Of a stretch of DNA of 64,000 nt, positions 1-64,000 are shown in pieces. Under the pieces are notes generated by a model. That model ran no database searches and had not been told where the DNA came from. It saw only the letters and a program-made list of their open reading frames with translations. Source of the stretch: Candidatus Marinacidobacterium sp. (GTDB taxonomy: Bacteria > Acidobacteriota > Vicinamibacteria > Marinacidobacterales > Marinacidobacteraceae). A program made the translations under genes and the position numbers. Where the stretch lies: positions 3,328,001-3,392,000 of the forward strand of contig OZ242011.1 in NCBI GenBank assembly GCA_965204755.1. Reading direction: 5' to 3'. The number at the start of each line of letters is the position of its first letter. Position 1 is the first letter of the stretch.

Positions 1-62
1 TCGCGACTGCCGGGAAGCCGCGGGGCCTGCTCGGTATGGAGAGGCCGGCTAGACTGGTTCCC

Positions 63-485
63 ATGCGCCCGGAAATCGGTTCGGGGCCGTTCCGACCCGG
101 AACCGGCCGCCCCCCGCCGTATCTCGCCGGGCGGGAGGAAGAGCAGGACCTCTTCCTGATGCTGCTCGCCGACTTGAAGCCGTTTTCGACCGGCAGCGGG
201 ACGACTACTACGCCGACCGCCACGACGAACTGGAAACTGCGGCTGCTGCGCCCGGCGCGAGAGGTCGCGGAGGCATTCGAGTCGCAACCACTCCTCTCCG
301 GCGAGGCACTGGAGGCCGCCATCCGGCGAGGTTTCGGCGAGGACGCCGGCGACGACCAAGTGGACGCGACGGCGCAGCAGTTCCGCCATCTCGGCTACAT
401 CTGGCGGGCCGGAACCCGTCGGCCGTGGGAACCGGGCATTCCCAGCCTGATGGACTACATCCTCCGGGAAGTCCCCGCGCCGTAA
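63..485 (+). pseudogene. Internally deleted paralogue of the adjacent AAA ATPase (N-terminal ~39 aa joined to the C-terminal domain)
   Basis: N-terminus GPFRPGTGRPPPYLAGRE matches GPFQPGSGVLPPHLAGRE of 599..1720. Bases ~180-483 closely match ~1413-1718. The Walker A/B core is absent. Confidence 0.75.
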
Positions 486-598
486 GCCGGCGAGCCGCCT
501 CCGGAATCTCTGCGGTGCGGGAAGCGCTCCACGACCCCCGAGAACCACGAGGGATTCGCCGCCGCTCGGCGCCGGGACTTCCGGCTAAACTGGTTCTC

Positions 599-1720
599 GT
601 GCGCTCTGAAATCGGTGGGGGGCCGTTCCAGCCCGGTTCCGGCGTACTCCCGCCGCACCTCGCCGGGCGGGAGCGGGAGCAGGACCTCTTCCGGACGCTG
701 CTCGCCCGACTCGACCGCGGCGAGGCGCCGCCCGGAGAAGTCATCCTCTACGGGCCGCGCGGCAACGGCAAGACGGCGCTCCTCGCGTGGGTCAGCGAGT
801 TTGCGAGCGAGTCCACCGGCGTGGATGTCGAGGAACGCACGCCGTCGGAGTTCGATTCCCCGGCCGGACTGGCCGAGTTGTTGTTGCCGAAGTCCTGGTG
901 GAAGACCGTCGGCCCCGAGGAGGTCGGCGTTCGGGGGATCACTTGGCGCCCGGGCCGGCGATCGGCAGCCCCGACCCCCGCCGAAGTCCTCGCTCTTCGG
1001 GCCGGGAGGAAACCGTTGGTCGTGCTTCTCGACGAAGCGCACACTCTCGACCCCGAAGTCGGCCGCGCTCTCTTGAACGCGGCGCAGAAGGTCCGGCGCT
1101 CGGCGCCGTTTCTCCTGGTGTTGGCGGGAACTCCGAACCTTCGCGACCACTTGGCGTCCATGGGCGCCTCTTTCTGGAACCGCGGCCGGAAGTTGCGGAT
1201 CGGACGCCTGGACGAGAGCGCCGCGGCGGAGGCGATACGGGAGCCGCTGGCGGCCGAAGACATCACCATCGCGGACGATGCGTTGGAGCACTTGGTTCGC
1301 GACAGCCACGGGTATCCGTTCTTCGTCCAACTCTGGGGCGAAGCGGTGTGGGCTCGCGCCGTCGAGACCTCACGGCAACAGGTCGTCTCCGAGGATGTGC
1401 GCGCCTGCCAAACCGTTTTCGACGAGCAGCGGGACGACTACTACGCCGACCGTCACGACGAATTGGAAGAACTGCGGCTGCTGCGCCCGGCGCGGGCGGT
1501 CGCGGAGACCTTCGAGTCGCGTCCCGCCCTCTCCGGCGGCGAACTGGAGGCCGCCATCCGGCGAGGTTTCGGCGAGGACGCCGGCGATGACGAAGTGAAC
1601 GCGGCGGCGCAGCAGTTCCGCCATCTCGGCTACATCTGGCGGGCCGGAACCCGTCGGCTGTGGGAACCGGGCATTCCCAGCCTGATGGACTACATCCTCC
1701 GGGAGGTCCCCCCGCCATAG
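599..1720 (+). CDS. AAA-family ATP-binding protein (AAA_16/archaeal ATPase-like)
   Basis: PF.PG.G..PP.LAGRE N-terminal motif, Walker A GPRGNGKT, Walker B VVLLDEAH, S.GYPFFVQL motif. GTG start at 599 parallels ATG63 of the paralogue. Confidence 0.85.
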   Translation: MRSEIGGGPFQPGSGVLPPHLAGREREQDLFRTLLARLDRGEAPPGEVILYGPRGNGKTALLAWVSEFASESTGVDVEERTPSEFDSPAGLAELLLPKSWWKTVGPEEVGVRGITWRPGRRSAAPTPAEVLALRAGRKPLVVLLDEAHTLDPEVGRALLNAAQKVRRSAPFLLVLAGTPNLRDHLASMGASFWNRGRKLRIGRLDESAAAEAIREPLAAEDITIADDALEHLVRDSHGYPFFVQLWGEAVWARAVETSRQQVVSEDVRACQTVFDEQRDDYYADRHDELEELRLLRPARAVAETFESRPALSGGELEAAIRRGFGEDAGDDEVNAAAQQFRHLGYIWRAGTRRLWEPGIPSLMDYILREVPPP

Positions 1721-1740
1721 AATTCCGGCGGGAGGCGGCG

Positions 1741-3156
1741 ATGTTGACGGGGATGCGCCTGCGGGGCTTCAAGTCGTGGAGGGATACGGGCGACATCGAG
1801 TTACGGCCGATCACCGCGTTCTTCGGCCTGAACGGTTCCGGGAAGACGAGTCTCCTGCAGGCGCTGCTGCTGCTGAAACAGACGGCGGAATCGCCGGGCC
1901 GCGGGCAGGTCTTCCACTTCGGGGACGGTCGGTCGGCGGTGGACCTCGGCGACTTCACCGATGCGGTGCATCGGCGCGATGCCGATGCCGCGCTGGGCGT
2001 TTCCCTCGATTGGACCGCGGACTCCGAGGTACGCGTTCGCGACGGCGACTTGCGCGAAGTCGCCGTCTCGGATTCCCTCGGGTTCTCGGTGGTCGCGGCG
2101 CGGGAAGGCGAGAGATCGCCGGAGACGACCGTGCGCGAGATTACTCATCGCGTCGGGAACTCCTGCTTCGGGATGCGGCGCGGGAAACGGGGTTACCGGT
2201 TGTTCGCCGATGCCGGGGAGTTTCGCTTCCGCAGGCGGCGGCGCCATGCGGAGACTCTTCCCCCGCCGGTGTCCTGCTACAGGTTTCCGGCCGCTTCTCG
2301 CCAGGTGTTCGAGAACGCCGACTGCCTCTCCGCTCTCGAGCGTCCCCTGGAGCGGCAGTTGGACCGCCTCTACTACCTGGGGCTCTCGAGGGCGCGTCCG
2401 GAGCGACGGTATGTTTGGGTCGGCGCCCGCCCGCCGGATGCGGGGCGGTCGGGGGAGTTGGCCGTGGCGGTCCTCCTGGCGGCGCGCGCGGACGCAGACG
2501 GGATCGCGACGGAGCAGGGCGGGGACGGGCGCAGCCCGGAGGAGCAGGTGGAGCACTGGCTGCGGGAAATGGGCCTCGTCCATACCTTCCGCGTCGCGCC
2601 GCTGGTCCCGGGACTGTTCGAAGTGCTCGTTCGCCAGACGCCGCACTCGGCGGAAGTCCCGATCACCGGTGCGGGTTTCGGGGTCGCGCAGGCGCTTCCG
2701 GTGTTGGCGCTCTGCTTCCACGCCCCCGAGGGTTCCACCATCCTCCTCGAACAGCCGGAAACCCGACTGCATCCGTCGGCCCAGTCCGCGCTCGCCGACG
2801 CGCTCCTCGACGCGCGGCGGCGCCGGGGGATCCAGTTCCTGATCGAGAGCCACAGCGAGCACTTGCTGCGGCGGCTCCAGCGGCGCGTCTCCGATGAGAC
2901 TCTCTCCCACGAGGAAGTCGGGCTGTGGTATTGCGAGAACGAAGAAGGGGAGTCGTGCCTCACCGACTTGTCGCTGGATCGTTTCGGCGCCACCGGGTAT
3001 TGGCCGGAGGGGCTCTTCGGAGACCAGTTCCGCGAAGTGGTCGAGATCGCCGAGAATCGCCTGCGCCGGAGCATGGCCGAGGAAGAGAAGGAACCGGGCG
3101 CGCCCGCCTCGCCCTCGCGCCCGGAAGCGGGCGGGAGCGTGCCGGAAGCCGATTGA
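1741..3156 (+). CDS. ABC-like AAA ATPase (AAA_15/AAA_21) with probable DUF3696 C-terminus
   Basis: N-terminal LRGFKSW, Walker A GLNGSGKT, signature GFGVAQALP, LEQPE..LHP, IESHSEH, C-terminal WPEGLFG. GGAGG RBS precedes ATG1741. Confidence 0.8.
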   Translation: MLTGMRLRGFKSWRDTGDIELRPITAFFGLNGSGKTSLLQALLLLKQTAESPGRGQVFHFGDGRSAVDLGDFTDAVHRRDADAALGVSLDWTADSEVRVRDGDLREVAVSDSLGFSVVAAREGERSPETTVREITHRVGNSCFGMRRGKRGYRLFADAGEFRFRRRRRHAETLPPPVSCYRFPAASRQVFENADCLSALERPLERQLDRLYYLGLSRARPERRYVWVGARPPDAGRSGELAVAVLLAARADADGIATEQGGDGRSPEEQVEHWLREMGLVHTFRVAPLVPGLFEVLVRQTPHSAEVPITGAGFGVAQALPVLALCFHAPEGSTILLEQPETRLHPSAQSALADALLDARRRRGIQFLIESHSEHLLRRLQRRVSDETLSHEEVGLWYCENEEGESCLTDLSLDRFGATGYWPEGLFGDQFREVVEIAENRLRRSMAEEEKEPGAPASPSRPEAGGSVPEAD

Positions 3157-3168
3157 GCGGCCGCGGCT

Positions 3169-3525
3169 CTACGCGCCGCTGCCGGTCAGGTCGCCGGACA
3201 GGCGGGCGCTCACCAGGCGGTTCAGGCTGACGCCTTCCTCCGCCGCCCGCAGTGCGAGAGCGCGGTGGACTTCCGGCGGGAGGCGGACGAGGAACCGGCC
3301 GCTGTAGCGCCGGTCGGCGAGCGGGGTCGGGATGTGTTCACCGTGCGCCTCCAGGTCGCGCAGAACCTCGGCCACCAGCGAGCGGATACCGGAGAAGGCG
3401 CGGTTCGGGGTGGCGGCGAGCCGACTGAGCGACGGGAACTCCAAGCAGAGCCCCACATGCTCCCCGTCCTCGGGAGACCAGGTGACGCGGTAGGTGTAGC
3501 GGTCGCGGATCGGCGGTCGGTTCAC
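3169..3525 (-). CDS. hicB: HicB-family antitoxin (RNase H-like fold plus RHH)
   Basis: YTYRVTWSPEDGEHVGLCLEFPSLS and YSGRFLVRLPPEVHRALA..A.EEGVSLN, a typical HicB pattern. Confidence 0.85.
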   Translation of the reverse strand: MNRPPIRDRYTYRVTWSPEDGEHVGLCLEFPSLSRLAATPNRAFSGIRSLVAEVLRDLEAHGEHIPTPLADRRYSGRFLVRLPPEVHRALALRAAEEGVSLNRLVSARLSGDLTGSGA

Positions 3526-3692
3526 GGGACGATACCGGTAATGGTATCGAGATTCCGACGGGGGCGGCGTCCGCGCCCGCCGGACACTCCCCGCCCCGGC
3601 GGTTGCGCCGGGCGGGGCGCGCCCGGTACGCTCGGGGCCCCCCGAGGGGGCGCCGGGGCCGCGGGGCGTCGGCGGGAACCGAGGAGTCGGGA

Positions 3693-4184
3693 ATGAACCA
3701 CAGCGTCCGGATCACCGTGAACGGCGAGGCCTCCGAGCACGAGGTCGAGCCGCGCCTGCTGCTCTGCCACCTGCTGCGCGACCGGTTGCGGCTGACCGGC
3801 ACGAACATCGGCTGCGACACCTCGCAGTGCGGGTCGTGCACCGTCCTGCTGGACGGGAAGGCCGTCAAGTCCTGCACCGTCCTCGCGCTCCAGGCCGACG
3901 GGGCGGAGGTCACCACCATCGAAGGGCTCGCCGGGGAGGACGGGCTCCACCCGATCCAGCAGGCCTTCTGGGACCACCACGGCCTGCAGTGCGGGTTCTG
4001 CACGCCGGGGATGATCCTGACGGCGGTCGAGATCCTGGATCGGAACCCGGAGGCCGGCGACTCCGAGGTGCGCCACGGGCTCGAAGGCAACATCTGCCGG
4101 TGCACCGGCTACCAGAACATCGTGAAGGCCATCGTCGCCGCCGGGGCGCGCGAAGAAGCCGGCGCCGGCGAAAGCGCCGACTGA
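3693..4184 (+). CDS. coxS: (2Fe-2S) small subunit of CO dehydrogenase-like molybdo-hydroxylase
   Basis: GCDTSQCGSCTV, QCGFCTPG and GNICRCTGY motifs. GAGGAG RBS before ATG3693. Confidence 0.93.
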   Translation: MNHSVRITVNGEASEHEVEPRLLLCHLLRDRLRLTGTNIGCDTSQCGSCTVLLDGKAVKSCTVLALQADGAEVTTIEGLAGEDGLHPIQQAFWDHHGLQCGFCTPGMILTAVEILDRNPEAGDSEVRHGLEGNICRCTGYQNIVKAIVAAGAREEAGAGESAD

Positions 4185-4278
4185 CGCGGCGGGCCGCTCA
4201 CCGAGAACACCGCACCGCGACAGCGACAGCGAACGAGACACGCCGACCGGAACCGGAACACCGGAAGGGAGGAACGCC

Positions 4279-6639
4279 ATGGGCCGTTACATCGGCGCCG
4301 CGATGAAGCGGCGGGAGGATCCCCGTTTCCTGCAGGGGAAGGGGAGTTATGTGGCCAACCTCGACCTGCCCGGCATGGCGCATGTGGCGGTCGTCCGCAG
4401 CCCGCACGCCCACGCCCGCATCCTCTCGGTGGACGCTTCCGCCGCGCTGGCGATGCCCGGCGTCCTCCGGGTGTTCCTCGGGAAGGACTTCGCGGACGGC
4501 GGCTGCGGGGCGCTCCCCTGCGGCTGGCTGGTCCCGGACACCAAGGTGCCCGAGCGGCTGATCGTCTGCACCGACCGCGTCCGGCATGTGGGGGACTCGG
4601 TGGCGGTCGTCGTCGCGGAAGACCCCTACGCCGCCGCCGACGCCGCGGAAGCGGTGGTCGTCGAGTACGAGCCGCTGCCGGCGGTCACCGACGCCCGGAA
4701 GACCACCGAGCCGGACGCGCCGAAGGTCCACGACGGGATCGAGGACAACACCTCCTACCACTGGGAACTCGGCAACCGCGAGGTCGTGGAGAAAGCGCTC
4801 GCCGAGGCGGCGCACACCGTCGAAGTCGAAGTCGTGAACCAGCGGCTCATCCCCACCGCGATGGAGCCCCGCGCGGCGGCCGCCCGCTGGGACGCCGCGA
4901 CCGAGGAGATGACGGTCTGGACGACCAGCCAGAACCCGCACCCGATCCGGCTGCTCCTCTCCGCGTTCACCCTCGGCATCCCGGAGAGCCGGCTGCGGGT
5001 GATCTCGCCGGATGTGGGCGGCGGCTTCGGGAGCAAGATCTTCCACTACCCGGAAGAGGTGATCGTGCCGTGGGTGGCGCGCGAAATCGGCCGCCCGGCG
5101 AAGTGGGTGGCCACCCGCTCCGAGAGCCAGGTGACCGACTCCCACGGGCGCGACCATGTGACCGCGGCCCGGCTGGCGCTCGACGCCGAGGGCAACTTCA
5201 CCGGGCTCGAAGTCGAGACCTGGGCGAACCAGGGGGCCTACCTCTCCACCTTCGCCCCGCTGATCCCCACCGCGCTCTACATCACCCTCCTCTCCGGCAA
5301 CTACCGGATTCCCGGGGTCGTCGGGAAGATGCACGGGACGCTCACCAACACCGTGCCGGTGGACGCCTACCGGGGCGCCGGGCGGCCGGAAGCGGCCTAC
5401 CTGGTCGAGCGGCTGGTGGACCTGGCCGCCGCCGAGACCGGGATGGACCCGCTGCAGATCCGGATGCAGAACGCGATCCCGAAGGAGGACTTCCCCTACC
5501 AGACGCCGGTGGCCTTCTGCTACGACAGCGGCGACTACCACCGGCTGCTCGACGCCGCGAGCGACCTCGCCGACTACCCCGCTCTCAGGGCCGAGCAGGA
5601 GCACGCGCGGTCGGAGGGGCGGCTCCGCGGCGTGGGGATCGTCTGCTGCATCGAGGCCAGCGGGCCGGCGCCGTCGGCCGTCGCCGGATCGCTCGGCTCG
5701 GCGGTGGGGTTCTGGGAGAGCGGCGAAGTCCGCGTCCACCCCACCGGGCAGGTGAGCGTCTACACCGGCTCGCACTCGCACGGGCAGGGGCACGAGACCA
5801 CCTTCGCCCAGGTGGTGGCCGACGAACTGGGCATCCCCATCGAGAATGTGGAGGTCGTCCACGGCGACACCGGGCGCGTCCACTTCGGCATGGGCACCTA
5901 CGGCAGCCGCAGCGCCTGCGTGGGCGGCTCGGCGCTGGTCGAAAGCGCCCGCAAGGTGCGGGAGAAGGCGGTGAAGATCGCCGCGCACCTGCTCGAGGCC
6001 GCCGAAGAGGATGTGGTCTTCGACCGGGAGACCGGGCGGATCCAGGTCCAGGGGTCGCCCGACCGGGGGAAGGACTTCGGCGAAGTCGCCTTCGCCGCCT
6101 ACACCGCGCATAACCTGCCGGAGGGGATGGAGCCGGGGCTGGGCTTCACCAGTTTCTACGACCCCTCGAACTTCACCTTCCCGGCCAGCGCCCACATCTG
6201 CGAGGTGGACATCTCGCCGGACACCTGGGAAGTGCGGGTCCTCCGCTACTGCGCGGTGGACGATGTGGGGAAGGTCATCAACCCGATGATCGTGGAGGGG
6301 CAGATCACCGGGGGCATCGTGCAGGGCGTCGGGCAGGCGCTCACCGAGTACGGGGCCTACGACGACGAGGGGCAGCCGCTCGCCGGGACGCTCCTCGACT
6401 ACGCGGTGCCGCGGGCGGACCTCGTCCCGGAGATCGCGGTGGCCCGGATCGAGACGCCCTCGCCGCACAACCCGCTCGGGGTGAAGGGGGCGGGGGAGAT
6501 GGGGACCATCGCCGCGACCGCGGCGGTGGCGAACGCGGTGCACGACGCGCTCGCGCCGCTGGGCGTCCGGCAGGTGGACATGCCGCTCACCCCGGAGCGG
6601 ATCCACGCCGCGGTCGCCGCCGCTTCCGCCGCTTCCTGA
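4279..6639 (+). CDS. coxL: Molybdopterin large subunit, form II CoxL (xanthine dehydrogenase family)
   Basis: [16 protein letters not shown], active-site AYRGAGR (form II, not AYxCSFR), GQGHET, GTYGSRS, KGAGE. Confidence 0.92.
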
Positions 6640-6664
6640 GCGGCCCACCGAGAGGGGAACCCGG

Positions 6665-7537
6665 ATGTATCCGACTTCTTTCGACTACCACCGGCCCGCC
6701 TCGCTCGCCGAGGCGGTCGGCCTGCTCCGCGACCTGAAGGGCGGCGGGAAGGAGGCGAAGTTGCTCGCCGGCGGGCACAGCCTGATCCCGGCGATGAAAC
6801 TCCGCGTCGCCCGGCCGGCCGCGGTGGTGGACATCGGGCGGCTGCCCGGCCTGTCCGGCATCGCCGACGACGGCGACGGCCTCACCCTGGGCGCGCTCAC
6901 CACGCACGCCGAGGTGGCGGACTCGGAGGCGGTTCGGCGGGACTGTCCGCTGCTCGCCGAGGCCGCCGCCGCCATCGGGGACATCCAGGTGCGGAACCGG
7001 GGCACCTTGGGCGGGAGCCTCGCCCACGCGGATCCCGGCGCCGACTACCCGGCGGCGATGCTGGCGCTGGACGCGGAGATCACCGCGGTCGGGCCGGACG
7101 GCGAGCGGCGGTTCGGGGCGGCGGAGTTCTTCCTGGACATCTTCTCGACCGCGCTCGGGGACACCGAGGTGATCACTTCCGTCCGCGTGCCGAAGGCGCC
7201 GGGCGGGGCCTACCTGAAGCACCGGCACCCGGCGTCGAGTTACGCGGTGGTGGGCGCGGCGGCGCGGGTGGAGTTGGACGGCGGCGGGGCGGTGTCCGCG
7301 TGCGCGCTGGGGATCGGCGGCGTCGTCGGGAAGGCGGTGCTGGCCCGGGGCGCGGCGGAGGCGCTGGCCGGCGGGCCGCCCACGAAGGAGCGGATCGCCG
7401 CGGCCGCGGCGAGGATCGCGGAGAGCCTCGAGAACCCGATGGGCGACCTCTACGCCTCCGGCGAGTTCCGGACGCACCTGGCCGGGGTGTACGGCGGCCG
7501 GGCCCTGGCTCTCGCCGCCGAGCGGGCCGGCCGGTAA
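6665..7537 (+). CDS. coxM: FAD-binding medium subunit
   Basis: MYP..FDYHRP, LLAGGHSLIP, QVRNRGTLGGSLAHADPGAD. Confidence 0.92.
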   Translation: MYPTSFDYHRPASLAEAVGLLRDLKGGGKEAKLLAGGHSLIPAMKLRVARPAAVVDIGRLPGLSGIADDGDGLTLGALTTHAEVADSEAVRRDCPLLAEAAAAIGDIQVRNRGTLGGSLAHADPGADYPAAMLALDAEITAVGPDGERRFGAAEFFLDIFSTALGDTEVITSVRVPKAPGGAYLKHRHPASSYAVVGAAARVELDGGGAVSACALGIGGVVGKAVLARGAAEALAGGPPTKERIAAAAARIAESLENPMGDLYASGEFRTHLAGVYGGRALALAAERAGR

Positions 7538-7592
7538 ACGGTCGGTCCGCCGCCGTCTTCTTCGCGGGCGATGACGGCGAGCCATTGATGGC

Positions 7593-7635
7593 GAGCCCTC
7601 GACGGTGAGCCCTCGACGGTGAGCGCCTCGACGGT
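7593..7635 (+). repeat. 14-15 bp tandem repeat GAGC(G)CCTCGACGGT x3
   Basis: Units start at 7593, 7607 and 7621, just upstream of coxD. Confidence 0.85.
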
Positions 7636-7641
7636 GAACGC

Positions 7642-8613
7642 TTGACGGCGGAAACGACCGGCGGCGGGGCGGCGGCCGCGTCCGAGCGCCCGGCCGCCGC
7701 GAGCAGCGGGGCCGGGTCGGTCCCCGAACTGCGGGAGGCGCTGGCGGCGCGGGGATACCTCGCCGACCCGGCGCTCGCGACCGCGCTCTACCTGGCGCTG
7801 CGGCTCGAACGGCCGCTGTTCCTCGAAGGGGAAGCCGGGGTCGGGAAGACGGAACTGGCGAAGGTGACCGCCTCGCTCACCGGCGCGCCGCTGATCCGGC
7901 TGCAGTGCTACGAGGGGCTGGACATCGCCCAGGCGGCCTACGAGTGGAACTACACCCGGCAGATGCTCGCCATCCGGCTGGCCGAGCGGTCGGGGGAGGC
8001 GATCGGGCAGGGGGACCTCTTCGGGCCGGAATACCTGCTGCGCCGGCCGCTGCTGACCGCGCTCGAGTCCTCCACCGGGGAGTCCCGCCCGGTGCTGCTC
8101 ATCGACGAAGTGGACCGGAGCGACGAGGAGTTCGAGGCCTACCTGCTCGAAGTCCTCTCCGACTTCCAGATCACCATCCCGGAGATCGGGGCGATCCGCG
8201 CCGCCGCGCCGCCGGTGGTCGTCCTGACCTCGAACCGGACGCGCGAAGTCCACGACGCGCTGAAGCGGCGCTGCCTCTACCACTGGATCCCCTATCCGGA
8301 CTACCGGCGGGAGTTGGAGATCGTCCGCGAGCGGGTGCCCCAGGCGGCGGCCCGGCTGGCGGCGGAGGCGACGCGGTTCGCGCAGGAACTCCGCGAGTTG
8401 GACCTGTTCAAGCGGCCCGGCGTCTCGGAGACCCTGGACTGGACGACCGCGCTGGCGGCCCTCGGCCAGACCGCGCTGGACGAAGCCGCGGTGGACCGGA
8501 CGCTGGGGGCGCTCCTGAAGTACCGGGACGACCTGGACCTGGTGCGGGGGGAGCGCGCGGCGGCGATCCTGGCCCGCGTGGACGCCCCCGCCGGCGACTC
8601 GGCCGGGCCGTGA
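7642..8613 (+). CDS. coxD: MoxR AAA+ ATPase (CoxD-like)
   Basis: LEGEAGVGKTE, RLQCYEGLD, YEWNY, LIDEVDR, TSNRTRE.HDALKRRC. Confidence 0.9.
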   Translation: MTAETTGGGAAAASERPAAASSGAGSVPELREALAARGYLADPALATALYLALRLERPLFLEGEAGVGKTELAKVTASLTGAPLIRLQCYEGLDIAQAAYEWNYTRQMLAIRLAERSGEAIGQGDLFGPEYLLRRPLLTALESSTGESRPVLLIDEVDRSDEEFEAYLLEVLSDFQITIPEIGAIRAAAPPVVVLTSNRTREVHDALKRRCLYHWIPYPDYRRELEIVRERVPQAAARLAAEATRFAQELRELDLFKRPGVSETLDWTTALAALGQTALDEAAVDRTLGALLKYRDDLDLVRGERAAAILARVDAPAGDSAGP

Positions 8614-9881
8614 GCGGAGCGGGCCGCGACCCCGCCCGGCGCCCGCCCGAAGTCACCGGCGCGGCCCGGGCTGCGCGGGATTCGTCGGCGCCGGACTCGC
8701 CGGCGCCCGGCGGTTCGGTCGGGCTTCCGCCGCTGCTCCAGAACCTCACCCTCTTCGGGCGGCTCCTTCGCGGACTGGGACTCCCGGTCTCCACCGCGCG
8801 GATGCTCGACCTGGCGGAGGCGCTGCCGCTGCTGGATGTCTTCCGGCGGGAGGAGTTCCACGCGGCGGCGGCGGCCCTGCTCATCCACCGGCGCGAGGAC
8901 CGGGAACTCTTCGACGCGGCGTTCCGCCTGTTCTGGGAGACGCCGCCCGACCGCTGGAGCCGGGCGAAGTTGCCGGGGACGCCGCTCGCCCGGCCCCGGC
9001 GTCCGCCCCCGGCCACCTTCCGCATCGCGCAGGGGGCGGCCGCCGGAGCGGACGACGACCGGCCGCCGCGCCCGGTGGCGCAGCGCACCTGGAGCGACCG
9101 GGAGGTCCTGGAGCGGCGCGACTTCTCCGACCTCGACGCCGACGAACTCCGCGAGGTGCAGCGGCTCATCCGCGAGGCCGGCTGGGAGGCGGCGCGCCGG
9201 CGGGTGGTGCGGTGCCGGCCCGGCGGCCGCCGGGCGCTCGACCTCCGGCGGACGCTGCGCCGGGGCCTGCGCTCCGGGGGCGAGTGGATGCGCCTCGAAC
9301 GGCGGCGCCGCCGGGAGAAGCCGCGTCCGGTGATCGCGCTGGCCGATGTGAGCGGCTCGATGGAGCGGACCGCGCGGGTGCTCCTCCACTTCCTCTACGG
9401 GCTGGCGCAGGGCTCGCCGGGGCGGGTGGAGGCGTTCGTCTTCGCCACCCGGCTGACCCGGCTCACCCGCAAGTTGTCCGACCGCCGGGTGGACCGGGCG
9501 CTGGCCCAGGCGTCGGAGGCGGTCCGCGACTGGTCGGGCGGCACCCGGATCGGCGAGGCGCTGCGCCGGTTCAACCACGACTGGGCGCGGCGGCTCCCCA
9601 CTTCCTCGGCGGTGGTGGTGCTGGTGAGCGACGGCTGGGATCGGGGGGACCCGGCGCTCACCGCGGCGGAGATGGAGCGGCTGCGGGGGCTGGCCTGGCG
9701 GATCGTCTGGCTGAACCCGCTGCTCGCCGACCCCGGCTACGAACCGCTGACCCGCGGGATGCGGGCGGCGCTCCCCTTCGTCCACGACTTCCTCGCGGTG
9801 AACGACCTGCGGAGCGTCCGCGAACTCGCCGAACACCTGCGCCGGCTGGGGCGGCGGCCCGCGCCGGGTCGCGCCGCATAA
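8610..9881 (+). CDS. coxE: VWA-domain protein (CoxE-like)
   Basis: DVSGSM MIDAS, F.TRLT, WSGGTRIG, SDGWDRGD, WLNPL. GTGA overlap with coxD. Confidence 0.88.
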   Translation: MSGAGRDPARRPPEVTGAARAARDSSAPDSPAPGGSVGLPPLLQNLTLFGRLLRGLGLPVSTARMLDLAEALPLLDVFRREEFHAAAAALLIHRREDRELFDAAFRLFWETPPDRWSRAKLPGTPLARPRRPPPATFRIAQGAAAGADDDRPPRPVAQRTWSDREVLERRDFSDLDADELREVQRLIREAGWEAARRRVVRCRPGGRRALDLRRTLRRGLRSGGEWMRLERRRRREKPRPVIALADVSGSMERTARVLLHFLYGLAQGSPGRVEAFVFATRLTRLTRKLSDRRVDRALAQASEAVRDWSGGTRIGEALRRFNHDWARRLPTSSAVVVLVSDGWDRGDPALTAAEMERLRGLAWRIVWLNPLLADPGYEPLTRGMRAALPFVHDFLAVNDLRSVRELAEHLRRLGRRPAPGRAA

Positions 9882-9899
9882 TTCCGGCGGAGGGAACGA

Positions 9900-10970
9900 G
9901 TGCGCGACATCGCCCCGGTGCTGGACCCTTGGCTCCGGGAAGGGGGCCGGGGGGACGGGCCGCCGCCGGCGCTCGCCACCGTGGTGGCCACCTGGGGTTC
10001 CGGGCCGCGCCGGCCGGGGGCGCGGATGACGGTGGACGCGGACTCGCGGATCACCGGCTCCGTCAGCGGCGGCTGCGTCGAGGCCAATGTGGTCGAGGCG
10101 GCGCGGCAGGTGGTGGAGACCGGCCGGCCCCGGTTGCTGAAGTTCGCCGTGTCCGACGAGTTGGCCTGGGGGGCGGGGCTCGCCTGCGGCGGCTCGCTGA
10201 GCGTCTTCGTGGAGCCGGCGCACCGGGGCGCGCTCGCCGCCGCGCGCGAGGGGATGGAGGCCCGGGTTCCGGTGGCCTACGCCGTGGTCACCGAGGGGGA
10301 ACGCGCCGGGGAGTCCGTGGTGGCGCGGGGCGGCGGCGCTCCGTCCGTCCGCGGGTTCGCGCCCGGCTCCGACGAGCCGGGGCCGCCGGCGCCGGAGTTG
10401 GCCTCCTTCGTCGAAGCGGCGCTCGCCGCCGGGGCGCCCCGCTCCGGGGAATCCGCCGCCGGGCCGGTGTTCTGCGACCTGGTGCTGCCGCCGCCGGTGG
10501 TCGTGGTCGTCGGGGGCGTCCACATCGCCCAGGCGCTCGTCCGGCTGGCGGAGACCGTCGGCTACCGCCCGGTGCTCTGCGACCCGCGTCCGGTGTTCGC
10601 GTCGCCGGAGCGGTTCCCCGGCGTGGAACTCGTCGCCGAGTGGCCGGAGGCGGCGTTCGCCCGCGTGGGGCTGGACGCCGGCTGCGCGGTCGCGGCGCTG
10701 ACCCACGACCCGAAACTGGACGACCCGGCGCTCCGGGCGGCGCTCGAGAGCCCCGCGTTCTATGTGGGGGCGCTCGGCAGCCGGAAGACCCACGCCCGGC
10801 GGCTGGCCCGCCTCCGGGAGGCCGGGGTCGCCGAGGAGCGACTGGCGCGGCTCCGGGCGCCGATCGGGCTCCCCATCGGGGCGAGGTCGCCGCAGCAGAT
10901 CGCCCTCTCGGTCATGGCGGAGATCGTGGCCGCCCGGAACGGCGCCCTCGACCGGCCCCCGTCGGCGTGA
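9900..10970 (+). CDS. xdhC: XdhC/CoxF/CoxI-family molybdenum cofactor insertion chaperone
   Basis: TWGSGPR..GA, GSVSGGCVE, GLACGG, THDPKLDD, YVGALGSRKT, APIGL.IG. Confidence 0.9.
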   Translation: MRDIAPVLDPWLREGGRGDGPPPALATVVATWGSGPRRPGARMTVDADSRITGSVSGGCVEANVVEAARQVVETGRPRLLKFAVSDELAWGAGLACGGSLSVFVEPAHRGALAAAREGMEARVPVAYAVVTEGERAGESVVARGGGAPSVRGFAPGSDEPGPPAPELASFVEAALAAGAPRSGESAAGPVFCDLVLPPPVVVVVGGVHIAQALVRLAETVGYRPVLCDPRPVFASPERFPGVELVAEWPEAAFARVGLDAGCAVAALTHDPKLDDPALRAALESPAFYVGALGSRKTHARRLARLREAGVAEERLARLRAPIGLPIGARSPQQIALSVMAEIVAARNGALDRPPSA

Positions 10971-11066
10971 CCGACCGGCGGCCCGCGGAGAGAGTTCGCG
11001 GAGCGCCGGCCGGCGCGAAGCGCTGCCCGGGGAGGGGCGCCGGGAGGGCGTGGCCCCCTCCCCGCG

Positions 11067-11873
11067 ATGGACGGCGGGGGGAATCGCGCAGCGATTCGCG
11101 CCGCTGAGGTGGGCGTCGGCGAGCGCGGCGCCCGCGGCCCGGCGGGGGCGCCGGCGCTCGAAATGCGGGGGGTCTCGAAGGTCCACCGGCAGGCCGACGG
11201 CTCGCCGCTGACCGTGGTGAGCGGAGTGGCCCTGGCGCTCGAGGCCGGCGAGACCGCGGCCGTCCTCGGGCGGTCCGGGAGCGGGAAGAGCACGCTGCTC
11301 CACCTCGCCGCCGGGATCGAGACCCCGACCGCCGGCGTCGTCCGGCTGGCCGGGCGCGACCTGGCCGCGCTGGGCGACCGGGAGCGCAGCCGGTTCCGGG
11401 GGCGGTCGGCGGGGCTGGTCTTCCAGTCCTTCCACCTCATCCCCTACCTGACGGCGCGGGAGAACCTGCTGCTCCCGGCGCGGATCGCCGGGACTTCGCG
11501 CCTCGCGGACGGGGAGACCGTGGAGGACGCCGCCGACCGGCTCCTCGACGCCGTCCAACTGCGTAATCGCGCCGGGGAGCCCGCCCGCCACCTCTCCGGC
11601 GGGGAGATGCAGCGCGCCGCGATCGCCCGGGCGCTGCTCCTCCGCCCGCCGCTGGTGCTGGCCGACGAGCCCACCGGCAACCTGGACGGGGCGGTCGCCG
11701 CGCCGGTGGTGGACCTCCTGTTCTCGATGGCCGAGGGGCAGGGGGCGGCGCTGCTGGTCGCCACCCACGACCCGGGCCTCGCCGGGAGTTGCCGCGTCCG
11801 CTACCGCCTCGACGACGCCTCCCTCGCCCGGCTGCCGGACGGGGAGGATCCGGCGCCGGGCGCGGCGCGGTGA
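11067..11873 (+). CDS. ABC transporter ATP-binding protein (LolD/MacB-like)
   Basis: GRSGSGKST, VFQSFHL, LSGGEMQR, LADEPTGNLD, VATHD. Start uncertain (11067 or 11163). Confidence 0.9.
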   Translation: MDGGGNRAAIRAAEVGVGERGARGPAGAPALEMRGVSKVHRQADGSPLTVVSGVALALEAGETAAVLGRSGSGKSTLLHLAAGIETPTAGVVRLAGRDLAALGDRERSRFRGRSAGLVFQSFHLIPYLTARENLLLPARIAGTSRLADGETVEDAADRLLDAVQLRNRAGEPARHLSGGEMQRAAIARALLLRPPLVLADEPTGNLDGAVAAPVVDLLFSMAEGQGAALLVATHDPGLAGSCRVRYRLDDASLARLPDGEDPAPGAAR

Positions 11874-13177
11874 TCCGGCTCCTCCTCCGCGCCGCCCCGG
11901 CGCGGTTCCGGGCGGCGCCGGCGCTGTCGCTGCTGCCGGTGTTCGCCATCGCGCTGGGCGTGGCCGCGGTGCTGTCCATCCAACTGGTGAACCGGGCGGC
12001 GCTGGACACGCTCGACGCCGGCCTGGAAGCGGTCTCCGGGGCGAGCGACCTGCGGCTCGAAGGGGTGGTGCTGGAGCCGGGCGCGGTTCCCGACCGGGCG
12101 TGGCCGGAAACGCTCGCCGTTCCCGGCATCGGGAGCGCCTCGCCGGTCGCGCGCCTCCGGCGGGTCTCGCTCGCCGCCGGGGAGCGCCGGGCCACCGCGG
12201 AGGCCTACGGGGTGGACCTGCTCTCCACCGGGTTCGCCTTCGCCGAAGGCGGGTCGGGGGGCGGGGCGCCGACGGGCGCGGCGGCGCCGCTGTTCGACTC
12301 GGCGGCGTTCTTCGCCGGCGGGATCACCCTGCCGGCGTCCCTCGCGGCGCGCCTCGGCGTCTCGCTGGGACGGGAGGTCACCGTCTCCTCCGGGGACCGG
12401 GCCCGCGAAATGGTGGTCGCCGGGATCTACGGCGACCGGGGTTCGGGCGGCGGCGACCGGGGTTCGAGCGGCGGCGCCGCGGGGGGAGGCCGGGGCGGGC
12501 CGGTCTTCCTCGACCTGGCCTACGCGCAGGCGCTCCGGGGCCGGGCCGGGTTGGACCGGATCGAGATCCGCCTCGCCCCCGGCGCGGAGGCGGCGGCGGT
12601 GGCGGAGGCGCTCCGCGGGCGGTTCCCCGGCGTCCGGGTGGCCGAGCCCTCGACCCTGCGCCGGGAAGGCGCCGACCTCTTCGCCGCCTTCCGGCTGAAC
12701 CTGACCGCGCTCTCCGCGGTCAGCCTGCTGGTCGGCGCGTTCCTGGTGTACGCCAGCGTCCGCGCCGGACTGGCCGCCCGGCGCCGCGAGATCGGGCTCT
12801 ACCGGGCGCTCGGCGCCCCCGCCGGGAGCGTGGGCGCGGCGCTCGCCGGGGAAGTCGCGCTCGCCGCGCTGCTCGGCGGGGCGGTCGGGCTCCCGCTGGG
12901 GCTGGCCGCCGCCCGCGCCGGGCTCGACCGGGTGAGCGCCACGATGACCAACTTCTACCTCCTCGAGCGGATCGAGGAACTGGCGGTCACTCCCGGCGTC
13001 CTCACCGCTTCGCTCGCGGTCGGCCTCGCCGCCGCGCTGGCCGGCGCCTGGCCGGAGATCCGCTCGGAGATCCGCCGGCCCCCGGTCTCGCTGCTCGCCC
13101 CGGGGCGCGAGCCGCCCGGCGGCGGCCGCCGGCCCTACGCCGCCGCGGCGTTCGGCGTCTCGACTTCGACGGTTTAG
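11870..13177 (+). pseudogene. FtsX-like ABC permease, 5' part truncated by IS insertion
   Basis: GTGA overlap with the ATPase, IALGVA TM, periplasmic domain, AFRLNL..LS.VSLLVG, RRREIG..RALG. Runs into the IS left end and stops at 13177. Confidence 0.82.
12560..13158 (+). repeat. Left copy of ~599-601 bp direct repeat (IS target duplication)
   Basis: ATCGAGATCCGCCTC...TTCGGCGT recurs at offset +2511 (15071-15669). Confidence 0.93.
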
Positions 13178-15070
13178 CCCGGTCTGAGACCGGGAAGTCC
13201 TTGGTGCCCTTGGGGCGGCAGCTTGGATCCGGTTTGTAGTGTGCCGTGGTATTTGGTGATGAGTAACTTACTGCTATCATTCCCGCGTGTTCGTCCGCAA
13301 GTTCCGCCGGAAGAACCGGCCCGGCGTCGGCGTCCAGATCGTCCGGTCCTTCCGCGACGCCCGCGGCCGGCCCCGGCAGGAACTGATGGTCTCCATCGGC
13401 TCCGCCCCGGAAGGCCCGGCCCTCGACGCCCTGGTCGAAGTGGCCGAGAGGAAGGTGGCCGAACTCCGGCTGGCCCGTCGGCCCACCCTGTTCCCCACCG
13501 ACCTGCTGCTGCGCCAGGCGCTGGAGGCCCGCCAGGACCGGCGGACGCGCCGGGCGCGGTTGTCGGAGGTGAGCCAACTGCAGGAGGAGGCCCGCCTGAC
13601 CCTGGGGGTGCACGAGGTGTTCGGCGCGCTCTGGAGCGAGGCCGGACTGGACGGGGTGTGGGGTGCGGGGCACCCGGTGTCCGGTCGGGTGTTCCGGCAT
13701 GCGGTGATGCTGCGGCTGGCGGAGCCGGGCCGGAGCAAGCGGGGCCACGCGCAGGACCCGCAGCGGAACTACGGGCTGGAGATCCCGGTGGAGAAGTTCT
13801 ACCGGATGATGGACCGGCTGGACGGGGAGCGGATCGCGCGGCTCACCGCCCGGGTGGGGACGCAGGTTCGGCGGCTGCTGGGGGGCGAGGTGGAGGTGGT
13901 GTTCATGGATGTGACCACCCTTTCGTTCGCCTCGGAGCAGGAGGACGGGTTGCGGGCGAAGGGGTACAGCAAGGACCAGAAGCCGCACCGGGTGCAGGTG
14001 GTGCTGGCGCTGTTGCAGACGCGGGAGGGTTTGCCGCTGGGGTATCGGGTGTTCCCGGGGAACACGGCGGAGGTGAAGACGCTGCTTCCGTTGGTGGGGG
14101 AGTTGCGGGAGCGGTACCGGATCGGCCGGGTGGTGGTGGTGGCGGACGCGGCGATGCTGGGGACGAAGAACCTGGAGGCGTTGACGGCGGCCGGTTTCGA
14201 GTGGGTGGTGGCGGCGAAGCTCCGCCAGTTGCGGGGGAAGGACCTGGCGGCGCTGGCGGAGCCGGAGTCTTGGGCGGCTTCGGGGGAGGCGGGGCAGCGG
14301 CTGCGGGAGCACCGGGCGGAGGAGGGGGCGCTGCGGGGGCTTCGGCTGGTGGTGCGTTACTGCCCGAAGAAGGCGGAGCGGGACGCGGGGCTCCGGGCGA
14401 AGGCGGTGAAGCAGGCGAAGAAGCGGGAGGCGTCGGGGGTGAAGGGGAAGGGGCGGGCCGCGCGCTACCTGCGGGTGCGGCGGGACGCGGTGCGGTTCGA
14501 CCCGGATCTGGTGGAACGGGACGCGCGGTTCGACGGGCTCCACGGGGTGTTCACCAGCCTGGCGGACCCGCCGGCGGAGATCCGGGCGCACTACGGGGGG
14601 TTGTGGCGGATCGAGCAGGGGTTCCGGGTGCTGAAGGGCACGCTGGAAGTGCGCCCGGTGTTCCACTGGACGGAGCGGCGGGTGCGGGCGCACCTGGCGA
14701 TCTGCTACGCCGCCTTCGCGCTGCTCCGGTTGCTGCGCTGGCGTTACGCCCGGGCCTACCCGGAGGCGCCGCTGAGCGAGGAGCGGCTACTGCGGGAACT
14801 GCTCCGGGTGGAGGTCTCCCACGGCTGCGACCGGGGCACGAACGAGTGGTTCTTCCTGCCCTCGAAGGCCACCCCGGAGGCGGAGCGGATCTACCGGCTG
14901 GTGGGCCTGCGACTGCCCCGGCGGGCCACGCCGGTTCCACCCCCGAGGCGACTCCGCGAAGTCGCCTGACCTCCGACACCCCACCGCCGGACTCCCCCCG
15001 GTTGTAGTGTGCCTACGAAACCAAATCCCCAACTGTCAACCACTTACAAAGCCAAACCGTCGAAGTCAAG
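13159..15070 (+). mobile_element. IS1634-family insertion sequence (~1912 bp)
   Basis: Terminal IRs CTCGACTTCGACGGTTTAGC (13159-13178) and GCCAAACCGTCGAAGTCAAG (15051-15070) match at 18/20. Single transposase, long flanking direct repeat. Confidence 0.92.
13287..14969 (+). CDS. IS1634-family DDE transposase
   Basis: VFMDVTTLSF (D), GYSKD, VVADAAM (D), YGGLWRIEQGFRVLK (YREK-like E), RPVFHWTERRVRAHL. Extended -10 TGcTATCAT lies 6 nt before the GTG. Confidence 0.93.
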   Translation: MFVRKFRRKNRPGVGVQIVRSFRDARGRPRQELMVSIGSAPEGPALDALVEVAERKVAELRLARRPTLFPTDLLLRQALEARQDRRTRRARLSEVSQLQEEARLTLGVHEVFGALWSEAGLDGVWGAGHPVSGRVFRHAVMLRLAEPGRSKRGHAQDPQRNYGLEIPVEKFYRMMDRLDGERIARLTARVGTQVRRLLGGEVEVVFMDVTTLSFASEQEDGLRAKGYSKDQKPHRVQVVLALLQTREGLPLGYRVFPGNTAEVKTLLPLVGELRERYRIGRVVVVADAAMLGTKNLEALTAAGFEWVVAAKLRQLRGKDLAALAEPESWAASGEAGQRLREHRAEEGALRGLRLVVRYCPKKAERDAGLRAKAVKQAKKREASGVKGKGRAARYLRVRRDAVRFDPDLVERDARFDGLHGVFTSLADPPAEIRAHYGGLWRIEQGFRVLKGTLEVRPVFHWTERRVRAHLAICYAAFALLRLLRWRYARAYPEAPLSEERLLRELLRVEVSHGCDRGTNEWFFLPSKATPEAERIYRLVGLRLPRRATPVPPPRRLREVA

Positions 15071-15669
15071 ATCGAGATCCGCCTCGCCCCCGGCGCGGAG
15101 GCGGCGGCGGTGGCGGAGGCGCTCCGCGGGCGGTTCCCCGGCGTCCGGGTGGCCGAGCCCTCGACCCTGCGCCGGGAAGGCGCCGACCTCTTCGCCGCCT
15201 TCCGGCTGAACCTGACCGCGCTCTCCGCGGTCAGCCTGCTGGTCGGCGCGTTCCTGGTGTACGCCAGCGTCCGCGCCGGACTGGCCGCCCGGCGCCGCGA
15301 GATCGGGCTCTACCGGGCGCTCGGCGCCCCCGCCGGGAGCGTGGGCGCGGCGCTCGCCGGGGAAGTCGCGCTCGCCGCGCTGCTCGGCGGGGCGGTCGGG
15401 CTCCCGCTGGGGCTGGCCGCCGCCCGCGCCGGGCTCGACCGGGTGAGCGCCACGATGACCAACTTCTACCTCCTCGAGCGGATCGAGGAACTGGCGGTCA
15501 CTCCCGGCGTCCTCACCGCTTCGCTCGCGGTCGGCCTCGCCGCCGCGCTGGCCGGCGCCTGGCCGGAGATCCGCTCGGAGATCCGCCGGCCCCCGGTCTC
15601 GCTGCTCGCCCCGGGGCGCGAGCCGCCCGGCGGCGGCCGCCGGCCCTACGCCGCCGCGGCGTTCGGCGT
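15071..15669 (+). repeat. Right copy of ~599-601 bp direct repeat (IS target duplication)
   Basis: Appears identical by eye to 12560-13158. Confidence 0.93.
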
Positions 15670-17017
15670 CCTGCTCGTCGGCCTCTCGGCGCTGCCGCTG
15701 CTCTTTCCCGGCGAAGCGCGGTTCTCGCTCGGCGGGGGCTTCCCGGCGGCGGGGGCGCTGGTGGTCGGGGCGGCGCTCCTGCCCGCCGGGGCGCTCTCGC
15801 TGTTCGGGCCGCGCCTCCGCCGGTTCGGGCATCGCTCGGCCTTCGGCCGGGGCGCGGCGGCGGCGCTGCGGGAGCCCTCGGCGACCGCCCCGGCGGCGGC
15901 GGCGCTGGTGGTGGCGGTGACCATGCTGGTCGGGGTTACCGCGCTGGTCGCCAGTTTCCGGACGACCCTGGAGACCTGGCTCGAAGAGACGCTGGCGGCG
16001 GACATCTATGTGTCCCGGTTCGGGAACCTGGGCGGCGGCGTGGCCGAGCGGCTGCCGCTTCCGCCGGAGGCGCTCGCCGCCGTCGAGGGCGACCCGGCGG
16101 TGGAGCACCGGGACTTCCTGCGCGGCGTCCGGGTCCACCTCGCCGGCCGCCCGGTGGCGGTGAACGGGATCGAGATCCGGGTGCCGCGCTCCACCGAGCG
16201 GTTCTCGCTGGTGGGCGGCGGCGAAGCGCCGATGGAGGAGTTGGTCGAGGGGGCGGTCCTCGTCTCCGAAGTGCTGGCGCGGCGGCTGGGGCTCGCCGCC
16301 GGCGGGCGGCTGGAACTCCCGACCGCGGCGGGGCCGGTGTCCGCGCCGGTGGCCGGGGTGTACCGGGACTACGGGAACCAGACCGGGGCGCTGTTCCTCG
16401 ACGGGAGGCGGCTCGACCGGCTCTACCCGCCGCCGCGCTCCCCGGACGATCCGGCGGCGCCCCCGCCGGTGCACGGGGCGGCGCTCTACCTGCGTCCCGG
16501 CGAGGAGGCGGCGGCGGTGGCGGCGCGGCTCCGCGCTGTCGTGCCGGACGGGGTCGGCGTGGTGGACCGGGGGGCGCTCCGGGGGGCCGCGGCGCGCGTC
16601 TTCGACCAGACGATGGCGGTGACGCGGCTTCTCCGCGCCTTCGCGCTCGGGATCGCGGCGCTCGGGGTGTCCGTGCTGTTGTTGACGATGGCGCGGGAGC
16701 GGGCGGCGGAGATCGCGCTGCTCCGGGCGCTCGGGGCCGACTCGGCGCAGGCGGGGGCCGGGTTCCTCGGGCGGGGGGCGCTCATCGGGCTGGCCGCGCT
16801 GGCGCTCGGCGGGAGCGCGGGCGCCCTGCTCGCGGTGCTGCTGGTCGAAGTCGTGAACCCGGCCTGGTTCGGGTGGTCGCTCCAACTGTCCTGGCCGCTG
16901 GGGCCGCTCTTCTGGCAAGGGGTGTTGGTCCTCGCGGCGGGGCTCGCCGCCGCCGCGCTGCCGGCGCGGCTGGCCGCCCGGAGCGGCGGCGCGGCGGCGC
17001 TCCGGGAGGAAGTGTGA
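15110..17017 (+). CDS. FtsX-like ABC permease, 3' part (first TM block, second periplasmic domain, second TM block)
   Basis: Open frame from GTG15110 with AFRLNL, SFR.T...WL..TL.ADIYV, VFDQT.AVT, ER..EIA.LRALG, VN...FGW. Confidence 0.75.
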   Translation: MAEALRGRFPGVRVAEPSTLRREGADLFAAFRLNLTALSAVSLLVGAFLVYASVRAGLAARRREIGLYRALGAPAGSVGAALAGEVALAALLGGAVGLPLGLAAARAGLDRVSATMTNFYLLERIEELAVTPGVLTASLAVGLAAALAGAWPEIRSEIRRPPVSLLAPGREPPGGGRRPYAAAAFGVLLVGLSALPLLFPGEARFSLGGGFPAAGALVVGAALLPAGALSLFGPRLRRFGHRSAFGRGAAAALREPSATAPAAAALVVAVTMLVGVTALVASFRTTLETWLEETLAADIYVSRFGNLGGGVAERLPLPPEALAAVEGDPAVEHRDFLRGVRVHLAGRPVAVNGIEIRVPRSTERFSLVGGGEAPMEELVEGAVLVSEVLARRLGLAAGGRLELPTAAGPVSAPVAGVYRDYGNQTGALFLDGRRLDRLYPPPRSPDDPAAPPPVHGAALYLRPGEEAAAVAARLRAVVPDGVGVVDRGALRGAAARVFDQTMAVTRLLRAFALGIAALGVSVLLLTMARERAAEIALLRALGADSAQAGAGFLGRGALIGLAALALGGSAGALLAVLLVEVVNPAWFGWSLQLSWPLGPLFWQGVLVLAAGLAAAALPARLAARSGGAAALREEV

Positions 17018-19158
17018 GGTCGGGCGGGCTCCGGCGGGCGCTGCTCGCGGGGGCGGCCGCCTGGGCGGCGGGCGCGGCGTGGGGGGCGGTTTCGCAACCC
17101 GCGGGCGGTTCGGAGTGGGCGCCGGCGGTTCGCGGCTACGACTGGGAGTTCCCCCGGGACCACTGGCGGCACGACGGGTACTCGACCGAGTGGTGGTACT
17201 TCGTGGGGTTCGCGGACGGGGCGGACGGGCGGCGGTTCTTCTACCAATTCACCCTGTTCCGGGGCGGCCTCACGCCCTCCGCGCCTGACCCCGCGCCGTC
17301 CCCGTGGGGCGCCCGCTACGCGGCGATGGGGCATGCCGCGGTCGCCGACGCCGGGACCGGGGAGCGGGTGTTCGTCCAAGTCGCCCACCGGGAGGCGCCC
17401 GGTCTCGCGGAGTTCGGTGAGTTCGGCGGAGTCGGGGACGGGGACGGGGACGGGGAGATCGGCTCGCTGCCGGGGCCGACCGGGACCTCCGCCCGGTGGC
17501 GCCTGGAGTTCGCGGACGGGGCGTTCCGGTTCACCGCCGGGAGCGCCGCGCCGGGGTTCCTCCTCGATCTGGTGGCGGAGCCGACCAGGCCGCCGCTCTT
17601 CCACGGGGAGGGCGGCTACTCGGAGAAGTCCCCCGGCGGCGCGGCGAGCCTCTACTACAGCCATCCCCGGCTCCGGGTGCGCGGCCGGATCGGCCTCGGG
17701 GGCTCGGCCACCGAAGTCGAGGGGGACGGCTGGCTCGACCGGGAGTTCGGGACCGCCTGGCTCACGCCGGAGCAGGCGGGGTGGGACTGGTTCGGGCTGA
17801 CCCTCGACGACGGGCGCGACCTGATGCTCTACCTGCTGCGGACGGCGGACGGGCGGCTCTCCCACGCCGACGGGACCCTGCGGGACGCGGGCGGGGAGGT
17901 CCGTCGGATCGCCGCCGGCGGGATGTCCGTCGAAGCCCTCTCGTCCTTCACGCCGCCGGAACTCGGGCGGGAGGGCCGCCCCTACCCGGCGCGGTGGCGC
18001 GTCCGCATCCCGGCGGAGGGGCTCGACCTCCTGGTGGAACCCCTCCTCGCCGATCAGGAGAACCGCCGGGAGAACCGCCGGGGGCCGGCGATGCCCGGCC
18101 CGGACATCCCCTACTGGGAGGGCGCAGTGCGCGTCGGCAGGGCCGGGGAGGAGGCGGGTCGGGGCTTCGTGGAACTCACCGGCTACCGCCGCCCCTTCCG
18201 CGCACCCGGGCTCGCCCCGCCGTCGGCGGGCCGCCGAGACGACTCGCGGCCCGCCGGCCGGGTCTCACATCCCGGTCAGGCGCCCCGCGATCTTGTAGCA
18301 CCGGAAGATGATGTGCCAGGACACCGCGACCACCACCAGCCAGAACACCCAGTAGTAGTCGCCGGGGATCAGGTAGTTGCCCCCGAAGAACGGGGTGGCG
18401 TGCTCGTTCGCCATCGCCCACAGGAGCGGCAGCGACATGTAGGTGTTGTGCTTCGACCGCAGGCCGGCGAGGGCCGGGTCCGCCGGATCCGGGGCCTTGC
18501 CCGCCTTGACCGCCGCGATGATCCGCTGCTGCGCCGGCCAGATGCGGAACCAGACATTGAAGGCCATCATCGTCCCGAACATGGCGCCGGTGTGGATCAG
18601 CACCGCCCGGGGCTGGAACCCGCCCCAGTACACATAGAGCGCGACGGTGAGCGAGAGCATCGCGAAGGACACGACGGTCGCCGCCCGCACATTCGAGGCG
18701 AGCGCGCTCTTCCACAGGCCGTCGTAGGAGAACACCGCGGTGAAGGTCAGGACGACCATGAAGATCGCCCCGAGGCCCCACTCTTCGCCCAGGTCGAGCG
18801 TCAGGCCGCCGTGGTAGAAGACGAGGAGGACCAGCAGGAACCCGGTGATCCAGGTCCAGGCCGCGCCCCAGCGGAACCAGTAGAGCGCCCGGGGCATGAG
18901 TTCGGGCACCACCTTCTGCTTGGTGGGCCCGTCCAACTTCGCGGCCATCTGGCCGTTGACGAAGTTGAAGAAGTAGAGGTGGCCGATCCACAGGATCCCC
19001 ACGAAGATGTGGAGCCAGCGGATCACGAAGGTCAGGCCGTCCATGCTCTCGGTTCCTTCCCGGGCGCGCCGGGGCGCCCGATCTCCGATTCTACCGACGG
19101 GGGGCGGCGGGAGACGCCGCGCCGCCGCTCGACCGGAGGGAGCCGACGACGGCGATGA
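17014..19158 (+). CDS. AttH/CrtC-like lipocalin-fold secreted protein (homologous part ends ~18190; first in-frame stop only at 19158)
   Basis: FPRDH..H..Y.TEWWY, QFT.FR, ASLYYS.P, W.DREF, GWDWF, YP..W, DQE, YWEG, GFVELTGY. GTGA overlap with the permease. True 3' end uncertain. Confidence 0.78.
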   Translation: MRSGGLRRALLAGAAAWAAGAAWGAVSQPAGGSEWAPAVRGYDWEFPRDHWRHDGYSTEWWYFVGFADGADGRRFFYQFTLFRGGLTPSAPDPAPSPWGARYAAMGHAAVADAGTGERVFVQVAHREAPGLAEFGEFGGVGDGDGDGEIGSLPGPTGTSARWRLEFADGAFRFTAGSAAPGFLLDLVAEPTRPPLFHGEGGYSEKSPGGAASLYYSHPRLRVRGRIGLGGSATEVEGDGWLDREFGTAWLTPEQAGWDWFGLTLDDGRDLMLYLLRTADGRLSHADGTLRDAGGEVRRIAAGGMSVEALSSFTPPELGREGRPYPARWRVRIPAEGLDLLVEPLLADQENRRENRRGPAMPGPDIPYWEGAVRVGRAGEEAGRGFVELTGYRRPFRAPGLAPPSAGRRDDSRPAGRVSHPGQAPRDLVAPEDDVPGHRDHHQPEHPVVVAGDQVVAPEERGGVLVRHRPQERQRHVGVVLRPQAGEGRVRRIRGLARLDRRDDPLLRRPDAEPDIEGHHRPEHGAGVDQHRPGLEPAPVHIERDGEREHREGHDGRRPHIRGERALPQAVVGEHRGEGQDDHEDRPEAPLFAQVERQAAVVEDEEDQQEPGDPGPGRAPAEPVERPGHEFGHHLLLGGPVQLRGHLAVDEVEEVEVADPQDPHEDVEPADHEGQAVHALGSFPGAPGRPISDSTDGGRRETPRRRSTGGSRRRR
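18224..18256. terminator. GC-rich hairpin between convergent genes (possible bidirectional terminator)
   Basis: CGGCGGGCCG-c-CGAG / loop ACGA / CTCG-CGGCCCGCCG. No U-tract. Confidence 0.45.
18265..19044 (-). CDS. Urate hydroxylase PuuD-like membrane protein (Urate_ox_N), no cytochrome c domain
   Basis: RWLHI..GILWIG.LYFFN, WFRW.A..TW.TG, GA.FGT.MAFNVW..IWP.Q, RSKHNTYMS.P. Confidence 0.82.
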   Translation of the reverse strand: MDGLTFVIRWLHIFVGILWIGHLYFFNFVNGQMAAKLDGPTKQKVVPELMPRALYWFRWGAAWTWITGFLLVLLVFYHGGLTLDLGEEWGLGAIFMVVLTFTAVFSYDGLWKSALASNVRAATVVSFAMLSLTVALYVYWGGFQPRAVLIHTGAMFGTMMAFNVWFRIWPAQQRIIAAVKAGKAPDPADPALAGLRSKHNTYMSLPLLWAMANEHATPFFGGNYLIPGDYYWVFWLVVVAVSWHIIFRCYKIAGRLTGM

Positions 19159-20563
19159 GGGTGTTCAGCGCGGCGCCGAAGAGCCCGGCGTGGATCCCGA
19201 AGAGGCGCCCGTGGCCGGCGAGGATCAGCCCCGCCGCCAGCGCGGTTCCGGCGAGCAGGCCCCAAAACGCCGCGTCCGCCCGCAGCCTCGGCCAGGCCAG
19301 CCCCAGGAAGAAGACCGGCGCGGCCTGCACCAGCAGGTCCATCTTGAGTTCGAGGAGCCCCCAGAGGCTGATCCGGGGGGTGAGCGCGACCCCGGCGAGG
19401 ACCGTCATCACCGCGATCGCGGTCCACTTCCCGATCCGGGTGATGCGCTCTTCGGCGGCTTCCCGCCCGCCGCGCCGCAGGAAGGGGGCGAGGAAGTCCT
19501 TCGCCAGCATCGAGGAGAGCGTGAGCAGCACCGAGTCGGCGGTGGACATGATCGCGGCGACCACGCCGACCACGGTGAGCACGCCGAGCCCGAACATCCA
19601 GCCGGACTCGTCCGCCCACCCGGCGAGGAGCGCCGGGAGCACCCGGTCCGCCGCCACCCCTTCGAGCCCGCCCAGCCGGGGCAGGGCCAGGATCCCGACG
19701 AAGAACACCGGCAGGGTGGTGAAGAAGGGCAGGAACGCCATCGCCGCCACCGCCTTCCGCAGCGCCGGGGTTCCCGAGGCGGCGAAGATGCGCTGGATCG
19801 CCTGCGGATAGACCGCCCCGGAGAAGCCGATGAGCAGGACGGTGCTGGCCCAGCCGGAGAGGACCGGCCCCGAGGGGCGGAGCGCCTTCGCCGGCTCGTT
19901 GGCCAGGATCCACTCCGCGGCCTCCCCCAGGTCGTGGCCGGTGAAGAGCGCCGCGCCGAGCAGCCCGAAGAGGCCGACCGCGAGCAGGATCCCCTGCAGG
20001 CAGTCCGTCCAGGCGACGGCGCGGAGGCCGCCCAGCAGTTCGTAGCCGAGGATGGCGGCGGCGAGCACCGCCACGCCGGCGGCGTAGGGGACTTCGCCGC
20101 CGGAGAGCCCTTCCACCACATGCCCCATCGCCATGAGTTGGGCGAGCAGGTAGTTGACGATCGCCGCGGTCATGATCGCCGTCGCCGCCAGGGTGAGCCG
20201 GCGGGAGCGGAACCGCCAGTCGAGGTAGTCCGCCGGCGTGACGAAGCCGCGCCGCTCCGAGGCGGCCCGGAGGCGGGGGGCCATCACCAGATAGGCGGCG
20301 ACGATGGCGAGCATGAACCCGACGCTCATCACCCAGGGGTAGCCGACGCGGTAGGCCTCGCCGGGGTAGCCGACCAGCGTGTTCCCGCTGTACTGGGTGG
20401 CGTAGAGCGTGAACAGCAGGACCACGCCGCCGAGGCTGCGGCCGGCGAGGTAGAAGTCGGCGAGCGACTCCGACTTCCGGGCGGCGCGCGCCCGGAGGCC
20501 GAGGAACGCCAGGACCGCGAGGTAGCCGGCGATCCCGGCCACCGCGGCCGCGGTGAAACTCAC
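19091..20563 (-). CDS. Sodium:solute symporter (SSS family)
   Basis: DFYLAGRSLG, ATQYSGNT..G.PG.AY, GGLRAVAWTD..QG, AAIMSTADS, multiple TMs. GTG20563 overlaps the upstream stop. Confidence 0.9.
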   Translation of the reverse strand: MSFTAAAVAGIAGYLAVLAFLGLRARAARKSESLADFYLAGRSLGGVVLLFTLYATQYSGNTLVGYPGEAYRVGYPWVMSVGFMLAIVAAYLVMAPRLRAASERRGFVTPADYLDWRFRSRRLTLAATAIMTAAIVNYLLAQLMAMGHVVEGLSGGEVPYAAGVAVLAAAILGYELLGGLRAVAWTDCLQGILLAVGLFGLLGAALFTGHDLGEAAEWILANEPAKALRPSGPVLSGWASTVLLIGFSGAVYPQAIQRIFAASGTPALRKAVAAMAFLPFFTTLPVFFVGILALPRLGGLEGVAADRVLPALLAGWADESGWMFGLGVLTVVGVVAAIMSTADSVLLTLSSMLAKDFLAPFLRRGGREAAEERITRIGKWTAIAVMTVLAGVALTPRISLWGLLELKMDLLVQAAPVFFLGLAWPRLRADAAFWGLLAGTALAAGLILAGHGRLFGIHAGLFGAALNTLIAVVGSLRSSGGAASPAAPRR

Positions 20564-20871
20564 GCTCGGCCGGGCCGGTCGTCCGGCGCGGTCCCGGCGG
20601 CTCGTTCGGGCGGGTCCCCGCCGGGGGCGTCCGGGGCGTCCGCCGGGTCGTCGCTCCACCGGCGGAGCGCGAGGAACGCGGTCAGGACGCTGATCGCGAA
20701 GGTGAATCCCAGCGAGGCCAGCGCCCAGGCGGGCATCCCCAGCCGGATCGCGGGGGCGCCGCCGCCCGCCCACCACGGGATGGAGAGGGCGTAGAGGACG
20801 ACGACCAGCGCGAGCAGCCGCGGCGAGTCCAAGGGCTCCCGCCGGGGGCGGTCGGGGACCGGTTCGGGCAC
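20560..20871 (-). CDS. Small 2-TM membrane protein (DUF997/DUF3311-like SSS partner)
   Basis: Two TMs with IPWW and G(M)PAW motifs, translationally coupled to the SSS gene. Confidence 0.75.
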   Translation of the reverse strand: MPEPVPDRPRREPLDSPRLLALVVVLYALSIPWWAGGGAPAIRLGMPAWALASLGFTFAISVLTAFLALRRWSDDPADAPDAPGGDPPERAAGTAPDDRPGRA

Positions 20872-20937
20872 GGCGGCGACTCTACCCGCCGGCGGCGACT
20901 CCTACCCGCCGGCGGCGACTCCTGCCCGCCGGCGGCG
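20871..20937. repeat. 20 bp tandem repeat CGGCGGCGACTCCTACCCGC (~3.3 units) in a promoter region
   Basis: Visible tandem units upstream of the 20871 start. Confidence 0.85.
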
Positions 20938-21135
20938 AAGGTCGTGGGCCGTCGTTTCGGGGCTGCGAGAATCCGACGCCGACCGGGACCGACCGACGCC
21001 GACGGACGCCGACCGACGCCGGGCCGTCTCCGGTGACCGGCGCGCTGTCCGGCGCGCTGTCCGGCGCCCTGTCCGACTCGCTGTCCGGCGCGCGCTCCCA
21101 TTCCTTCCCGACGCCCCCCTCGGAGAACCGAAACG

Positions 21136-22410
21136 ATGAACACTCACCCGCCGACCCGCTCCTTCCCGCTGCTTCCCGCCGCGCTCGCCGCCGCCTTCGC
21201 CCTGTGCGCCGCTCCGGCCATCTCCGGCGGGAGCGCGCAGTCGGCCGGGCCCGACCTCGCGGTCGTCGGCGGGCAGGTGCTCGATGTCCGGGCCGGGACC
21301 TTCTCCCGCGCCGAGGTCCTCATCGCCGACGGACGGATCACCGCGGTCGCGGAGGGCGCGGAAGTCCCGGAGGGGATCCCGGTCGTCGAGGCCGACGGGC
21401 GGTTCGTCCTGCCGGGGCTCATCGACGCCCACACGCACGCGGACCGGCTCTCGCAGGTGCGGCGCGCCCTGGAGTCGGGGGCGACCACGCTGCGGAGCGC
21501 GAGCGTCGGCTCCTACCGGGATGTGGCCATCGGCCGGCTGGTCAGCGAAGGGTTCCTCGCGGGGCCGGACTACCTCGGTGCCGGGGTGTTCGTCACGCCG
21601 AACCTCGGCGAAGCGCGGCTGGCGTCGGAGAGCCTCTTCGGGATGTCCGGCGCCGTCGAGAGCGAGGAGGACCTCCGGCTGCTCGTCCGGGTGAACGCCG
21701 AAAACGGCGTCCGCGCCGTCAAGACCCGCGCCACCGAACGCGCCGGGCTCCCCGACACCGACCCGCGGAAGCAGGTGTTCACCGAGTCGCAGTTGCGGGC
21801 GATCGTCGAGGAGGCGGCGGCGCTGGGCATCCCGGTGCTCTGCCACGCCCACGGCGACGAGGGCGCCCGCGCCGCGGTGCTCGCCGGGGTCGCCAGCATC
21901 GAGCACGGCACCTTCCTGACCGAGGAGACGCTGCGGCTCATGGCGGAGCGCGGCACGGCGCTCGTGCCGACCTACACCACGCTGGTGGACCTCGACGAAC
22001 CGGGCGGCGACTACGACCACCCGGTGCTGACGCTCCGCGCCGACTTCATGGTGCCGCGGATGGTGGAGACCCTGCGGATGGCGCGCGAGATCGGCGTCCG
22101 GGTGGTCGCCGGCAGCGACACCTCCTACGACCCGGAGAGCGTGAGCCGCGTCGGCGTGGAAGTCGCCAACTTCGCGAAGTTGGGCTTCTCCCCCATCGAG
22201 GCGATCCGCAGCGCCACCCTCTACGCCGCCGAGTTGCTGCGGATCGAGGAAGACACGGGAACCATCGAACCGGGCAAGGAAGCCGACCTCATCGTGCTCG
22301 CGGAAAACCCGCTCGACCACCCCGCGGCCATCCAGGATGTGATCGCCGTCATCTCGAACGGCCGCATCGCCCTGAACCGCCTCCCCTTCACCGCCGAACC
22401 CGAGGAGTGA
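21136..22410 (+). CDS. Secreted amidohydrolase family protein (Xaa-Pro dipeptidase-like)
   Basis: Signal peptide, PGLIDAHTH, HAHG, SIEHG, AGSD, G.IEPGKEADL. Confidence 0.88.
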   Translation: MNTHPPTRSFPLLPAALAAAFALCAAPAISGGSAQSAGPDLAVVGGQVLDVRAGTFSRAEVLIADGRITAVAEGAEVPEGIPVVEADGRFVLPGLIDAHTHADRLSQVRRALESGATTLRSASVGSYRDVAIGRLVSEGFLAGPDYLGAGVFVTPNLGEARLASESLFGMSGAVESEEDLRLLVRVNAENGVRAVKTRATERAGLPDTDPRKQVFTESQLRAIVEEAAALGIPVLCHAHGDEGARAAVLAGVASIEHGTFLTEETLRLMAERGTALVPTYTTLVDLDEPGGDYDHPVLTLRADFMVPRMVETLRMAREIGVRVVAGSDTSYDPESVSRVGVEVANFAKLGFSPIEAIRSATLYAAELLRIEEDTGTIEPGKEADLIVLAENPLDHPAAIQDVIAVISNGRIALNRLPFTAEPEE

Positions 22411-22514
22411 ATGCGGCCGGGCAGCCTGTCCCCGGCGCGCTACGCTCGGGTTTCGGAGGTGGTTCCGCGGACGGACCGGTTCGACGAAGCACCGCTCCGA
22501 AGGCGAGAAAACAC

Positions 22515-23072
22515 ATGGCTACGGATCCGCTTCCTCGGGAAGCCGTGCCGGACCGGTGGCACGAATTGCTGTTCGCGGTGCGGCGCTCCCGCCGCTACCA
22601 CATGCGCCGGGAGCAGTTCTTCGCCCGGTTCCACCGCCTCTTCGCCTTCCTGATGGCGGTCGGCGCATCGGCCGCCTTCGCCGCGGTCTTGGCGGATCTG
22701 CCGGTTGCCGCGTGGCTCGCCGGACCGGTGGCGTTCCTCGGCGTCACCGCGCTCGCGTCCGCGCCTTCCTCCAAGGCGCTGGAGCACAACGAACTCACGC
22801 GAGCGTTCACGAGGCTCGAGCGGAAGATGCGCGTTCCCGAGCCGCAGATCACCGAGGCGGCTCTCGCGGCGCTGGAGAGGCGCCGGCTGGAACTCGAAGT
22901 CCGTGAACCGCCGACGCTGCAGGTGCTCAACCTGATCTGCCACAACGAGGAAGTGCTTGCCGGCGGCTACGGACGCGAGCACTTCTTCGAGTTGCGGTGG
23001 TACCAGCGGCTCCTCGCGTCCCTGTTCGACCTTCGGTCGAGCACCTTCCAGCGGCCATCCAACGGCGGCTGA
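22515..23072 (+). CDS. SLATT-like two-TM membrane protein
   Basis: F.VRRS.RYH..R N-terminal helix, two hydrophobic helices, H..L...F..L helix and C-terminal E..EPP, as in SLATT architecture. Confidence 0.6.
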
Positions 23073-23115
23073 ACCGGCGTCCGGCGGGGCGCGGCGGCCG
23101 TTTACACTCCGCCGC

Positions 23116-24291
23116 TTGCCCGAACACGACCTCCCGCTCAGGGACACCGAGACCCAGGCCGAGATCCGCCGGGCGGTCCGCGAATTCGCGGCCGCCGAGA
23201 TCCTGCCGCACGCGGCGGAGTGGGACGAGCGGGAGCGGTTCCCCGGCGAAGTCGTCCGCAAGTTGGGCGCTCTCGGCTTCCTCGGCCCGATCTTCCCGGA
23301 GGAATACGGCGGCGCCGGGTTCGGCTACGGCGAATACGCGGTCCTCGTCGAGGAACTCGCCCGCGCCGACGCCTCCGTCGCCATCACCGTGGCGGCGCAT
23401 GTCTCGCTCGCCGCGAACCACATCTACGAGCAGGGCACGGAGGACCAGAAACGGCGTTTCCTCGTCCCGCTGGCCTCCGGCGAGGCGCTCGGCGCCTGGA
23501 GCCTCACCGAGCCCGGCGCCGGGAGCGACGCCGCCGGGACCCGCACCACCGCCGTCCGGAACGGGGACGGCTGGGTGCTCAACGGCAGCAAGACCTTCAC
23601 CACGAACGGCTCCGTCGCCGACTACGCGGTCTGCATGGCCCTCACCGATCCCGCCCGGGGCGCCCGCGGCATCTCGGCGTTCCTCGTCGAGCGGGGGGCG
23701 CCGGGTTTCCGCGCCGGGCGGAAGGAGAAGAAGTTGGGGCACCGCGCCTCCGACACCTCCGAGATGGTCTTCGAGGACTGCCGGGTGCCCGCCGACCGGA
23801 TGCTCGGCGAACCCGGGTCGGGGTTCGCGGCGGCGATGAAGGTGCTGGACGGGGGCCGGATCAGCATCGCCGCGCTCTCGCTCGGCATCGCCCGGGCCGC
23901 CTACGAGCAGGCCGCCGCCTACGCCGGGGAGCGCCGGCAGTTCGACCGCCCCATCGGCGACTTCCAGGGGGTCCGCTTCCCGCTCGCCGACTGCGCGGTG
24001 GAGATCGAGGCGTCGCGGCTGCTCATCCAGCGCGCCGCCGCGCTCAAGGACAGCGGGGCGGCGACCACCACCGAGTCGGCGATGGCCAAACTCCACGCCA
24101 GCGAGACCGCCGTCCGGGTGACCAACCGGGCGGTGCAGATCCTGGGCGGCTACGGCTACACCCGCGAGTACCCGGTCGAGCGCTACCTCCGCGACGCCAA
24201 GTTGATGACCATCGGCGAAGGGACTTCGGAGATCCAGCGGCTGCTGATCGCCCGCAGCATCCTCGGCCGCGCCGGCGACGGCGCCGCGTAG
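23116..24291 (+). CDS. Acyl-CoA dehydrogenase
   Basis: [68 protein letters not shown] start inferred from TACACT -10. Confidence 0.93.
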
Positions 24292-24311
24292 CCTCCGGGG
24301 CGTCGGCGGCG

Positions 24312-25601
24312 GTGGCGGGGGACTCGCCGCGGACCGGGGATTTCGCCGCGCTGGTCGCGCGGCTTCGGGAAGGGGACCGGGCGGCGCTCGCCCGCGCCAT
24401 CACCCGGCTGGAGTCCGGGGAGGAAGAGGCGGCGGTCGCGGCGGGGGGGCTCGCGTGGCCGTCCGACGCGCGGGTGGTCGCGCTCACCGGGCCGCCGGGG
24501 GTGGGGAAGAGCGCGCTCGCCGGCGCGCTGGCCGGAGTGTTCTCCGGGGCGTTCTCCGGGGCGTTCTCCGGGCAGGGCGCGGCGGGAGGGACGGGGGTGC
24601 TGGCGGTGGATCCGACCAGCCCCCGGAGCGGCGGGGCGCTGCTCGGCGACCGGGTGCGTCTCACGCCGCGCCCCGGGGTCTTCTTCCGCAGCATGGCGGC
24701 GCGGACCGGGGCCGGGGGGCTCGCGCCGGAGGTTCCGGGCGCGCTGCGGCTGATGGCGGCGGCGGGGATGACGCGGCTGCTGCTGGAGACCGCGGGCGTG
24801 GGGCAGGGGGACACGGCGGTGACGGGGTTGGCCGATCTCACGCTCGCGCTGACCGCGCCGGGGCTCGGCGACGAGGTGCAGGCGGCGAAGGCCGGACTCT
24901 TCGAGGTCGCGGACTTCGTGGTCGTGAACCAGTGCGACCGGGCGGGCGCGGAGGCGCTGGCCTCGCACTTCCGGGCGCTGCGGACGGCGTCGCCGGGGGG
25001 AACGGGGACGGGGGCGGGCGGGGCTGCGGCGGAGAGCGTGCGGCTGACTTCCGCGACGGAAGGGGACGGGGTGGCGGAGTTGGCGGAGGCGGTCGAGGCC
25101 GCGCTCGCCGCGCGTCCGGCGCGGACACGGGCGCCGGCGGGTTCGGAGGCGGGGGCGGCGCCGTTTCCGGCGTTGCGGCTCCACCATGTGGGGCTCGCGG
25201 CGCGAGACGCCGACCGGGCGGCGGCGCTTTGGAGCGGGTTGCTGGGGCTGCGGGAGACCGGGCGCTACCGCGTGGACGAGTTCGGCGTCCTCGCGGCGTT
25301 CCTCGCCCCGGCGGGCGACGCCGGCGCGGAGGATCCCGGAGGGCTCGTGGAACTCGTCCAACCCGCCGGGGAGCGCGGCGCGGTGGCGAAGTTCCTCGAA
25401 CGGCGCGGGCCGGGGCTCCACCATGTGTGTTTCGAGGTGGCGGACCTGGCGGCGGCGGTCCGGGCGCTGGCGGACCGCGGCGTCCGGCTGGTGGACGAGA
25501 AACCGCGGCGCGGGGCCGGGGGGCATCTCGTGGCCTTCGTCCACCCGGAGAGCGCCGGGGGCGTCCTGCTGGAGTTGAAGCAGGCGGAGCGTCGGGTCTG
25601 A
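24312..25601 (+). CDS. meaB: MeaB/ArgK GTPase fused to methylmalonyl-CoA epimerase (VOC)
   Basis: TGPPGVGKS, AVDPTSP..GGALLGDR.R, ETAGVGQ, GDEVQ..KAG. C-terminal HHVGLA, ELVQP, KFLE.RGPGLHHVCFEV, F.HP...GVL.EL. Start uncertain. Confidence 0.85.
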   Translation: MAGDSPRTGDFAALVARLREGDRAALARAITRLESGEEEAAVAAGGLAWPSDARVVALTGPPGVGKSALAGALAGVFSGAFSGAFSGQGAAGGTGVLAVDPTSPRSGGALLGDRVRLTPRPGVFFRSMAARTGAGGLAPEVPGALRLMAAAGMTRLLLETAGVGQGDTAVTGLADLTLALTAPGLGDEVQAAKAGLFEVADFVVVNQCDRAGAEALASHFRALRTASPGGTGTGAGGAAAESVRLTSATEGDGVAELAEAVEAALAARPARTRAPAGSEAGAAPFPALRLHHVGLAARDADRAAALWSGLLGLRETGRYRVDEFGVLAAFLAPAGDAGAEDPGGLVELVQPAGERGAVAKFLERRGPGLHHVCFEVADLAAAVRALADRGVRLVDEKPRRGAGGHLVAFVHPESAGGVLLELKQAERRV

Positions 25602-25663
25602 CCCCGGGGCTGACCTGGGGGTGGCGCCCGGCCTTCGCGGCGGCCGTTTCGTAGGATTTCTCG

Positions 25664-26410
25664 ATGGACTGGTTGCGAACGCTCTCCGTCCGCCGGGACC
25701 TCCTGCTCCTCGCCGGGGACGCGGCGATCGCCTACGCGCTGGCGTTCTGGCTCGCGGCGGCGGGATTCGGCTTCGCGCGCTTTCTGCTGCCGCTGCTGCT
25801 CGCGGCGCCGGCGGCCTGGATGCTCTGGCGGTATCTCGCCGCCGGGGACCGCGCCGGCGCGCTCCGGGTCATGTTCGGCTGGGCGGGCGCGCTGATCGTG
25901 CTCGGCTCGCTGGCGATGGCGCTGGCCCCGGAGGCGGCCGCGGGAGCGGTGCTCCGCGGCGAGGCCTACCGCGCCGAGATGATGGCCTGGCTGGCCACCG
26001 GGGAGGGCGCCGAGGGCGACCTCGGCCGCTTCCTCCCGATCCACCTCCGGCGGCTGGCGCTGTTCGTCCCGCTCTCGCTGGCGAGCGGCGGCGCGCTGGG
26101 GCTGGTCATGGGCGCGGGGATGGTGAACTTCATGGACTTCTTCGTCGCGTCCTACGCCGCGGCGTCCACCGGCGTCCCGGCGGCGCTGGCGTGGTTCCCC
26201 TGGGCGCTCTGCCGGGTGGCCGCCTTCGTGATCCTCGGCGTGCTGTGCGCGGAACCCCTCGTCCGCCGCGTCCGGCGGCTCTCCGGGCCGCCCGCGCCGG
26301 GGCGGGCGCGGCTGGCGTGGGTCGCCGCCGGCCTGCTCTTCGCGGACATCGCGCTCAAGGCCGCGCTGGCCCCGGTCTGGGGCCGCTTCCTCGGCAGTTT
26401 CCTCGACTGA
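25664..26410 (+). CDS. Integral membrane protein (SpoIIM-like, uncertain)
   Basis: Six or more hydrophobic segments, typical codon usage, -10 TAGGAT 6 nt before the ATG. Confidence 0.7.
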   Translation: MDWLRTLSVRRDLLLLAGDAAIAYALAFWLAAAGFGFARFLLPLLLAAPAAWMLWRYLAAGDRAGALRVMFGWAGALIVLGSLAMALAPEAAAGAVLRGEAYRAEMMAWLATGEGAEGDLGRFLPIHLRRLALFVPLSLASGGALGLVMGAGMVNFMDFFVASYAAASTGVPAALAWFPWALCRVAAFVILGVLCAEPLVRRVRRLSGPPAPGRARLAWVAAGLLFADIALKAALAPVWGRFLGSFLD

Positions 26411-26449
26411 CGCTCCCCGCCGCCCGCCCTCCCGCTCACGCCCCGGCGG

Positions 26450-26524
26450 TGGTGGGCGATGCAGGATTTGAACCTGCGACTTCTACCGTGTGAAGGTAGC
26501 ACTCTTCCGCTGAGTTAATCGCCC
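26450..26524 (-). tRNA. tRNA-Val (CAC)
   Basis: Reverse complement reads GGGCGATTAACTCAGCGGAAGAGTG-CTACC-TTCACAC-GGTAG-AAGTC-GCAGGTTCAAATCCTGC-ATCGCCCACCA: cloverleaf, anticodon CAC, encoded CCA. Confidence 0.97.
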
Positions 26525-26614
26525 TCGCCGGGAAGAGCGAAAACGCTAGCAATACCGGCGCGAACGGTCAACACGCCGGCGCCGCACCGCTCCCGCTCCA
26601 CGGAGGAACACCCC

Positions 26615-26980
26615 ATGGCCATGGCCGACCCCGCCCATCCCGGAGAGATCCTCCGCGAGGAGATCCTTCCGGCGTACGGACTCACGGCCGGCGCGGCGGC
26701 GAACGCGCTCGGCGTGACGCGCCCGGCCCTGTCCCGAGTTCTCGACGGTCGGGCCCGACTCTCCGCCGACCTCGCGCTGCGGTGCGAAAAGGCCTTCGGC
26801 GTTTCCATGGACTTGCTGCTGCGCATCCAGACCGCGCGGGACATCGCCGATGCGAGGAAGCGCGAGTCCGAAGTCACCGTGTCGCGCTACGCTCCGGCGG
26901 CCGGAGACGCCGCGGAATCCGGCCCCGACTCGCCCGCGTCCCGAGCGCGGCGCGTCATCGCCTTCGATGAACCGCGTTGA
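26615..26980 (+). CDS. higA: HigA-family antitoxin (HTH XRE)
   Basis: PAHPGEILREE, LT...AA.ALGVTR..LS, LSADLALR.EKAFG, LLRIQ..D. GGAGG RBS. Confidence 0.88.
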   Translation: MAMADPAHPGEILREEILPAYGLTAGAAANALGVTRPALSRVLDGRARLSADLALRCEKAFGVSMDLLLRIQTARDIADARKRESEVTVSRYAPAAGDAAESGPDSPASRARRVIAFDEPR

Positions 26981-27002
26981 CCTCCGGGAGGCCCATCCAA
27001 CC

Positions 27003-27260
27003 ATGCCCATGTTCAACCCGCCGCGCACCGGTGATTTCGTCGAGCGGGAGATCGTCGAGGCGCGCGGCCTGACGGTTACCCGCGCCGCCGAAGAGATGGG
27101 CGTATCCCGGACGACGCTCTCGGCGTTCCTGAACGGCCGTACCCGCCTCTCCGAGGACTTGGCTCTGCGGATCGAAAGGGCGTTCGGCGTCCGCAGCGCC
27201 ACCCTGCTGCGGATGCAGCGCGCCTGGGACACCGCCCCGGCGCGCCGGCGCCGGCGGTAG
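27003..27260 (+). CDS. higA: Second HigA-family antitoxin (HTH XRE)
   Basis: MPMFNPP..GDFV..EI, LTVT.AA..MGVSR.TLS..LNG, LALRIE.AFG, LLRMQ.AWD. GGAGG RBS. Confidence 0.85.
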   Translation: MPMFNPPRTGDFVEREIVEARGLTVTRAAEEMGVSRTTLSAFLNGRTRLSEDLALRIERAFGVRSATLLRMQRAWDTAPARRRRR

Positions 27261-27347
27261 TTCCCGCCACCGAGAAGACAGAGACGGGCGCCATCTCGGT
27301 AGCGCCCGCCTCCGGTGTCGGTAGTGACGCCTGTGGAGGGGGAGCCG

Positions 27348-28418
27348 TCAGTCGGAGTCCTCGACGAACTGCTGAAGGAAGCCGCGGTGGAGGCGAGCCA
27401 CGCGTTCCACGAAGTCGTCCATGCGACCGGGGTCTTCGGGAAACGCGATTGCACCGATCGTCATTTCATGGCCCGACCTCGAACGGAAGTCGCGTTGCTG
27501 CAGGTCGCCGATCTCGTCCGCCAGTCGGCGAAAGTTGGGCTGGTGCTCTTTCCGTACTCGCTGGGGATCGCCGCCCAAGCGCATCAAACGCAGCGGCTTC
27601 CCGGCATCTATGCGCCAGAACAGTCCACGGTCACCCTCGAAGAACAAGAAGACATACTGTGTCCACGGGTTTCCGGAACTCGTGCCCTTCTTCACTCCGT
27701 TCCAGTGCCTCGGCTGCGGCCTTTCGGCGGGTACGAGTTTCTGGAGACGGAGCATGAACTCCCACTGGACATGGGCGTGCCCCATCTTCCAAGACTGGAG
27801 GGCTTCGGTGCGGTCGGTAACGATGCGGCGCAGGTTCTCCTCGTACTGTCGCAAGACTTCGTCGTTTCGTACGGCGTCCTGACCGTGGAGAAAGCGAAGA
27901 AAGTCGTCAGCCGTCACGATGGAGTAGTGATTCGCTTCGACATTCTCGCGCTCGTTGCTGTAGATGTAGCCGGTCTTCAGGTAGATCGGCTTGATGAAGT
28001 CTTCGGGTTTGCTGTCGGTCCTGACCGCATCCAGATACCGCGCCAGTTGGTTGCTGTGTGCTCCGGTGCCGGTCTTGTCCTCGATGAGGAAAGTGACCAT
28101 CTTGCCGTCGACTCTCGCTTGGAAGAAGACATCGATCTTGTCGCGGCGCCCTCGGGGGGCGTACTGCATCTCGAGACTCTCGACCGTGCCGATCTCGAAG
28201 TTTCCCGAGTGTCGAGCGGGCTCCCCGCTCCCGGGTGCGATTACGGGGACGGAGGACTCGTTCGGCTCGGCGCCGGCGCGAAACAGGAACCGCACGAAGT
28301 TCCGGCCGAACTTCTGGAGCGAGGCGGACGCATCCCGAGCGGATGCGTAGGCCACCAAGTAGCAGAGAAAGGCGTCTTGGGACAGTTCTTTCTTCGCGAA
28401 AGAGAAGATGTTGGGCAT
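27348..28418 (-). CDS. PD-(D/E)XK nuclease superfamily protein (PDDEXK_4-like)
   Basis: PNIF..A..ELSQDAF...L, E.Q...IDV, IEDKT, QL.RY, YLKTG. Lower GC than neighbours. Confidence 0.8.
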   Translation of the reverse strand: MPNIFSFAKKELSQDAFLCYLVAYASARDASASLQKFGRNFVRFLFRAGAEPNESSVPVIAPGSGEPARHSGNFEIGTVESLEMQYAPRGRRDKIDVFFQARVDGKMVTFLIEDKTGTGAHSNQLARYLDAVRTDSKPEDFIKPIYLKTGYIYSNERENVEANHYSIVTADDFLRFLHGQDAVRNDEVLRQYEENLRRIVTDRTEALQSWKMGHAHVQWEFMLRLQKLVPAERPQPRHWNGVKKGTSSGNPWTQYVFLFFEGDRGLFWRIDAGKPLRLMRLGGDPQRVRKEHQPNFRRLADEIGDLQQRDFRSRSGHEMTIGAIAFPEDPGRMDDFVERVARLHRGFLQQFVEDSD

Positions 28419-28699
28419 GTTGCGTCGACCTCAGCGACGGGAGCCGCGCCTGATCGCGCGGCTTCGGGTTCGGGGACTCGGGAGGCCGCCGCCGTTTCGG
28501 CAGCGACACATGAGCGCGCGGCGAGCGCGACCGTTCGGGTGCTCGTCGGGCGCGGGGCGAAGAACGGCGTCGTCCGCGGGGAATCGCTGCGGGACGCAGC
28601 GGGCGGGTAGCGCCGGGCGGCGCCGCGAGTTGAGCGGCCGCCGTTCGGTCGGCGCCGGAGTCAGGCGGACTCGGGCGCCGATCCAATCACATGGATTTC

Positions 28700-28714
28700 G
28701 GGGGGGGGGGGGGG
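28700..28714 (+). repeat. Homopolymer G15
   Basis: Fifteen consecutive G in the intergenic region. Confidence 0.9.
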
Positions 28715-28791
28715 CGTTCAAGGAAGCGGGCGGAGCCTACCAGACCGCGCGGTGGCCGGCGGCGGGGCGCAGCCGGAGGCGCCGGCGCTCG

Positions 28792-29238
28792 GGAGCAAAG
28801 ACACAGGCTCCACCAAAGACACAGGCTCGGCGGTCGAAAAACACAGGCTGGAGACACAGGCTCCACGAAAGACACAGGTTCCGCGAAAGACACAGGTTCC
28901 GCGAAAGACACAGGCTCGGCTCCGCGAAGAACACAGGCTCCGCCGCGTCCGGCGGGGTCGGGGGATTCCGCGCGTGGTCGGTGTCGGTGCGGATCGAACC
29001 CCCCTTCCGTCCGCCGTACGGCCGGATCGACTGCCCGGCGCAGGCTCCCCGCGCCCGGATGCGCCCCTTCGGGCGCTGGAACTTATAAAATCAATAAATA
29101 CAAGGACTTAGGAGCGAAAGACACAGGCTCCCAGCCTAAAGACACAGGCTTGAGACACAGGCTTCCGACCAAAGACACAGGCTCGGCGGTCGAAAAACAC
29201 AGGCTAAAGACACAGGCTCCGCGAAAGACACAGGCTCC
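28792..29238 (+). repeat. Bipartite array of 15 co-oriented AAAGACACAGGCT-like boxes around an AT-rich core (iteron-like)
   Basis: ACACAGG cores at 28801, 28819, 28841, 28854, 28872, 28890, 28908, 28931 and 29121, 29142, 29155, 29175, 29197, 29210, 29228. AT-rich ACTTATAAAATCAATAAATACAAGGACTTA at 29081-29110. Confidence 0.93.
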
Positions 29239-29265
29239 CGCCGGAGCGCTTCTCGTCGCGGGGCG

Positions 29266-30681
29266 TCAGAAAGTCTCCACCTTCATCATGTTGGTGGCGC
29301 CGCTCAACTGGGTGGCGCCGCAGACGACGACCACGCGGTCGCCGGGGGCGACCAGGCGTTCCGACCGCAGCCGTTCGAGGGCGCCGCTCAGCATCGCGTC
29401 GGTGGAGCGGAAGCGGCGGTTGCGCATCGGGCGGACGCCGTAGCGGAGGGCGAGGCGGCGGAACACCCGGTCCGAAGTGGTGAAACCCAGGATGCCGCAG
29501 GGCGGGCGCATCCGGCTCACATGGCGCACGGTCGCGCCGGAGTCGGTGAACGCCACGATGTACGCCGCGTCGATCTCCGCCGCCGCTTCGCGCGCCGCCG
29601 CCGAGATGGCGTGCTCGATCCGGCTGCGGTCGATGTGCGCGTGGTGGTGTTCCTGTTCGCCGAAGTCGGCGTGCTGCTCGGTGAACGAGGCCAGCCGCTC
29701 GAGCGTGCGCACCGCTTCGATCGGGTACTTGCCGACCGAGGTCTCGCCGGAGAGCATCACCGCGTCGCTCCCGTCGAGGATGGCGTTCGCCACATCGGAC
29801 GCCTCGGCGCGCGTCGGCATGGGATGCGAAATCATCGAGTCGAGCATCTGGGTGGCGGTGATCGCGATCTTCCCCCGCGCGTTCGCCCGGCGGATCACAT
29901 GCTTCTGGACCACGGGCACGCGCTCGGAGGAGGTCTCCACCCCGAGGTCCCCGCGCGCCACCATGACCCCGTCGGACGCCTTGAGGATGTCCTCGAGGTT
30001 CTCGAGCGCCTCCGGCCGTTCGACTTTGGCGATGATCGGCCGGTCGGCCGCGCCGAGCCGGTCGAGCAGCGCGCGAACCTGCTTCACATCCTTCGACTTG
30101 CGGACGAAGGACACCGCGAGGAAGTCCACTCCGGCCGCCACCGCGGCCTTCAGGTCGGCGCGGTCCTTGACGGTGAGCGACCGCCCGGAGAGCGGGACGC
30201 CCGGCAGGTTGAGCCCCTTGCGCGACAGGAGCCGGCCGCCGACGACCACTTCGGTCTCCACATCGGTGTCGCCGCTGCTGACGACATGCAGCCGGAGCAG
30301 CCCGTCGTCGAGCAGGATCGCGTCGCCGGGCCGGACATCCCGCGCCAGGTGCGAGTAGGTCGTCGAGACCGCCTCCGCGCTCCCCTGCACCTTCCGGGTG
30401 GTCAGGACGAAGCGCGAGCCGGGGGTGAGTTCGACGCCGCCTTCGGGGACTTCCCCGGTGCGCATCTTGGGCCCGGCGAGGTCGGCGACGGTGGCGACCG
30501 CCCGGTCGTGCTGCTTCGCGGCGCGGCGGACCGCGCGGACCCGGGCGGCGAGGCTGCCGGCGGTTTCGTGCGCGCAGTTCAGGCGGGCGGCGTCCATTCC
30601 GGCTTCCACCAGCGCGGACACCTCCGCCGGCTTCACGGTGGCCGGGCCGAGCGTGGCGATGATCTTGGTGCGCCGGAGCAT
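29266..30681 (-). CDS. pyk: Pyruvate kinase
   Basis: RRTKIIATLGPA, DL.GPK.R, LDDG, KG.NLP, SFVR, AKVE, VMVARGDLGVE, ATQMLDSM, PTRAEASDVANA..DG.DAVMLSGET. Confidence 0.97.
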   Translation of the reverse strand: MLRRTKIIATLGPATVKPAEVSALVEAGMDAARLNCAHETAGSLAARVRAVRRAAKQHDRAVATVADLAGPKMRTGEVPEGGVELTPGSRFVLTTRKVQGSAEAVSTTYSHLARDVRPGDAILLDDGLLRLHVVSSGDTDVETEVVVGGRLLSRKGLNLPGVPLSGRSLTVKDRADLKAAVAAGVDFLAVSFVRKSKDVKQVRALLDRLGAADRPIIAKVERPEALENLEDILKASDGVMVARGDLGVETSSERVPVVQKHVIRRANARGKIAITATQMLDSMISHPMPTRAEASDVANAILDGSDAVMLSGETSVGKYPIEAVRTLERLASFTEQHADFGEQEHHHAHIDRSRIEHAISAAAREAAAEIDAAYIVAFTDSGATVRHVSRMRPPCGILGFTTSDRVFRRLALRYGVRPMRNRRFRSTDAMLSGALERLRSERLVAPGDRVVVVCGATQLSGATNMMKVETF

Positions 30682-30717
30682 GGGGTCGGCTGTGTCCCTT
30701 CGGTGGAGCGGCGGGCG

Positions 30718-32040
30718 TCAGGCGGTGGGCGCCGCTTCGTCCCCGTTGTCGTTACCGCCGCCGTCGTCGCTGCCGTCGTCCCCGGCTGTCGGTTCGTCGT
30801 CGGCGGTCGGCTCGTCGTCGGCGGTCGGGGAGGGCGGCTTCGGTGACGCCGGCGGGGCGACCACGGTCAGCAGGATCTTCAGTCCGGCGAGCAGCGAGCC
30901 GCCGAAGGTGCCGGAGATCTTGGAGCGGCCGACCCGGCGGCGGCAGGAAACCGGCACCTCGGCGGCGCAGACCCGGGCGCGCGCCGACTTCACCTGCATC
31001 TCCGCCGTCCAGCCGTAGTCCGGGTCGCGCATCCCGAGCGCCAGCAGCGTCTGCCAGCGGATCGCCCGGAACGGGCCCAGGTCGGTGAACCGGTAGCCGT
31101 AGAGCAGTCGGATGAGCGCCGCGGCGAAGCGGTTGCCCCAGCGGGCGTGGACCGGGTGGGCGCCGGGCTCCATCTCGCCCCGGATCCGGGATCCGATGAC
31201 CAGGTCGAAACCGATGGCGCCGCCGCCCTCCGGCCCCGGCCCGAGCGGCGCCGAGGCGTCGAAGGCGCGGTCGGCCGGCAGCGGGAGCGCCGGCAGCGGT
31301 TCCCCGGACTCCTCGGACATGGCGCGCGTTTCCGGTCGGGGTTCGCCGGCGGATTCCGGGGCCTCTCCGGTAACGGTGTCCGTTCGGGGCGCGGGTGACT
31401 CGGGCGTCGGTGCGGTCCGTGGCGCGGGGCCGCCGCTCGGCGGGGTCTCCGCCTCGGCGGCCGTCCCGGCCTCCGGCTCGTCCGCCGGCTCCTCCTCCGA
31501 TGCGGTCTCGGCCCCGGCGTCCGGCGTCGCTTCGGACTCCGCCGCCGTCCCGGCGTCCGGCGCCGCCGGGGAGGCGCCGTCGTCGTCGGCAACGGGCGGT
31601 TCGCCGCCGTCCGGGACGACCGCGGATGCCGGCGACGCCGGCCGCGGCCCCGCGAACGGCGCGGTCCCGGCGGCCGGCCGCGCGGCGGCGGGCCGACGCT
31701 CGGCGGAGTCGGCGTAGGAACGGCGGAGCGGGGCGAGCAGGGCGTCCAACTCCGTCGGGTCGTCGCTTCCGTCGGCGTCGAGGAACACGACGACCTCCGG
31801 GCGCTCTTCCTCCGGCGCTTCCGCCAGCCGGGCGATTCCGGCGAGACAGGCCCGGCCGTAGCCGCGCCGGGGCTCGGGCACCACGGTCGCGCCGAACCGG
31901 CGCGCGACCTCCCCGGTGCCGTCCGAGGAGCCGTTGTCCACCACGACGACTTCCGTCAACCGCTCCATCGGCAGCGCGGAGAGCGTCCGCTCCAGTCCCT
32001 CGCGCTCGTCCCGAGCCGGGATGATGGCCGCCGCCCGCAA
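30718..32040 (-). CDS. Glycosyltransferase family 2 with a long low-complexity internal insertion
   Basis: IIPARDE, VVVDNGSSDGT, RGYG.AC, FLDADGSD, then DLVIGSR, GN, FTDLGPFRAI, YGWT.EMQ, R.G.SKISGT. Confidence 0.85.
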   Translation of the reverse strand: MRAAAIIPARDEREGLERTLSALPMERLTEVVVVDNGSSDGTGEVARRFGATVVPEPRRGYGRACLAGIARLAEAPEEERPEVVVFLDADGSDDPTELDALLAPLRRSYADSAERRPAAARPAAGTAPFAGPRPASPASAVVPDGGEPPVADDDGASPAAPDAGTAAESEATPDAGAETASEEEPADEPEAGTAAEAETPPSGGPAPRTAPTPESPAPRTDTVTGEAPESAGEPRPETRAMSEESGEPLPALPLPADRAFDASAPLGPGPEGGGAIGFDLVIGSRIRGEMEPGAHPVHARWGNRFAAALIRLLYGYRFTDLGPFRAIRWQTLLALGMRDPDYGWTAEMQVKSARARVCAAEVPVSCRRRVGRSKISGTFGGSLLAGLKILLTVVAPPASPKPPSPTADDEPTADDEPTAGDDGSDDGGGNDNGDEAAPTA

Positions 32041-32175
32041 TCGCTTCCCCGTCGCCGCTTTCCGGCGGGAGAAAGTACAGGAAAACGCGGCGGGGGGCGC
32101 GGCGAACGGCGGCGTCCGACTTCGGCCCGCCTTCGCCCGGCGGCCCGGCGGCCCCGTTCGCTTACGATGCTTCCC

Positions 32176-33882
32176 GTGAATTCGCGCCGCCGTCCGCCGC
32201 TCCCGGCCGCTTCCGCCCTCGCTGCCCTGTCGCTCGCCGGCCTGTCGCTCGCCGGCCTGTCGCTCGCCGGCCTGTCGCTCGCCGGCTGCGGGGCGCCGCC
32301 GGACACCCGCCCGGCGCCGGCGGACTCCGGGGCGGTGGTGTTCCGCGGAGGGCAGGTCCTCGACGGCGCCGGGAACCCCTGGTTCCGCGCCGATGTGCTG
32401 GTGTCCGGCGGCCGGATCGCGGCCGTCGGGGTCGTCCCCGAAGCCTCGCTGCCGCCGGGCGCCGAGACCGTGGACATCGCCGGGCTGACCGTGATGCCCG
32501 GGTTCATCGACCCGCATTCGCACGCAGGGCGCGGCCTCGCCGATCCGGACCTCCGCGCCGCCGTCCCGTTGATCCGGCAGGGCATCACCACCGCCATGCT
32601 GAACCCCGACGGCGGCGGCCCGGCGGACCTGGCCGCCCAGCGCGCCGAGTTGGAGGCCGGCGGGATCGGCGTCAACGCGGCGCTCATGATCGGCCACGGC
32701 GCGGTTCGCCGGGCGGTCCTCGGCATGGAAGCGCGCCCGCCGACCGGGGAGGAACTCGAAGGGATGGCCGGACTGGTGCGCGCCGGTATGGACGCCGGCG
32801 CGTTCGGCATGACCGGCGGGCTCTACTACGCGCCCGGCAGTTACGCCGAGAACGACGAAGTCGTCCGGCTCGCCGCGGAGATCGCCCCCTACGGCGCGTT
32901 CGTGAGCCACATCCGCGACGAGAGCGACTACGGCATCGGCCTCGTCGCGGCGGTGGAGGAAGTCATCGAAGTCGCCGAGACCCACGACATCCGCGGCGTG
33001 GTGACCCACTTCAAGGCGCTCGGCCCCCCGGTGTGGGGGCTCAGCCGCGACGCGGTGGCGACGATCGAGGCGGCCCGCTCGCGCGGCGTCGAAGTCTTCG
33101 CGGACCAATACCCCTACGAGGCGTCCGGCACCTCCATCGTCGGCGCGCTGGTGCCGAGATGGGCGCTCGCCGGCGAGTTGATGCCGGGTATGCCGACCCC
33201 GCTCGAAGAGCGGCTGGCCGATCCCGAGTCGCGCTCCCGCCTCCGCTCCGAGATGCTGACCGCGCTCCGTCGGCGCGGCGGCGCGGAGACGCTGCTCCTC
33301 TCCCGCCACCTCGCCGACCCGTCGCTCGAGGGGCGGCGGCTGGACGACCTGGCGCGGGAATGGGGAATGGAACCGATAGACGCGGCGCTTCGGCTGCTCG
33401 ACGCGGGCGGCGCCGGCCTCGTGTCGTTCAACATGTCCGAAGACGACATCGCCCACATCATGCGCCAGGAATGGACGATGGGTTCTTCCGACGGCGGACT
33501 CGTCCCCGACGGCCAGGGGCGGCCGCATCCGCGGTTCTACGGCGCGTTTCCCCGCCGGATCGCGCGCTATGTCCGCGAGCGCGGCGTGCTCACCCTCGCG
33601 GAGGCGGTGCGGGGCATGACCGGCCTGCCGGCGACGGTCTTCCGGATGAACGACCGGGGCCGCATCGCTCCCGGCTTGGTCGCCGACCTGCTGGTGGTGG
33701 ATGTGGACGAGTTCCGCGACGCGGCGACCTACGAGAACCCGCACGCGCTCGCCGAGGGAATCGTCCATGCGCTGGTGGGCGGCGTGTTCGCGCTGCGCGA
33801 GGGCGAGCACACCGGCGCCCTCGCCGGCGAAGTCCTGACGCCGCACTGGCGGGCCGGCAGCGATGAAGGAGCGGCCCGGTGA
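32176..33882 (+). CDS. N-acyl-D-amino-acid deacylase-like amidohydrolase (lipoprotein)
   Basis: Lipobox LAGC, PGFIDPHSH, QGITT, GL.YAPG, SHIRDES, DQYPY.A, SDG, HPR.YG.FPR. Confidence 0.88.
   Translation: MNSRRRPPLPAASALAALSLAGLSLAGLSLAGLSLAGCGAPPDTRPAPADSGAVVFRGGQVLDGAGNPWFRADVLVSGGRIAAVGVVPEASLPPGAETVDIAGLTVMPGFIDPHSHAGRGLADPDLRAAVPLIRQGITTAMLNPDGGGPADLAAQRAELEAGGIGVNAALMIGHGAVRRAVLGMEARPPTGEELEGMAGLVRAGMDAGAFGMTGGLYYAPGSYAENDEVVRLAAEIAPYGAFVSHIRDESDYGIGLVAAVEEVIEVAETHDIRGVVTHFKALGPPVWGLSRDAVATIEAARSRGVEVFADQYPYEASGTSIVGALVPRWALAGELMPGMPTPLEERLADPESRSRLRSEMLTALRRRGGAETLLLSRHLADPSLEGRRLDDLAREWGMEPIDAALRLLDAGGAGLVSFNMSEDDIAHIMRQEWTMGSSDGGLVPDGQGRPHPRFYGAFPRRIARYVRERGVLTLAEAVRGMTGLPATVFRMNDRGRIAPGLVADLLVVDVDEFRDAATYENPHALAEGIVHALVGGVFALREGEHTGALAGEVLTPHWRAGSDEGAAR
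32227..32286 (+). repeat. 15 bp in-frame tandem repeat CTGTCGCTCGCCGGC x4 (LSLAG) in the signal peptide
   Basis: Visible tandem units. Confidence 0.85.
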
Positions 33883-35282
33883 CGGGGAAAGCGGGCGGCG
33901 ACGCGATCCGCGAGACGATCCTCGACACGGTAGGCGATACCCCGCTGGTCGCGCTGCGGCGCCTCGGCCAGGGGCTGCCGGGGCGCATCGCGGTCAAGAT
34001 GGAGACCGTCAACCCCGGCGGATCGGTCAAGGACCGCATCGCGATCGCCATCGTCGAAGACGCGGAGGAACGCGGCGACCTGCGCCCCGGCGGCACGATC
34101 ATCGAAGCCACTTCCGGGAATACGGGCATGGGCCTCGCGCTGGTCGCCGCGGTGAAGGGGTACCGGGCGGTCTTCGTCATGCCGGACAAGATGAGCGACG
34201 AGAAGATCCGCTCGCTGCGCGCCCTCGGCGCGGAAGTCGTGGTGACGCCGACCGCGGTGGAGCCGGAAGACCCGCGCAGTTACTACAGCGTGGCGCGCCG
34301 CTTGGTCGCGGAGACCGAAGGCGCCCTCTACGCGAACCAGTACCACAACCCGGTGAACCCGGAGACCCACTACCGCACCACGGGCCCCGAACTGTGGGGA
34401 CAGGTCGGCCCGGACATCCATACCCTGGTCTGCGGCCTCGGCACCGGCGGAACGGTTACCGGAACGGGCCGGTACCTCAAGGAGCGGAACCCGGCCGTCC
34501 GCGTCGTCGGCGCCGACCCGGTGGGTTCGCTCTACGAGGAGTACTTCCGCACCGGGAACATCGGCGAAGCCCGCACTTACAAGGTGGAGGGAATCGGCGA
34601 GGACTTCATTCCCACCACGATCGACTTCGCCGTGGTGGACGAAGTGGTCTCGGTCACCGACCGCGACTCCTTCCTGACCACCCGGCGCCTGGCGCGGGAA
34701 GAGGGCCTGTTCGTCGGCGGCTCCGCCGGGACCGCGGTCGCGGCCGCGCTCCGGGTCGCGGCGTCCGTGCCCGCCGGCGCCCTGGTGGTCGTCCTCGCCC
34801 CCGACGGCGGCGGGCGGTACCTCTCCAAGATCTTCAGCGACGACTGGATGCGCCAGAACGGCTTCCTGGACGCCGGCTTCGCCGCCGGACAGGTCGGGGA
34901 TGTGCTGGCCGCGAAGGGCGCGGCGGAAATCGTGAGCGTCCCCGAATCCGCCGGAATCCGCGAAGTGGTGGCGCTCATGCGCGAACACGATGTCTCGCAG
35001 TTGCCGGTGCGGGGCGCCGACGGCGGCTTCTCCGGCGTCGTCTCCGAAGCGACCCTGCTCCAGGGCCTCCTCGCCGGCGGCCCCGGCAAGAGCGAAGCCA
35101 TCGGCGCCTTCGTCCGGACCGACGCCATCGAATCCCTGGACACCGCGAGCCCGCTCGAATCCCTCGCCCAGATCTTCACCCGCGGCCGCATCGCCCTCGT
35201 AACCGACCGCGACGCCCCCATCGGCCTGCTCACCCAGATCGACCTCCTCGACTACCTCTCCCGCGAAACCGCCCCGCGCTGA
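33879..35282 (+). CDS. cbs: Cystathionine beta-synthase (PLP domain plus C-terminal CBS pair)
   Basis: VG.TPLV, NPGGSVKDR, EATSGNTG, NQY.NP, GTGGT, YKVEGIGEDF, EEGL..GGS, SQLPV CBS motif. Confidence 0.9.
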   Translation: MTGKAGGDAIRETILDTVGDTPLVALRRLGQGLPGRIAVKMETVNPGGSVKDRIAIAIVEDAEERGDLRPGGTIIEATSGNTGMGLALVAAVKGYRAVFVMPDKMSDEKIRSLRALGAEVVVTPTAVEPEDPRSYYSVARRLVAETEGALYANQYHNPVNPETHYRTTGPELWGQVGPDIHTLVCGLGTGGTVTGTGRYLKERNPAVRVVGADPVGSLYEEYFRTGNIGEARTYKVEGIGEDFIPTTIDFAVVDEVVSVTDRDSFLTTRRLAREEGLFVGGSAGTAVAAALRVAASVPAGALVVVLAPDGGGRYLSKIFSDDWMRQNGFLDAGFAAGQVGDVLAAKGAAEIVSVPESAGIREVVALMREHDVSQLPVRGADGGFSGVVSEATLLQGLLAGGPGKSEAIGAFVRTDAIESLDTASPLESLAQIFTRGRIALVTDRDAPIGLLTQIDLLDYLSRETAPR

Positions 35283-35335
35283 CCGATGACCCGCGCGCCC
35301 TGCGCCGCCTCGCGCACCGGCGGGGAGGCCGCCGC

Positions 35336-36547
35336 GTGAACTCCGTTTCCGACGGCGCGCCGTTCCTGCGCCGGATCCGCCTCGGCGGCCTGCTCTCGTT
35401 CGCTCCCGACAGCCCGCCTTTCGAACTCGGGAGACTGAATGTCCTCATCGGCCCGAACGCCTCGGGCAAGTCGAACTTTCTGGAAGCCGTGGAACTCCTG
35501 AAGGCTCTGCCCGACGACTTCGCCAAGGCGGTGCGTCTCGGCGGCGGCGCCTCCGAGTGGCTGTGGAAGGGGCCCGGCGGCGGAGGCCCCGCGGAACTCG
35601 ACGCCGTCGTCGGCCCCGTTACCGGGACCGACCAACTGCTGAGGTATCGACTCGACTTCGTGGCCGACGGGCGGGGGCGTGTCGAGGTCTTCGACGAGGC
35701 CATCGAGGCGCCGGAACCGGAGCCCGGGGAGACCGATCCGTACTTCTACTACCGCTTCCAGCGCGGTCATCCGGCGCTGAATGTCAGCGAGACCGCCGAG
35801 GGCTCGGGTCGGCGGCAGCGGCGCCTTCGGCGGGAAGATCTCCAACCGGACCAGTCGGTGCTTACCCGGCGTCGAGACCCGGACACTTATCCGGAGTTGA
35901 CCTGGCTCGCGGGACAGTTCCGGACCATCCAGAGTTTCCGGGAGTGGTCGTTCGGACGAACCGCCCGGATGCGGACGGCCCGGCGGGCGGACCTCCCGAG
36001 TGACCGGTTGACCCCCGACGCCGAGAACCTGGCGCTCATGGTCGAACAACTCGACCACCACGACCCGGCGCGGCTGAACGACCTGGTGAAGCAGTTCTTC
36101 CCTCGTTTCGAGCGGATCTCCACCGAGGTTTCCGGGGGCCGGGTCGAGTGCTTCTTCCACGAGGCCGACCTGTCTTCTCCGGTACCTGCCACGCGGATGT
36201 CGGACGGCGCGATTCGTTTCGTGGCCGTGCTCGCCTGCCTGCTCGCGCCGTCGCCGCCGACGGTCCTCTGTCTCGAGGCGCCGGAACTCGGCCTCCACCC
36301 GGACACGGCCGCGATGTTCGCCGACTTGTTGGTCGAGGCTTCCGAGCGAATGCAGATCATCGCCACCACGCATTCGGACGCGCTCGTGGGCGCGCTGTCC
36401 GGCGAGGCGGACTCCGTCGTCGTCTGCGAGCGCCCGCAAGAAGGCACGATCCTGCGCCGCCTCGACGCCGCGGAAGTGTCGGAACGGATGGACGAGAACA
36501 CCTTGGGAGACCTTTGGCGCATCGGCGCGCTGGGAGGCAACCAGTGA
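35336..36547 (+). CDS. AAA_21 / SMC-like ABC ATPase
   Basis: GLLSF, LNVLIGPNASGKSN, MSDG, LE.PELGLHPD, TTHSD.LV, LG.LW..G.LGG C-terminus. Confidence 0.87.
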   Translation: MNSVSDGAPFLRRIRLGGLLSFAPDSPPFELGRLNVLIGPNASGKSNFLEAVELLKALPDDFAKAVRLGGGASEWLWKGPGGGGPAELDAVVGPVTGTDQLLRYRLDFVADGRGRVEVFDEAIEAPEPEPGETDPYFYYRFQRGHPALNVSETAEGSGRRQRRLRREDLQPDQSVLTRRRDPDTYPELTWLAGQFRTIQSFREWSFGRTARMRTARRADLPSDRLTPDAENLALMVEQLDHHDPARLNDLVKQFFPRFERISTEVSGGRVECFFHEADLSSPVPATRMSDGAIRFVAVLACLLAPSPPTVLCLEAPELGLHPDTAAMFADLLVEASERMQIIATTHSDALVGALSGEADSVVVCERPQEGTILRRLDAAEVSERMDENTLGDLWRIGALGGNQ

Positions 36548-36602
36548 AGCGGCTGTCGGACCCGGAGCAGCCCGATCGGGTGGCTCCGAACTGCAGGAAC
36601 CA

Positions 36603-37421
36603 CTGAGCGCCTTCGGGCTCACCGAACAACAGGTCGTTCCCTCGGCGCGGATCGGACACCTCGACTACGGCGCGATCCGCTTCTTTCGCCGCAGGCAGGG
36701 AATGGACGCGGACACGGAGATGCAGCCGGCGACCGACGAGGATCTGCGCGCCGGGGGTATCGCCGACGACTTCGACGGGGAACTGCGCCCGACGCTCTAC
36801 GGACTCATGCTCTTCGGGAAAGACCCCCAAGCGTATCCCCGCATGCGGAGCCTCTTCGTCCAGTGCGCGGCGTACGACGGAAGGGACCGGGCGGCGGAAG
36901 TCCTGAGCGCCGGGGAGGCGACCGGCGGACTCCCCGACCAGGTGCAGCGGGCGATGGGATGGTTTCGCAGTCTGGGACGGCGGGAGGTGTACCGCGGGTT
37001 CCGCCGCGAGGACATACCGCCCGTTCCGGAAGAGGCCCTGCGGGAGGCGCTGGTGAACGCCGTGATCCACCGGGAGTACGCGATCACCGGCTCGCAGGTT
37101 CTCCTCGAGGTCTTCTCCGACCGGATCACCGTAACCAGCCCCGGCGCGCTGCCGAACCACATGACCGTCGAACGAGTGCGTTCCGGCGGAATGCCGAGGC
37201 CGCGGAACGAGGCGATGGCCCACGCGATGGTCGTCCTCGGCTTCATGGAGCGGCGCGGACGGGGTTGGCTCCGGATGCGCCACGCCATGCGGCGCTTCAA
37301 CGGCACGGAGCCGGAACTGCTGAACGACGGTGACGCCGGGTTCGTACGCGTGGTGTTCGACACGACGCCGGCGCCGTTCGGTTTGCGGGAGAGCGAGACC
37401 CCCGCGGAGACGAGCGCTTGA
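36603..37421 (+). pseudogene. 5'-truncated AlbA_2/Schlafen + HATPase_c_4 (RecG-C-like) regulator
   Basis: ALREALVNAVIHREY, FSDRI.VTSPG.LP, PRN, MERRGRG. The N-terminal AlbA domain is missing, and the first ATG is at 36702. Confidence 0.65.
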
Positions 37422-37741
37422 CCGGAGGCGCCGCCTCGGGGCGGCGGAGTGCGCCGAATTCGCCCAGGCTCGTGGCGGCGAAACATCTCCGTGAGTACCG
37501 GATCGAAGTGCGCTTCGACGACGGCAAGGGCGGTGTGATCGATTTGGAGGGAGAATTGTGGGGAGAGGTCTTTGAACCGCTGAAGGATCTTGCGCTGTTC
37601 CGCCGGTTTCGGTTCGACGAGGAACTGGAGACGATCGTGTGGCCTACCGGAGCCGACCTCGCCCCCGAGTTCCTCTACGAACACGCGTTGTCCGCCGACG
37701 ATTCGCCGGCAGGGGGCGCGCGCGGCGACAGCCGGGAGTAG
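37418..37741 (+). CDS. DUF2442-domain protein (putative antitoxin)
   Basis: Y.I.V.FDDG..G.IDL, GEVFEPLKD...F..F, TI.WP.GADLAPEFLY. Confidence 0.83.
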   Translation: MTGGAASGRRSAPNSPRLVAAKHLREYRIEVRFDDGKGGVIDLEGELWGEVFEPLKDLALFRRFRFDEELETIVWPTGADLAPEFLYEHALSADDSPAGGARGDSRE

Positions 37742-37759
37742 CGGTCCCGAAACCCCTGC

Positions 37760-39394
37760 CTACATCCGGCGCCAGCGGGGGCCGGCGCCGCCTTCGCGGG
37801 GGGTCCAGCGGGGGCCGAGGACATCGGCGGCGCGGCAGTCCACGCAGTTGGACTGGTTGACGACCAAACCGTCTTCGCGCGCCTCATAGACCCCGGCGGG
37901 GCAAAGCCGCTCCCAGAGTGAGGCGGCTTCCGGCGGCACCTCCTCCGGAACGACCAGGTGCGGCGGGTGGTCGTCGCGCGTGTTGTTGCCGGAGAGGAAG
38001 ACGCCGTCCAACTTGGAAAACGACGGGGCCTCGACGCTTCCGGTCTCCGGGGGCGAACGCAGCGTCTCCGCGTCGTCATGCACAGCGAGCGTTCCCGTCG
38101 GCAGCGCCCCGCGCGTCGCCGTGGCGAGCGCGGAGACCGCCACGCCGGTCCAAAACCCCCGCTGGAACGCCGGGCGCATGTTGCGCGTACGCCGCAGGTC
38201 GGCCAGCACCGAACTGTCGGCGAGCGCGGCGTCGTACATCGAAAGCGGCACCCCCGCCTTCAGGTGCGCATCCGCCGCATCCGCCGCGAGGATCCCGGAG
38301 AGCATCGCGTAGTGGATTCCCTTGAGCGAAGGCACATCCACGAACCCGGCGGTATCGCCCACCAGCACCAAACCTTCGCCGGACAGCCGCTCCGGCAGCG
38401 AACCGGGCCCGCCTTCGGGAATGAGCCGCGCCCCCCACTCCAGGCACTCCCCGCCTTCCAGGTGCGGCGCGATCAGCGGGTGCGCCTTCAACCGCTGCAA
38501 CTGTCCGTGGGCGTCGAGCGCCTCGGTCGGGGCGTCCAAACCCACGACCAGCCCGAGCGCCGACAACCCTTCGCCCAGCGGGTAGAAGAACCCGCCGCCG
38601 AACGCCGCCCTCGGCAGCGGATACCCGACGGTATGGAGCACGCGCGCAACCGGCCGGGGCGACCGCCAGAGTTCCTTGACTCCCAGCGCGAAGACTTGGG
38701 GAGACCGGGAACCGATGCCCAGCCGCTCGCGCCACGCCTGGCCGAGCGGCCCCCGCGCCCCTTCGGCGAGCACCACCACGCGCGCCGCCACTTCGGTCGC
38801 CGGTTCGTAGCCCGGCCCCGGACTCCCGTCGCGCCGCGCCCCCGCCGGAACCGTGCGCAGGCCGACCACCCGGCCGCCGTCGAAGAGCAGCGCGCCCACG
38901 GAGAACCCGGCGAAGACCTCCACGCCCAGTTCCTCCGCGCGCTGCGCCAGCCACCGGGCGATCTCCGAGAGCGAGGCGGTGAAGCAGCCGCCGTTCCGCA
39001 TCGTCGGGGGCGTCGGCAGCCGGAACGACCGGTTCCGGGTCAGGAAGCGGACGCTCTCCGCAGTCACCGGCTGCCGCACCGGCAACTCCGAGTCCCCGAT
39101 GCCGGGGAACAACTCGCGGAAGCCGACCGGGTTCACCACCGCCCCGGAAAGACAGGCCGCTCCCGGCTCGACCGCCTTTTCGAACACCCCGACCGAGACC
39201 TCGCGGCCGGAGGCCTTCGCCGCCTGCGCCAGCCGGATCGCCGCCGCCAGCCCCGCCGGGCCGCCGCCCACCACCGCTACATCGAGCGGAACCGCGTCCG
39301 CCCCCGGCGCCCCTTCGGAGACCAGCCGGTCGAGCGGCAGCGGCGGGCGGTGGGCGGCGAGCCGGACGCCGCCCTCCCGGCGCCGCCCGTTCAC
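37760..39394 (-). CDS. Electron-transfer flavoprotein:quinone oxidoreductase (FixC/FixX-like fusion)
   Basis: VVGGGPAGLAAA, LSGA, LGVKELW, IPEGG, GD.AG.V....KGIH.AM.SG, CPAGVYE, NCVDC, W.PREGG.GP. GTGA overlap. Confidence 0.88.
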   Translation of the reverse strand: MNGRRREGGVRLAAHRPPLPLDRLVSEGAPGADAVPLDVAVVGGGPAGLAAAIRLAQAAKASGREVSVGVFEKAVEPGAACLSGAVVNPVGFRELFPGIGDSELPVRQPVTAESVRFLTRNRSFRLPTPPTMRNGGCFTASLSEIARWLAQRAEELGVEVFAGFSVGALLFDGGRVVGLRTVPAGARRDGSPGPGYEPATEVAARVVVLAEGARGPLGQAWRERLGIGSRSPQVFALGVKELWRSPRPVARVLHTVGYPLPRAAFGGGFFYPLGEGLSALGLVVGLDAPTEALDAHGQLQRLKAHPLIAPHLEGGECLEWGARLIPEGGPGSLPERLSGEGLVLVGDTAGFVDVPSLKGIHYAMLSGILAADAADAHLKAGVPLSMYDAALADSSVLADLRRTRNMRPAFQRGFWTGVAVSALATATRGALPTGTLAVHDDAETLRSPPETGSVEAPSFSKLDGVFLSGNNTRDDHPPHLVVPEEVPPEAASLWERLCPAGVYEAREDGLVVNQSNCVDCRAADVLGPRWTPREGGAGPRWRRM

Positions 39395-41409
39395 GCCCCG
39401 AACCGCTCCGGATCCCAGCGGAGCCCCAACTCCGACGGCGGGCCGATGTAGCCGAGCAGCGCCGAAGCCGCCACCACCGCCGGGCTCGCCAAGTACCCCT
39501 CGCCGCCGCGCCCCATCCGGTTCGCCCAGTTGCGGTTGAAACTGGTGATGGCGCGCATCCCGGGCCGGAGCGCGTCCTCCCCCTGTCCGAAACAGGGGCC
39601 GCACCAACTGGCGCGGATTTCCCCGCCGACCGAACGCAGCACTTCCGCGATCGGCTCACCCCCGAGCCGGGCCTCCGGCCGCTCGATCCCCCGCCGGACG
39701 CCTCCCGAACCGGGGAAGATCACGAACTTCTCGCGCACCCGCTCCCGTCCGGCCTCCCGCGCCGCCCGGATCACCTGCGCCGCCGCCAGCAGGTCGCCGT
39801 AACTCCCGTTGGTGCACGAGCCGATGTAGGCGCGGTCGAAACCGATCCGCTCCGCGGCCACTTCGTCGGCCGGCCAGGCGTTCTCCGGCGCCGGCGGCTT
39901 GGCCACCAGCGGCGCCACTTCGCCGAGGTCGAAGCGGTCTTCGGCGGCGTAGGTCGCCGCGGCGCCCGGAACGACCGCGGGGTAGGGGAGGTCCTCCATC
40001 CCCCGCTCCCGGTACCAGGCCTCCGTGACCGGGTCGAACGGGAACAGCCCGTTCCAGGCCTCCGCCTCGGCCATCATGTTGGCGATCGTGTTGCGCCAGG
40101 TGACGGGCAGCGCGCCCCGCTCGTCGCGGAACTCGACCGACATCCCGGCGGCGGCCCCGTTCCACCGGGCGAGCAGCGCGAGGACCACATCCTTGCCGGA
40201 GCACCACGGCGGGAGCGAGCCGGTGAACGCCACCCGCCGCGCCGGCGCGGGCGTGAGCCAGACCCGCCCGGTGGCCCAGCCGAACCCGAGCGCGGTGGAG
40301 CCGACGCCCACCCCCAGCGCCCCGTAGGCGCCGTAAGCCCGGCTGTGGCTGTCCGCGCCGGGGACGACCGCGCCGGGCATCACCAGGCCCTGCTCCGGGA
40401 AGTAGAAGTGGAAGATGCCGTCGCCGGGGGCCGCGAACCAGGGCTTTTCCAGGCCCTCGGCGGCGGCGAAGGCCTCGCTGATCGCGGTCTGGCGGGCGTC
40501 CGCTTCGCGCCCGGTGAAGACGAAGTGGTCGCTGGCGATCGCCGCCTGGCGGGGGTGGATCGCGCCGCCGGTGATCTCCCGGAAGGCGTGGATGGCGAAG
40601 GGGGCAGTCCCGTCGGAAGCGGGGAGGAGATCCGCGGCCACGAGCACCGGTTCGCCCGGGGTGACCCGCGCCTTCGGGTCGGCGCGGTGGGCGTGGAGGA
40701 TCTGCTCCGCCGCGGTGAGCCGGCGCGCGACCGGCGGTTCCGGCCACTCGATCCGGACCTCTTCGTTCCACGAGGCGAGGAACTCCCGGCGGCCGGCGGC
40801 GAGGATCCCGCCTTCGCGGCGGAACCGCTCTTCCCGCTCGCCGAGCGGCTTCGGGGCGTAGCGGCGTCCGAGCGAAACATTCGTCAGCGCCCGCGAGTCG
40901 GGCTCGAAGGAGAAGCGGTGGCCGTCCTGCGCGTCGGCGACCGCCTCCGGGCATTCGAGCACCGCGAGTCCCAGGTTCAGGGCGTTGCGGCGGAAGATGT
41001 CGCCCACCTCCCGGCCGAGCACCAGCACCAGCGTGGTTCCGGCGTCCCGCGCCACGCCGAGGAGGCCGGCCGGGCTCATCTCCCGCGACGAGCCGATCCC
41101 GAAGCGGTCGCCGGCGACGAGGAAGTTCCGCCCGGCGCGAACCCGCTCGGCGAAGTCCGGCATCAGCCGGCGGAACGCGCCGAGTTTCCACCGGGCGTCG
41201 AGCGCGTCGAGGCTCTCCGAGACGCAGTCCTCGGAAGGGGTGATCTGGTCGGTGTCGATCGCGTTCCGCTTGCGGCCGGGATGCGCGGGGTCCCAGAAGA
41301 TGAGGGCTTCGCCCTCGACCGGCGCGGTCGAGAATCCGGCGCCCGCGCCCGGGTCGGCCGCGGGGGGCAGCGGCGCTTCGGGGTGGCGCCGGACGGGGGC
41401 GATGCGCAT
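39391..41409 (-). CDS. Aconitase-family hydro-lyase, LeuD-like swivel domain fused N-terminal to a LeuC-like [4Fe-4S] domain
   Basis: DTDQI.P, FG.GSSRE, IF.RNA.N.GL, then DH, GADSHS, GKD, NM.AE, IGSCTNG, CGPCFG, NRN..RMG, YLASP..AASA. Confidence 0.85.
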   Translation of the reverse strand: MRIAPVRRHPEAPLPPAADPGAGAGFSTAPVEGEALIFWDPAHPGRKRNAIDTDQITPSEDCVSESLDALDARWKLGAFRRLMPDFAERVRAGRNFLVAGDRFGIGSSREMSPAGLLGVARDAGTTLVLVLGREVGDIFRRNALNLGLAVLECPEAVADAQDGHRFSFEPDSRALTNVSLGRRYAPKPLGEREERFRREGGILAAGRREFLASWNEEVRIEWPEPPVARRLTAAEQILHAHRADPKARVTPGEPVLVAADLLPASDGTAPFAIHAFREITGGAIHPRQAAIASDHFVFTGREADARQTAISEAFAAAEGLEKPWFAAPGDGIFHFYFPEQGLVMPGAVVPGADSHSRAYGAYGALGVGVGSTALGFGWATGRVWLTPAPARRVAFTGSLPPWCSGKDVVLALLARWNGAAAGMSVEFRDERGALPVTWRNTIANMMAEAEAWNGLFPFDPVTEAWYRERGMEDLPYPAVVPGAAATYAAEDRFDLGEVAPLVAKPPAPENAWPADEVAAERIGFDRAYIGSCTNGSYGDLLAAAQVIRAAREAGRERVREKFVIFPGSGGVRRGIERPEARLGGEPIAEVLRSVGGEIRASWCGPCFGQGEDALRPGMRAITSFNRNWANRMGRGGEGYLASPAVVAASALLGYIGPPSELGLRWDPERFGA

Positions 41410-41548
41410 CGGCGACCGAGTATAGAAGCGGATCCGGGGTTCGCCGCGCTCGCCGGCCGGGACGCTGCGCGGGGCCGGGGACGCCGCCCGCCGGGAGTCC
41501 GGGGGGCGGCCCGGACCGGGCGCCGCCCTCTACAATTCCGGGCGCGCC

Positions 41549-42748
41549 GTGGCCCCCGTTCGTCCCCTCGCCGCGGCGCTGCTGAGCGTGGCGGTCGCTG
41601 CTCCCGCCGCCCGCGCCGCGGAAACCGGACTCCGGCAGGCGCCCGGCGCCGCCGCCGAGCCGGAGATCTTCCTGCTGACCATGGGGCCGGACCACAGCCA
41701 GTTGTTCCGCGAGTGGGGCCACGCCGCGCTCTGCGTGGACGAGAGGTGCTTCAACTACGGCACGACCGACTTCTCGCGCCCGGCGGGGCTGACCCGCGAG
41801 GTCCTGATGGGCGAGGCGCGGTTCTGGGTCGCCGCCTCCGACTACCGGGACACTCTCCGGCAGTACGCGGAGATGGATCGCAGCATCTTCCGCCAGGACC
41901 TCGAACTCGACCCGGCGGCGCGCGACCTCCTGCTCGGACGGGTCGCCGCCGACCTGGTGCCCGGCGCGTCCGAGTACATCTACAACCACTTCTCCGAGAA
42001 CTGCACCACGAGGATCCGGGACTACCTGGACGACGCCGCCGACGGGGCGCTGCGGGGGGTCGCCGAACTGCCGCCGGTCTTCCGGGACGCCGACGGCCGC
42101 TACCGGCTGCGGACGCACATGCGCCGCGGCCTCACCACCCGCCCGCTCCTGGTCTGGCTCTCCGACATCGCGGTCGGGCGCTCGGCGGACGAGGAAGTCA
42201 CGCCGTTCGAGGTGATGTTCCTGCCCGGCGCCCTCCGCCACGGGGTGGAGCAGGCGTTCGGCGCCGCGCCGCGCCGGCTCCGGGCCGGGCGGGACGGCGA
42301 CCTGTTGCCGGCCGACCCGGGGAGTTCCCCGTACGCCGGGTGGCTCCTCGCCTCGTCGGCGCTGCTGGCCGGGCTGATCCTGCAGCGGCGGCGGGCCGGT
42401 CTTTCCCTCGGAGCGAGGGCGGCGGCGGGCGCGGGGCTCGCCGCGCTCGGCGCGGTCGGGCTGGGCCTGACGCTGTTGAGCCCGCTGCCGGCGTTCGCCA
42501 CCGGCTCGCTGTTCCTCGCCGTCCCGGTGAGCGACCTGCTGCTGGCCACCCGCTTCGCCCGGGTCTATGCCTGGCCCCGCGCGGCGTTCGGCGCGTTGTT
42601 CCTGCTGGCGTTGGCCTTCGGGTTCACCACGCAGCCGCTCGGCTGGACGGCGGCGGGCGGAACGCTGGTGGCCGCCGCGGTCGGCTGGCGGCTCTCGCCC
42701 CGGTTCCGCGGCGCCTCGGCGCCGGCGCCTTCCCCCGCGGCCGCGTGA
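41549..42748 (+). CDS. DUF4105 (Lnb-like) domain membrane protein
   Basis: Signal peptide, LLT.GP......WGHAAL, FNYG, Y.Y..F..NCTTR.RD, MFLP, C-terminal TMs. Confidence 0.75.
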   Translation: MAPVRPLAAALLSVAVAAPAARAAETGLRQAPGAAAEPEIFLLTMGPDHSQLFREWGHAALCVDERCFNYGTTDFSRPAGLTREVLMGEARFWVAASDYRDTLRQYAEMDRSIFRQDLELDPAARDLLLGRVAADLVPGASEYIYNHFSENCTTRIRDYLDDAADGALRGVAELPPVFRDADGRYRLRTHMRRGLTTRPLLVWLSDIAVGRSADEEVTPFEVMFLPGALRHGVEQAFGAAPRRLRAGRDGDLLPADPGSSPYAGWLLASSALLAGLILQRRRAGLSLGARAAAGAGLAALGAVGLGLTLLSPLPAFATGSLFLAVPVSDLLLATRFARVYAWPRAAFGALFLLALAFGFTTQPLGWTAAGGTLVAAAVGWRLSPRFRGASAPAPSPAAA

Positions 42749-44151
42749 GCGTGGGCGCCCGGAGGGCCGGCCCCGGCGGGGGGGAACCGGCGGCCCGGGC
42801 CGGGGGCGGGGCCGGCGGCGCGGATCCGATCCTCGCGGCGCTGGTCGGCGAGGGGTCGCCGGGCGCTTTCGTGGCGGCGTTCCGGCGGATGGCGGCGGCG
42901 GCGAAGGACGGGCCTCGATACCTCCGCGAGGACACGGTCGAGCCGGTGCGCGAGGCTCCCCGCCTCCCGGAGGACGGCCCTCCGGCGAGCGCCGCCGACC
43001 TGGCCCGCACCGTCGCGATCACCATGAACGGCGGCCTCGGCACCACCATGGGGATGCGGGCGCCGAAGGCGTTGCTCCCCGTCGCCGAGGGGATGACCCT
43101 TCTCGACATCGTGCTGAAACGGGCGGAGAGCGTCGGCGTCATGCCGCTGCTCATGAACAGTTTCGCCACCGACCGGGCGGTGCGCGCCGCGCTCGGCGGA
43201 CGGGAAGTCGCCTCCTTCCTGCAGCATCGGGCGCCGAAACTCCGCCGCTCCGACTTCACCCCGGTTCGCGTTCCCGGCGCGCCGGAACTCGAGTGGTGCC
43301 CGCCGGGACACGGCGACCTCTACACCGCCCTCGCCGCGAGCGGCTGGCTCCGGCGGCTCCTCGACCGGGGGTTCCGGGTCGCCTTCCTCTCGAATGTGGA
43401 CAACGCGGCCGCCTCTCCCGATCCGGTCGTCCTCGGCTACTTCCTGGAGAGCGGCGCGCCGTTCCTGATGGAAATCGTGCGGCGCGACGCGTCGGACTGG
43501 AAGGGCGGGCACATCGCCCGGCGGCGCGCGGACGGGCGGCTGGTGCTGCGCGACACGGCCCAGTGCGCCCCGGAAGACGAAGAGGCGTTCCGGGACCCCG
43601 GCCGGCACTCGTTCTTCAACACGAACAACCTGTGGGTGCGCCTCGACGCCCTCGCCGAGGCCCTGGAGCGGGGCGGCGGTTTCCTGCCGCTTCCCACGAT
43701 CGTGAACCCGAAGACGGCGAATCCCCGGGACCCTTCTTCCACTCCGGTCTTCCACCTCGAACAGACCGTCGGCAGCGCCGTCGAACTCTTCGAGGATGCC
43801 GCGGTGGTCGAAGTCCCGCGCGGCCGCTTCGTCCCGGTGAAGACCACGGAGAACCTGCTCGTCCTCCGGTCGGACATCTACGAGATCGACGAGAACGGCC
43901 TCGTCCGCGCGGCGAAGAAGCCGCCGCCGGTGGCGCTCGACGCCGAGCGCTACCGGTTCGTGAGCGACCTGGAGTCGCGATTCCCGCACGGCCCGCCGTC
44001 GCTGCTCGCCTGCGACCGCCTCCGGGTGACCGGGGATGTGCGGTTCGGGAAGCGCGTCGTCTGCGAAGGCGAAGTGACGATCCACGGCCGCCCCGACCGC
44101 GCCGCCTTCATCCCCGACGGGGAACGCCTCACGGGCGCCGTCCGTCTTTGA
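42745..44151 (+). CDS. UTP--glucose-1-phosphate uridylyltransferase, eukaryotic-type (UDPGP family)
   Basis: NGGLGT.MG...PK, LMNSF.T, EWCPPGHGDLY, SN.DN, KGGH, FNTNNLW, RF.PVK.T..LL..RSD, C-terminal beta-helix. Start uncertain. Confidence 0.88.
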   Translation: MSVGARRAGPGGGEPAARAGGGAGGADPILAALVGEGSPGAFVAAFRRMAAAAKDGPRYLREDTVEPVREAPRLPEDGPPASAADLARTVAITMNGGLGTTMGMRAPKALLPVAEGMTLLDIVLKRAESVGVMPLLMNSFATDRAVRAALGGREVASFLQHRAPKLRRSDFTPVRVPGAPELEWCPPGHGDLYTALAASGWLRRLLDRGFRVAFLSNVDNAAASPDPVVLGYFLESGAPFLMEIVRRDASDWKGGHIARRRADGRLVLRDTAQCAPEDEEAFRDPGRHSFFNTNNLWVRLDALAEALERGGGFLPLPTIVNPKTANPRDPSSTPVFHLEQTVGSAVELFEDAAVVEVPRGRFVPVKTTENLLVLRSDIYEIDENGLVRAAKKPPPVALDAERYRFVSDLESRFPHGPPSLLACDRLRVTGDVRFGKRVVCEGEVTIHGRPDRAAFIPDGERLTGAVRL

Positions 44152-44189
44152 TCCCCCTTTGATCCCCCTTTGATCCCCCTTTGATCCCC
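44146..44189 (+). repeat. 11 bp tandem repeat CTTTGATCCCC x4
   Basis: Perfect units at 44146, 44157, 44168 and 44179, overlapping the UGPase stop. Confidence 0.92.
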
Positions 44190-44228
44190 GTCGTCCGGTT
44201 CGATGGTTGGACCGGCCGCCCGCCGGGA

Positions 44229-45821
44229 TCAGGCCACCGCGCGCCGTCGGGGGGAGACGCGCGCGGTCGCGGGTTCGGGCGCCGCGATCCGTAGGCGCGA
44301 CGGGTTCCCCGACCGCCATTCTTCGAAGAAGGCGTCGAGCCACGGAGGGGTTTCGCCGGTGCGGGCGAGATGGCGAAGCGCCCGGTCCGCATCGTCCGGA
44401 CACAGCCGGGCCAGGTCTTCGGGAATCGGCGCGGCGGCGGTCGTCAGGTCGCCGGGTTCGTACTTGTCCAGCGCATCGCCGTAGCGGCGGACCGAGAGCG
44501 ACAGGATCCGGCGGCCCGGTTGCGAGGCGAGGTAGAGGAAGAGGCGGTCCACGAGGTCGGCGCCGAACACATTCGGGTCGAATCCGTGGTAGCAGGTCAG
44601 GTTCAGGGCCCGGCTGCGATTCCGGACGACCTTGTAGCCGCCGCGGGAGAAGACGCCGAAGAGGATCGGCGACGGCGTGCGCGCCTCGGTCCGGTGCCAC
44701 GGGTTTCGGTGGCGCGTCAGGAAACGCCGATGGAAACCCCGTTCTTCGCCGCTCTTGAGGTAAGCGGTGGCCGGGCGCGACGGTTTCTTCGGCAGGCGCA
44801 GCAGGAGAGCCCGCGCGTCCCGATCCAGCAGCGCGCCCAAGTCGCCGGCGTCGAACACCGGTTTCGCGATCTGCTGACTTCTCGCGATGCAGGGGACGGT
44901 CTCCCCGCGGCCGAGCCCCAGCGCGGCGGCGCGCGAGCGGCTGAGGACGAAGAACTCGTTCGCCCCGGTCGCTATCCCGCGCCGGAACTTGCCGTAGTGA
45001 CCGAGGCGCGTCGCGCGCTCCGGGCATACCCGCGCGCGGCTTCGCCGAAAGTGGGGAAGCCACTTGGACTCCGGATCGAGCGCCGCCGCCGGAATGCGCC
45101 GAACCGCCGGGCGGCGGAACACCTGCGGCAGGGCCGCCAGGTCTCGAATCCGATGGAACCCGACCTCGGCGGGTCCGCCGTCGGCGTCGCAGAGCACGAG
45201 TCCCACCGAGGTCGTCACTCCCGGAAACACTTCCCGCTCGCAGTCGAGGCTGACCATCGCCCGGAGGGCGCCCGAAGCGAGCAACTGCCGCTTGACGCCG
45301 ACTCCGTATCCGGTGTTCAGGAACTCCAGGGGCATCAGGTAGGCGAGCCGCCGCCCATCTCCGAGTTCCCACAGCGACTTGAGCAGGAACGCCGCCGCCG
45401 CGTTGGTGTAACCCGAGAGGCGATGGTCGAGATGCCGGGCGAAGTCCTCGCGCACGGCCTGTCGATCGGGAAACCGTTGGAATCGCAGGTAGGGCGGGTT
45501 GCAGACGATGTTGCCCCGGCGCCGCTCCCACGAGCGCAGGTAGTTCCCTTCGACGAGCCGCGCCGACCCGGCGCCGCGCCGTCCCCGCCGCCAGGCGGCC
45601 AGGAGCGCCGGATCGATCTCCATACCCTCGAACCGCGAGCACCCGCGGCGGCGGGCCGCCTCGAAGAACGCCCCCATCCCGAAACACGGATCGAAGACCT
45701 CCCGCGTCCCGGACCCGAGCGCCCAGCCGACCATGAAGTCGGCGACCGCCGGCGGCGTGAAGACCTGTCCGAGCACCTGCGCCCCGCGCGACGCTTCGCC
45801 GGGTGTGCGGTGGCGGGTCAC
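44229..45821 (-). CDS. Type II N6-adenine DNA methyltransferase (M.AccI-like, gamma class)
   Basis: GQ.FTP..VA, DPCFG.GAF, CNPPY, P.EFLN..YG, RGIATGANEFF, R.YG..L.K.EP. Confidence 0.88.
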   Translation of the reverse strand: MTRHRTPGEASRGAQVLGQVFTPPAVADFMVGWALGSGTREVFDPCFGMGAFFEAARRRGCSRFEGMEIDPALLAAWRRGRRGAGSARLVEGNYLRSWERRRGNIVCNPPYLRFQRFPDRQAVREDFARHLDHRLSGYTNAAAAFLLKSLWELGDGRRLAYLMPLEFLNTGYGVGVKRQLLASGALRAMVSLDCEREVFPGVTTSVGLVLCDADGGPAEVGFHRIRDLAALPQVFRRPAVRRIPAAALDPESKWLPHFRRSRARVCPERATRLGHYGKFRRGIATGANEFFVLSRSRAAALGLGRGETVPCIARSQQIAKPVFDAGDLGALLDRDARALLLRLPKKPSRPATAYLKSGEERGFHRRFLTRHRNPWHRTEARTPSPILFGVFSRGGYKVVRNRSRALNLTCYHGFDPNVFGADLVDRLFLYLASQPGRRILSLSVRRYGDALDKYEPGDLTTAAAPIPEDLARLCPDDADRALRHLARTGETPPWLDAFFEEWRSGNPSRLRIAAPEPATARVSPRRRAVA

Positions 45822-46882
45822 TGCGGCGGTTCTCCGAGGGCCTTCAGGAACGCGTCCCGGTCGAGATAGGCAGTGCCGCCGCTGAATCGCACATGGAACA
45901 GGAGTCGGCCGCGTTCGAGCGTCCTCATCACGGAATGATGGAGCGGCATCTGCATCCTGCCGACGACTTCTGTCCCCGCAGCGATGTTGATCTTGATCGT
46001 TGTCTTGCCTTGGTTCTTCACATCCTCTTCGATGCGGAAAGTGGCGCCGTCACCCTCCGGCTTGCTGATCGTACGGAGAATGTCCAGGAAGGAGATCAGA
46101 TACGCCTTGTCGAAGAACACCTGCAAGTAGTAGTGCCGTACCCCGAACCGCTGGATCCAGCGGTTGACCAAGCATAGGTCTTCGAGTTTCGGCGTGATGC
46201 TCAGGTAGTCCCGCCGATGGAGGATGGCGATTCCACTCTTGAGCGTCTTCAGGAGTTCGGTGAGGCGCCGGAGCGCCGGAGTCGAGCGCCAACTCGGCTG
46301 GCGAAACGAGAGTTCGCGAAAGGTCGGTATGGACGCGTTGCGAACGAGGTCGTACAACACCGGGTTCTTCTCCGCGAGGAGAGAACAGTTGGGCTCGGCG
46401 AGTATCTCCCGTTGCACATCGAGGCATCGTGCCTCCGCGGCGCGAACCCTGCTGCTCATGAACGATGAGTAACGCTCGGACAAGAAACTGCTGGATCGAA
46501 TCTCCAGCGCTGCCGTAGCGCGCCGGACGATTTCCGGCTGGGTCACGGGATCCTCGATACCGGGCACATCGGAACGGAAGATGAGGATGTCCGGTCGCTT
46601 TCCGATGGTGTTCAGTTCCTCCTGATAGTCGGAGAAGTGGCTCTTGAAGTCGGGATCGCCGGGGGCCGTCGCGTCGGTGTCGCCGTACCGGACGGCACGC
46701 AGGCCACCGGCGTGGTCGTTTATGGCGCGGATCACGACTTCCTCCGCCCAAGTCCCCTGCTCTCGGTTCGTCAGGAAGTCGGAACTCGCCGCTGTCGGAC
46801 GGCGCCCCTGAACTCTCAGGTCGAGATCGATCGGGAGCGGTAGGGAGCGCAGGAGATCGAGCACTGCTCGGCGATAGTCCAC
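45818..46882 (-). CDS. AccI-family type II restriction endonuclease
   Basis: PT.ASS.FLTN.EQG.WAE, GKRPD.LIF, EIRSSSF, YLS.TPK.ED, QVFFDK, EEDVKNQ.K.T, RGRLLF.V.F.GG. Coupled to the MTase. Confidence 0.8.
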   Translation of the reverse strand: MDYRRAVLDLLRSLPLPIDLDLRVQGRRPTAASSDFLTNREQGTWAEEVVIRAINDHAGGLRAVRYGDTDATAPGDPDFKSHFSDYQEELNTIGKRPDILIFRSDVPGIEDPVTQPEIVRRATAALEIRSSSFLSERYSSFMSSRVRAAEARCLDVQREILAEPNCSLLAEKNPVLYDLVRNASIPTFRELSFRQPSWRSTPALRRLTELLKTLKSGIAILHRRDYLSITPKLEDLCLVNRWIQRFGVRHYYLQVFFDKAYLISFLDILRTISKPEGDGATFRIEEDVKNQGKTTIKINIAAGTEVVGRMQMPLHHSVMRTLERGRLLFHVRFSGGTAYLDRDAFLKALGEPPQ

Positions 46883-46886
46883 GCCG

Positions 46887-47153
46887 CTACGACTCAGGTC
46901 TCGACGAAGCCCTCGACGGGCGACCGGGCGGTGCTACGGGCCGGTCGCCTCCGGAGCCGGAGGCCGGGGGAGGCCGAAACAAGGGGGAGCGCCGATAGAT
47001 GTACTCGCCCACGGCGTCTCGGACGACCCAGGCGAGCGACACCCGCCGCTCGGCCGCGATCCGCTTCAGGTGAGCGTAGTCCTCGGAGTCCAAGGAGACC
47101 GAGACACGCTCCCTGCGTGTGGTGGGCGCTTCCGGCTCTTGTGAATGCATCAC
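46887..47153 (-). CDS. Ribbon-helix-helix (CopG-like) regulator, putative R-M controller
   Basis: RVSVSL...Y..L..IA...RVSLAWVVRDAV..YI, directly upstream of the R gene. Confidence 0.8.
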   Translation of the reverse strand: MMHSQEPEAPTTRRERVSVSLDSEDYAHLKRIAAERRVSLAWVVRDAVGEYIYRRSPLFRPPPASGSGGDRPVAPPGRPSRASSRPES

Positions 47154-47164
47154 TGTGGTGCATT
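47144..47164. promoter_or_regulatory. Palindromic operator overlapping the RHH start
   Basis: AATGCATCAC-T-GTGGTGCATT (9/10 inverted repeat), with a CACAAT -10-like hexamer on the minus strand at 47162-47167. Confidence 0.55.
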
Positions 47165-47253
47165 GTGCCGCACAGGACTCCGGCGAGCAAATCGGGAGTC
47201 TCCGGAAGACCGGTCGAGGGTGTGGGTTCGCCTGACCGGAGCGACCGGCGGGG

Positions 47254-48564
47254 TCAGTTCGCGCGGCGGCCCGGGGGGTCGGTTTCGGCGGTCAGGCCGA
47301 GCGGGCCGCTCGGCGGCGGACCGACGGCGATGGGCAGTTCCGGGACCGGCGGCGCCGGGGTCGGGAAGATCCGGCGGGGGACGGTCTCCACGGGCTTGGG
47401 GGTGGGGCGTTCGACGGCGCCGGCGGCGTCGCCGCCTTCGAGTTCGCGGAGGCGGCGGAGTTTGGGGAGGAGCCGCTGCTCCCCGGAGGCGACCGCGGCG
47501 TTGTAGGCGTCGGCGGCCCTGGTGAGGCCGACGCCGACCCCGGCGAAGTGCGCGAGGAACTTCTCCAGGCGGCTCCCGGCCTCGAGGGCTTCGCGGCGGA
47601 GGGCGTCCGCGTGCTGCGTGCTCGTGAAGTCGCGCCAACTCGCGGCGGCGCTCCACAGGATGCCGAGCAGCGTCGTCGGGGTGGCGAGGACGACCTTCTT
47701 CGCCCAGGCGTCGTGGATGAGCCCGGGAGCCGCCTGCTCGGCGTCGGCGAGCAGGGATTCCATCGGCAGGAAGAGCACGGTGAACGGGGGGCCGTCCAGG
47801 TCCTTCGGGTAGTCCCGCTTCGCCAGCGCGTCCGCATGGCCGCGGAGCGCCTTGGCGTGCGCGCGGAGCCGTTCGGCGCGGCGTCCGGCGGCGTCGGGAT
47901 CCTCCGGCCCGGTCTCGGTGGCCGCCAGGTAGGCGTCCAGCGGCGCCTTGGCGTCCACCGCGAGTCGGCCGCCTCCGGGGAACCGCACCACGAGGTCGGG
48001 GATGCCTCCGTTCCCGCTCCCGTTCAAGCGGCGCTGGCGGTCGAAGTCGCATCGCTCGGTCATGCCCGCGGCCCGGACCAAGTTCTCCAGTTGCATCTCG
48101 CCCCATCTCCCCCGCGCCTGGCGGTCGCCGCGCATCGCGTCCCGGAGCGACCGGGCGCTGCCCTGCACCTCGCGCACCCGGCTCTCCAAGGCCTCGGCCA
48201 CCCGGGTCAACGAGCCGTGGTCGGCCGCGCGGTCCTTGCCGAGTTGGTCCGCCTTCCGCTTCATCTCCTCGATGGAGTCCTTCAGCGGCGCCGCGGCGGT
48301 GGCGAAGTTCTGAGTCGCGATCTTCCGCTCCTGTTCGGCGGCGTCGCGCAGTTGCTCGACGGCCTTCCCGGCGGCCTTCTCGCAGGCGTCCCGGGCGACC
48401 TCCCGGCTCTGCCCGGCGGCGTCCCGCGCGATCTGCTCGAGGTCGCGCCGGGCCTCCGCCCGCCCGCGGCGCTCCCCGTCGGAGCGCCCGGTGAGGCGAC
48501 CGACGACGAAGGCGGCCGCGAGGAGGAGGGCGGCCAGGGCCGCGAGAGTCAGGTAACTGCTCAT
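47254..48564 (-). CDS. rmuC: DNA recombination protein RmuC
   Basis: N-terminal TM and coiled coil, RG.WGE.QL, PD.VV..PG, VDAK.PL..Y, L..RDY, LF.P.E, ATPTTL, YN.AV.S.E.R. Confidence 0.9.
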   Translation of the reverse strand: MSSYLTLAALAALLLAAAFVVGRLTGRSDGERRGRAEARRDLEQIARDAAGQSREVARDACEKAAGKAVEQLRDAAEQERKIATQNFATAAAPLKDSIEEMKRKADQLGKDRAADHGSLTRVAEALESRVREVQGSARSLRDAMRGDRQARGRWGEMQLENLVRAAGMTERCDFDRQRRLNGSGNGGIPDLVVRFPGGGRLAVDAKAPLDAYLAATETGPEDPDAAGRRAERLRAHAKALRGHADALAKRDYPKDLDGPPFTVLFLPMESLLADAEQAAPGLIHDAWAKKVVLATPTTLLGILWSAAASWRDFTSTQHADALRREALEAGSRLEKFLAHFAGVGVGLTRAADAYNAAVASGEQRLLPKLRRLRELEGGDAAGAVERPTPKPVETVPRRIFPTPAPPVPELPIAVGPPPSGPLGLTAETDPPGRRAN

Positions 48565-48720
48565 GCGGGGAATCTTCGAGGGGAGGCGCGACAGGAACGG
48601 TCACCCCCTTTTTTCGAGCCCGCCGCCGGCGTCGGCGCGCTGGTGGGATACCGCGAGCCGCCTTCCTGTTCGGGGGCACCGGCGCTCGCGTCCCGGCGGG
48701 GGGCCGGGGCGCGGCGTCCG

Positions 48721-49600
48721 GTGAACTCTTGGCTGGTGGGGCTGGACATCGCTCGCTCCCGGGGCCGTGCGCACTACTTCGTCAGGGAGCCCATCGGGAG
48801 CGGTGAGACCACGGCGCGGACCACCAGCGTGCTGCCCTATGCCAGTTACCGGCCGACCGACCGGACGGAGTGGTGGGCAATCGGCGGTGCCGGCGAGGTG
48901 ACCCTGGAAACCGACTGGGGGGATCGGGGTCGGGAGTCGTGCGACTTGTCGCTGGGGATGGGGCTGGTCGGGCTGCGGCTGCGGGTCTCAGGTTCCGGCG
49001 GGGGCCCGAGCGTGGCGCTCCGGGGAGACGCCGGGCTGGCCCGGCACACCATCGCCTCCGGCGCGGGCGTCTCCGGCGGGCGCGAAGCGCGGGCGGTCCG
49101 GCTGCGGGTGGGAACGGAGACCCGCTTCCGGCGGAGTCTGCGCGGAGGCAGCGCGTTCGAGCCGTTCGTGGCGGTGTCGGCGTGGACGGATGGCGGTACG
49201 GGAGCGACCGGGGTGATGTCCGGAGGTGTCGGGCCGCCTGCGGATGACGGCGGGGAGGCGGTTCCGGCTGGAGGCGCCGAGCGGATGCTGGCGGCGCACA
49301 GCGAGGACTGCGAGTGGGGCGCTGGTCTCACCGCGTTGCTGCAGCCGAGGCCGGACGGCGAGGGGCTGTCGTTCTCGCTGGCCTCGACCTGAGGCGGCTG
49401 GGGCCTACCGGACGCGTTGTGGCGTCCCGACGCGGACCTGCTCGGCGGCGGGCGGGGGCTCGACCGGCGTCCCGAAGGCGGCGCCTTCGATGTCCGATTC
49501 GGCCGGGCTCGCCGGCGGGCGGCTCCCCGGCGTGCGCCACGGCGACCCCTTTGGCGCCGGGGTAGATGTTCGTCCCGGAGTTGTCCGGCGAACGCCACTC
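48721..49600 (+). pseudogene. Degraded autotransporter-type beta-barrel remnant
   Basis: Alternating beta-strand motifs LVG....S.G...Y, TSV.PY, W...G.G, DL...MG..G, LRGDA, RLR.G.E, EPF.....R/W.DGG. No start, with stops and frameshifts after 49392. Confidence 0.55.
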
Positions 49601-49765
49601 CTACGGCGACACCCCCCGCCTCCTCCCGGCTCGGCATCCGCGGGGCCACTCGGCTCCAGCGGCCTCGGAAGAAGCGCCCGGATCTCTCGGTCTCGACCGG
49701 GCAGCCTGTCATAATGCGCCCTCATCGCAGCGTCGGATGGGCCCGTCGTAGAAACTCTCCGCCGA

Positions 49766-50422
49766 ATGACGCGAGACGAGTGGCGAGCGACGCCGACGAG
49801 ACCGGCCATCTACCACATCGTCCACATGGACCGCCTCGACTCGATCATGCATCTCGACGGTCTCGTGTGTGATGAGACGGTGACCAGGAAGTCGCTGGCG
49901 GGAACGACGATCGGTATATCCGAGATCAAGGAACGGCGCCGCGAGACGCGACTCGACAGCTATCCGGATCTTCGCGTAGGGCAGTGTGTTCCGTTCTACT
50001 TTTGCCCACGGTCGGTGATGCTCTATGTCATCGAGAGACGCAATCATCGGGACCTGGCCTATCGTGGCGGACAGGATCCGATCGTGCATCTGGAGGCGGA
50101 CATGCGCGAGACCGTGACTTGGGCTGATTCGCACGATCTTCGATGGGCGTTCACTCTGTCCAACGCCGGGTCGAAGCACTTCGAGGACCGGTGCCGGTTG
50201 GAGCATCTGGATCAAGTCGACTGGGATGCCGTCTCGGACCGAGACTGGCGAGAGACGAGAGCGCGAAAGCAGGCCGAGTTCCTCGTTGAGAAGCGTTTCC
50301 CGTGGAATCTGGTTCGCCGGATCGGCGTGCGAACGGCCGCAACGGCGAAGTATGTCGAGGCGGCGATCCGGGGAGCGCCGGGGCGTCCCTCGGTCGAGAT
50401 CAAGCCGGACTGGTATTACTGA
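49766..50422 (+). CDS. darT: DarT DNA ADP-ribosyltransferase toxin (DUF4433)
   Basis: IYHI.H..RL.SI, I..RR, VPFYFCPRS.MLY.I, FT.SNA, KQAEFLV (catalytic Glu), WYY. Confidence 0.92.
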   Translation: MTRDEWRATPTRPAIYHIVHMDRLDSIMHLDGLVCDETVTRKSLAGTTIGISEIKERRRETRLDSYPDLRVGQCVPFYFCPRSVMLYVIERRNHRDLAYRGGQDPIVHLEADMRETVTWADSHDLRWAFTLSNAGSKHFEDRCRLEHLDQVDWDAVSDRDWRETRARKQAEFLVEKRFPWNLVRRIGVRTAATAKYVEAAIRGAPGRPSVEIKPDWYY

Positions 50423-50432
50423 GGCATCGGCA

Positions 50433-51491
50433 GTGATCGAGTATCGAAACGGGGATCTCCTGACGGCCGAGACTGACGCTCTCGTGAACAGCGTCAACTG
50501 CGTCGGTGTCATGGGCCGGGGCGTGGCGTTGGCGTTCAAGAGGCGATTCCCCGAGAATTACCGGGCGTATGCCAAGGCGTGTCGGCAGCGCCAGGTCCGG
50601 TTGGGTCGCGTGTTCGTCTACGAGACGGGACAGGTGTTTTCGCCGCGTTACATCATCAACTTCCCGACCAAGGATCACTGGCGGGCCAAGAGCCGGATGA
50701 AGGACATCGTGGAAGGCTTGTCCGATCTTGCGAAGTCGATCCGAGACAGGGACATCCGCTCCATCGCTATTCCGGCTCTCGGCAGCGGACTCGGTGGACT
50801 TCCCTGGCCGGAGGTCCGCGCTTCGATGGAGGATGCGTTGGGACAGCTGGGCGAAGTAACGGTTGCTGTGTATCGCCCGCGGGTTCCGTCTTCGGTGACC
50901 GCTGCCGCATCGAGCAGCCCGCCGAGAATGACCGAAGGACGTGCGGCGCTGGTGGCCCTGCTGGACCGGTATCTGGGGGCGGCGTTGGATCCCGTCGTGA
51001 CGCTTCTCGAAGTGCACAAACTGATGTACTTTCTTCAAGAAGCCGGAGAACCGTTGCGTCTCCGATATGTCAAGGGACCCTACGGACCCTACGCCGAGAA
51101 TCTCCGTCATGTGCTCTCTCGGATCGAAGGGCACTTGGTGTCCGGTTCTGCCGGTGATGGGGACTTGCCCGGACGGGAGATACAGTTGGCGCCCAACGCT
51201 CTCGAAGATGCCCGTGAGTTCCTGAACGGGAAACCAACGACGATGACGCGGATCGAGCGTGTAGAACGACTCGTGTACGGCTTCGAGGACGCGTTCGGAA
51301 TGGAACTTCTGGCGACGGTCCACTGGGTGATCGAGCAGGAAGGCGCGCGGGACTTCGATAGCATCGTGAACCTCACCCACACTTGGAGCGAGAGAAAGAG
51401 GCACTTCACGAGACGGCAGATCGGGATCGCGGCCGATGTGCTTGCCGAGCAGGGGTGGTGCCCGCCTCGGGAGGACGCAGGCGAACCTTGA
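50433..51491 (+). CDS. darG: DarG macrodomain antitoxin (DarG2-type)
   Basis: GDLL....ALVN.VNCVGVMG.G.A..FK..FP, IINFPTK.HW, SIA.P.LG.GLGGL.W, LE.HKL.YFLQ, YGPYA, ELLATVHW. Confidence 0.92.
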   Translation: MIEYRNGDLLTAETDALVNSVNCVGVMGRGVALAFKRRFPENYRAYAKACRQRQVRLGRVFVYETGQVFSPRYIINFPTKDHWRAKSRMKDIVEGLSDLAKSIRDRDIRSIAIPALGSGLGGLPWPEVRASMEDALGQLGEVTVAVYRPRVPSSVTAAASSSPPRMTEGRAALVALLDRYLGAALDPVVTLLEVHKLMYFLQEAGEPLRLRYVKGPYGPYAENLRHVLSRIEGHLVSGSAGDGDLPGREIQLAPNALEDAREFLNGKPTTMTRIERVERLVYGFEDAFGMELLATVHWVIEQEGARDFDSIVNLTHTWSERKRHFTRRQIGIAADVLAEQGWCPPREDAGEP

Positions 51492-51556
51492 GGAGTGGTC
51501 CCTGGTGCCGGGCGTTGAGCGCCGATCCGGGCGGGCGCGGCGTTGCGCGAAGGGGG

Positions 51557-54208
51557 TTACTTCTGGGGGACTTCGAGGACGATCGACATTTCGGCGCCGG
51601 TGTGGGTGATGATGCGGACGGCGACCTGGCCGGTGCGGGGCTTGGGGAAGGGGGTGCTCGCGAGGGAGAGCATGGCGTTCCAGGCGTCGCGGTTCAGCCG
51701 GGAGCCGAGTCGGGCGGCCAGCCGCTCGACTTGACGGTCCTTGCCGTGGCCGGGGAAGTGGATGCGGTGGGCGAAGAACGCCTTGCCGTCGTGTTCGGTG
51801 TCCAGCATCCAGCAGGCGATGTCGGCCGGCTTCCCGGAACGCAGGTTCCCGCTGGACGGATCGAACACATCGAATCCCCGGACTTCGCAGGTGAAGTGGT
51901 CCGCGGGTCTCTCGGCGCGGGCGATCCGCACATCCGGCTCGCCGACCATGACGAAGGCGGCGTCCTGCTGGCTGTCCTTCAGGTTCCCGATCATCAGGTC
52001 GCGGTTCGCCAGCGCCCGGAGCACGCGGAGCCGTCCGCGCGTCTCCTCGCCGCTTCCGGCCCCGGCCTCGAACGCGAAGGCCACGACCAGCAGGGTATCC
52101 ACCTCGTCCAACTGCACCGCCTCGTTGGCGGCCCGGGTGATGAGCGCCGGGGAGACGGTGATGTCGTCGGGGAGGATGGCCACCGCGATCCGTCCCGGCG
52201 GGGTTGCCGCCGCCGGTTCGTCGTCCGCGGCCCGGTGCGCCGTGTGGGTTACGACTCGCCCGGTGTGGGGCTCCAGCGAGTCGAGCCGGAGGCGGCCGGC
52301 GCCGGGAATGCGAACGCCGGCGGTCTCGAGCGCGGCGCGAACCGCTTTGGAGAGGTCGGAGTCGTGCTGCTGGGCGCCGAGGCGGTCCTCGTCAGCGGGA
52401 AGGTACCGCGACGGCGACTCGCTCTCCACGGTGAACGGGGAGGAGACGCGCACGACGCCCTTCTTCGCGTAGGGGCGATCCACGAGGAGCGTGGGATCGC
52501 GAACCTCGTCGTAGGCGAGGACGGCGGCGCTGACATACGGAACGCGCTCGTATACGAAGCCCTTCGCGGGATCGTTCGTAAACGGCGCCTCGCCCGCAGG
52601 CCCGCCGCCCGCCGCCCGTTCGATCGTTCGATCGTTCGATCGTTCGATCGTTTGATCGTTTTCACCTGTATCAGAAAGCTCGGCCTCCTTCAAGGCCCCC
52701 TCCGGGGAGTCCTGCAACAGGTGATACGGAAATACGCCGACGGCAAGCCGCTGCCGTGCGAGGGCGATCGGGACGGCGGCGGCGTCGATCGTGATCCACC
52801 GCCGACCCCATTTCTCGGCGACTAGAGCGGTCGTCCCCGATCCGCAGGTGATGTCCAGCACCAGGTCTCCGGGATCCGTGGCCATCAGGAGGCAGCGTGC
52901 GACGACGAGCTCCGCCGTCTCCACCACATAGTGGAGGTCACTCGGCGACATCTGGGTGCTCCAGACATTGTGGATCTTCCTTCCGGGTAGTTCGTCCTCG
53001 TACCGCTTCCAGTGTAGTCGGCCCCCTTCGCGTGCGGCGAGACGTCCCTTTTCACCCAGGCGTCGCAGTCCGTCCATGTCGACGCGCCACTGTTCCGTCG
53101 GCGGGCATGGGTAGGATCGGCCGCGCCACCTGAATGTTTGGGACCGACCAGTTGTCGACGGGTGCTGGGAGGCGAGTCGTGCGAGTTGAAACACTCGCGC
53201 CCCTTCGGGTAGGCGCTCGTCGGGAGACTCGATCTCTTCTGGCGACAGGTTGCGAATCGACCCGTCTGCGAGTTCGACCATCGTATACGAGGCTCGGTAG
53301 GCGATCTTCTCCCGGCGGCTCATGGCTTCGTGCAACTGCCGGAACTTGAGGTCGTCCTTCTCCTTCGCATACCACAGCAGGTAGTCCGCAACTTCGGGCA
53401 GAGTCTGCGAACTGCTACCACCGGACTTGACGAACGGGATCGTCGCCACTCGGTTCTCGGCACCGAAGACTTCATCGAGAACGACGGCCAGCCGGTGGAC
53501 ATTCGCGTTGCCGATCTGGACGAACAGGCTGCCGGAGTCGTGGAGTAGGGTCCGGGCGAGGACGGCGTTCCGGCGGATGTTGTCCAGGTAGGAGTGGATC
53601 CCGTTCTCGTACGCGTCGCGGAAGGCGCGGACGATGCCGACATCGCTCGGTACCGCTTTGCCGGTGTTTCCGGCGTCGCGCTCGTTCACCGAGGGCTGGA
53701 AGTTGCTGTTGAACTTGATGCCGTACGGCGGGTCGTAATAGACCATCTGGACCCGGCCGGCCAATCGGTCGCGGTCGGCGAGGGACGCCATGATCCGGCG
53801 GGAGTCGCCGCGGATGAGGCGGTTCTGCCAGTTGCCCCGGTGTTCGTACCACTCGTAGGCGGCGTTCTCGGGCAGGTCGTTGTAGGCCGCGCCGAACATG
53901 CTCCGGGTCTCCCGCCGGTCGGCGGGCGCCGTGGTCAGCGAGCGCACGAACGCGGCCGGATGGATCTTCTCGTGGATGTAGAGCGGGTGCGACTCGACTT
54001 CCAGGGCGTTCGGGTCGTCGCCGCGATCCCACGACAGGCGCGGCTCCCCGGCCCGGTCGTCGCGGATCGGGGGCTCGTAGCGGCGGGGCGCGCGATCCGC
54101 GTCCGTCATGTAGGGAGCGGTTTCCTCGGTCGGCAGGTTCAGCCGGTCGGCGGAGGCGTGCGCGTAGGCCTCCGGCGGCGCTTTCCGCGTGGTCTTCTTC
54201 TTGGGCAT
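51557..54208 (-). CDS. mod: Type III R-M methyltransferase Mod
   Basis: LYIHEK, W.NRLI.GDS, DPPYGIKFNSNFQ (motif IV), TDPGDLVLDITCGSGTT..AE.WGRRWIT (motif I), GFVY..VP, RV.SPFTVES, S.PF. Confidence 0.9.
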   Translation of the reverse strand: MPKKKTTRKAPPEAYAHASADRLNLPTEETAPYMTDADRAPRRYEPPIRDDRAGEPRLSWDRGDDPNALEVESHPLYIHEKIHPAAFVRSLTTAPADRRETRSMFGAAYNDLPENAAYEWYEHRGNWQNRLIRGDSRRIMASLADRDRLAGRVQMVYYDPPYGIKFNSNFQPSVNERDAGNTGKAVPSDVGIVRAFRDAYENGIHSYLDNIRRNAVLARTLLHDSGSLFVQIGNANVHRLAVVLDEVFGAENRVATIPFVKSGGSSSQTLPEVADYLLWYAKEKDDLKFRQLHEAMSRREKIAYRASYTMVELADGSIRNLSPEEIESPDERLPEGARVFQLARLASQHPSTTGRSQTFRWRGRSYPCPPTEQWRVDMDGLRRLGEKGRLAAREGGRLHWKRYEDELPGRKIHNVWSTQMSPSDLHYVVETAELVVARCLLMATDPGDLVLDITCGSGTTALVAEKWGRRWITIDAAAVPIALARQRLAVGVFPYHLLQDSPEGALKEAELSDTGENDQTIERSNDRTIERAAGGGPAGEAPFTNDPAKGFVYERVPYVSAAVLAYDEVRDPTLLVDRPYAKKGVVRVSSPFTVESESPSRYLPADEDRLGAQQHDSDLSKAVRAALETAGVRIPGAGRLRLDSLEPHTGRVVTHTAHRAADDEPAAATPPGRIAVAILPDDITVSPALITRAANEAVQLDEVDTLLVVAFAFEAGAGSGEETRGRLRVLRALANRDLMIGNLKDSQQDAAFVMVGEPDVRIARAERPADHFTCEVRGFDVFDPSSGNLRSGKPADIACWMLDTEHDGKAFFAHRIHFPGHGKDRQVERLAARLGSRLNRDAWNAMLSLASTPFPKPRTGQVAVRIITHTGAEMSIVLEVPQK
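52617..52660. repeat. 8 bp tandem repeat CGTTCGAT x4 plus one imperfect and one half unit, inside mod
   Basis: Units at 52617, 52625, 52633, 52641, then CGTTTGAT at 52649 and CGTT at 52657. Confidence 0.92.
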
Positions 54209-57200
54209 CAGGGGGATGCGGCTCCTCGGTGTCCGCCTCGGGACGCGCGGGCGCGGCGGATCGCGTGTTCGAGGTCGCGCCCCACTTCGTCGGGGCGGGT
54301 CAAGATGCAGTAACGCCAGGTCCCCCGGCAGTCTTGGTCGTCGGTGTTCGCGACCGCCGGAATCCATCGGCGCTCCACCGCCCTTCGTTTGGCTTCGCTG
54401 TCGCGTCCCGGCCGACCCTTGTACTCGATGATGAGGTGGATCGGCCCGCCGTCCGGGCCGGGTTCGGAGAGCCGGGCGAAGAAATCGGGAAGGTAGCGGC
54501 GGTGCGCGCCGGTTCCGGGCTCGAGGTAGGGAATCCCCCAGTCGAGCCGGTCGTTCCGCACCCACCACGACACGCTCTCGCTCCGGTCGAGCGCCGCCGC
54601 CACGGTCAGTTCCGGGTCGCTGTCGCAAGGCGCCCGGTTCACCTCGGAGCGCTCCGTGTCCCGGACGCGCCGCTTCGCGGTCTCGTAGCAGACGGAACCG
54701 GTGTGCAGCACGCGCTCCGCGGCGGTATCGCTCTCGTCGGCGTACACCGGCAGGATGCGCGGAGGGGCGCCGTCCGAGGAAGGACAGGCGCCGGCGATCT
54801 CGGAAGCGGCGCCTTCCAGCCGGCCGTCGCGCGTCACCGTGCGGATGTCCGGGTATTCGACCAGCGGGTGGGCCAGCCAGCGCTCCACCGCGTGGAGCGC
54901 GTCCCGGAACAGCAGCCGCCGGCGGAAGACGACGGCGCCGTCGCCGTTCTTCCGCGCGATGACCTCGAATCGGTCGAGGACGGCCTTCGCGAGGCGCCAG
55001 CGCTCCTCTTTCTCGCGCCGGACATCGTAGTGGACCTGTTCCTCTCCGGCGACGCCCGCAGTATGGGTCGCCTGCGGAAGGCTGGGCGTGTAGTCCCCCC
55101 AGGAAGAATCATCCGTCCGCTCCAGCGAGCGCGGGACGAAGCGGCGCACCCGGCTCTCGTCCAGGCGCAGCCGGGGGCCGGGCAGTTCCCAGCGGTACCC
55201 GGCCAGGTTGGGGAATTCCAGGCGGTAGTCCTCCCGCCCGGCGACGCTGAACACCGCGTAGGGTTCGCGCGCCGGTTCCGGGGTTTCGCCGGCGGTGCGC
55301 ATGAAGGCGAAGGGCACGCCGAAGATGTTGGAGACCTCGGGGCGGAGCAGCCGCCGCTCTTCGTCGGCGAAGTCGTCGTAGGCGGTGCGGCGGAGCGATC
55401 TCCCGACCACCTGTTCGCACAGGAGTTCGCTCCCGAACTTGCGGAAGCCGAGGATGTGGGTGACGGTCCGCGTGTCCCAGCCCTCGGAGAGCATGGACAC
55501 CGAGATGACGCAGCGGATGCGCTTGCCGGGGCCGTCCTTGCCGACGGTCTGGACGATCTCCCGCAGCCGTTCGAGCCGCTCCTTCCCGGTCTTCGCGTCG
55601 GGGGCGAACAACTCCCCCTGTTTCTTCATCACCGCCGCCAGGTTGCCGGTCAGTTCCTCCGGCGAGTCGAGTTTCGAGTGGATCAGGATCGTCGGCGGCG
55701 TGTCTTGCCATCCGGAGCCGTCGGGGCGCACATTCGAGAAGAGGGGCAGGCGGCCCGGCCGGTACGGGGGCTCCGCGCCCTCCTCGGCCTTCTCGCCGGC
55801 GATCCAGCGGTAGAACTCGGTGGCGTTCTTGACATCGTTCGCCACCACGATCATCACCGGGATCCGCCCCGACCGCGCGTACTTCTCGTTCGTCTTCTCG
55901 TAGTGCTCGTAGAGGGTTTCGAGCGGCGACCGCACGGCGTCGTCCAGGTCGTCGGCGTCGAGCCGTCTCGACTGCGCGTTCTCGTAGAGGTTCCGGTAGA
56001 TCGGCGAGGCGGCCTCGGTGTCGTCGTCCACCGGGACGCGGGGCACCTTGGTAAGCCCGGCTTCTACGGCTTCGATCAGCGGGTAGTCGCTGACGATCCA
56101 GGGGAAGATGGGGGTTTCGAGGCCGGGAGGAAGGCGCAGGTACATCGGCGTCGCCGAGAAGTCGGCGATCCAGGAGAGGCGGCCTTGTTCGCGGAGCGCC
56201 CGCAGCGCCCGGAACCACAGCGCCGCGCTCTCCTCGTATTCGCGTTCCTCGCTGGTTCCCCGGGTCGTCGAGGAAGGGCGGTAGCAGTGGTGCCCTTCGT
56301 CGTTCAGCACCAGGATCTTCCGCGCGGCGCGGTGCGCCTTGAGCAGGCGCGCCAGCATCTGCTCGGGCGTTTCCTTCCACCGCTCTTCGGAGGCGCGGCC
56401 GCCGCGGCGCAGGAGCCCCTTGGCGGCCCCGGTGGCGGCGTCCCCGGCGCCGGCGACGAACAGGCGGTTGGCCGGCTGGAACTTGTGGAAGTTCAGGATG
56501 GAGACGCGGGCGGAGAAACGCGAGCGGAGATGTTTCGGGAGGAGCGCTTCGTAGGCGCGCCGGCCGGCGGGCGCGCTCGGGTCGAGTTCCGCCAGGCGTT
56601 CCCTTACCGTCAGGTTCGGCGCGACGACCAGGACATCGGCGCCCCGCCGTTCGCGCAGCCCCCGCCAGGCGATCACCATCGCCATGGCCAGCGTCTTTCC
56701 GGCGCCGGTCGCCATCTTGACCGCGACGCGATCCATTCCTTCGTTGCCCGCGGCGTTCACTTCGCGCAGCCGCTCCACGATCCCGGCGTGTTCCGCCGAG
56801 CGGAGGGCCGGGCCGGCTTCCTTGAGCCAGATCAGGGTTTCGACGGCCTCGCGTTGACAGAAGAAGGGGCGGGGTTCCGCCTCGCGCGAGTCCCAGTGGT
56901 CGAGGAGATCCGCGGTGCGCCGCGACACTCCGGGCCGGCCCCGCGCTCGCCAGTCGTCCACGGCGGCGCGGATGCGGTTGACCAGCGCGTGCGGGGGGAG
57001 TTCGGCCGCGGTGAGCGGGAGTTTCGGGTGGTTACCCGGCAGCGGGACCGGGAGGTAATCGCCGCTTCGCCTCCGGCCCTCGACCAGTTCGTCGGTGGCC
57101 CGGAAGTTCCGGTCGAGCCGCCAGTGCCGGCGCGGCTCACTCCACGGGTTGTTGAGGATCGGGTTTTCGCGCGAACTCCGCGCGGGCCGATTCTCCGACC

Positions 57201-57213
57201 GTTCTGCTGGCAA
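54208..57213 (-). CDS. res: Type III R-M restriction subunit Res (SF2 helicase plus PD-(D/E)XK)
   Basis: PILN.P..EP..HW, FFCQ.EAVET.I.L, KMATGAGKT, NDEGHH, SATP, ML.EGWD, L.EQV.GR.LRR, Y.PDF, I.E.KG. TGATG overlap with mod. Start uncertain. Confidence 0.9.
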   Translation of the reverse strand: MPAERSENRPARSSRENPILNNPWSEPRRHWRLDRNFRATDELVEGRRRSGDYLPVPLPGNHPKLPLTAAELPPHALVNRIRAAVDDWRARGRPGVSRRTADLLDHWDSREAEPRPFFCQREAVETLIWLKEAGPALRSAEHAGIVERLREVNAAGNEGMDRVAVKMATGAGKTLAMAMVIAWRGLRERRGADVLVVAPNLTVRERLAELDPSAPAGRRAYEALLPKHLRSRFSARVSILNFHKFQPANRLFVAGAGDAATGAAKGLLRRGGRASEERWKETPEQMLARLLKAHRAARKILVLNDEGHHCYRPSSTTRGTSEEREYEESAALWFRALRALREQGRLSWIADFSATPMYLRLPPGLETPIFPWIVSDYPLIEAVEAGLTKVPRVPVDDDTEAASPIYRNLYENAQSRRLDADDLDDAVRSPLETLYEHYEKTNEKYARSGRIPVMIVVANDVKNATEFYRWIAGEKAEEGAEPPYRPGRLPLFSNVRPDGSGWQDTPPTILIHSKLDSPEELTGNLAAVMKKQGELFAPDAKTGKERLERLREIVQTVGKDGPGKRIRCVISVSMLSEGWDTRTVTHILGFRKFGSELLCEQVVGRSLRRTAYDDFADEERRLLRPEVSNIFGVPFAFMRTAGETPEPAREPYAVFSVAGREDYRLEFPNLAGYRWELPGPRLRLDESRVRRFVPRSLERTDDSSWGDYTPSLPQATHTAGVAGEEQVHYDVRREKEERWRLAKAVLDRFEVIARKNGDGAVVFRRRLLFRDALHAVERWLAHPLVEYPDIRTVTRDGRLEGAASEIAGACPSSDGAPPRILPVYADESDTAAERVLHTGSVCYETAKRRVRDTERSEVNRAPCDSDPELTVAAALDRSESVSWWVRNDRLDWGIPYLEPGTGAHRRYLPDFFARLSEPGPDGGPIHLIIEYKGRPGRDSEAKRRAVERRWIPAVANTDDQDCRGTWRYCILTRPDEVGRDLEHAIRRARASRGGHRGAASP

Positions 57214-57311
57214 GTTGGAATTCGCTGCCGCGGGCCGCTGCGCGCGGCCCTTCGGGCGGCGGCGGATTGTATGGGCCGCCGAGCGGGCGTCGGCGCGGCG
57301 GCGCCGCCCGG

Positions 57312-58283
57312 TCAGGGCAGGGAGTGGACGGAGGCTTCGGCGTCGGCGCAGCGGACGGTCGCGCCGGGAGGGACTTCCGCCGGGAGGATCGCCAGGGCCA
57401 GCGCCGGGCCGTTGCCCTCCCAGTCCGGCGGGCGGGGAGCGGAACTCGTGATCTCGGCTACGGAGTCTTCGCTGTAGTGGACGGCGGCGCCCGGCGGGGG
57501 CGGGTCGGCCGGCGCGCCGGCGAAGCGCAACTGGCGGAGGAGGCGGGGGACGCGGCCGCGGTGGGCCTGGCGGGCCACATATTCCTGACCGATGTAGCAG
57601 CCCTTGCCCAGCCGGACATGCGCCGCGAGACCGGCGGCGAGCGGGAGCGAGGTCTCGGAGAGTTCTCCACCCCAAGCCGGTTCCCCGGCGGCGAGCCGCA
57701 GGTAGGCCGTCTCCTCCGCGGAGGCTTCGGAAGCGCCGCTGTCCGCGAGACCGCGCGCGGCCTCGGCTGCGGCGCCCGCCGGCAGCCGAACCGTGAACGA
57801 CGGCCACGGGCGGAAATCGCGCCGGACGAAGCCGGCCTCCGTCTCGGCCGCCTCGCCGGGGGCGAGATCGGCCACGGCCTCGCCGTCGGCCGGGATCGAG
57901 ACCGCCAGCGCTTCCGCCGCTCGCTCGCCGAAGACCCGGATGCGCCGTCCGGCTTCGTCGTCCGCGATCTCCACGGCGTCGGCGATCCGGTAGCGGTCGA
58001 GCCCGTCGCGAAGCGCCGCGAGCCGCGCCGGTTCGGCGTCGAGGTACACCCGATCCGACAGCACGGTCGCCGCGGCGGCGGCGACCAGGTTCCCCTTCGG
58101 GCCGAGCAGCGCGGTACGGGCCGCGCCCGGCGGCTTCGGGAGGTCGCCGGACATGATGCGGGTGAGGAACGCCGCCCGGTCGGCCCCGGTAACCACGATC
58201 CCCGGCGCCGCGCCGCGCGCGGCTTGAACGAACCACGCCCGCCCGGCGGGGAGCGGGGCGAAGGGCGGCTCGGAACCGGTCAT
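57312..58283 (-). CDS. ygfZ: YgfZ/GcvT-family folate-binding protein
   Basis: V.G.D...FL, KGCYIGQE signature, ITS. Confidence 0.85.
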   Translation of the reverse strand: MTGSEPPFAPLPAGRAWFVQAARGAAPGIVVTGADRAAFLTRIMSGDLPKPPGAARTALLGPKGNLVAAAAATVLSDRVYLDAEPARLAALRDGLDRYRIADAVEIADDEAGRRIRVFGERAAEALAVSIPADGEAVADLAPGEAAETEAGFVRRDFRPWPSFTVRLPAGAAAEAARGLADSGASEASAEETAYLRLAAGEPAWGGELSETSLPLAAGLAAHVRLGKGCYIGQEYVARQAHRGRVPRLLRQLRFAGAPADPPPPGAAVHYSEDSVAEITSSAPRPPDWEGNGPALALAILPAEVPPGATVRCADAEASVHSLP

Positions 58284-58384
58284 CCGCCTCTATCCTAAGC
58301 GTCCGCCGCCGCGCTGCCCGGCGCCGGGAACCGGCCGTCGCGCCGCCCCCGACCGGGCAGCCCGCGCGCGCCGCCGCCAAGCCG

Positions 58385-59539
58385 ATGCATCTTCCCCGAG
58401 CCCTCGTCTCCGAGTCGTTCCTCCCGCCCGGCTCGGCGCTCGACTTCGACGCGGTCGGCGCTCCCCGGCGGCTGCGCCCCCGTCCGGTGGTGGCCGACGC
58501 GGACGCCGGGCGGGCGCTGCGGGCCGACCTGGCGTGGTTTTGGAACTCCAACGCCGACTGGGCGGACTCGCAGGTCGCGGTCGCCGAGGACTACGGGGAG
58601 ATCGCGGCGCGGCTCGTCGGGACGCTCGACCTCCGGCCGGACGACCGGGTGGTGCTCTCCCTTTCGGAACCGGACGGCCGCCGGGACGCCTGGATCGCGG
58701 CGCTGCCGGAAGGGACGGAGTTGGCCTTCTGGCCGCCGCGGGGCGACGGCCTGCTCCACCCGGAGGACCTGGAGGCGGCGCTGGACGAGCGGACGCGGCT
58801 GGTCCTCATGACCAAGGCCTGCCCGCTCACCGGGGCGGTGAACGAAGTCGTCCCGGTGGCGCAGCGGCTCGCCCCCCGGGGGATCGCCCTGTTCCTGGAA
58901 GCCAGCCACTTTGCGGCGCACGGGCCGCTCGACCTCCGCAACCTGCAGTGCGACGCCGTGGCGGTGGACGGCGCGGAACTGTTCGGCGCTTCGGGCGCGG
59001 CGGCTTGGGTGCGCCGCCCGGGGCCCGAAGCCGCGGAGGAAGTTGCCGCGGGCGAACTTCCCCCGGGCGTCGTGGCCGGGTGGAGTCGCGCCGTCCGCTA
59101 TGTCGAGCGGCTGGGCGAAGCGCCGGGGGCGCTGCCGGCGCCGCCCTCGGACCGGTTCGGGCGGCGGGAAGCCATGCGGCGGGGGATGCAGGGCGTGCGG
59201 CAAGAGGAGCGGGTGCTCTCGCGGACCCTCCTCCGGGGTCTCGCCCGCGTTTCCGGCATCTCCGTGCTCGGGGAAGCGGATCCCTGGCGCGCGGCGCTCC
59301 GCACGCCGGCGGTGAGTTTCGTTCCGGGGAACGGGATGACCGGCGGGGGCGGGGCGGCGCTGGCCGAGGCGCTCCGGCAGGCCGGGGCGGAGGTCGGCGG
59401 CGGCGACCTGGGTTGCCGCGGCGCGTTCGCGGTGCTCGACGCGGAAATGGAGGCCGGGGCGGTTCGGGTCTCGCTCGCCCACTACCACACCGCCGAGGAG
59501 ATCGAGCGGTTCCTGGGCGTTCTCCGCGGGCTGGTGTAA
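58385..59539 (+). CDS. Class V aminotransferase / cysteine desulfurase-like protein, degenerate active site
   Basis: LDERTRLV, TG.VN.V, EASH..HG.LD..L.CD, RTP.VSF, VR.SL.HY.T.EEI.RF. The PLP lysine position reads GAELFG. Confidence 0.7.
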   Translation: MHLPRALVSESFLPPGSALDFDAVGAPRRLRPRPVVADADAGRALRADLAWFWNSNADWADSQVAVAEDYGEIAARLVGTLDLRPDDRVVLSLSEPDGRRDAWIAALPEGTELAFWPPRGDGLLHPEDLEAALDERTRLVLMTKACPLTGAVNEVVPVAQRLAPRGIALFLEASHFAAHGPLDLRNLQCDAVAVDGAELFGASGAAAWVRRPGPEAAEEVAAGELPPGVVAGWSRAVRYVERLGEAPGALPAPPSDRFGRREAMRRGMQGVRQEERVLSRTLLRGLARVSGISVLGEADPWRAALRTPAVSFVPGNGMTGGGGAALAEALRQAGAEVGGGDLGCRGAFAVLDAEMEAGAVRVSLAHYHTAEEIERFLGVLRGLV

Positions 59540-59613
59540 CGGCGGCTCGGGGGCCTCGCGGCCCTCGGCGGCGGGGGCGCGTACGATCCGCGGGAGGAAG
59601 GAGGCTCGTTCCG

Positions 59614-61290
59614 ATGCCGGACCGTTCCCGCGCGGGACTCCGCGCCGCCGCGGCGTTGCTCGCCGCCGGCTCTCTCGCGGCGCTGCTCGCCGTTGGCTGT
59701 TCTCCCTCCGGGGCGCCCGACGCCGGCGGGACGCACGACGACCTGGTCGCGCTCTTCGACGAGTGGCGCGCGTTCGAGCGGCCGACCTTCGTGGACGGCG
59801 TCCCGGACTACACCGCGGCGGCGATGGAGCGTCAGCACCGCGAACTCGCCGGTTTCCGCGCCCGCCTCGACGCGATGCCGCCGGACGACTGGCCGGTGGA
59901 CGAACAGGTGGACTGGCACCTCGCGCGCGCCGAGATGAACGGGCTGGACTTCGACCACCGCGTCCGGCGTCCGTGGGCGCGCGACCCGGCGTTCTATGTG
60001 GTCGTCTTCCCGGCGGAGAGCGATGTCCCGGCGCACGAAGGCGCGGTGATCCACGGGTTCGTGGATCTTTGGACCTACGACTACCCGCTCTCCCCGGAGG
60101 ACGCGGCCGAACTCGCCGGGCGCATCGGGAGTATTCCGGCGCTCCTGGAGCAGGCGCGGACGAACCTCGCGGAGTCGAACGCGAGGGACCTGTGGCTCGC
60201 CGGGTTCCGCGCGTTCGAGCGGCAGTCGAGCGACCTGGCGGCGTTCGGCGAACGCGCGGCCGGCGCGGGCGCCGAACTCGCCGCCGCCGTGGAAGCCGCG
60301 CGCTCCGCCAGCGATTCGTTCCGCGCCTGGCTGGAAGAGCAGGCGCCGAACAGGACCGGCCCCTCCGGGATCGGCGCCGACGAATACACCTGGTGGATGC
60401 GGCATGTGAACCTCGTCCCGTACTCCTGGGAGGAACAGGTCACGCTGATGCGGCGGGAACTGGCGCGTTCGCACGCTTCGCTGCGGCTCGCCGAAAACCG
60501 CAACCGGGACCTGCCGCCGTTGGAACGGATCGCTTCTCCGGAGGAATACGACCGGCGGCTGGACGAGTCCGTGGATCGCTACCTGGAGTTCCTCGAAGAG
60601 GAGGAAGTCCAGACCGTGGAACCCTGGATGGAGCCGGCGCTTCGTGCGGTGAACGGGACTTTCGCGCCGCTGGAGGACCCGGACGACCTCCGCAACTTCT
60701 TCAGCGAGGTGAACTACCGGGACCCCGACGCCTTCCGCCCGCACATGCACCACTGGATCGAACTGGCGGCGATGCGCGAAGCCCCGCACCCGAGCCCGAT
60801 CCGCGCGGTTCCGTCGCTCTTCAACATCTTCGCCGTACGTTCGGAAGGGCTCGCCACCGGGGTCGAGGAGATGTTCTTCCACCTCGGGCTGCTGCGGGAG
60901 TCGCCGCGGTCGGAGGAACTCACCTGGATCATGCTGGCGCAGCGCGCCGCCCGGGCGCTCTCCGGCCTCCGGCTCCACGGGCGCGAGTTCGACATGGAGG
61001 AAGCGGTGGCGCACGCCATGGAATGGACCCCGCGCGGCTGGCTCACCGAAGGCGACCTGGTGCGCGGCGAGCAGCACCTCTACCTGCGCCAGCCCGGATA
61101 CGGCACGAGTTATGTCGTCGGGAAGATCCAGATCGAGGAACTGCTGGCGGAGGTCGCGCTGCTGGCCGGCGACAACTTCACGATGCGGGACTTCTTCGAC
61201 CGGTTCTACGCCTCCGGGGTGATCCCGCTGACGCTGGTGCGGTGGGAGATGACCGGCAAGAAGCATCCGGTCCTGGATCTTCGTCCGTGA
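59614..61290 (+). CDS. DUF885-family lipoprotein
   Basis: Lipobox AVGC, PW.RDP.FY, RSEG.A...E, LRQPGYG.SY..GK, F...FFD.F...G.IP. GGAGG RBS. Confidence 0.75.
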   Translation: MPDRSRAGLRAAAALLAAGSLAALLAVGCSPSGAPDAGGTHDDLVALFDEWRAFERPTFVDGVPDYTAAAMERQHRELAGFRARLDAMPPDDWPVDEQVDWHLARAEMNGLDFDHRVRRPWARDPAFYVVVFPAESDVPAHEGAVIHGFVDLWTYDYPLSPEDAAELAGRIGSIPALLEQARTNLAESNARDLWLAGFRAFERQSSDLAAFGERAAGAGAELAAAVEAARSASDSFRAWLEEQAPNRTGPSGIGADEYTWWMRHVNLVPYSWEEQVTLMRRELARSHASLRLAENRNRDLPPLERIASPEEYDRRLDESVDRYLEFLEEEEVQTVEPWMEPALRAVNGTFAPLEDPDDLRNFFSEVNYRDPDAFRPHMHHWIELAAMREAPHPSPIRAVPSLFNIFAVRSEGLATGVEEMFFHLGLLRESPRSEELTWIMLAQRAARALSGLRLHGREFDMEEAVAHAMEWTPRGWLTEGDLVRGEQHLYLRQPGYGTSYVVGKIQIEELLAEVALLAGDNFTMRDFFDRFYASGVIPLTLVRWEMTGKKHPVLDLRP

Positions 61291-61352
61291 CCGTCGGCAT
61301 TCCCGCGCCGCGCCGGCGGCGCTGCCCGGCTTCGTAGAAAGGCGGTCGAGGC

Positions 61353-61763
61353 ATGTTCTTCACCCTCCTGTTCGTCACCTTCGTCCTCGCGCTCGCCGTC
61401 TCGTTCGGGACGGTGCGGTTCTTCCACCGCCCGATCGGCGCCATCCTCCGCCGGATCGTCGCCGACGAGTTGAGCGAGGCCTGGCGCCGGTACATCGAGT
61501 TCGCGGCGTATGTGGTCGGCGTCTCCGGCGGCGTGCGGATCCACGAGTTGGAGCGCTACATCTCCGCGCCGCACCGGGACGAGGAGATCCTGATCCTGAA
61601 CGCCGAGCGCTGGACGCTCGAGATCTACCGCACGGTGATCCAGACGCTTCAGAGCATCGCCTGGATGTTCCTGGTGGTGTTCATCGTCGCGCTGCTCGCG
61701 TATGTCCTGACGCGCGGTTTCGAGTTGCGGCGGAGCGGCGGTCCTCCGGGAGGCGCGTCCTGA
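61353..61763 (+). CDS. Hypothetical membrane protein
   Basis: Three hydrophobic helices, GAGG RBS, typical codon usage. Confidence 0.75.
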   Translation: MFFTLLFVTFVLALAVSFGTVRFFHRPIGAILRRIVADELSEAWRRYIEFAAYVVGVSGGVRIHELERYISAPHRDEEILILNAERWTLEIYRTVIQTLQSIAWMFLVVFIVALLAYVLTRGFELRRSGGPPGGAS

Positions 61764-62896
61764 GCCGGCGGTCTCCGCCGTTCGGCGCCTTCGCGCTGAC
61801 GGTCGGCCTCGCGTCCGCGGGCTTCGGCGCCGGCGCCGCCTCCGCGGAGGAAGTGTTTCGACTGGGGACCTTCGAGCGGCGGGGCGAAGCATTCCTCGGC
61901 GTCGTCCTGCGGGATGCGTTCGCGGTGGAACTCGACCGCGCCAACGCCTCGCTCGAACGCACCGAGCGTTTGTTCGTGCGTCTGCCGATGCCGGAGGACA
62001 TGAACGAACTCGCCGGGCGCTGGAACCTGGGGATGCGCGAACGCGTCCACGCCGTCGCCGAGCGCGTGACGCCGCTGCTCGACCTCCCGCCGGACGAGCG
62101 CCCGGTGTGGATCCACGAACTCGACGGGTTGCGCTACTTCCCGCCGGTGCGTCCGGGCCTGATCCTGGCCGCGGCGTTGAACTACGCCGCGCACGGCGAG
62201 GAGATGACCACCGGACGGGCGGCGGAGATGTCCGACGCCTCGGCGCTCGACGACGCCCCGGTCTCGATGGACCACTTCTGGGAGCGGGCGCCCGGCGACC
62301 GGCGGCAGAACCCCTACCTGTTCATCAAGTCCGGCGCCGTCACCGTCGGCCACGGCGAACCGATCCTCATGAAACCCGGCCGGGAGCAGTTGGACTGGGA
62401 ATGCGAACTCGCGGTGGTGATCGGGACGCCGGCGAGCGATGTCCCCGTGGCCGACGCGGAGCGCCACATCTTCGGCTACACGCTGATGAACGATGTGGGC
62501 GACCGCGAGGGCCGCGGCGACGACCGCTACGGCTCGGACTGGCTGGTCTGGAAGAGCAGCGAGACCTTCGCCCCGCTCGGGCCGTTCATCACCCCGGCGG
62601 AGTTCGTCCCAGACGCCCAGGTCCTCGACATCCGGTTCACGCTTTCCGGCGAAACCATGCAGGACGCGAACACCCGGCAGATGCAGCACCGCATCCCGGA
62701 ACTCGTCCACTTCGCCTCGAACAACCTGATCCTCCGTCCCGGCGATGTGATCGCGACGGGAACGCCCGACGGCGTCGGAGTCGCGCGCACTCCGCCGGTC
62801 TTCATGGAACCCGGCGACATCGCGTCCTGTTGGGTGGAGGGGATCGGGACGCTCGAGAACCCGATCCGGCTCTGGGCGGACGCCGGTCCTCGTTGA
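61760..62896 (+). CDS. Fumarylacetoacetate hydrolase family protein (probably secreted)
   Basis: LNYAAH, P.LF.K, LDWECEL.VVIG, GYT..ND..DR, K..ETF.P.GP, L.PGDVI.TGTP.GVG. Signal-like N-terminus from CTG61760; first canonical start is 61853. Confidence 0.85.
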   Translation: MSRRSPPFGAFALTVGLASAGFGAGAASAEEVFRLGTFERRGEAFLGVVLRDAFAVELDRANASLERTERLFVRLPMPEDMNELAGRWNLGMRERVHAVAERVTPLLDLPPDERPVWIHELDGLRYFPPVRPGLILAAALNYAAHGEEMTTGRAAEMSDASALDDAPVSMDHFWERAPGDRRQNPYLFIKSGAVTVGHGEPILMKPGREQLDWECELAVVIGTPASDVPVADAERHIFGYTLMNDVGDREGRGDDRYGSDWLVWKSSETFAPLGPFITPAEFVPDAQVLDIRFTLSGETMQDANTRQMQHRIPELVHFASNNLILRPGDVIATGTPDGVGVARTPPVFMEPGDIASCWVEGIGTLENPIRLWADAGPR

Positions 62897-62918
62897 GTAC
62901 CCCTCCGAGAGCCCCGAA

Positions 62919-64000
62919 GTGATCCGCGACCCGCTCGGCGTCTTCCTGGCGCTCGTCGGCGTGGTGTGCCTCGCAGTCTTTCTCGAGAGCCGTTTCCGCG
63001 CCGCGAAGACCCTGAGCGCCGGGTTGATGTGCCTGGTGTTCGGCATGGCGCTCTCGAACGGCGGAATCCTGCCCGGCGACGCGGCGGCCTACGACCAGTT
63101 GGGGACGATCTGGGTGAACGCCGCCATCGTCCTCATCCTGTTGTCCGTGGACCTGACGACGGTGCGGCAGGCGGGGCGGGCGATGCTCGCCGCCTTCGGC
63201 GTCGGCGCGGTCGGCACCATGCTCGGCGCGTTCCTCGCCGCCACGCTGCTCGGCGGGGCGATCGGGCCGGAGAGTTGGAAGTTGACCGGGCAGTTCACCG
63301 GCACCTACATCGGCGGCGGCGCTAACTTCTATGCCTTGGCCGGCGCCTTCGAGACCGATCCGAACCTGCTCTCCGCGGCGGTCGCCGCCGATGTGATCGT
63401 CACCGTCCTCTGGTTGATGGCCTGCCTGCTGCTCCCGGCGCTCCTCTCCCGCCGCCGCGCCGCCGCCCGCCCGGCGGAAGCGAAGCCGGACCCCGCCGCG
63501 CCGTTCACGCTGGAGCGGCGAATGAAGGAGAGCGGCGAGAGTCTGCGCGTCGTGGACTTCTTCGGCTTGGCGCTCGTCGCCCTCGGCGTGATGACCGCGG
63601 CGCGGTGGCTCGGTGACCTGGTTCCGGCGGTTCCTTCGGTGCTCTGGTTGACCACGCTGGCGCTCGTCCTCGGCCATACCGCGCCGGTCCGCCGGCTGCG
63701 CGGGGCTCCGGTGCTCGGTTACGGCGTGCTGCTGCTGTTCCTCGCCGGAAACGGCGCGCAGTCGCTGGTCTCCGCGATGCTCGCCGCCGGCCCGGCGCTC
63801 TTCCTGTTCGCCGCGGTTACCGTGGGCGTCCACGGCGCGGTGATCTTCGGCGTGGGCCGCCTGCTGCGCCTGGACGCGGGGACGCTCGCGGTGGCTTCGC
63901 AGGCGAATGTGGGCGGCGCGGCGTCCGCGGTCGCCATCGCTTCCGCCCGCGGTTACGGCGACCGCCTCGTGCCGGGGATCGCGGTGTCCCTCGCCGGCTA
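62919..64000 (+). CDS. DUF819-family membrane protein (runs off the window)
   Basis: LSN.G..P, GTYIGG..NF, ASQANVGGAASA, many TMs, open to the window end. Confidence 0.8.
   Translation, partial: MIRDPLGVFLALVGVVCLAVFLESRFRAAKTLSAGLMCLVFGMALSNGGILPGDAAAYDQLGTIWVNAAIVLILLSVDLTTVRQAGRAMLAAFGVGAVGTMLGAFLAATLLGGAIGPESWKLTGQFTGTYIGGGANFYALAGAFETDPNLLSAAVAADVIVTVLWLMACLLLPALLSRRRAAARPAEAKPDPAAPFTLERRMKESGESLRVVDFFGLALVALGVMTAARWLGDLVPAVPSVLWLTTLALVLGHTAPVRRLRGAPVLGYGVLLLFLAGNGAQSLVSAMLAAGPALFLFAAVTVGVHGAVIFGVGRLLRLDAGTLAVASQANVGGAASAVAIASARGYGDRLVPGIAVSLAG

Follow-up and report, generated by a model that had tools for sequence, protein, structure and literature searches.

Paired arrays of co-oriented boxes in a Candidatus Marinacidobacterium chromosome point to an undescribed protein–DNA docking system

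Described systems built on arrayed or dispersed binding sites

In the plasmid centromeres R1 parC (bound by ParR), pBtoxis tubC (bound by TubR) and that of pNOB8 (bound by AspA), two co-oriented repeat clusters lie beside the gene for the binder, which is a winged-helix or ribbon-helix-helix protein and shares an operon with a ParA, ParM or TubZ NTPase. TubR and AspA are winged-helix proteins. The locus analysed here lies in a 64-kb stretch of the chromosome of a Candidatus Marinacidobacterium species (the window, meaning that whole stretch). It likewise has two co-oriented repeat clusters, and its candidate binder, as modelled, shares the winged helix. On the larger scale, the arrangements differ. 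The arrays are chromosomal, with one gene-linked and several gene-less loci per box type, and are separated by a spacer of ~180 bp instead of a promoter-sized gap. No partner NTPase gene was seen among the neighbours scanned, and the protein has a long helical N-terminus, a disordered linker and up to 10 paralogues per genome. The binder gene stands beside the repeats at a sister locus, locus C, and not at the window locus.

In iteron origins, direct repeats are bound by a Rep initiator encoded nearby, and each replicon has one such site, at the place where its replication begins. The R6K gamma ori, the P1 and F rep genes with their iteron sets, and the SaPI ori resemble the window locus in having direct repeats of ~20 bp with an AT-rich segment and, at the window locus a candidate, an IHF-type site next to them. 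Here, however, there are many loci per chromosome, neither a domain scan of the candidate protein nor the Rep3_N profile run on the genome matched an initiator family, the position is unrelated to GC skew or dnaA, and a second box type has no AT core.

The ParB-parS, RacA-ram, MatP-matS and Noc-NBS systems likewise pair a dedicated DNA-binding protein with specific sites over the chromosome; in RacA, the DNA-binding domain is joined to a coiled coil. In those systems each site is a single palindrome, and the sites cluster near ori or ter, whereas the sites described here are paired direct-repeat arrays without positional bias, belonging to several putatively orthogonal systems per genome. A further likeness is to the REP/BIME repeats with their RAYT gene, including the RIB/RIP subclass with an IHF site between two REPs, as presented in excerpts of two papers (PMC2817692, PMC3733652). 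REP/BIME repeats are also species-specific, gene-free and scattered in the chromosome, with a presumed cognate gene flanked by repeats. The units here are not palindromic hairpins and are co-oriented instead of alternating, they make up 14 loci compared with hundreds, a domain scan gave the candidate protein no catalytic domain, and no Y1 transposase was found in the genome. No paper on Marinacidobacterium was found, and excerpts of the literature on intergenic repeats of Acidobacteria, on chromosomal iteron-like or winged-helix arrays and on Vicinamibacteria sponge symbionts contained no description of such arrays.

The original prediction had been of a site that acts in cis to assemble a protein, the gene for which lies elsewhere. 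This general idea found support, with a winged-helix gene at locus C, 2.3 Mb away, as the candidate; the specific options of an origin, a partition site or an element end fared poorly. The comparison of gene neighbourhoods and boxes makes it reasonably probable, in our judgement, that the window locus is a gene-less copy of a paired binding-site array, that its presumed binder is the lineage-specific winged-helix protein encoded beside locus C, and that it works as DNA.

The window locus and its sister arrays

The window locus is situated between a gene for a PD-(D/E)XK-type nuclease on its left (27348–28418, minus strand) and the pyruvate kinase gene on its right (29266–30681, minus strand). 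As both neighbours are on the minus strand, it lies 3' of pyruvate kinase and 5' of the nuclease gene. A 431-aa plus-strand ORF overlapping the nuclease gene has no Pfam match. The motif ACACAGGYT has 15 matches in the window, all on the plus strand and all within 28801–29236, against an expectation of 0.17 in the shuffled window; none of 100 shuffles reached 15. Eight of these boxes, at 28801–28939, make up array 1 (28797–28939, plus strand), with the consensus AAAGACACAGGCT and periods of 18–23 bp plus one of 13; the other seven, at 29121–29236, make up array 2 (29117–29236, plus strand). Periods of 18 bp recur at 28872/28890/28908, 28801/28819 and 29210/29228. A 38-bp plus-strand block of two boxes and their linker is present in identical copies in array 1 (28812–28849) and array 2 (29168–29205). 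The arrays are separated by a GC-rich spacer (28940–29080), with neither a second copy in the genome nor an RNA-fold signal, and by an AT-rich core (29081–29110, plus strand) that ends in an IHF-like 13-mer (29098–29110). The GC content is 0.38 at 29080–29139, compared with 0.55–0.83 in the surrounding DNA. One strand of the boxes is rich in purines, and inside them there is no GGA and no inverted repeat.

These features agree with what had been proposed from the DNA alone, namely 15 co-oriented ACACAGG-core boxes in groups of eight and seven, recurring 18-bp periods, a 38-bp duplication and an AT-rich segment in GC-rich DNA. The stated absence of rep, dnaA, par and recombinase genes nearby was also borne out by a domain scan, which found no such domain within about 4 kb. 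An assembly artefact had been named as a possible refutation. Contigs from four of four public runs, belonging to four studies, carry pieces of the window locus with few differences, and the array is therefore real. One of these runs is without one 18-bp unit, so that the number of units varies slightly.

The locus had also been called an orphan, which in the sense of unique is refuted, since five loci of the genome have the same box and layout. The genome, that of a sponge-associated acidobacterium, is a single contig of 3.98 Mb and 89% complete. The 11-mer AGACACAGGCT occurs 45 times in it, and its reversed control does not occur. ACACAGG forms five clusters of 5, 11, 12, 16 and 15 copies, each in a single orientation; we refer to these as loci A–E, the window locus being E. 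Outside the clusters, ACACAGG occurs 37 times against 43 expected under a maximal-order Markov model. Restriction-site avoidance was considered and rejected on this count, CACAG being only mildly under-represented.

Loci A–E share an asymmetric layout of an array, a GC-rich spacer, an AT-rich core of ~35 bp and a second array, which begins 6 nt past a conserved TTA. The box and linker order of array 2 of the window locus is that of array 2 of loci A–D and of the gene-linked locus of a congener. When the AT core and the start of array 2 were aligned for the five loci and the congener, core columns were invariant and the box and linker order was the same, and the six loci are thus diverged copies of one element. 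An IHF site is characterised by the consensus WATCAANNNNTTR and an AT-rich tract upstream of it. The original prediction saw an IHF-like motif in the AT segment of the window locus, and such a motif is present, but the sequence concerned, ATACAAGGACTTA (29098–29110), agrees with the consensus at only seven of the nine fixed positions. The TTA of the motif stands 6 nt ahead of the first box of array 2 at all five ACACAGG loci and 5 nt ahead in the congener. The strict consensus has six occurrences genome-wide, one of which falls within the locus-C core and is oriented like the arrays, and the congener has the exact consensus in two AT cores. The genome encodes two IHF-like proteins, which score under the NCBIfam cut-offs, and one HU-like protein.

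A genome-wide tandem-repeat scan revealed nine more loci with a second box type, CTATACACAATTC, bringing the paired arrays in this chromosome to 14. These nine loci consist of two co-oriented arrays of 4–9 boxes around a spacer; despite the same layout, the AT core present at the five ACACAGG loci is absent from them. The spacer measures 137–236 bp at all 14 loci (~180 bp typically), and a search for second genomic copies of the spacers found none. An origin of the spacers as captured foreign DNA was considered and dropped, as they match nothing elsewhere in the genome. A T-arm-like stretch in a spacer, examined as a tRNA remnant, gave no ARAGORN hit and belongs to the GGATCGA box family described below. 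The boxes are largely confined to the arrays: all 102 occurrences of TATACACAAT and 57 of 64 occurrences of A[AG]ACACAGG lie inside them. Among second-type boxes, 54 of 84 spacings are 20–21 bp and 14 are 30–31 bp. Among ACACAGG boxes, 24 of 49 are 20–22 bp, 11 are 13 bp and 8 are 18–19 bp, and this irregularity (13, 18 and 20–22 bp) means that there is no single helical register.

Of the five ACACAGG loci, locus C alone has a counterpart at the corresponding position of the congener, and in the non-coding part of this pair the alignable elements are the boxes, a CCGGAGC motif and AAATCAAnGAnTTA; the spacer cannot be aligned. Where this genome has locus D, the congener has a gap of about 35 bp, so that the two differ by a presence/absence unit of ~650 bp. 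The congener's arrays contain boxes ending in GGG together with ACACATG and ACACCTG variants, and some are long, with a 33-bp period. The box types are species-specific. It had been suggested to look for the array downstream of pyk in related genomes; in 25 further genomes of the family no ACAC array follows the pyruvate kinase gene, and two of them carry a different array there. Heptamer arrays such as (ACACAGG)n occur in other Acidobacteriota. A three-box pattern scan of genome contigs returned mostly unrelated tandem repeats among the matches listed.

Another reading is a selfish or neutral satellite, a minisatellite-like sequence whose spread into tolerant gene-free gaps would come from slippage, unequal exchange and ectopic recombination. 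On this reading, which we regard as fairly unlikely, an array beside a winged-helix gene would simply be the operator of that gene, and the remaining copies would be without function. The 18-bp unit missing from one public run, the blocks duplicated both within and between arrays, the single positionally shared locus with a 35-bp gap at the D site, the lack of such an array after pyruvate kinase in the 25 other genomes, the species-specific box types and the many other tandem arrays in the genome are all compatible with it. Slippage alone, however, leaves unexplained the paired layout, the ~180-bp spacer and the recurrence in three box families and three genera. Moreover, boxes are conserved where linkers and spacers diverge, the position of the AT core is fixed, and boxes are almost absent outside the arrays. 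The related refuting scenario of a scattered motif with an unconserved AT core holds in its first part, as the motif is found at five loci, but not in its second, as both the AT core and the distance from it to the following box are kept at these loci and in the congener.

The presence/absence unit of ~650 bp between congeners and the homologous fine structure of the six compared loci could also be those of a non-autonomous mobile element of the MITE or REP/BIME kind, with arrays as subterminal binding sites for an enzyme encoded elsewhere. A 17-nt motif adds to this likeness: all six of its exact copies lie 21–310 bp from arrays and are directed away from them. So does the proximity of many loci to restriction-modification, toxin-antitoxin and accessory genes. 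The arrays are direct and not inverted, though, without visible terminal inverted repeats or target duplications, and the spacers, which should travel along, are unrelated between copies. Neighbour scans saw no transposase beside the 14 loci, and no Y1 (RAYT-type) transposase was found in the genome, at 89% completeness. We consider a mobile element quite improbable, and the element-end option of the original prediction, for want of an inverted arrangement and a transposase, fares poorly.

A lineage-specific winged-helix family paired with the arrays

An all-against-all comparison of the ORFs around the 14 loci linked gene-sized ORFs at locus C and at one second-box locus, whose products have in common a C-terminal stretch of ~80 residues with 48% identity. 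The only other related ORF pairs were two SNF2-type helicases and two AAA_14-DUF4143 ATPases. Run as a tblastn query against the genome, this C-terminal domain matched three genes and no others (E 3e-51, 1e-21 and 1e-10; next match E 0.1), each adjoining an array of a different box type. Paralogue 1 (contig 1, about 1047266–1048330) starts ~106 bp past the last box of array 2 of locus C, which carries the ACACAGG box; gene and locus lie 2.3 Mb from the window locus, outside the window. Paralogue 2 starts ~100 bp from a second-box locus (TACACAAT). Paralogue 3 ends ~80 bp ahead of a 2-kb array of a third box, cGGATCGAsCCCC, which forms further arrays at 0.34 and 2.78 Mb. The genome also carries many other tandem arrays that are matched to no paralogue.

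The three paralogues share a common build, in which a Gly/Arg-rich N-terminal region is followed by a Pro/Ala-rich linker and then by the C-terminal domain. The domain is modelled with high confidence (pLDDT 92) as three helices and a wing, and its structural matches are winged-helix DNA binders (Z 8.4–10.9, rmsd 1.1–4.1 Å over 53–73 residues) of the Z-alpha, MarR, ArsR and IclR families, as well as the C-terminus of a Fic protein (Z 9.3). Foldseek returned weak E-values of at least 0.05, with AspA-DNA complexes among the weaker matches. In the full-length model, long N-terminal helices appear at low confidence (pLDDT 50–67), followed by a disordered linker.

Family searches by sequence gave little. 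The only Pfam matches of the paralogues are sub-threshold ones to Fic-like_C and HTH_20. Two paralogues match Fic-like_C at 20.7 and 14.9 bits (E 4e-4 and 0.025), below the gathering cut-off of 27 bits, and the Pfam scan gave no Fic-like_C match for the locus-C protein. NCBIfam, PADLOC, PHROGs and a protein atlas yielded nothing useful, and none of Pfam, NCBIfam, PADLOC and PHROGs offers a family for the N-terminal part. Only 17 full-length homologues were found among 5.8 billion clustered proteins, none with a name or a Pfam domain. For the domain by itself, 2454 representatives reach E ≤ 1e-3; searching metagenome contigs with it yielded a single weak locus. In 30 domain relatives that were scanned, Fic-like_C was present in 19 and HATPase_c_4 in 7. 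The Fic-like_C winged helix of Fic-family and AlbA_2-HATPase_c_4 proteins is therefore the nearest sequence family of the domain, albeit by weak Pfam matches. The proteins described here differ in that their scores are under the Pfam cut-off and that Pfam finds no Fic, AlbA_2, ATPase or other catalytic domain in them. The searches made found no link between the Fic-like_C domain and repeat arrays.

The protein family is restricted to one bacterial family: a profile of the domain matched in 21 of 27 other genomes of that family, with 1–10 copies each, and in none of 27 genomes of two sister families. For the 55 genomes, we examined 30 gene loci, two of them from this genome, each covering ±1.5 kb round a winged-helix gene. 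A 9-mer repeated at least six times was found at 21 of the 30, as compared to 4 of 28 pyruvate-kinase control loci, and of these four controls one is the window locus itself and two are other arrays. At the level of at least four repeats, a test that also catches unrelated repeats, the counts were 26 of 30 and 11 of 28.

The boxes vary together with the domain. Close relatives within a domain cluster share a box and separate clusters have different boxes, in counts that are not independent because the genomes are related. Single clusters go with the box AGCCATGGTCAA in seven genomes, TAGTGACAGGAGCTC in two, TATCGCACCCAGTTC in three, and AAAGACACAGGCT, or its form ending in GGG, in the window genome and its congener. 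The pairing recurs for paralogues that are only 38–54% identical in the domain and extends across three genera. The CCATGGTCAA box has one gene-linked locus in each of five other genomes, four of which also have additional paired loci with 20–21-bp spacing and box-to-box gaps of about 160–300 bp. The second box type and its paralogue are found in this genome only, among 55 of the order. In the congener, a GGATCGACC box forms an array of 30 copies at a distance of ~1.3 kb from the second paralogue; the congener has the ACACATG and ACACCTG box variants, yet only two paralogues. Taken together, the sequence comparisons suggest that similar winged helices go with similar boxes across three genera. 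From gene neighbourhood and this co-variation, the locus-C protein is the presumed binder of the window locus, and we infer that its C-terminal winged helix may read one box.

A protein partner of another kind would be expected if the locus were a small RNA gene, whose repeated single-stranded motifs would sequester an RNA-binding protein in the manner of CsrB or RsmZ, with the AT core as promoter. The purine-rich boxes on one strand, their variable spacing, the AT core just ahead of array 2 and a -10-like hexamer, TAGAAT, in the core of locus C could be read in this way. The tRNA genes of the genome are preceded by TAGAAT or TATAAT, of which TAGAAT is the commonest -10 form read. However, locus C is the only one of the loci to have this hexamer in its core, and the congener's gene-linked locus does not keep it; a promoter scan of the window locus found no sigma-70-type promoter. 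No AT core lies upstream of array 1, and the second box type has none. Rfam gave no match (best E 1.3, all far under the gathering scores), no tRNA or tmRNA was found, and the spacer folds no better than shuffled sequences (z +0.13 and -1.0). CsrB and RsmZ sponge RNAs have GGA motifs in hairpin loops, a promoter and a terminator, in contrast to a locus whose boxes have no GGA and for which neither a promoter nor an Rfam match was found. With a candidate partner whose model displays a DNA-binding fold, we regard the small RNA as very improbable.

Genomic context and possible roles

The 14 loci occur in every arrangement relative to their neighbours (3' of, 5' of and between genes), which speaks against a cis-acting mRNA element. 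By our count, 8 of the 14 adjoin restriction-modification or other accessory genes, including those for a DUF1156 methylase, a type I restriction subunit, Dcm-EcoRII, SNF2 helicases, AAA_14-DUF4143 ATPases and Uma2 nucleases, as well as XRE regulators plus a PD-(D/E)XK nuclease. The winged-helix genes of relatives adjoin MmeI-type enzymes (three loci) and toxin-antitoxin genes, and at 7 of 27 loci in relatives a trypsin-like peptidase gene lies just downstream of the winged-helix gene. Neighbour scans of the arrays and winged-helix genes saw no ParA/ParM/TubZ-type NTPase.

A replication origin, a plasmid-type centromere or a relic of an integrated replicon would account for iteron-like direct repeats of ~20 bp next to an AT-rich island and an IHF-like site, and two repeat clusters are also the layout of R1 parC, pBtoxis tubC and the SaPI origins. 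Yet 14 loci in one chromosome are hard to reconcile with an origin. The window locus, at 3.36 Mb, is 1.5 Mb from dnaA (1.82 Mb) and at neither extreme of the cumulative GC skew, which has its minimum at about 2.1–2.9 Mb and its maximum at 3.91 Mb. Nine of the 14 arrays, by our count, are co-oriented with replication, a ratio that gives no orientation signal relative to the replichores. The nine second-box loci have no AT-rich core. The Rep3_N profile matches nothing in the genome (89% complete), neither the candidate protein nor the DNA within about 4 kb holds a Rep domain, and scans beside the arrays and the winged-helix genes revealed none of the Rep, ParA, ParM and TubZ domains. We consider this group of explanations highly improbable. 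Both the origin option and the partition-site option of the original prediction fare poorly on these grounds, the former for the number of loci, the position of the window locus, the second-box loci without an AT core and the missing Rep3_N match, the latter because no ParA/ParM/TubZ-type gene was seen beside the arrays or the protein genes. Together, the arrays and their paired genes argue for an undescribed system of protein–DNA docking more than for an origin of replication.

For the gene-less binding-site array that we favour, the following mechanism can be proposed. Each winged-helix paralogue would bind its own box, with one array pair at its gene and gene-less copies elsewhere. The C-terminal winged helix would recognise a single box, and many copies of the protein may load side by side along each array at about two-turn spacing, as suggested by the peak of box spacing at 20–22 bp. 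Protein copies would be connected through their long helices at the N-terminus and through the disordered linker, and two arrays could in this way be held together across the ~180-bp spacer. At loci of the ACACAGG box type, an IHF-like protein would assist by introducing a bend at the AT core. At the gene-linked locus, the complex may set the level of the winged-helix protein itself, while the orphan loci may serve as docking, bridging or insulating platforms, often near restriction-modification and accessory genes. The biological role may thus lie among docking, bridging, insulation and titration. A more tentative and rather doubtful extension is that the paired arrays constitute a chromosomal address system, of a kind not described before, in sponge symbionts like those of the Candidatus Marinacidobacteraceae. 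Several orthogonal proteins, each combining a winged helix, a coiled coil and a disordered linker, would gather their own paired arrays into looped or clustered nucleoprotein hubs that mark, insulate or silence accessory and defence islands, the window locus being one hub site.

If the pairing is real, it would define a new protein family whose DNA targets are legible straight from genomes. The boxes of 13–15 bp would change together with the recognition domain, and would thereby provide natural orthogonal protein–site pairs. It would also offer a testable case for the organisation or regulation of defence islands in bacteria that are rich in them, and would account for iteron-like chromosomal arrays that resemble misplaced plasmid origins. 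The combination of repeats, an AT-rich core and an IHF-like site should, in any case, not be taken for an origin.

The accessory slot and possible transcript end beside pyruvate kinase

Locus E, the paired array of ACACAGG boxes in the window, lies between two minus-strand genes, encoding pyruvate kinase (window 29266-30681) and a PD-(D/E)XK-type nuclease (window 27348-28418). The nuclease gene region (window 27348-28450) is a variable accessory slot. Its GC content falls to 0.48-0.62, as compared with ~0.72 for the genome, and two XRE-type HTH ORFs lie upstream. In the congener, the corresponding slot after pyruvate kinase is occupied instead by copies of a HigA-like antitoxin (HTH) gene, together with a small upstream ORF. 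In the interval from array 1 to the nuclease gene start (28418), a run of 15 G residues (window 28700-28714) varies in length among the public runs, by +3 in one and -4 in another, and resembles a tract prone to slippage that precedes this gene.

A scan for terminator-like sites detected five on the minus strand at window 28849-29247, where 0.9 would be expected. This excess arises because the boxes, when read backwards, each end in a U-rich run. The first minus-strand site is located directly past the pyruvate-kinase stop, and the pyruvate-kinase transcript could end there.

A third box type and arrays in other genomes

Single copies of the third box, cGGATCGAsCCCC, are present in the spacers of locus E and of its sister loci A and B, with the window copies at 28990-29003 and 29024-29035 in the locus E spacer. 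Outside the window, the same box forms very large arrays on the single contig of the source genome, at 339974-341756, 2587848-2589887 and 2780725-2782400. Of these, one comprises ~116 copies repeating every 15-16 bp; in the other two, each 2 kb long, the boxes are spaced 28-33 bp apart and a higher-order period is also present.

Downstream of pyruvate kinase in the sister genus (L154, L160; G027, G021), arrays in which a different box, CAGCGTGGAGTTC, is repeated 16-19 times are flanked by a tRNA gene and an apparent insertion-sequence end. Gene-free tandem arrays of heptamer or 21-bp units also follow genes in distant Acidobacteriota (L040, L042, L055, L060, L066), and their units are ACACAGG-like; (ACACAGG)n and (CCACAGG)n are two examples.

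Motifs adjoining the paired arrays

Two further motifs were mapped on the source contig. The 25-nt direct-repeat pair GAGACACCnACTTTTrCGCA (358315, 1575814-1575856, 2970655-2970697 and 3119676-3119718) adjoins three arrays and has a single solitary occurrence; it is also present in the sister genus (G018, G019, G023). The 17-nt motif CCCCGCTTTCGTGGACG has six exact copies, all outside the window (245998, 358270, 755722, 1207898, 2895836 and 2970739), and every one lies 21-310 bp outside a paired array, oriented away from the array and toward the next gene. The genes downstream encode an SNF2 helicase, AAA_14-DUF4143 and Uma2, among others. This 17-nt motif could serve as a promoter or leader; alternatively, it could mark the end of an element.
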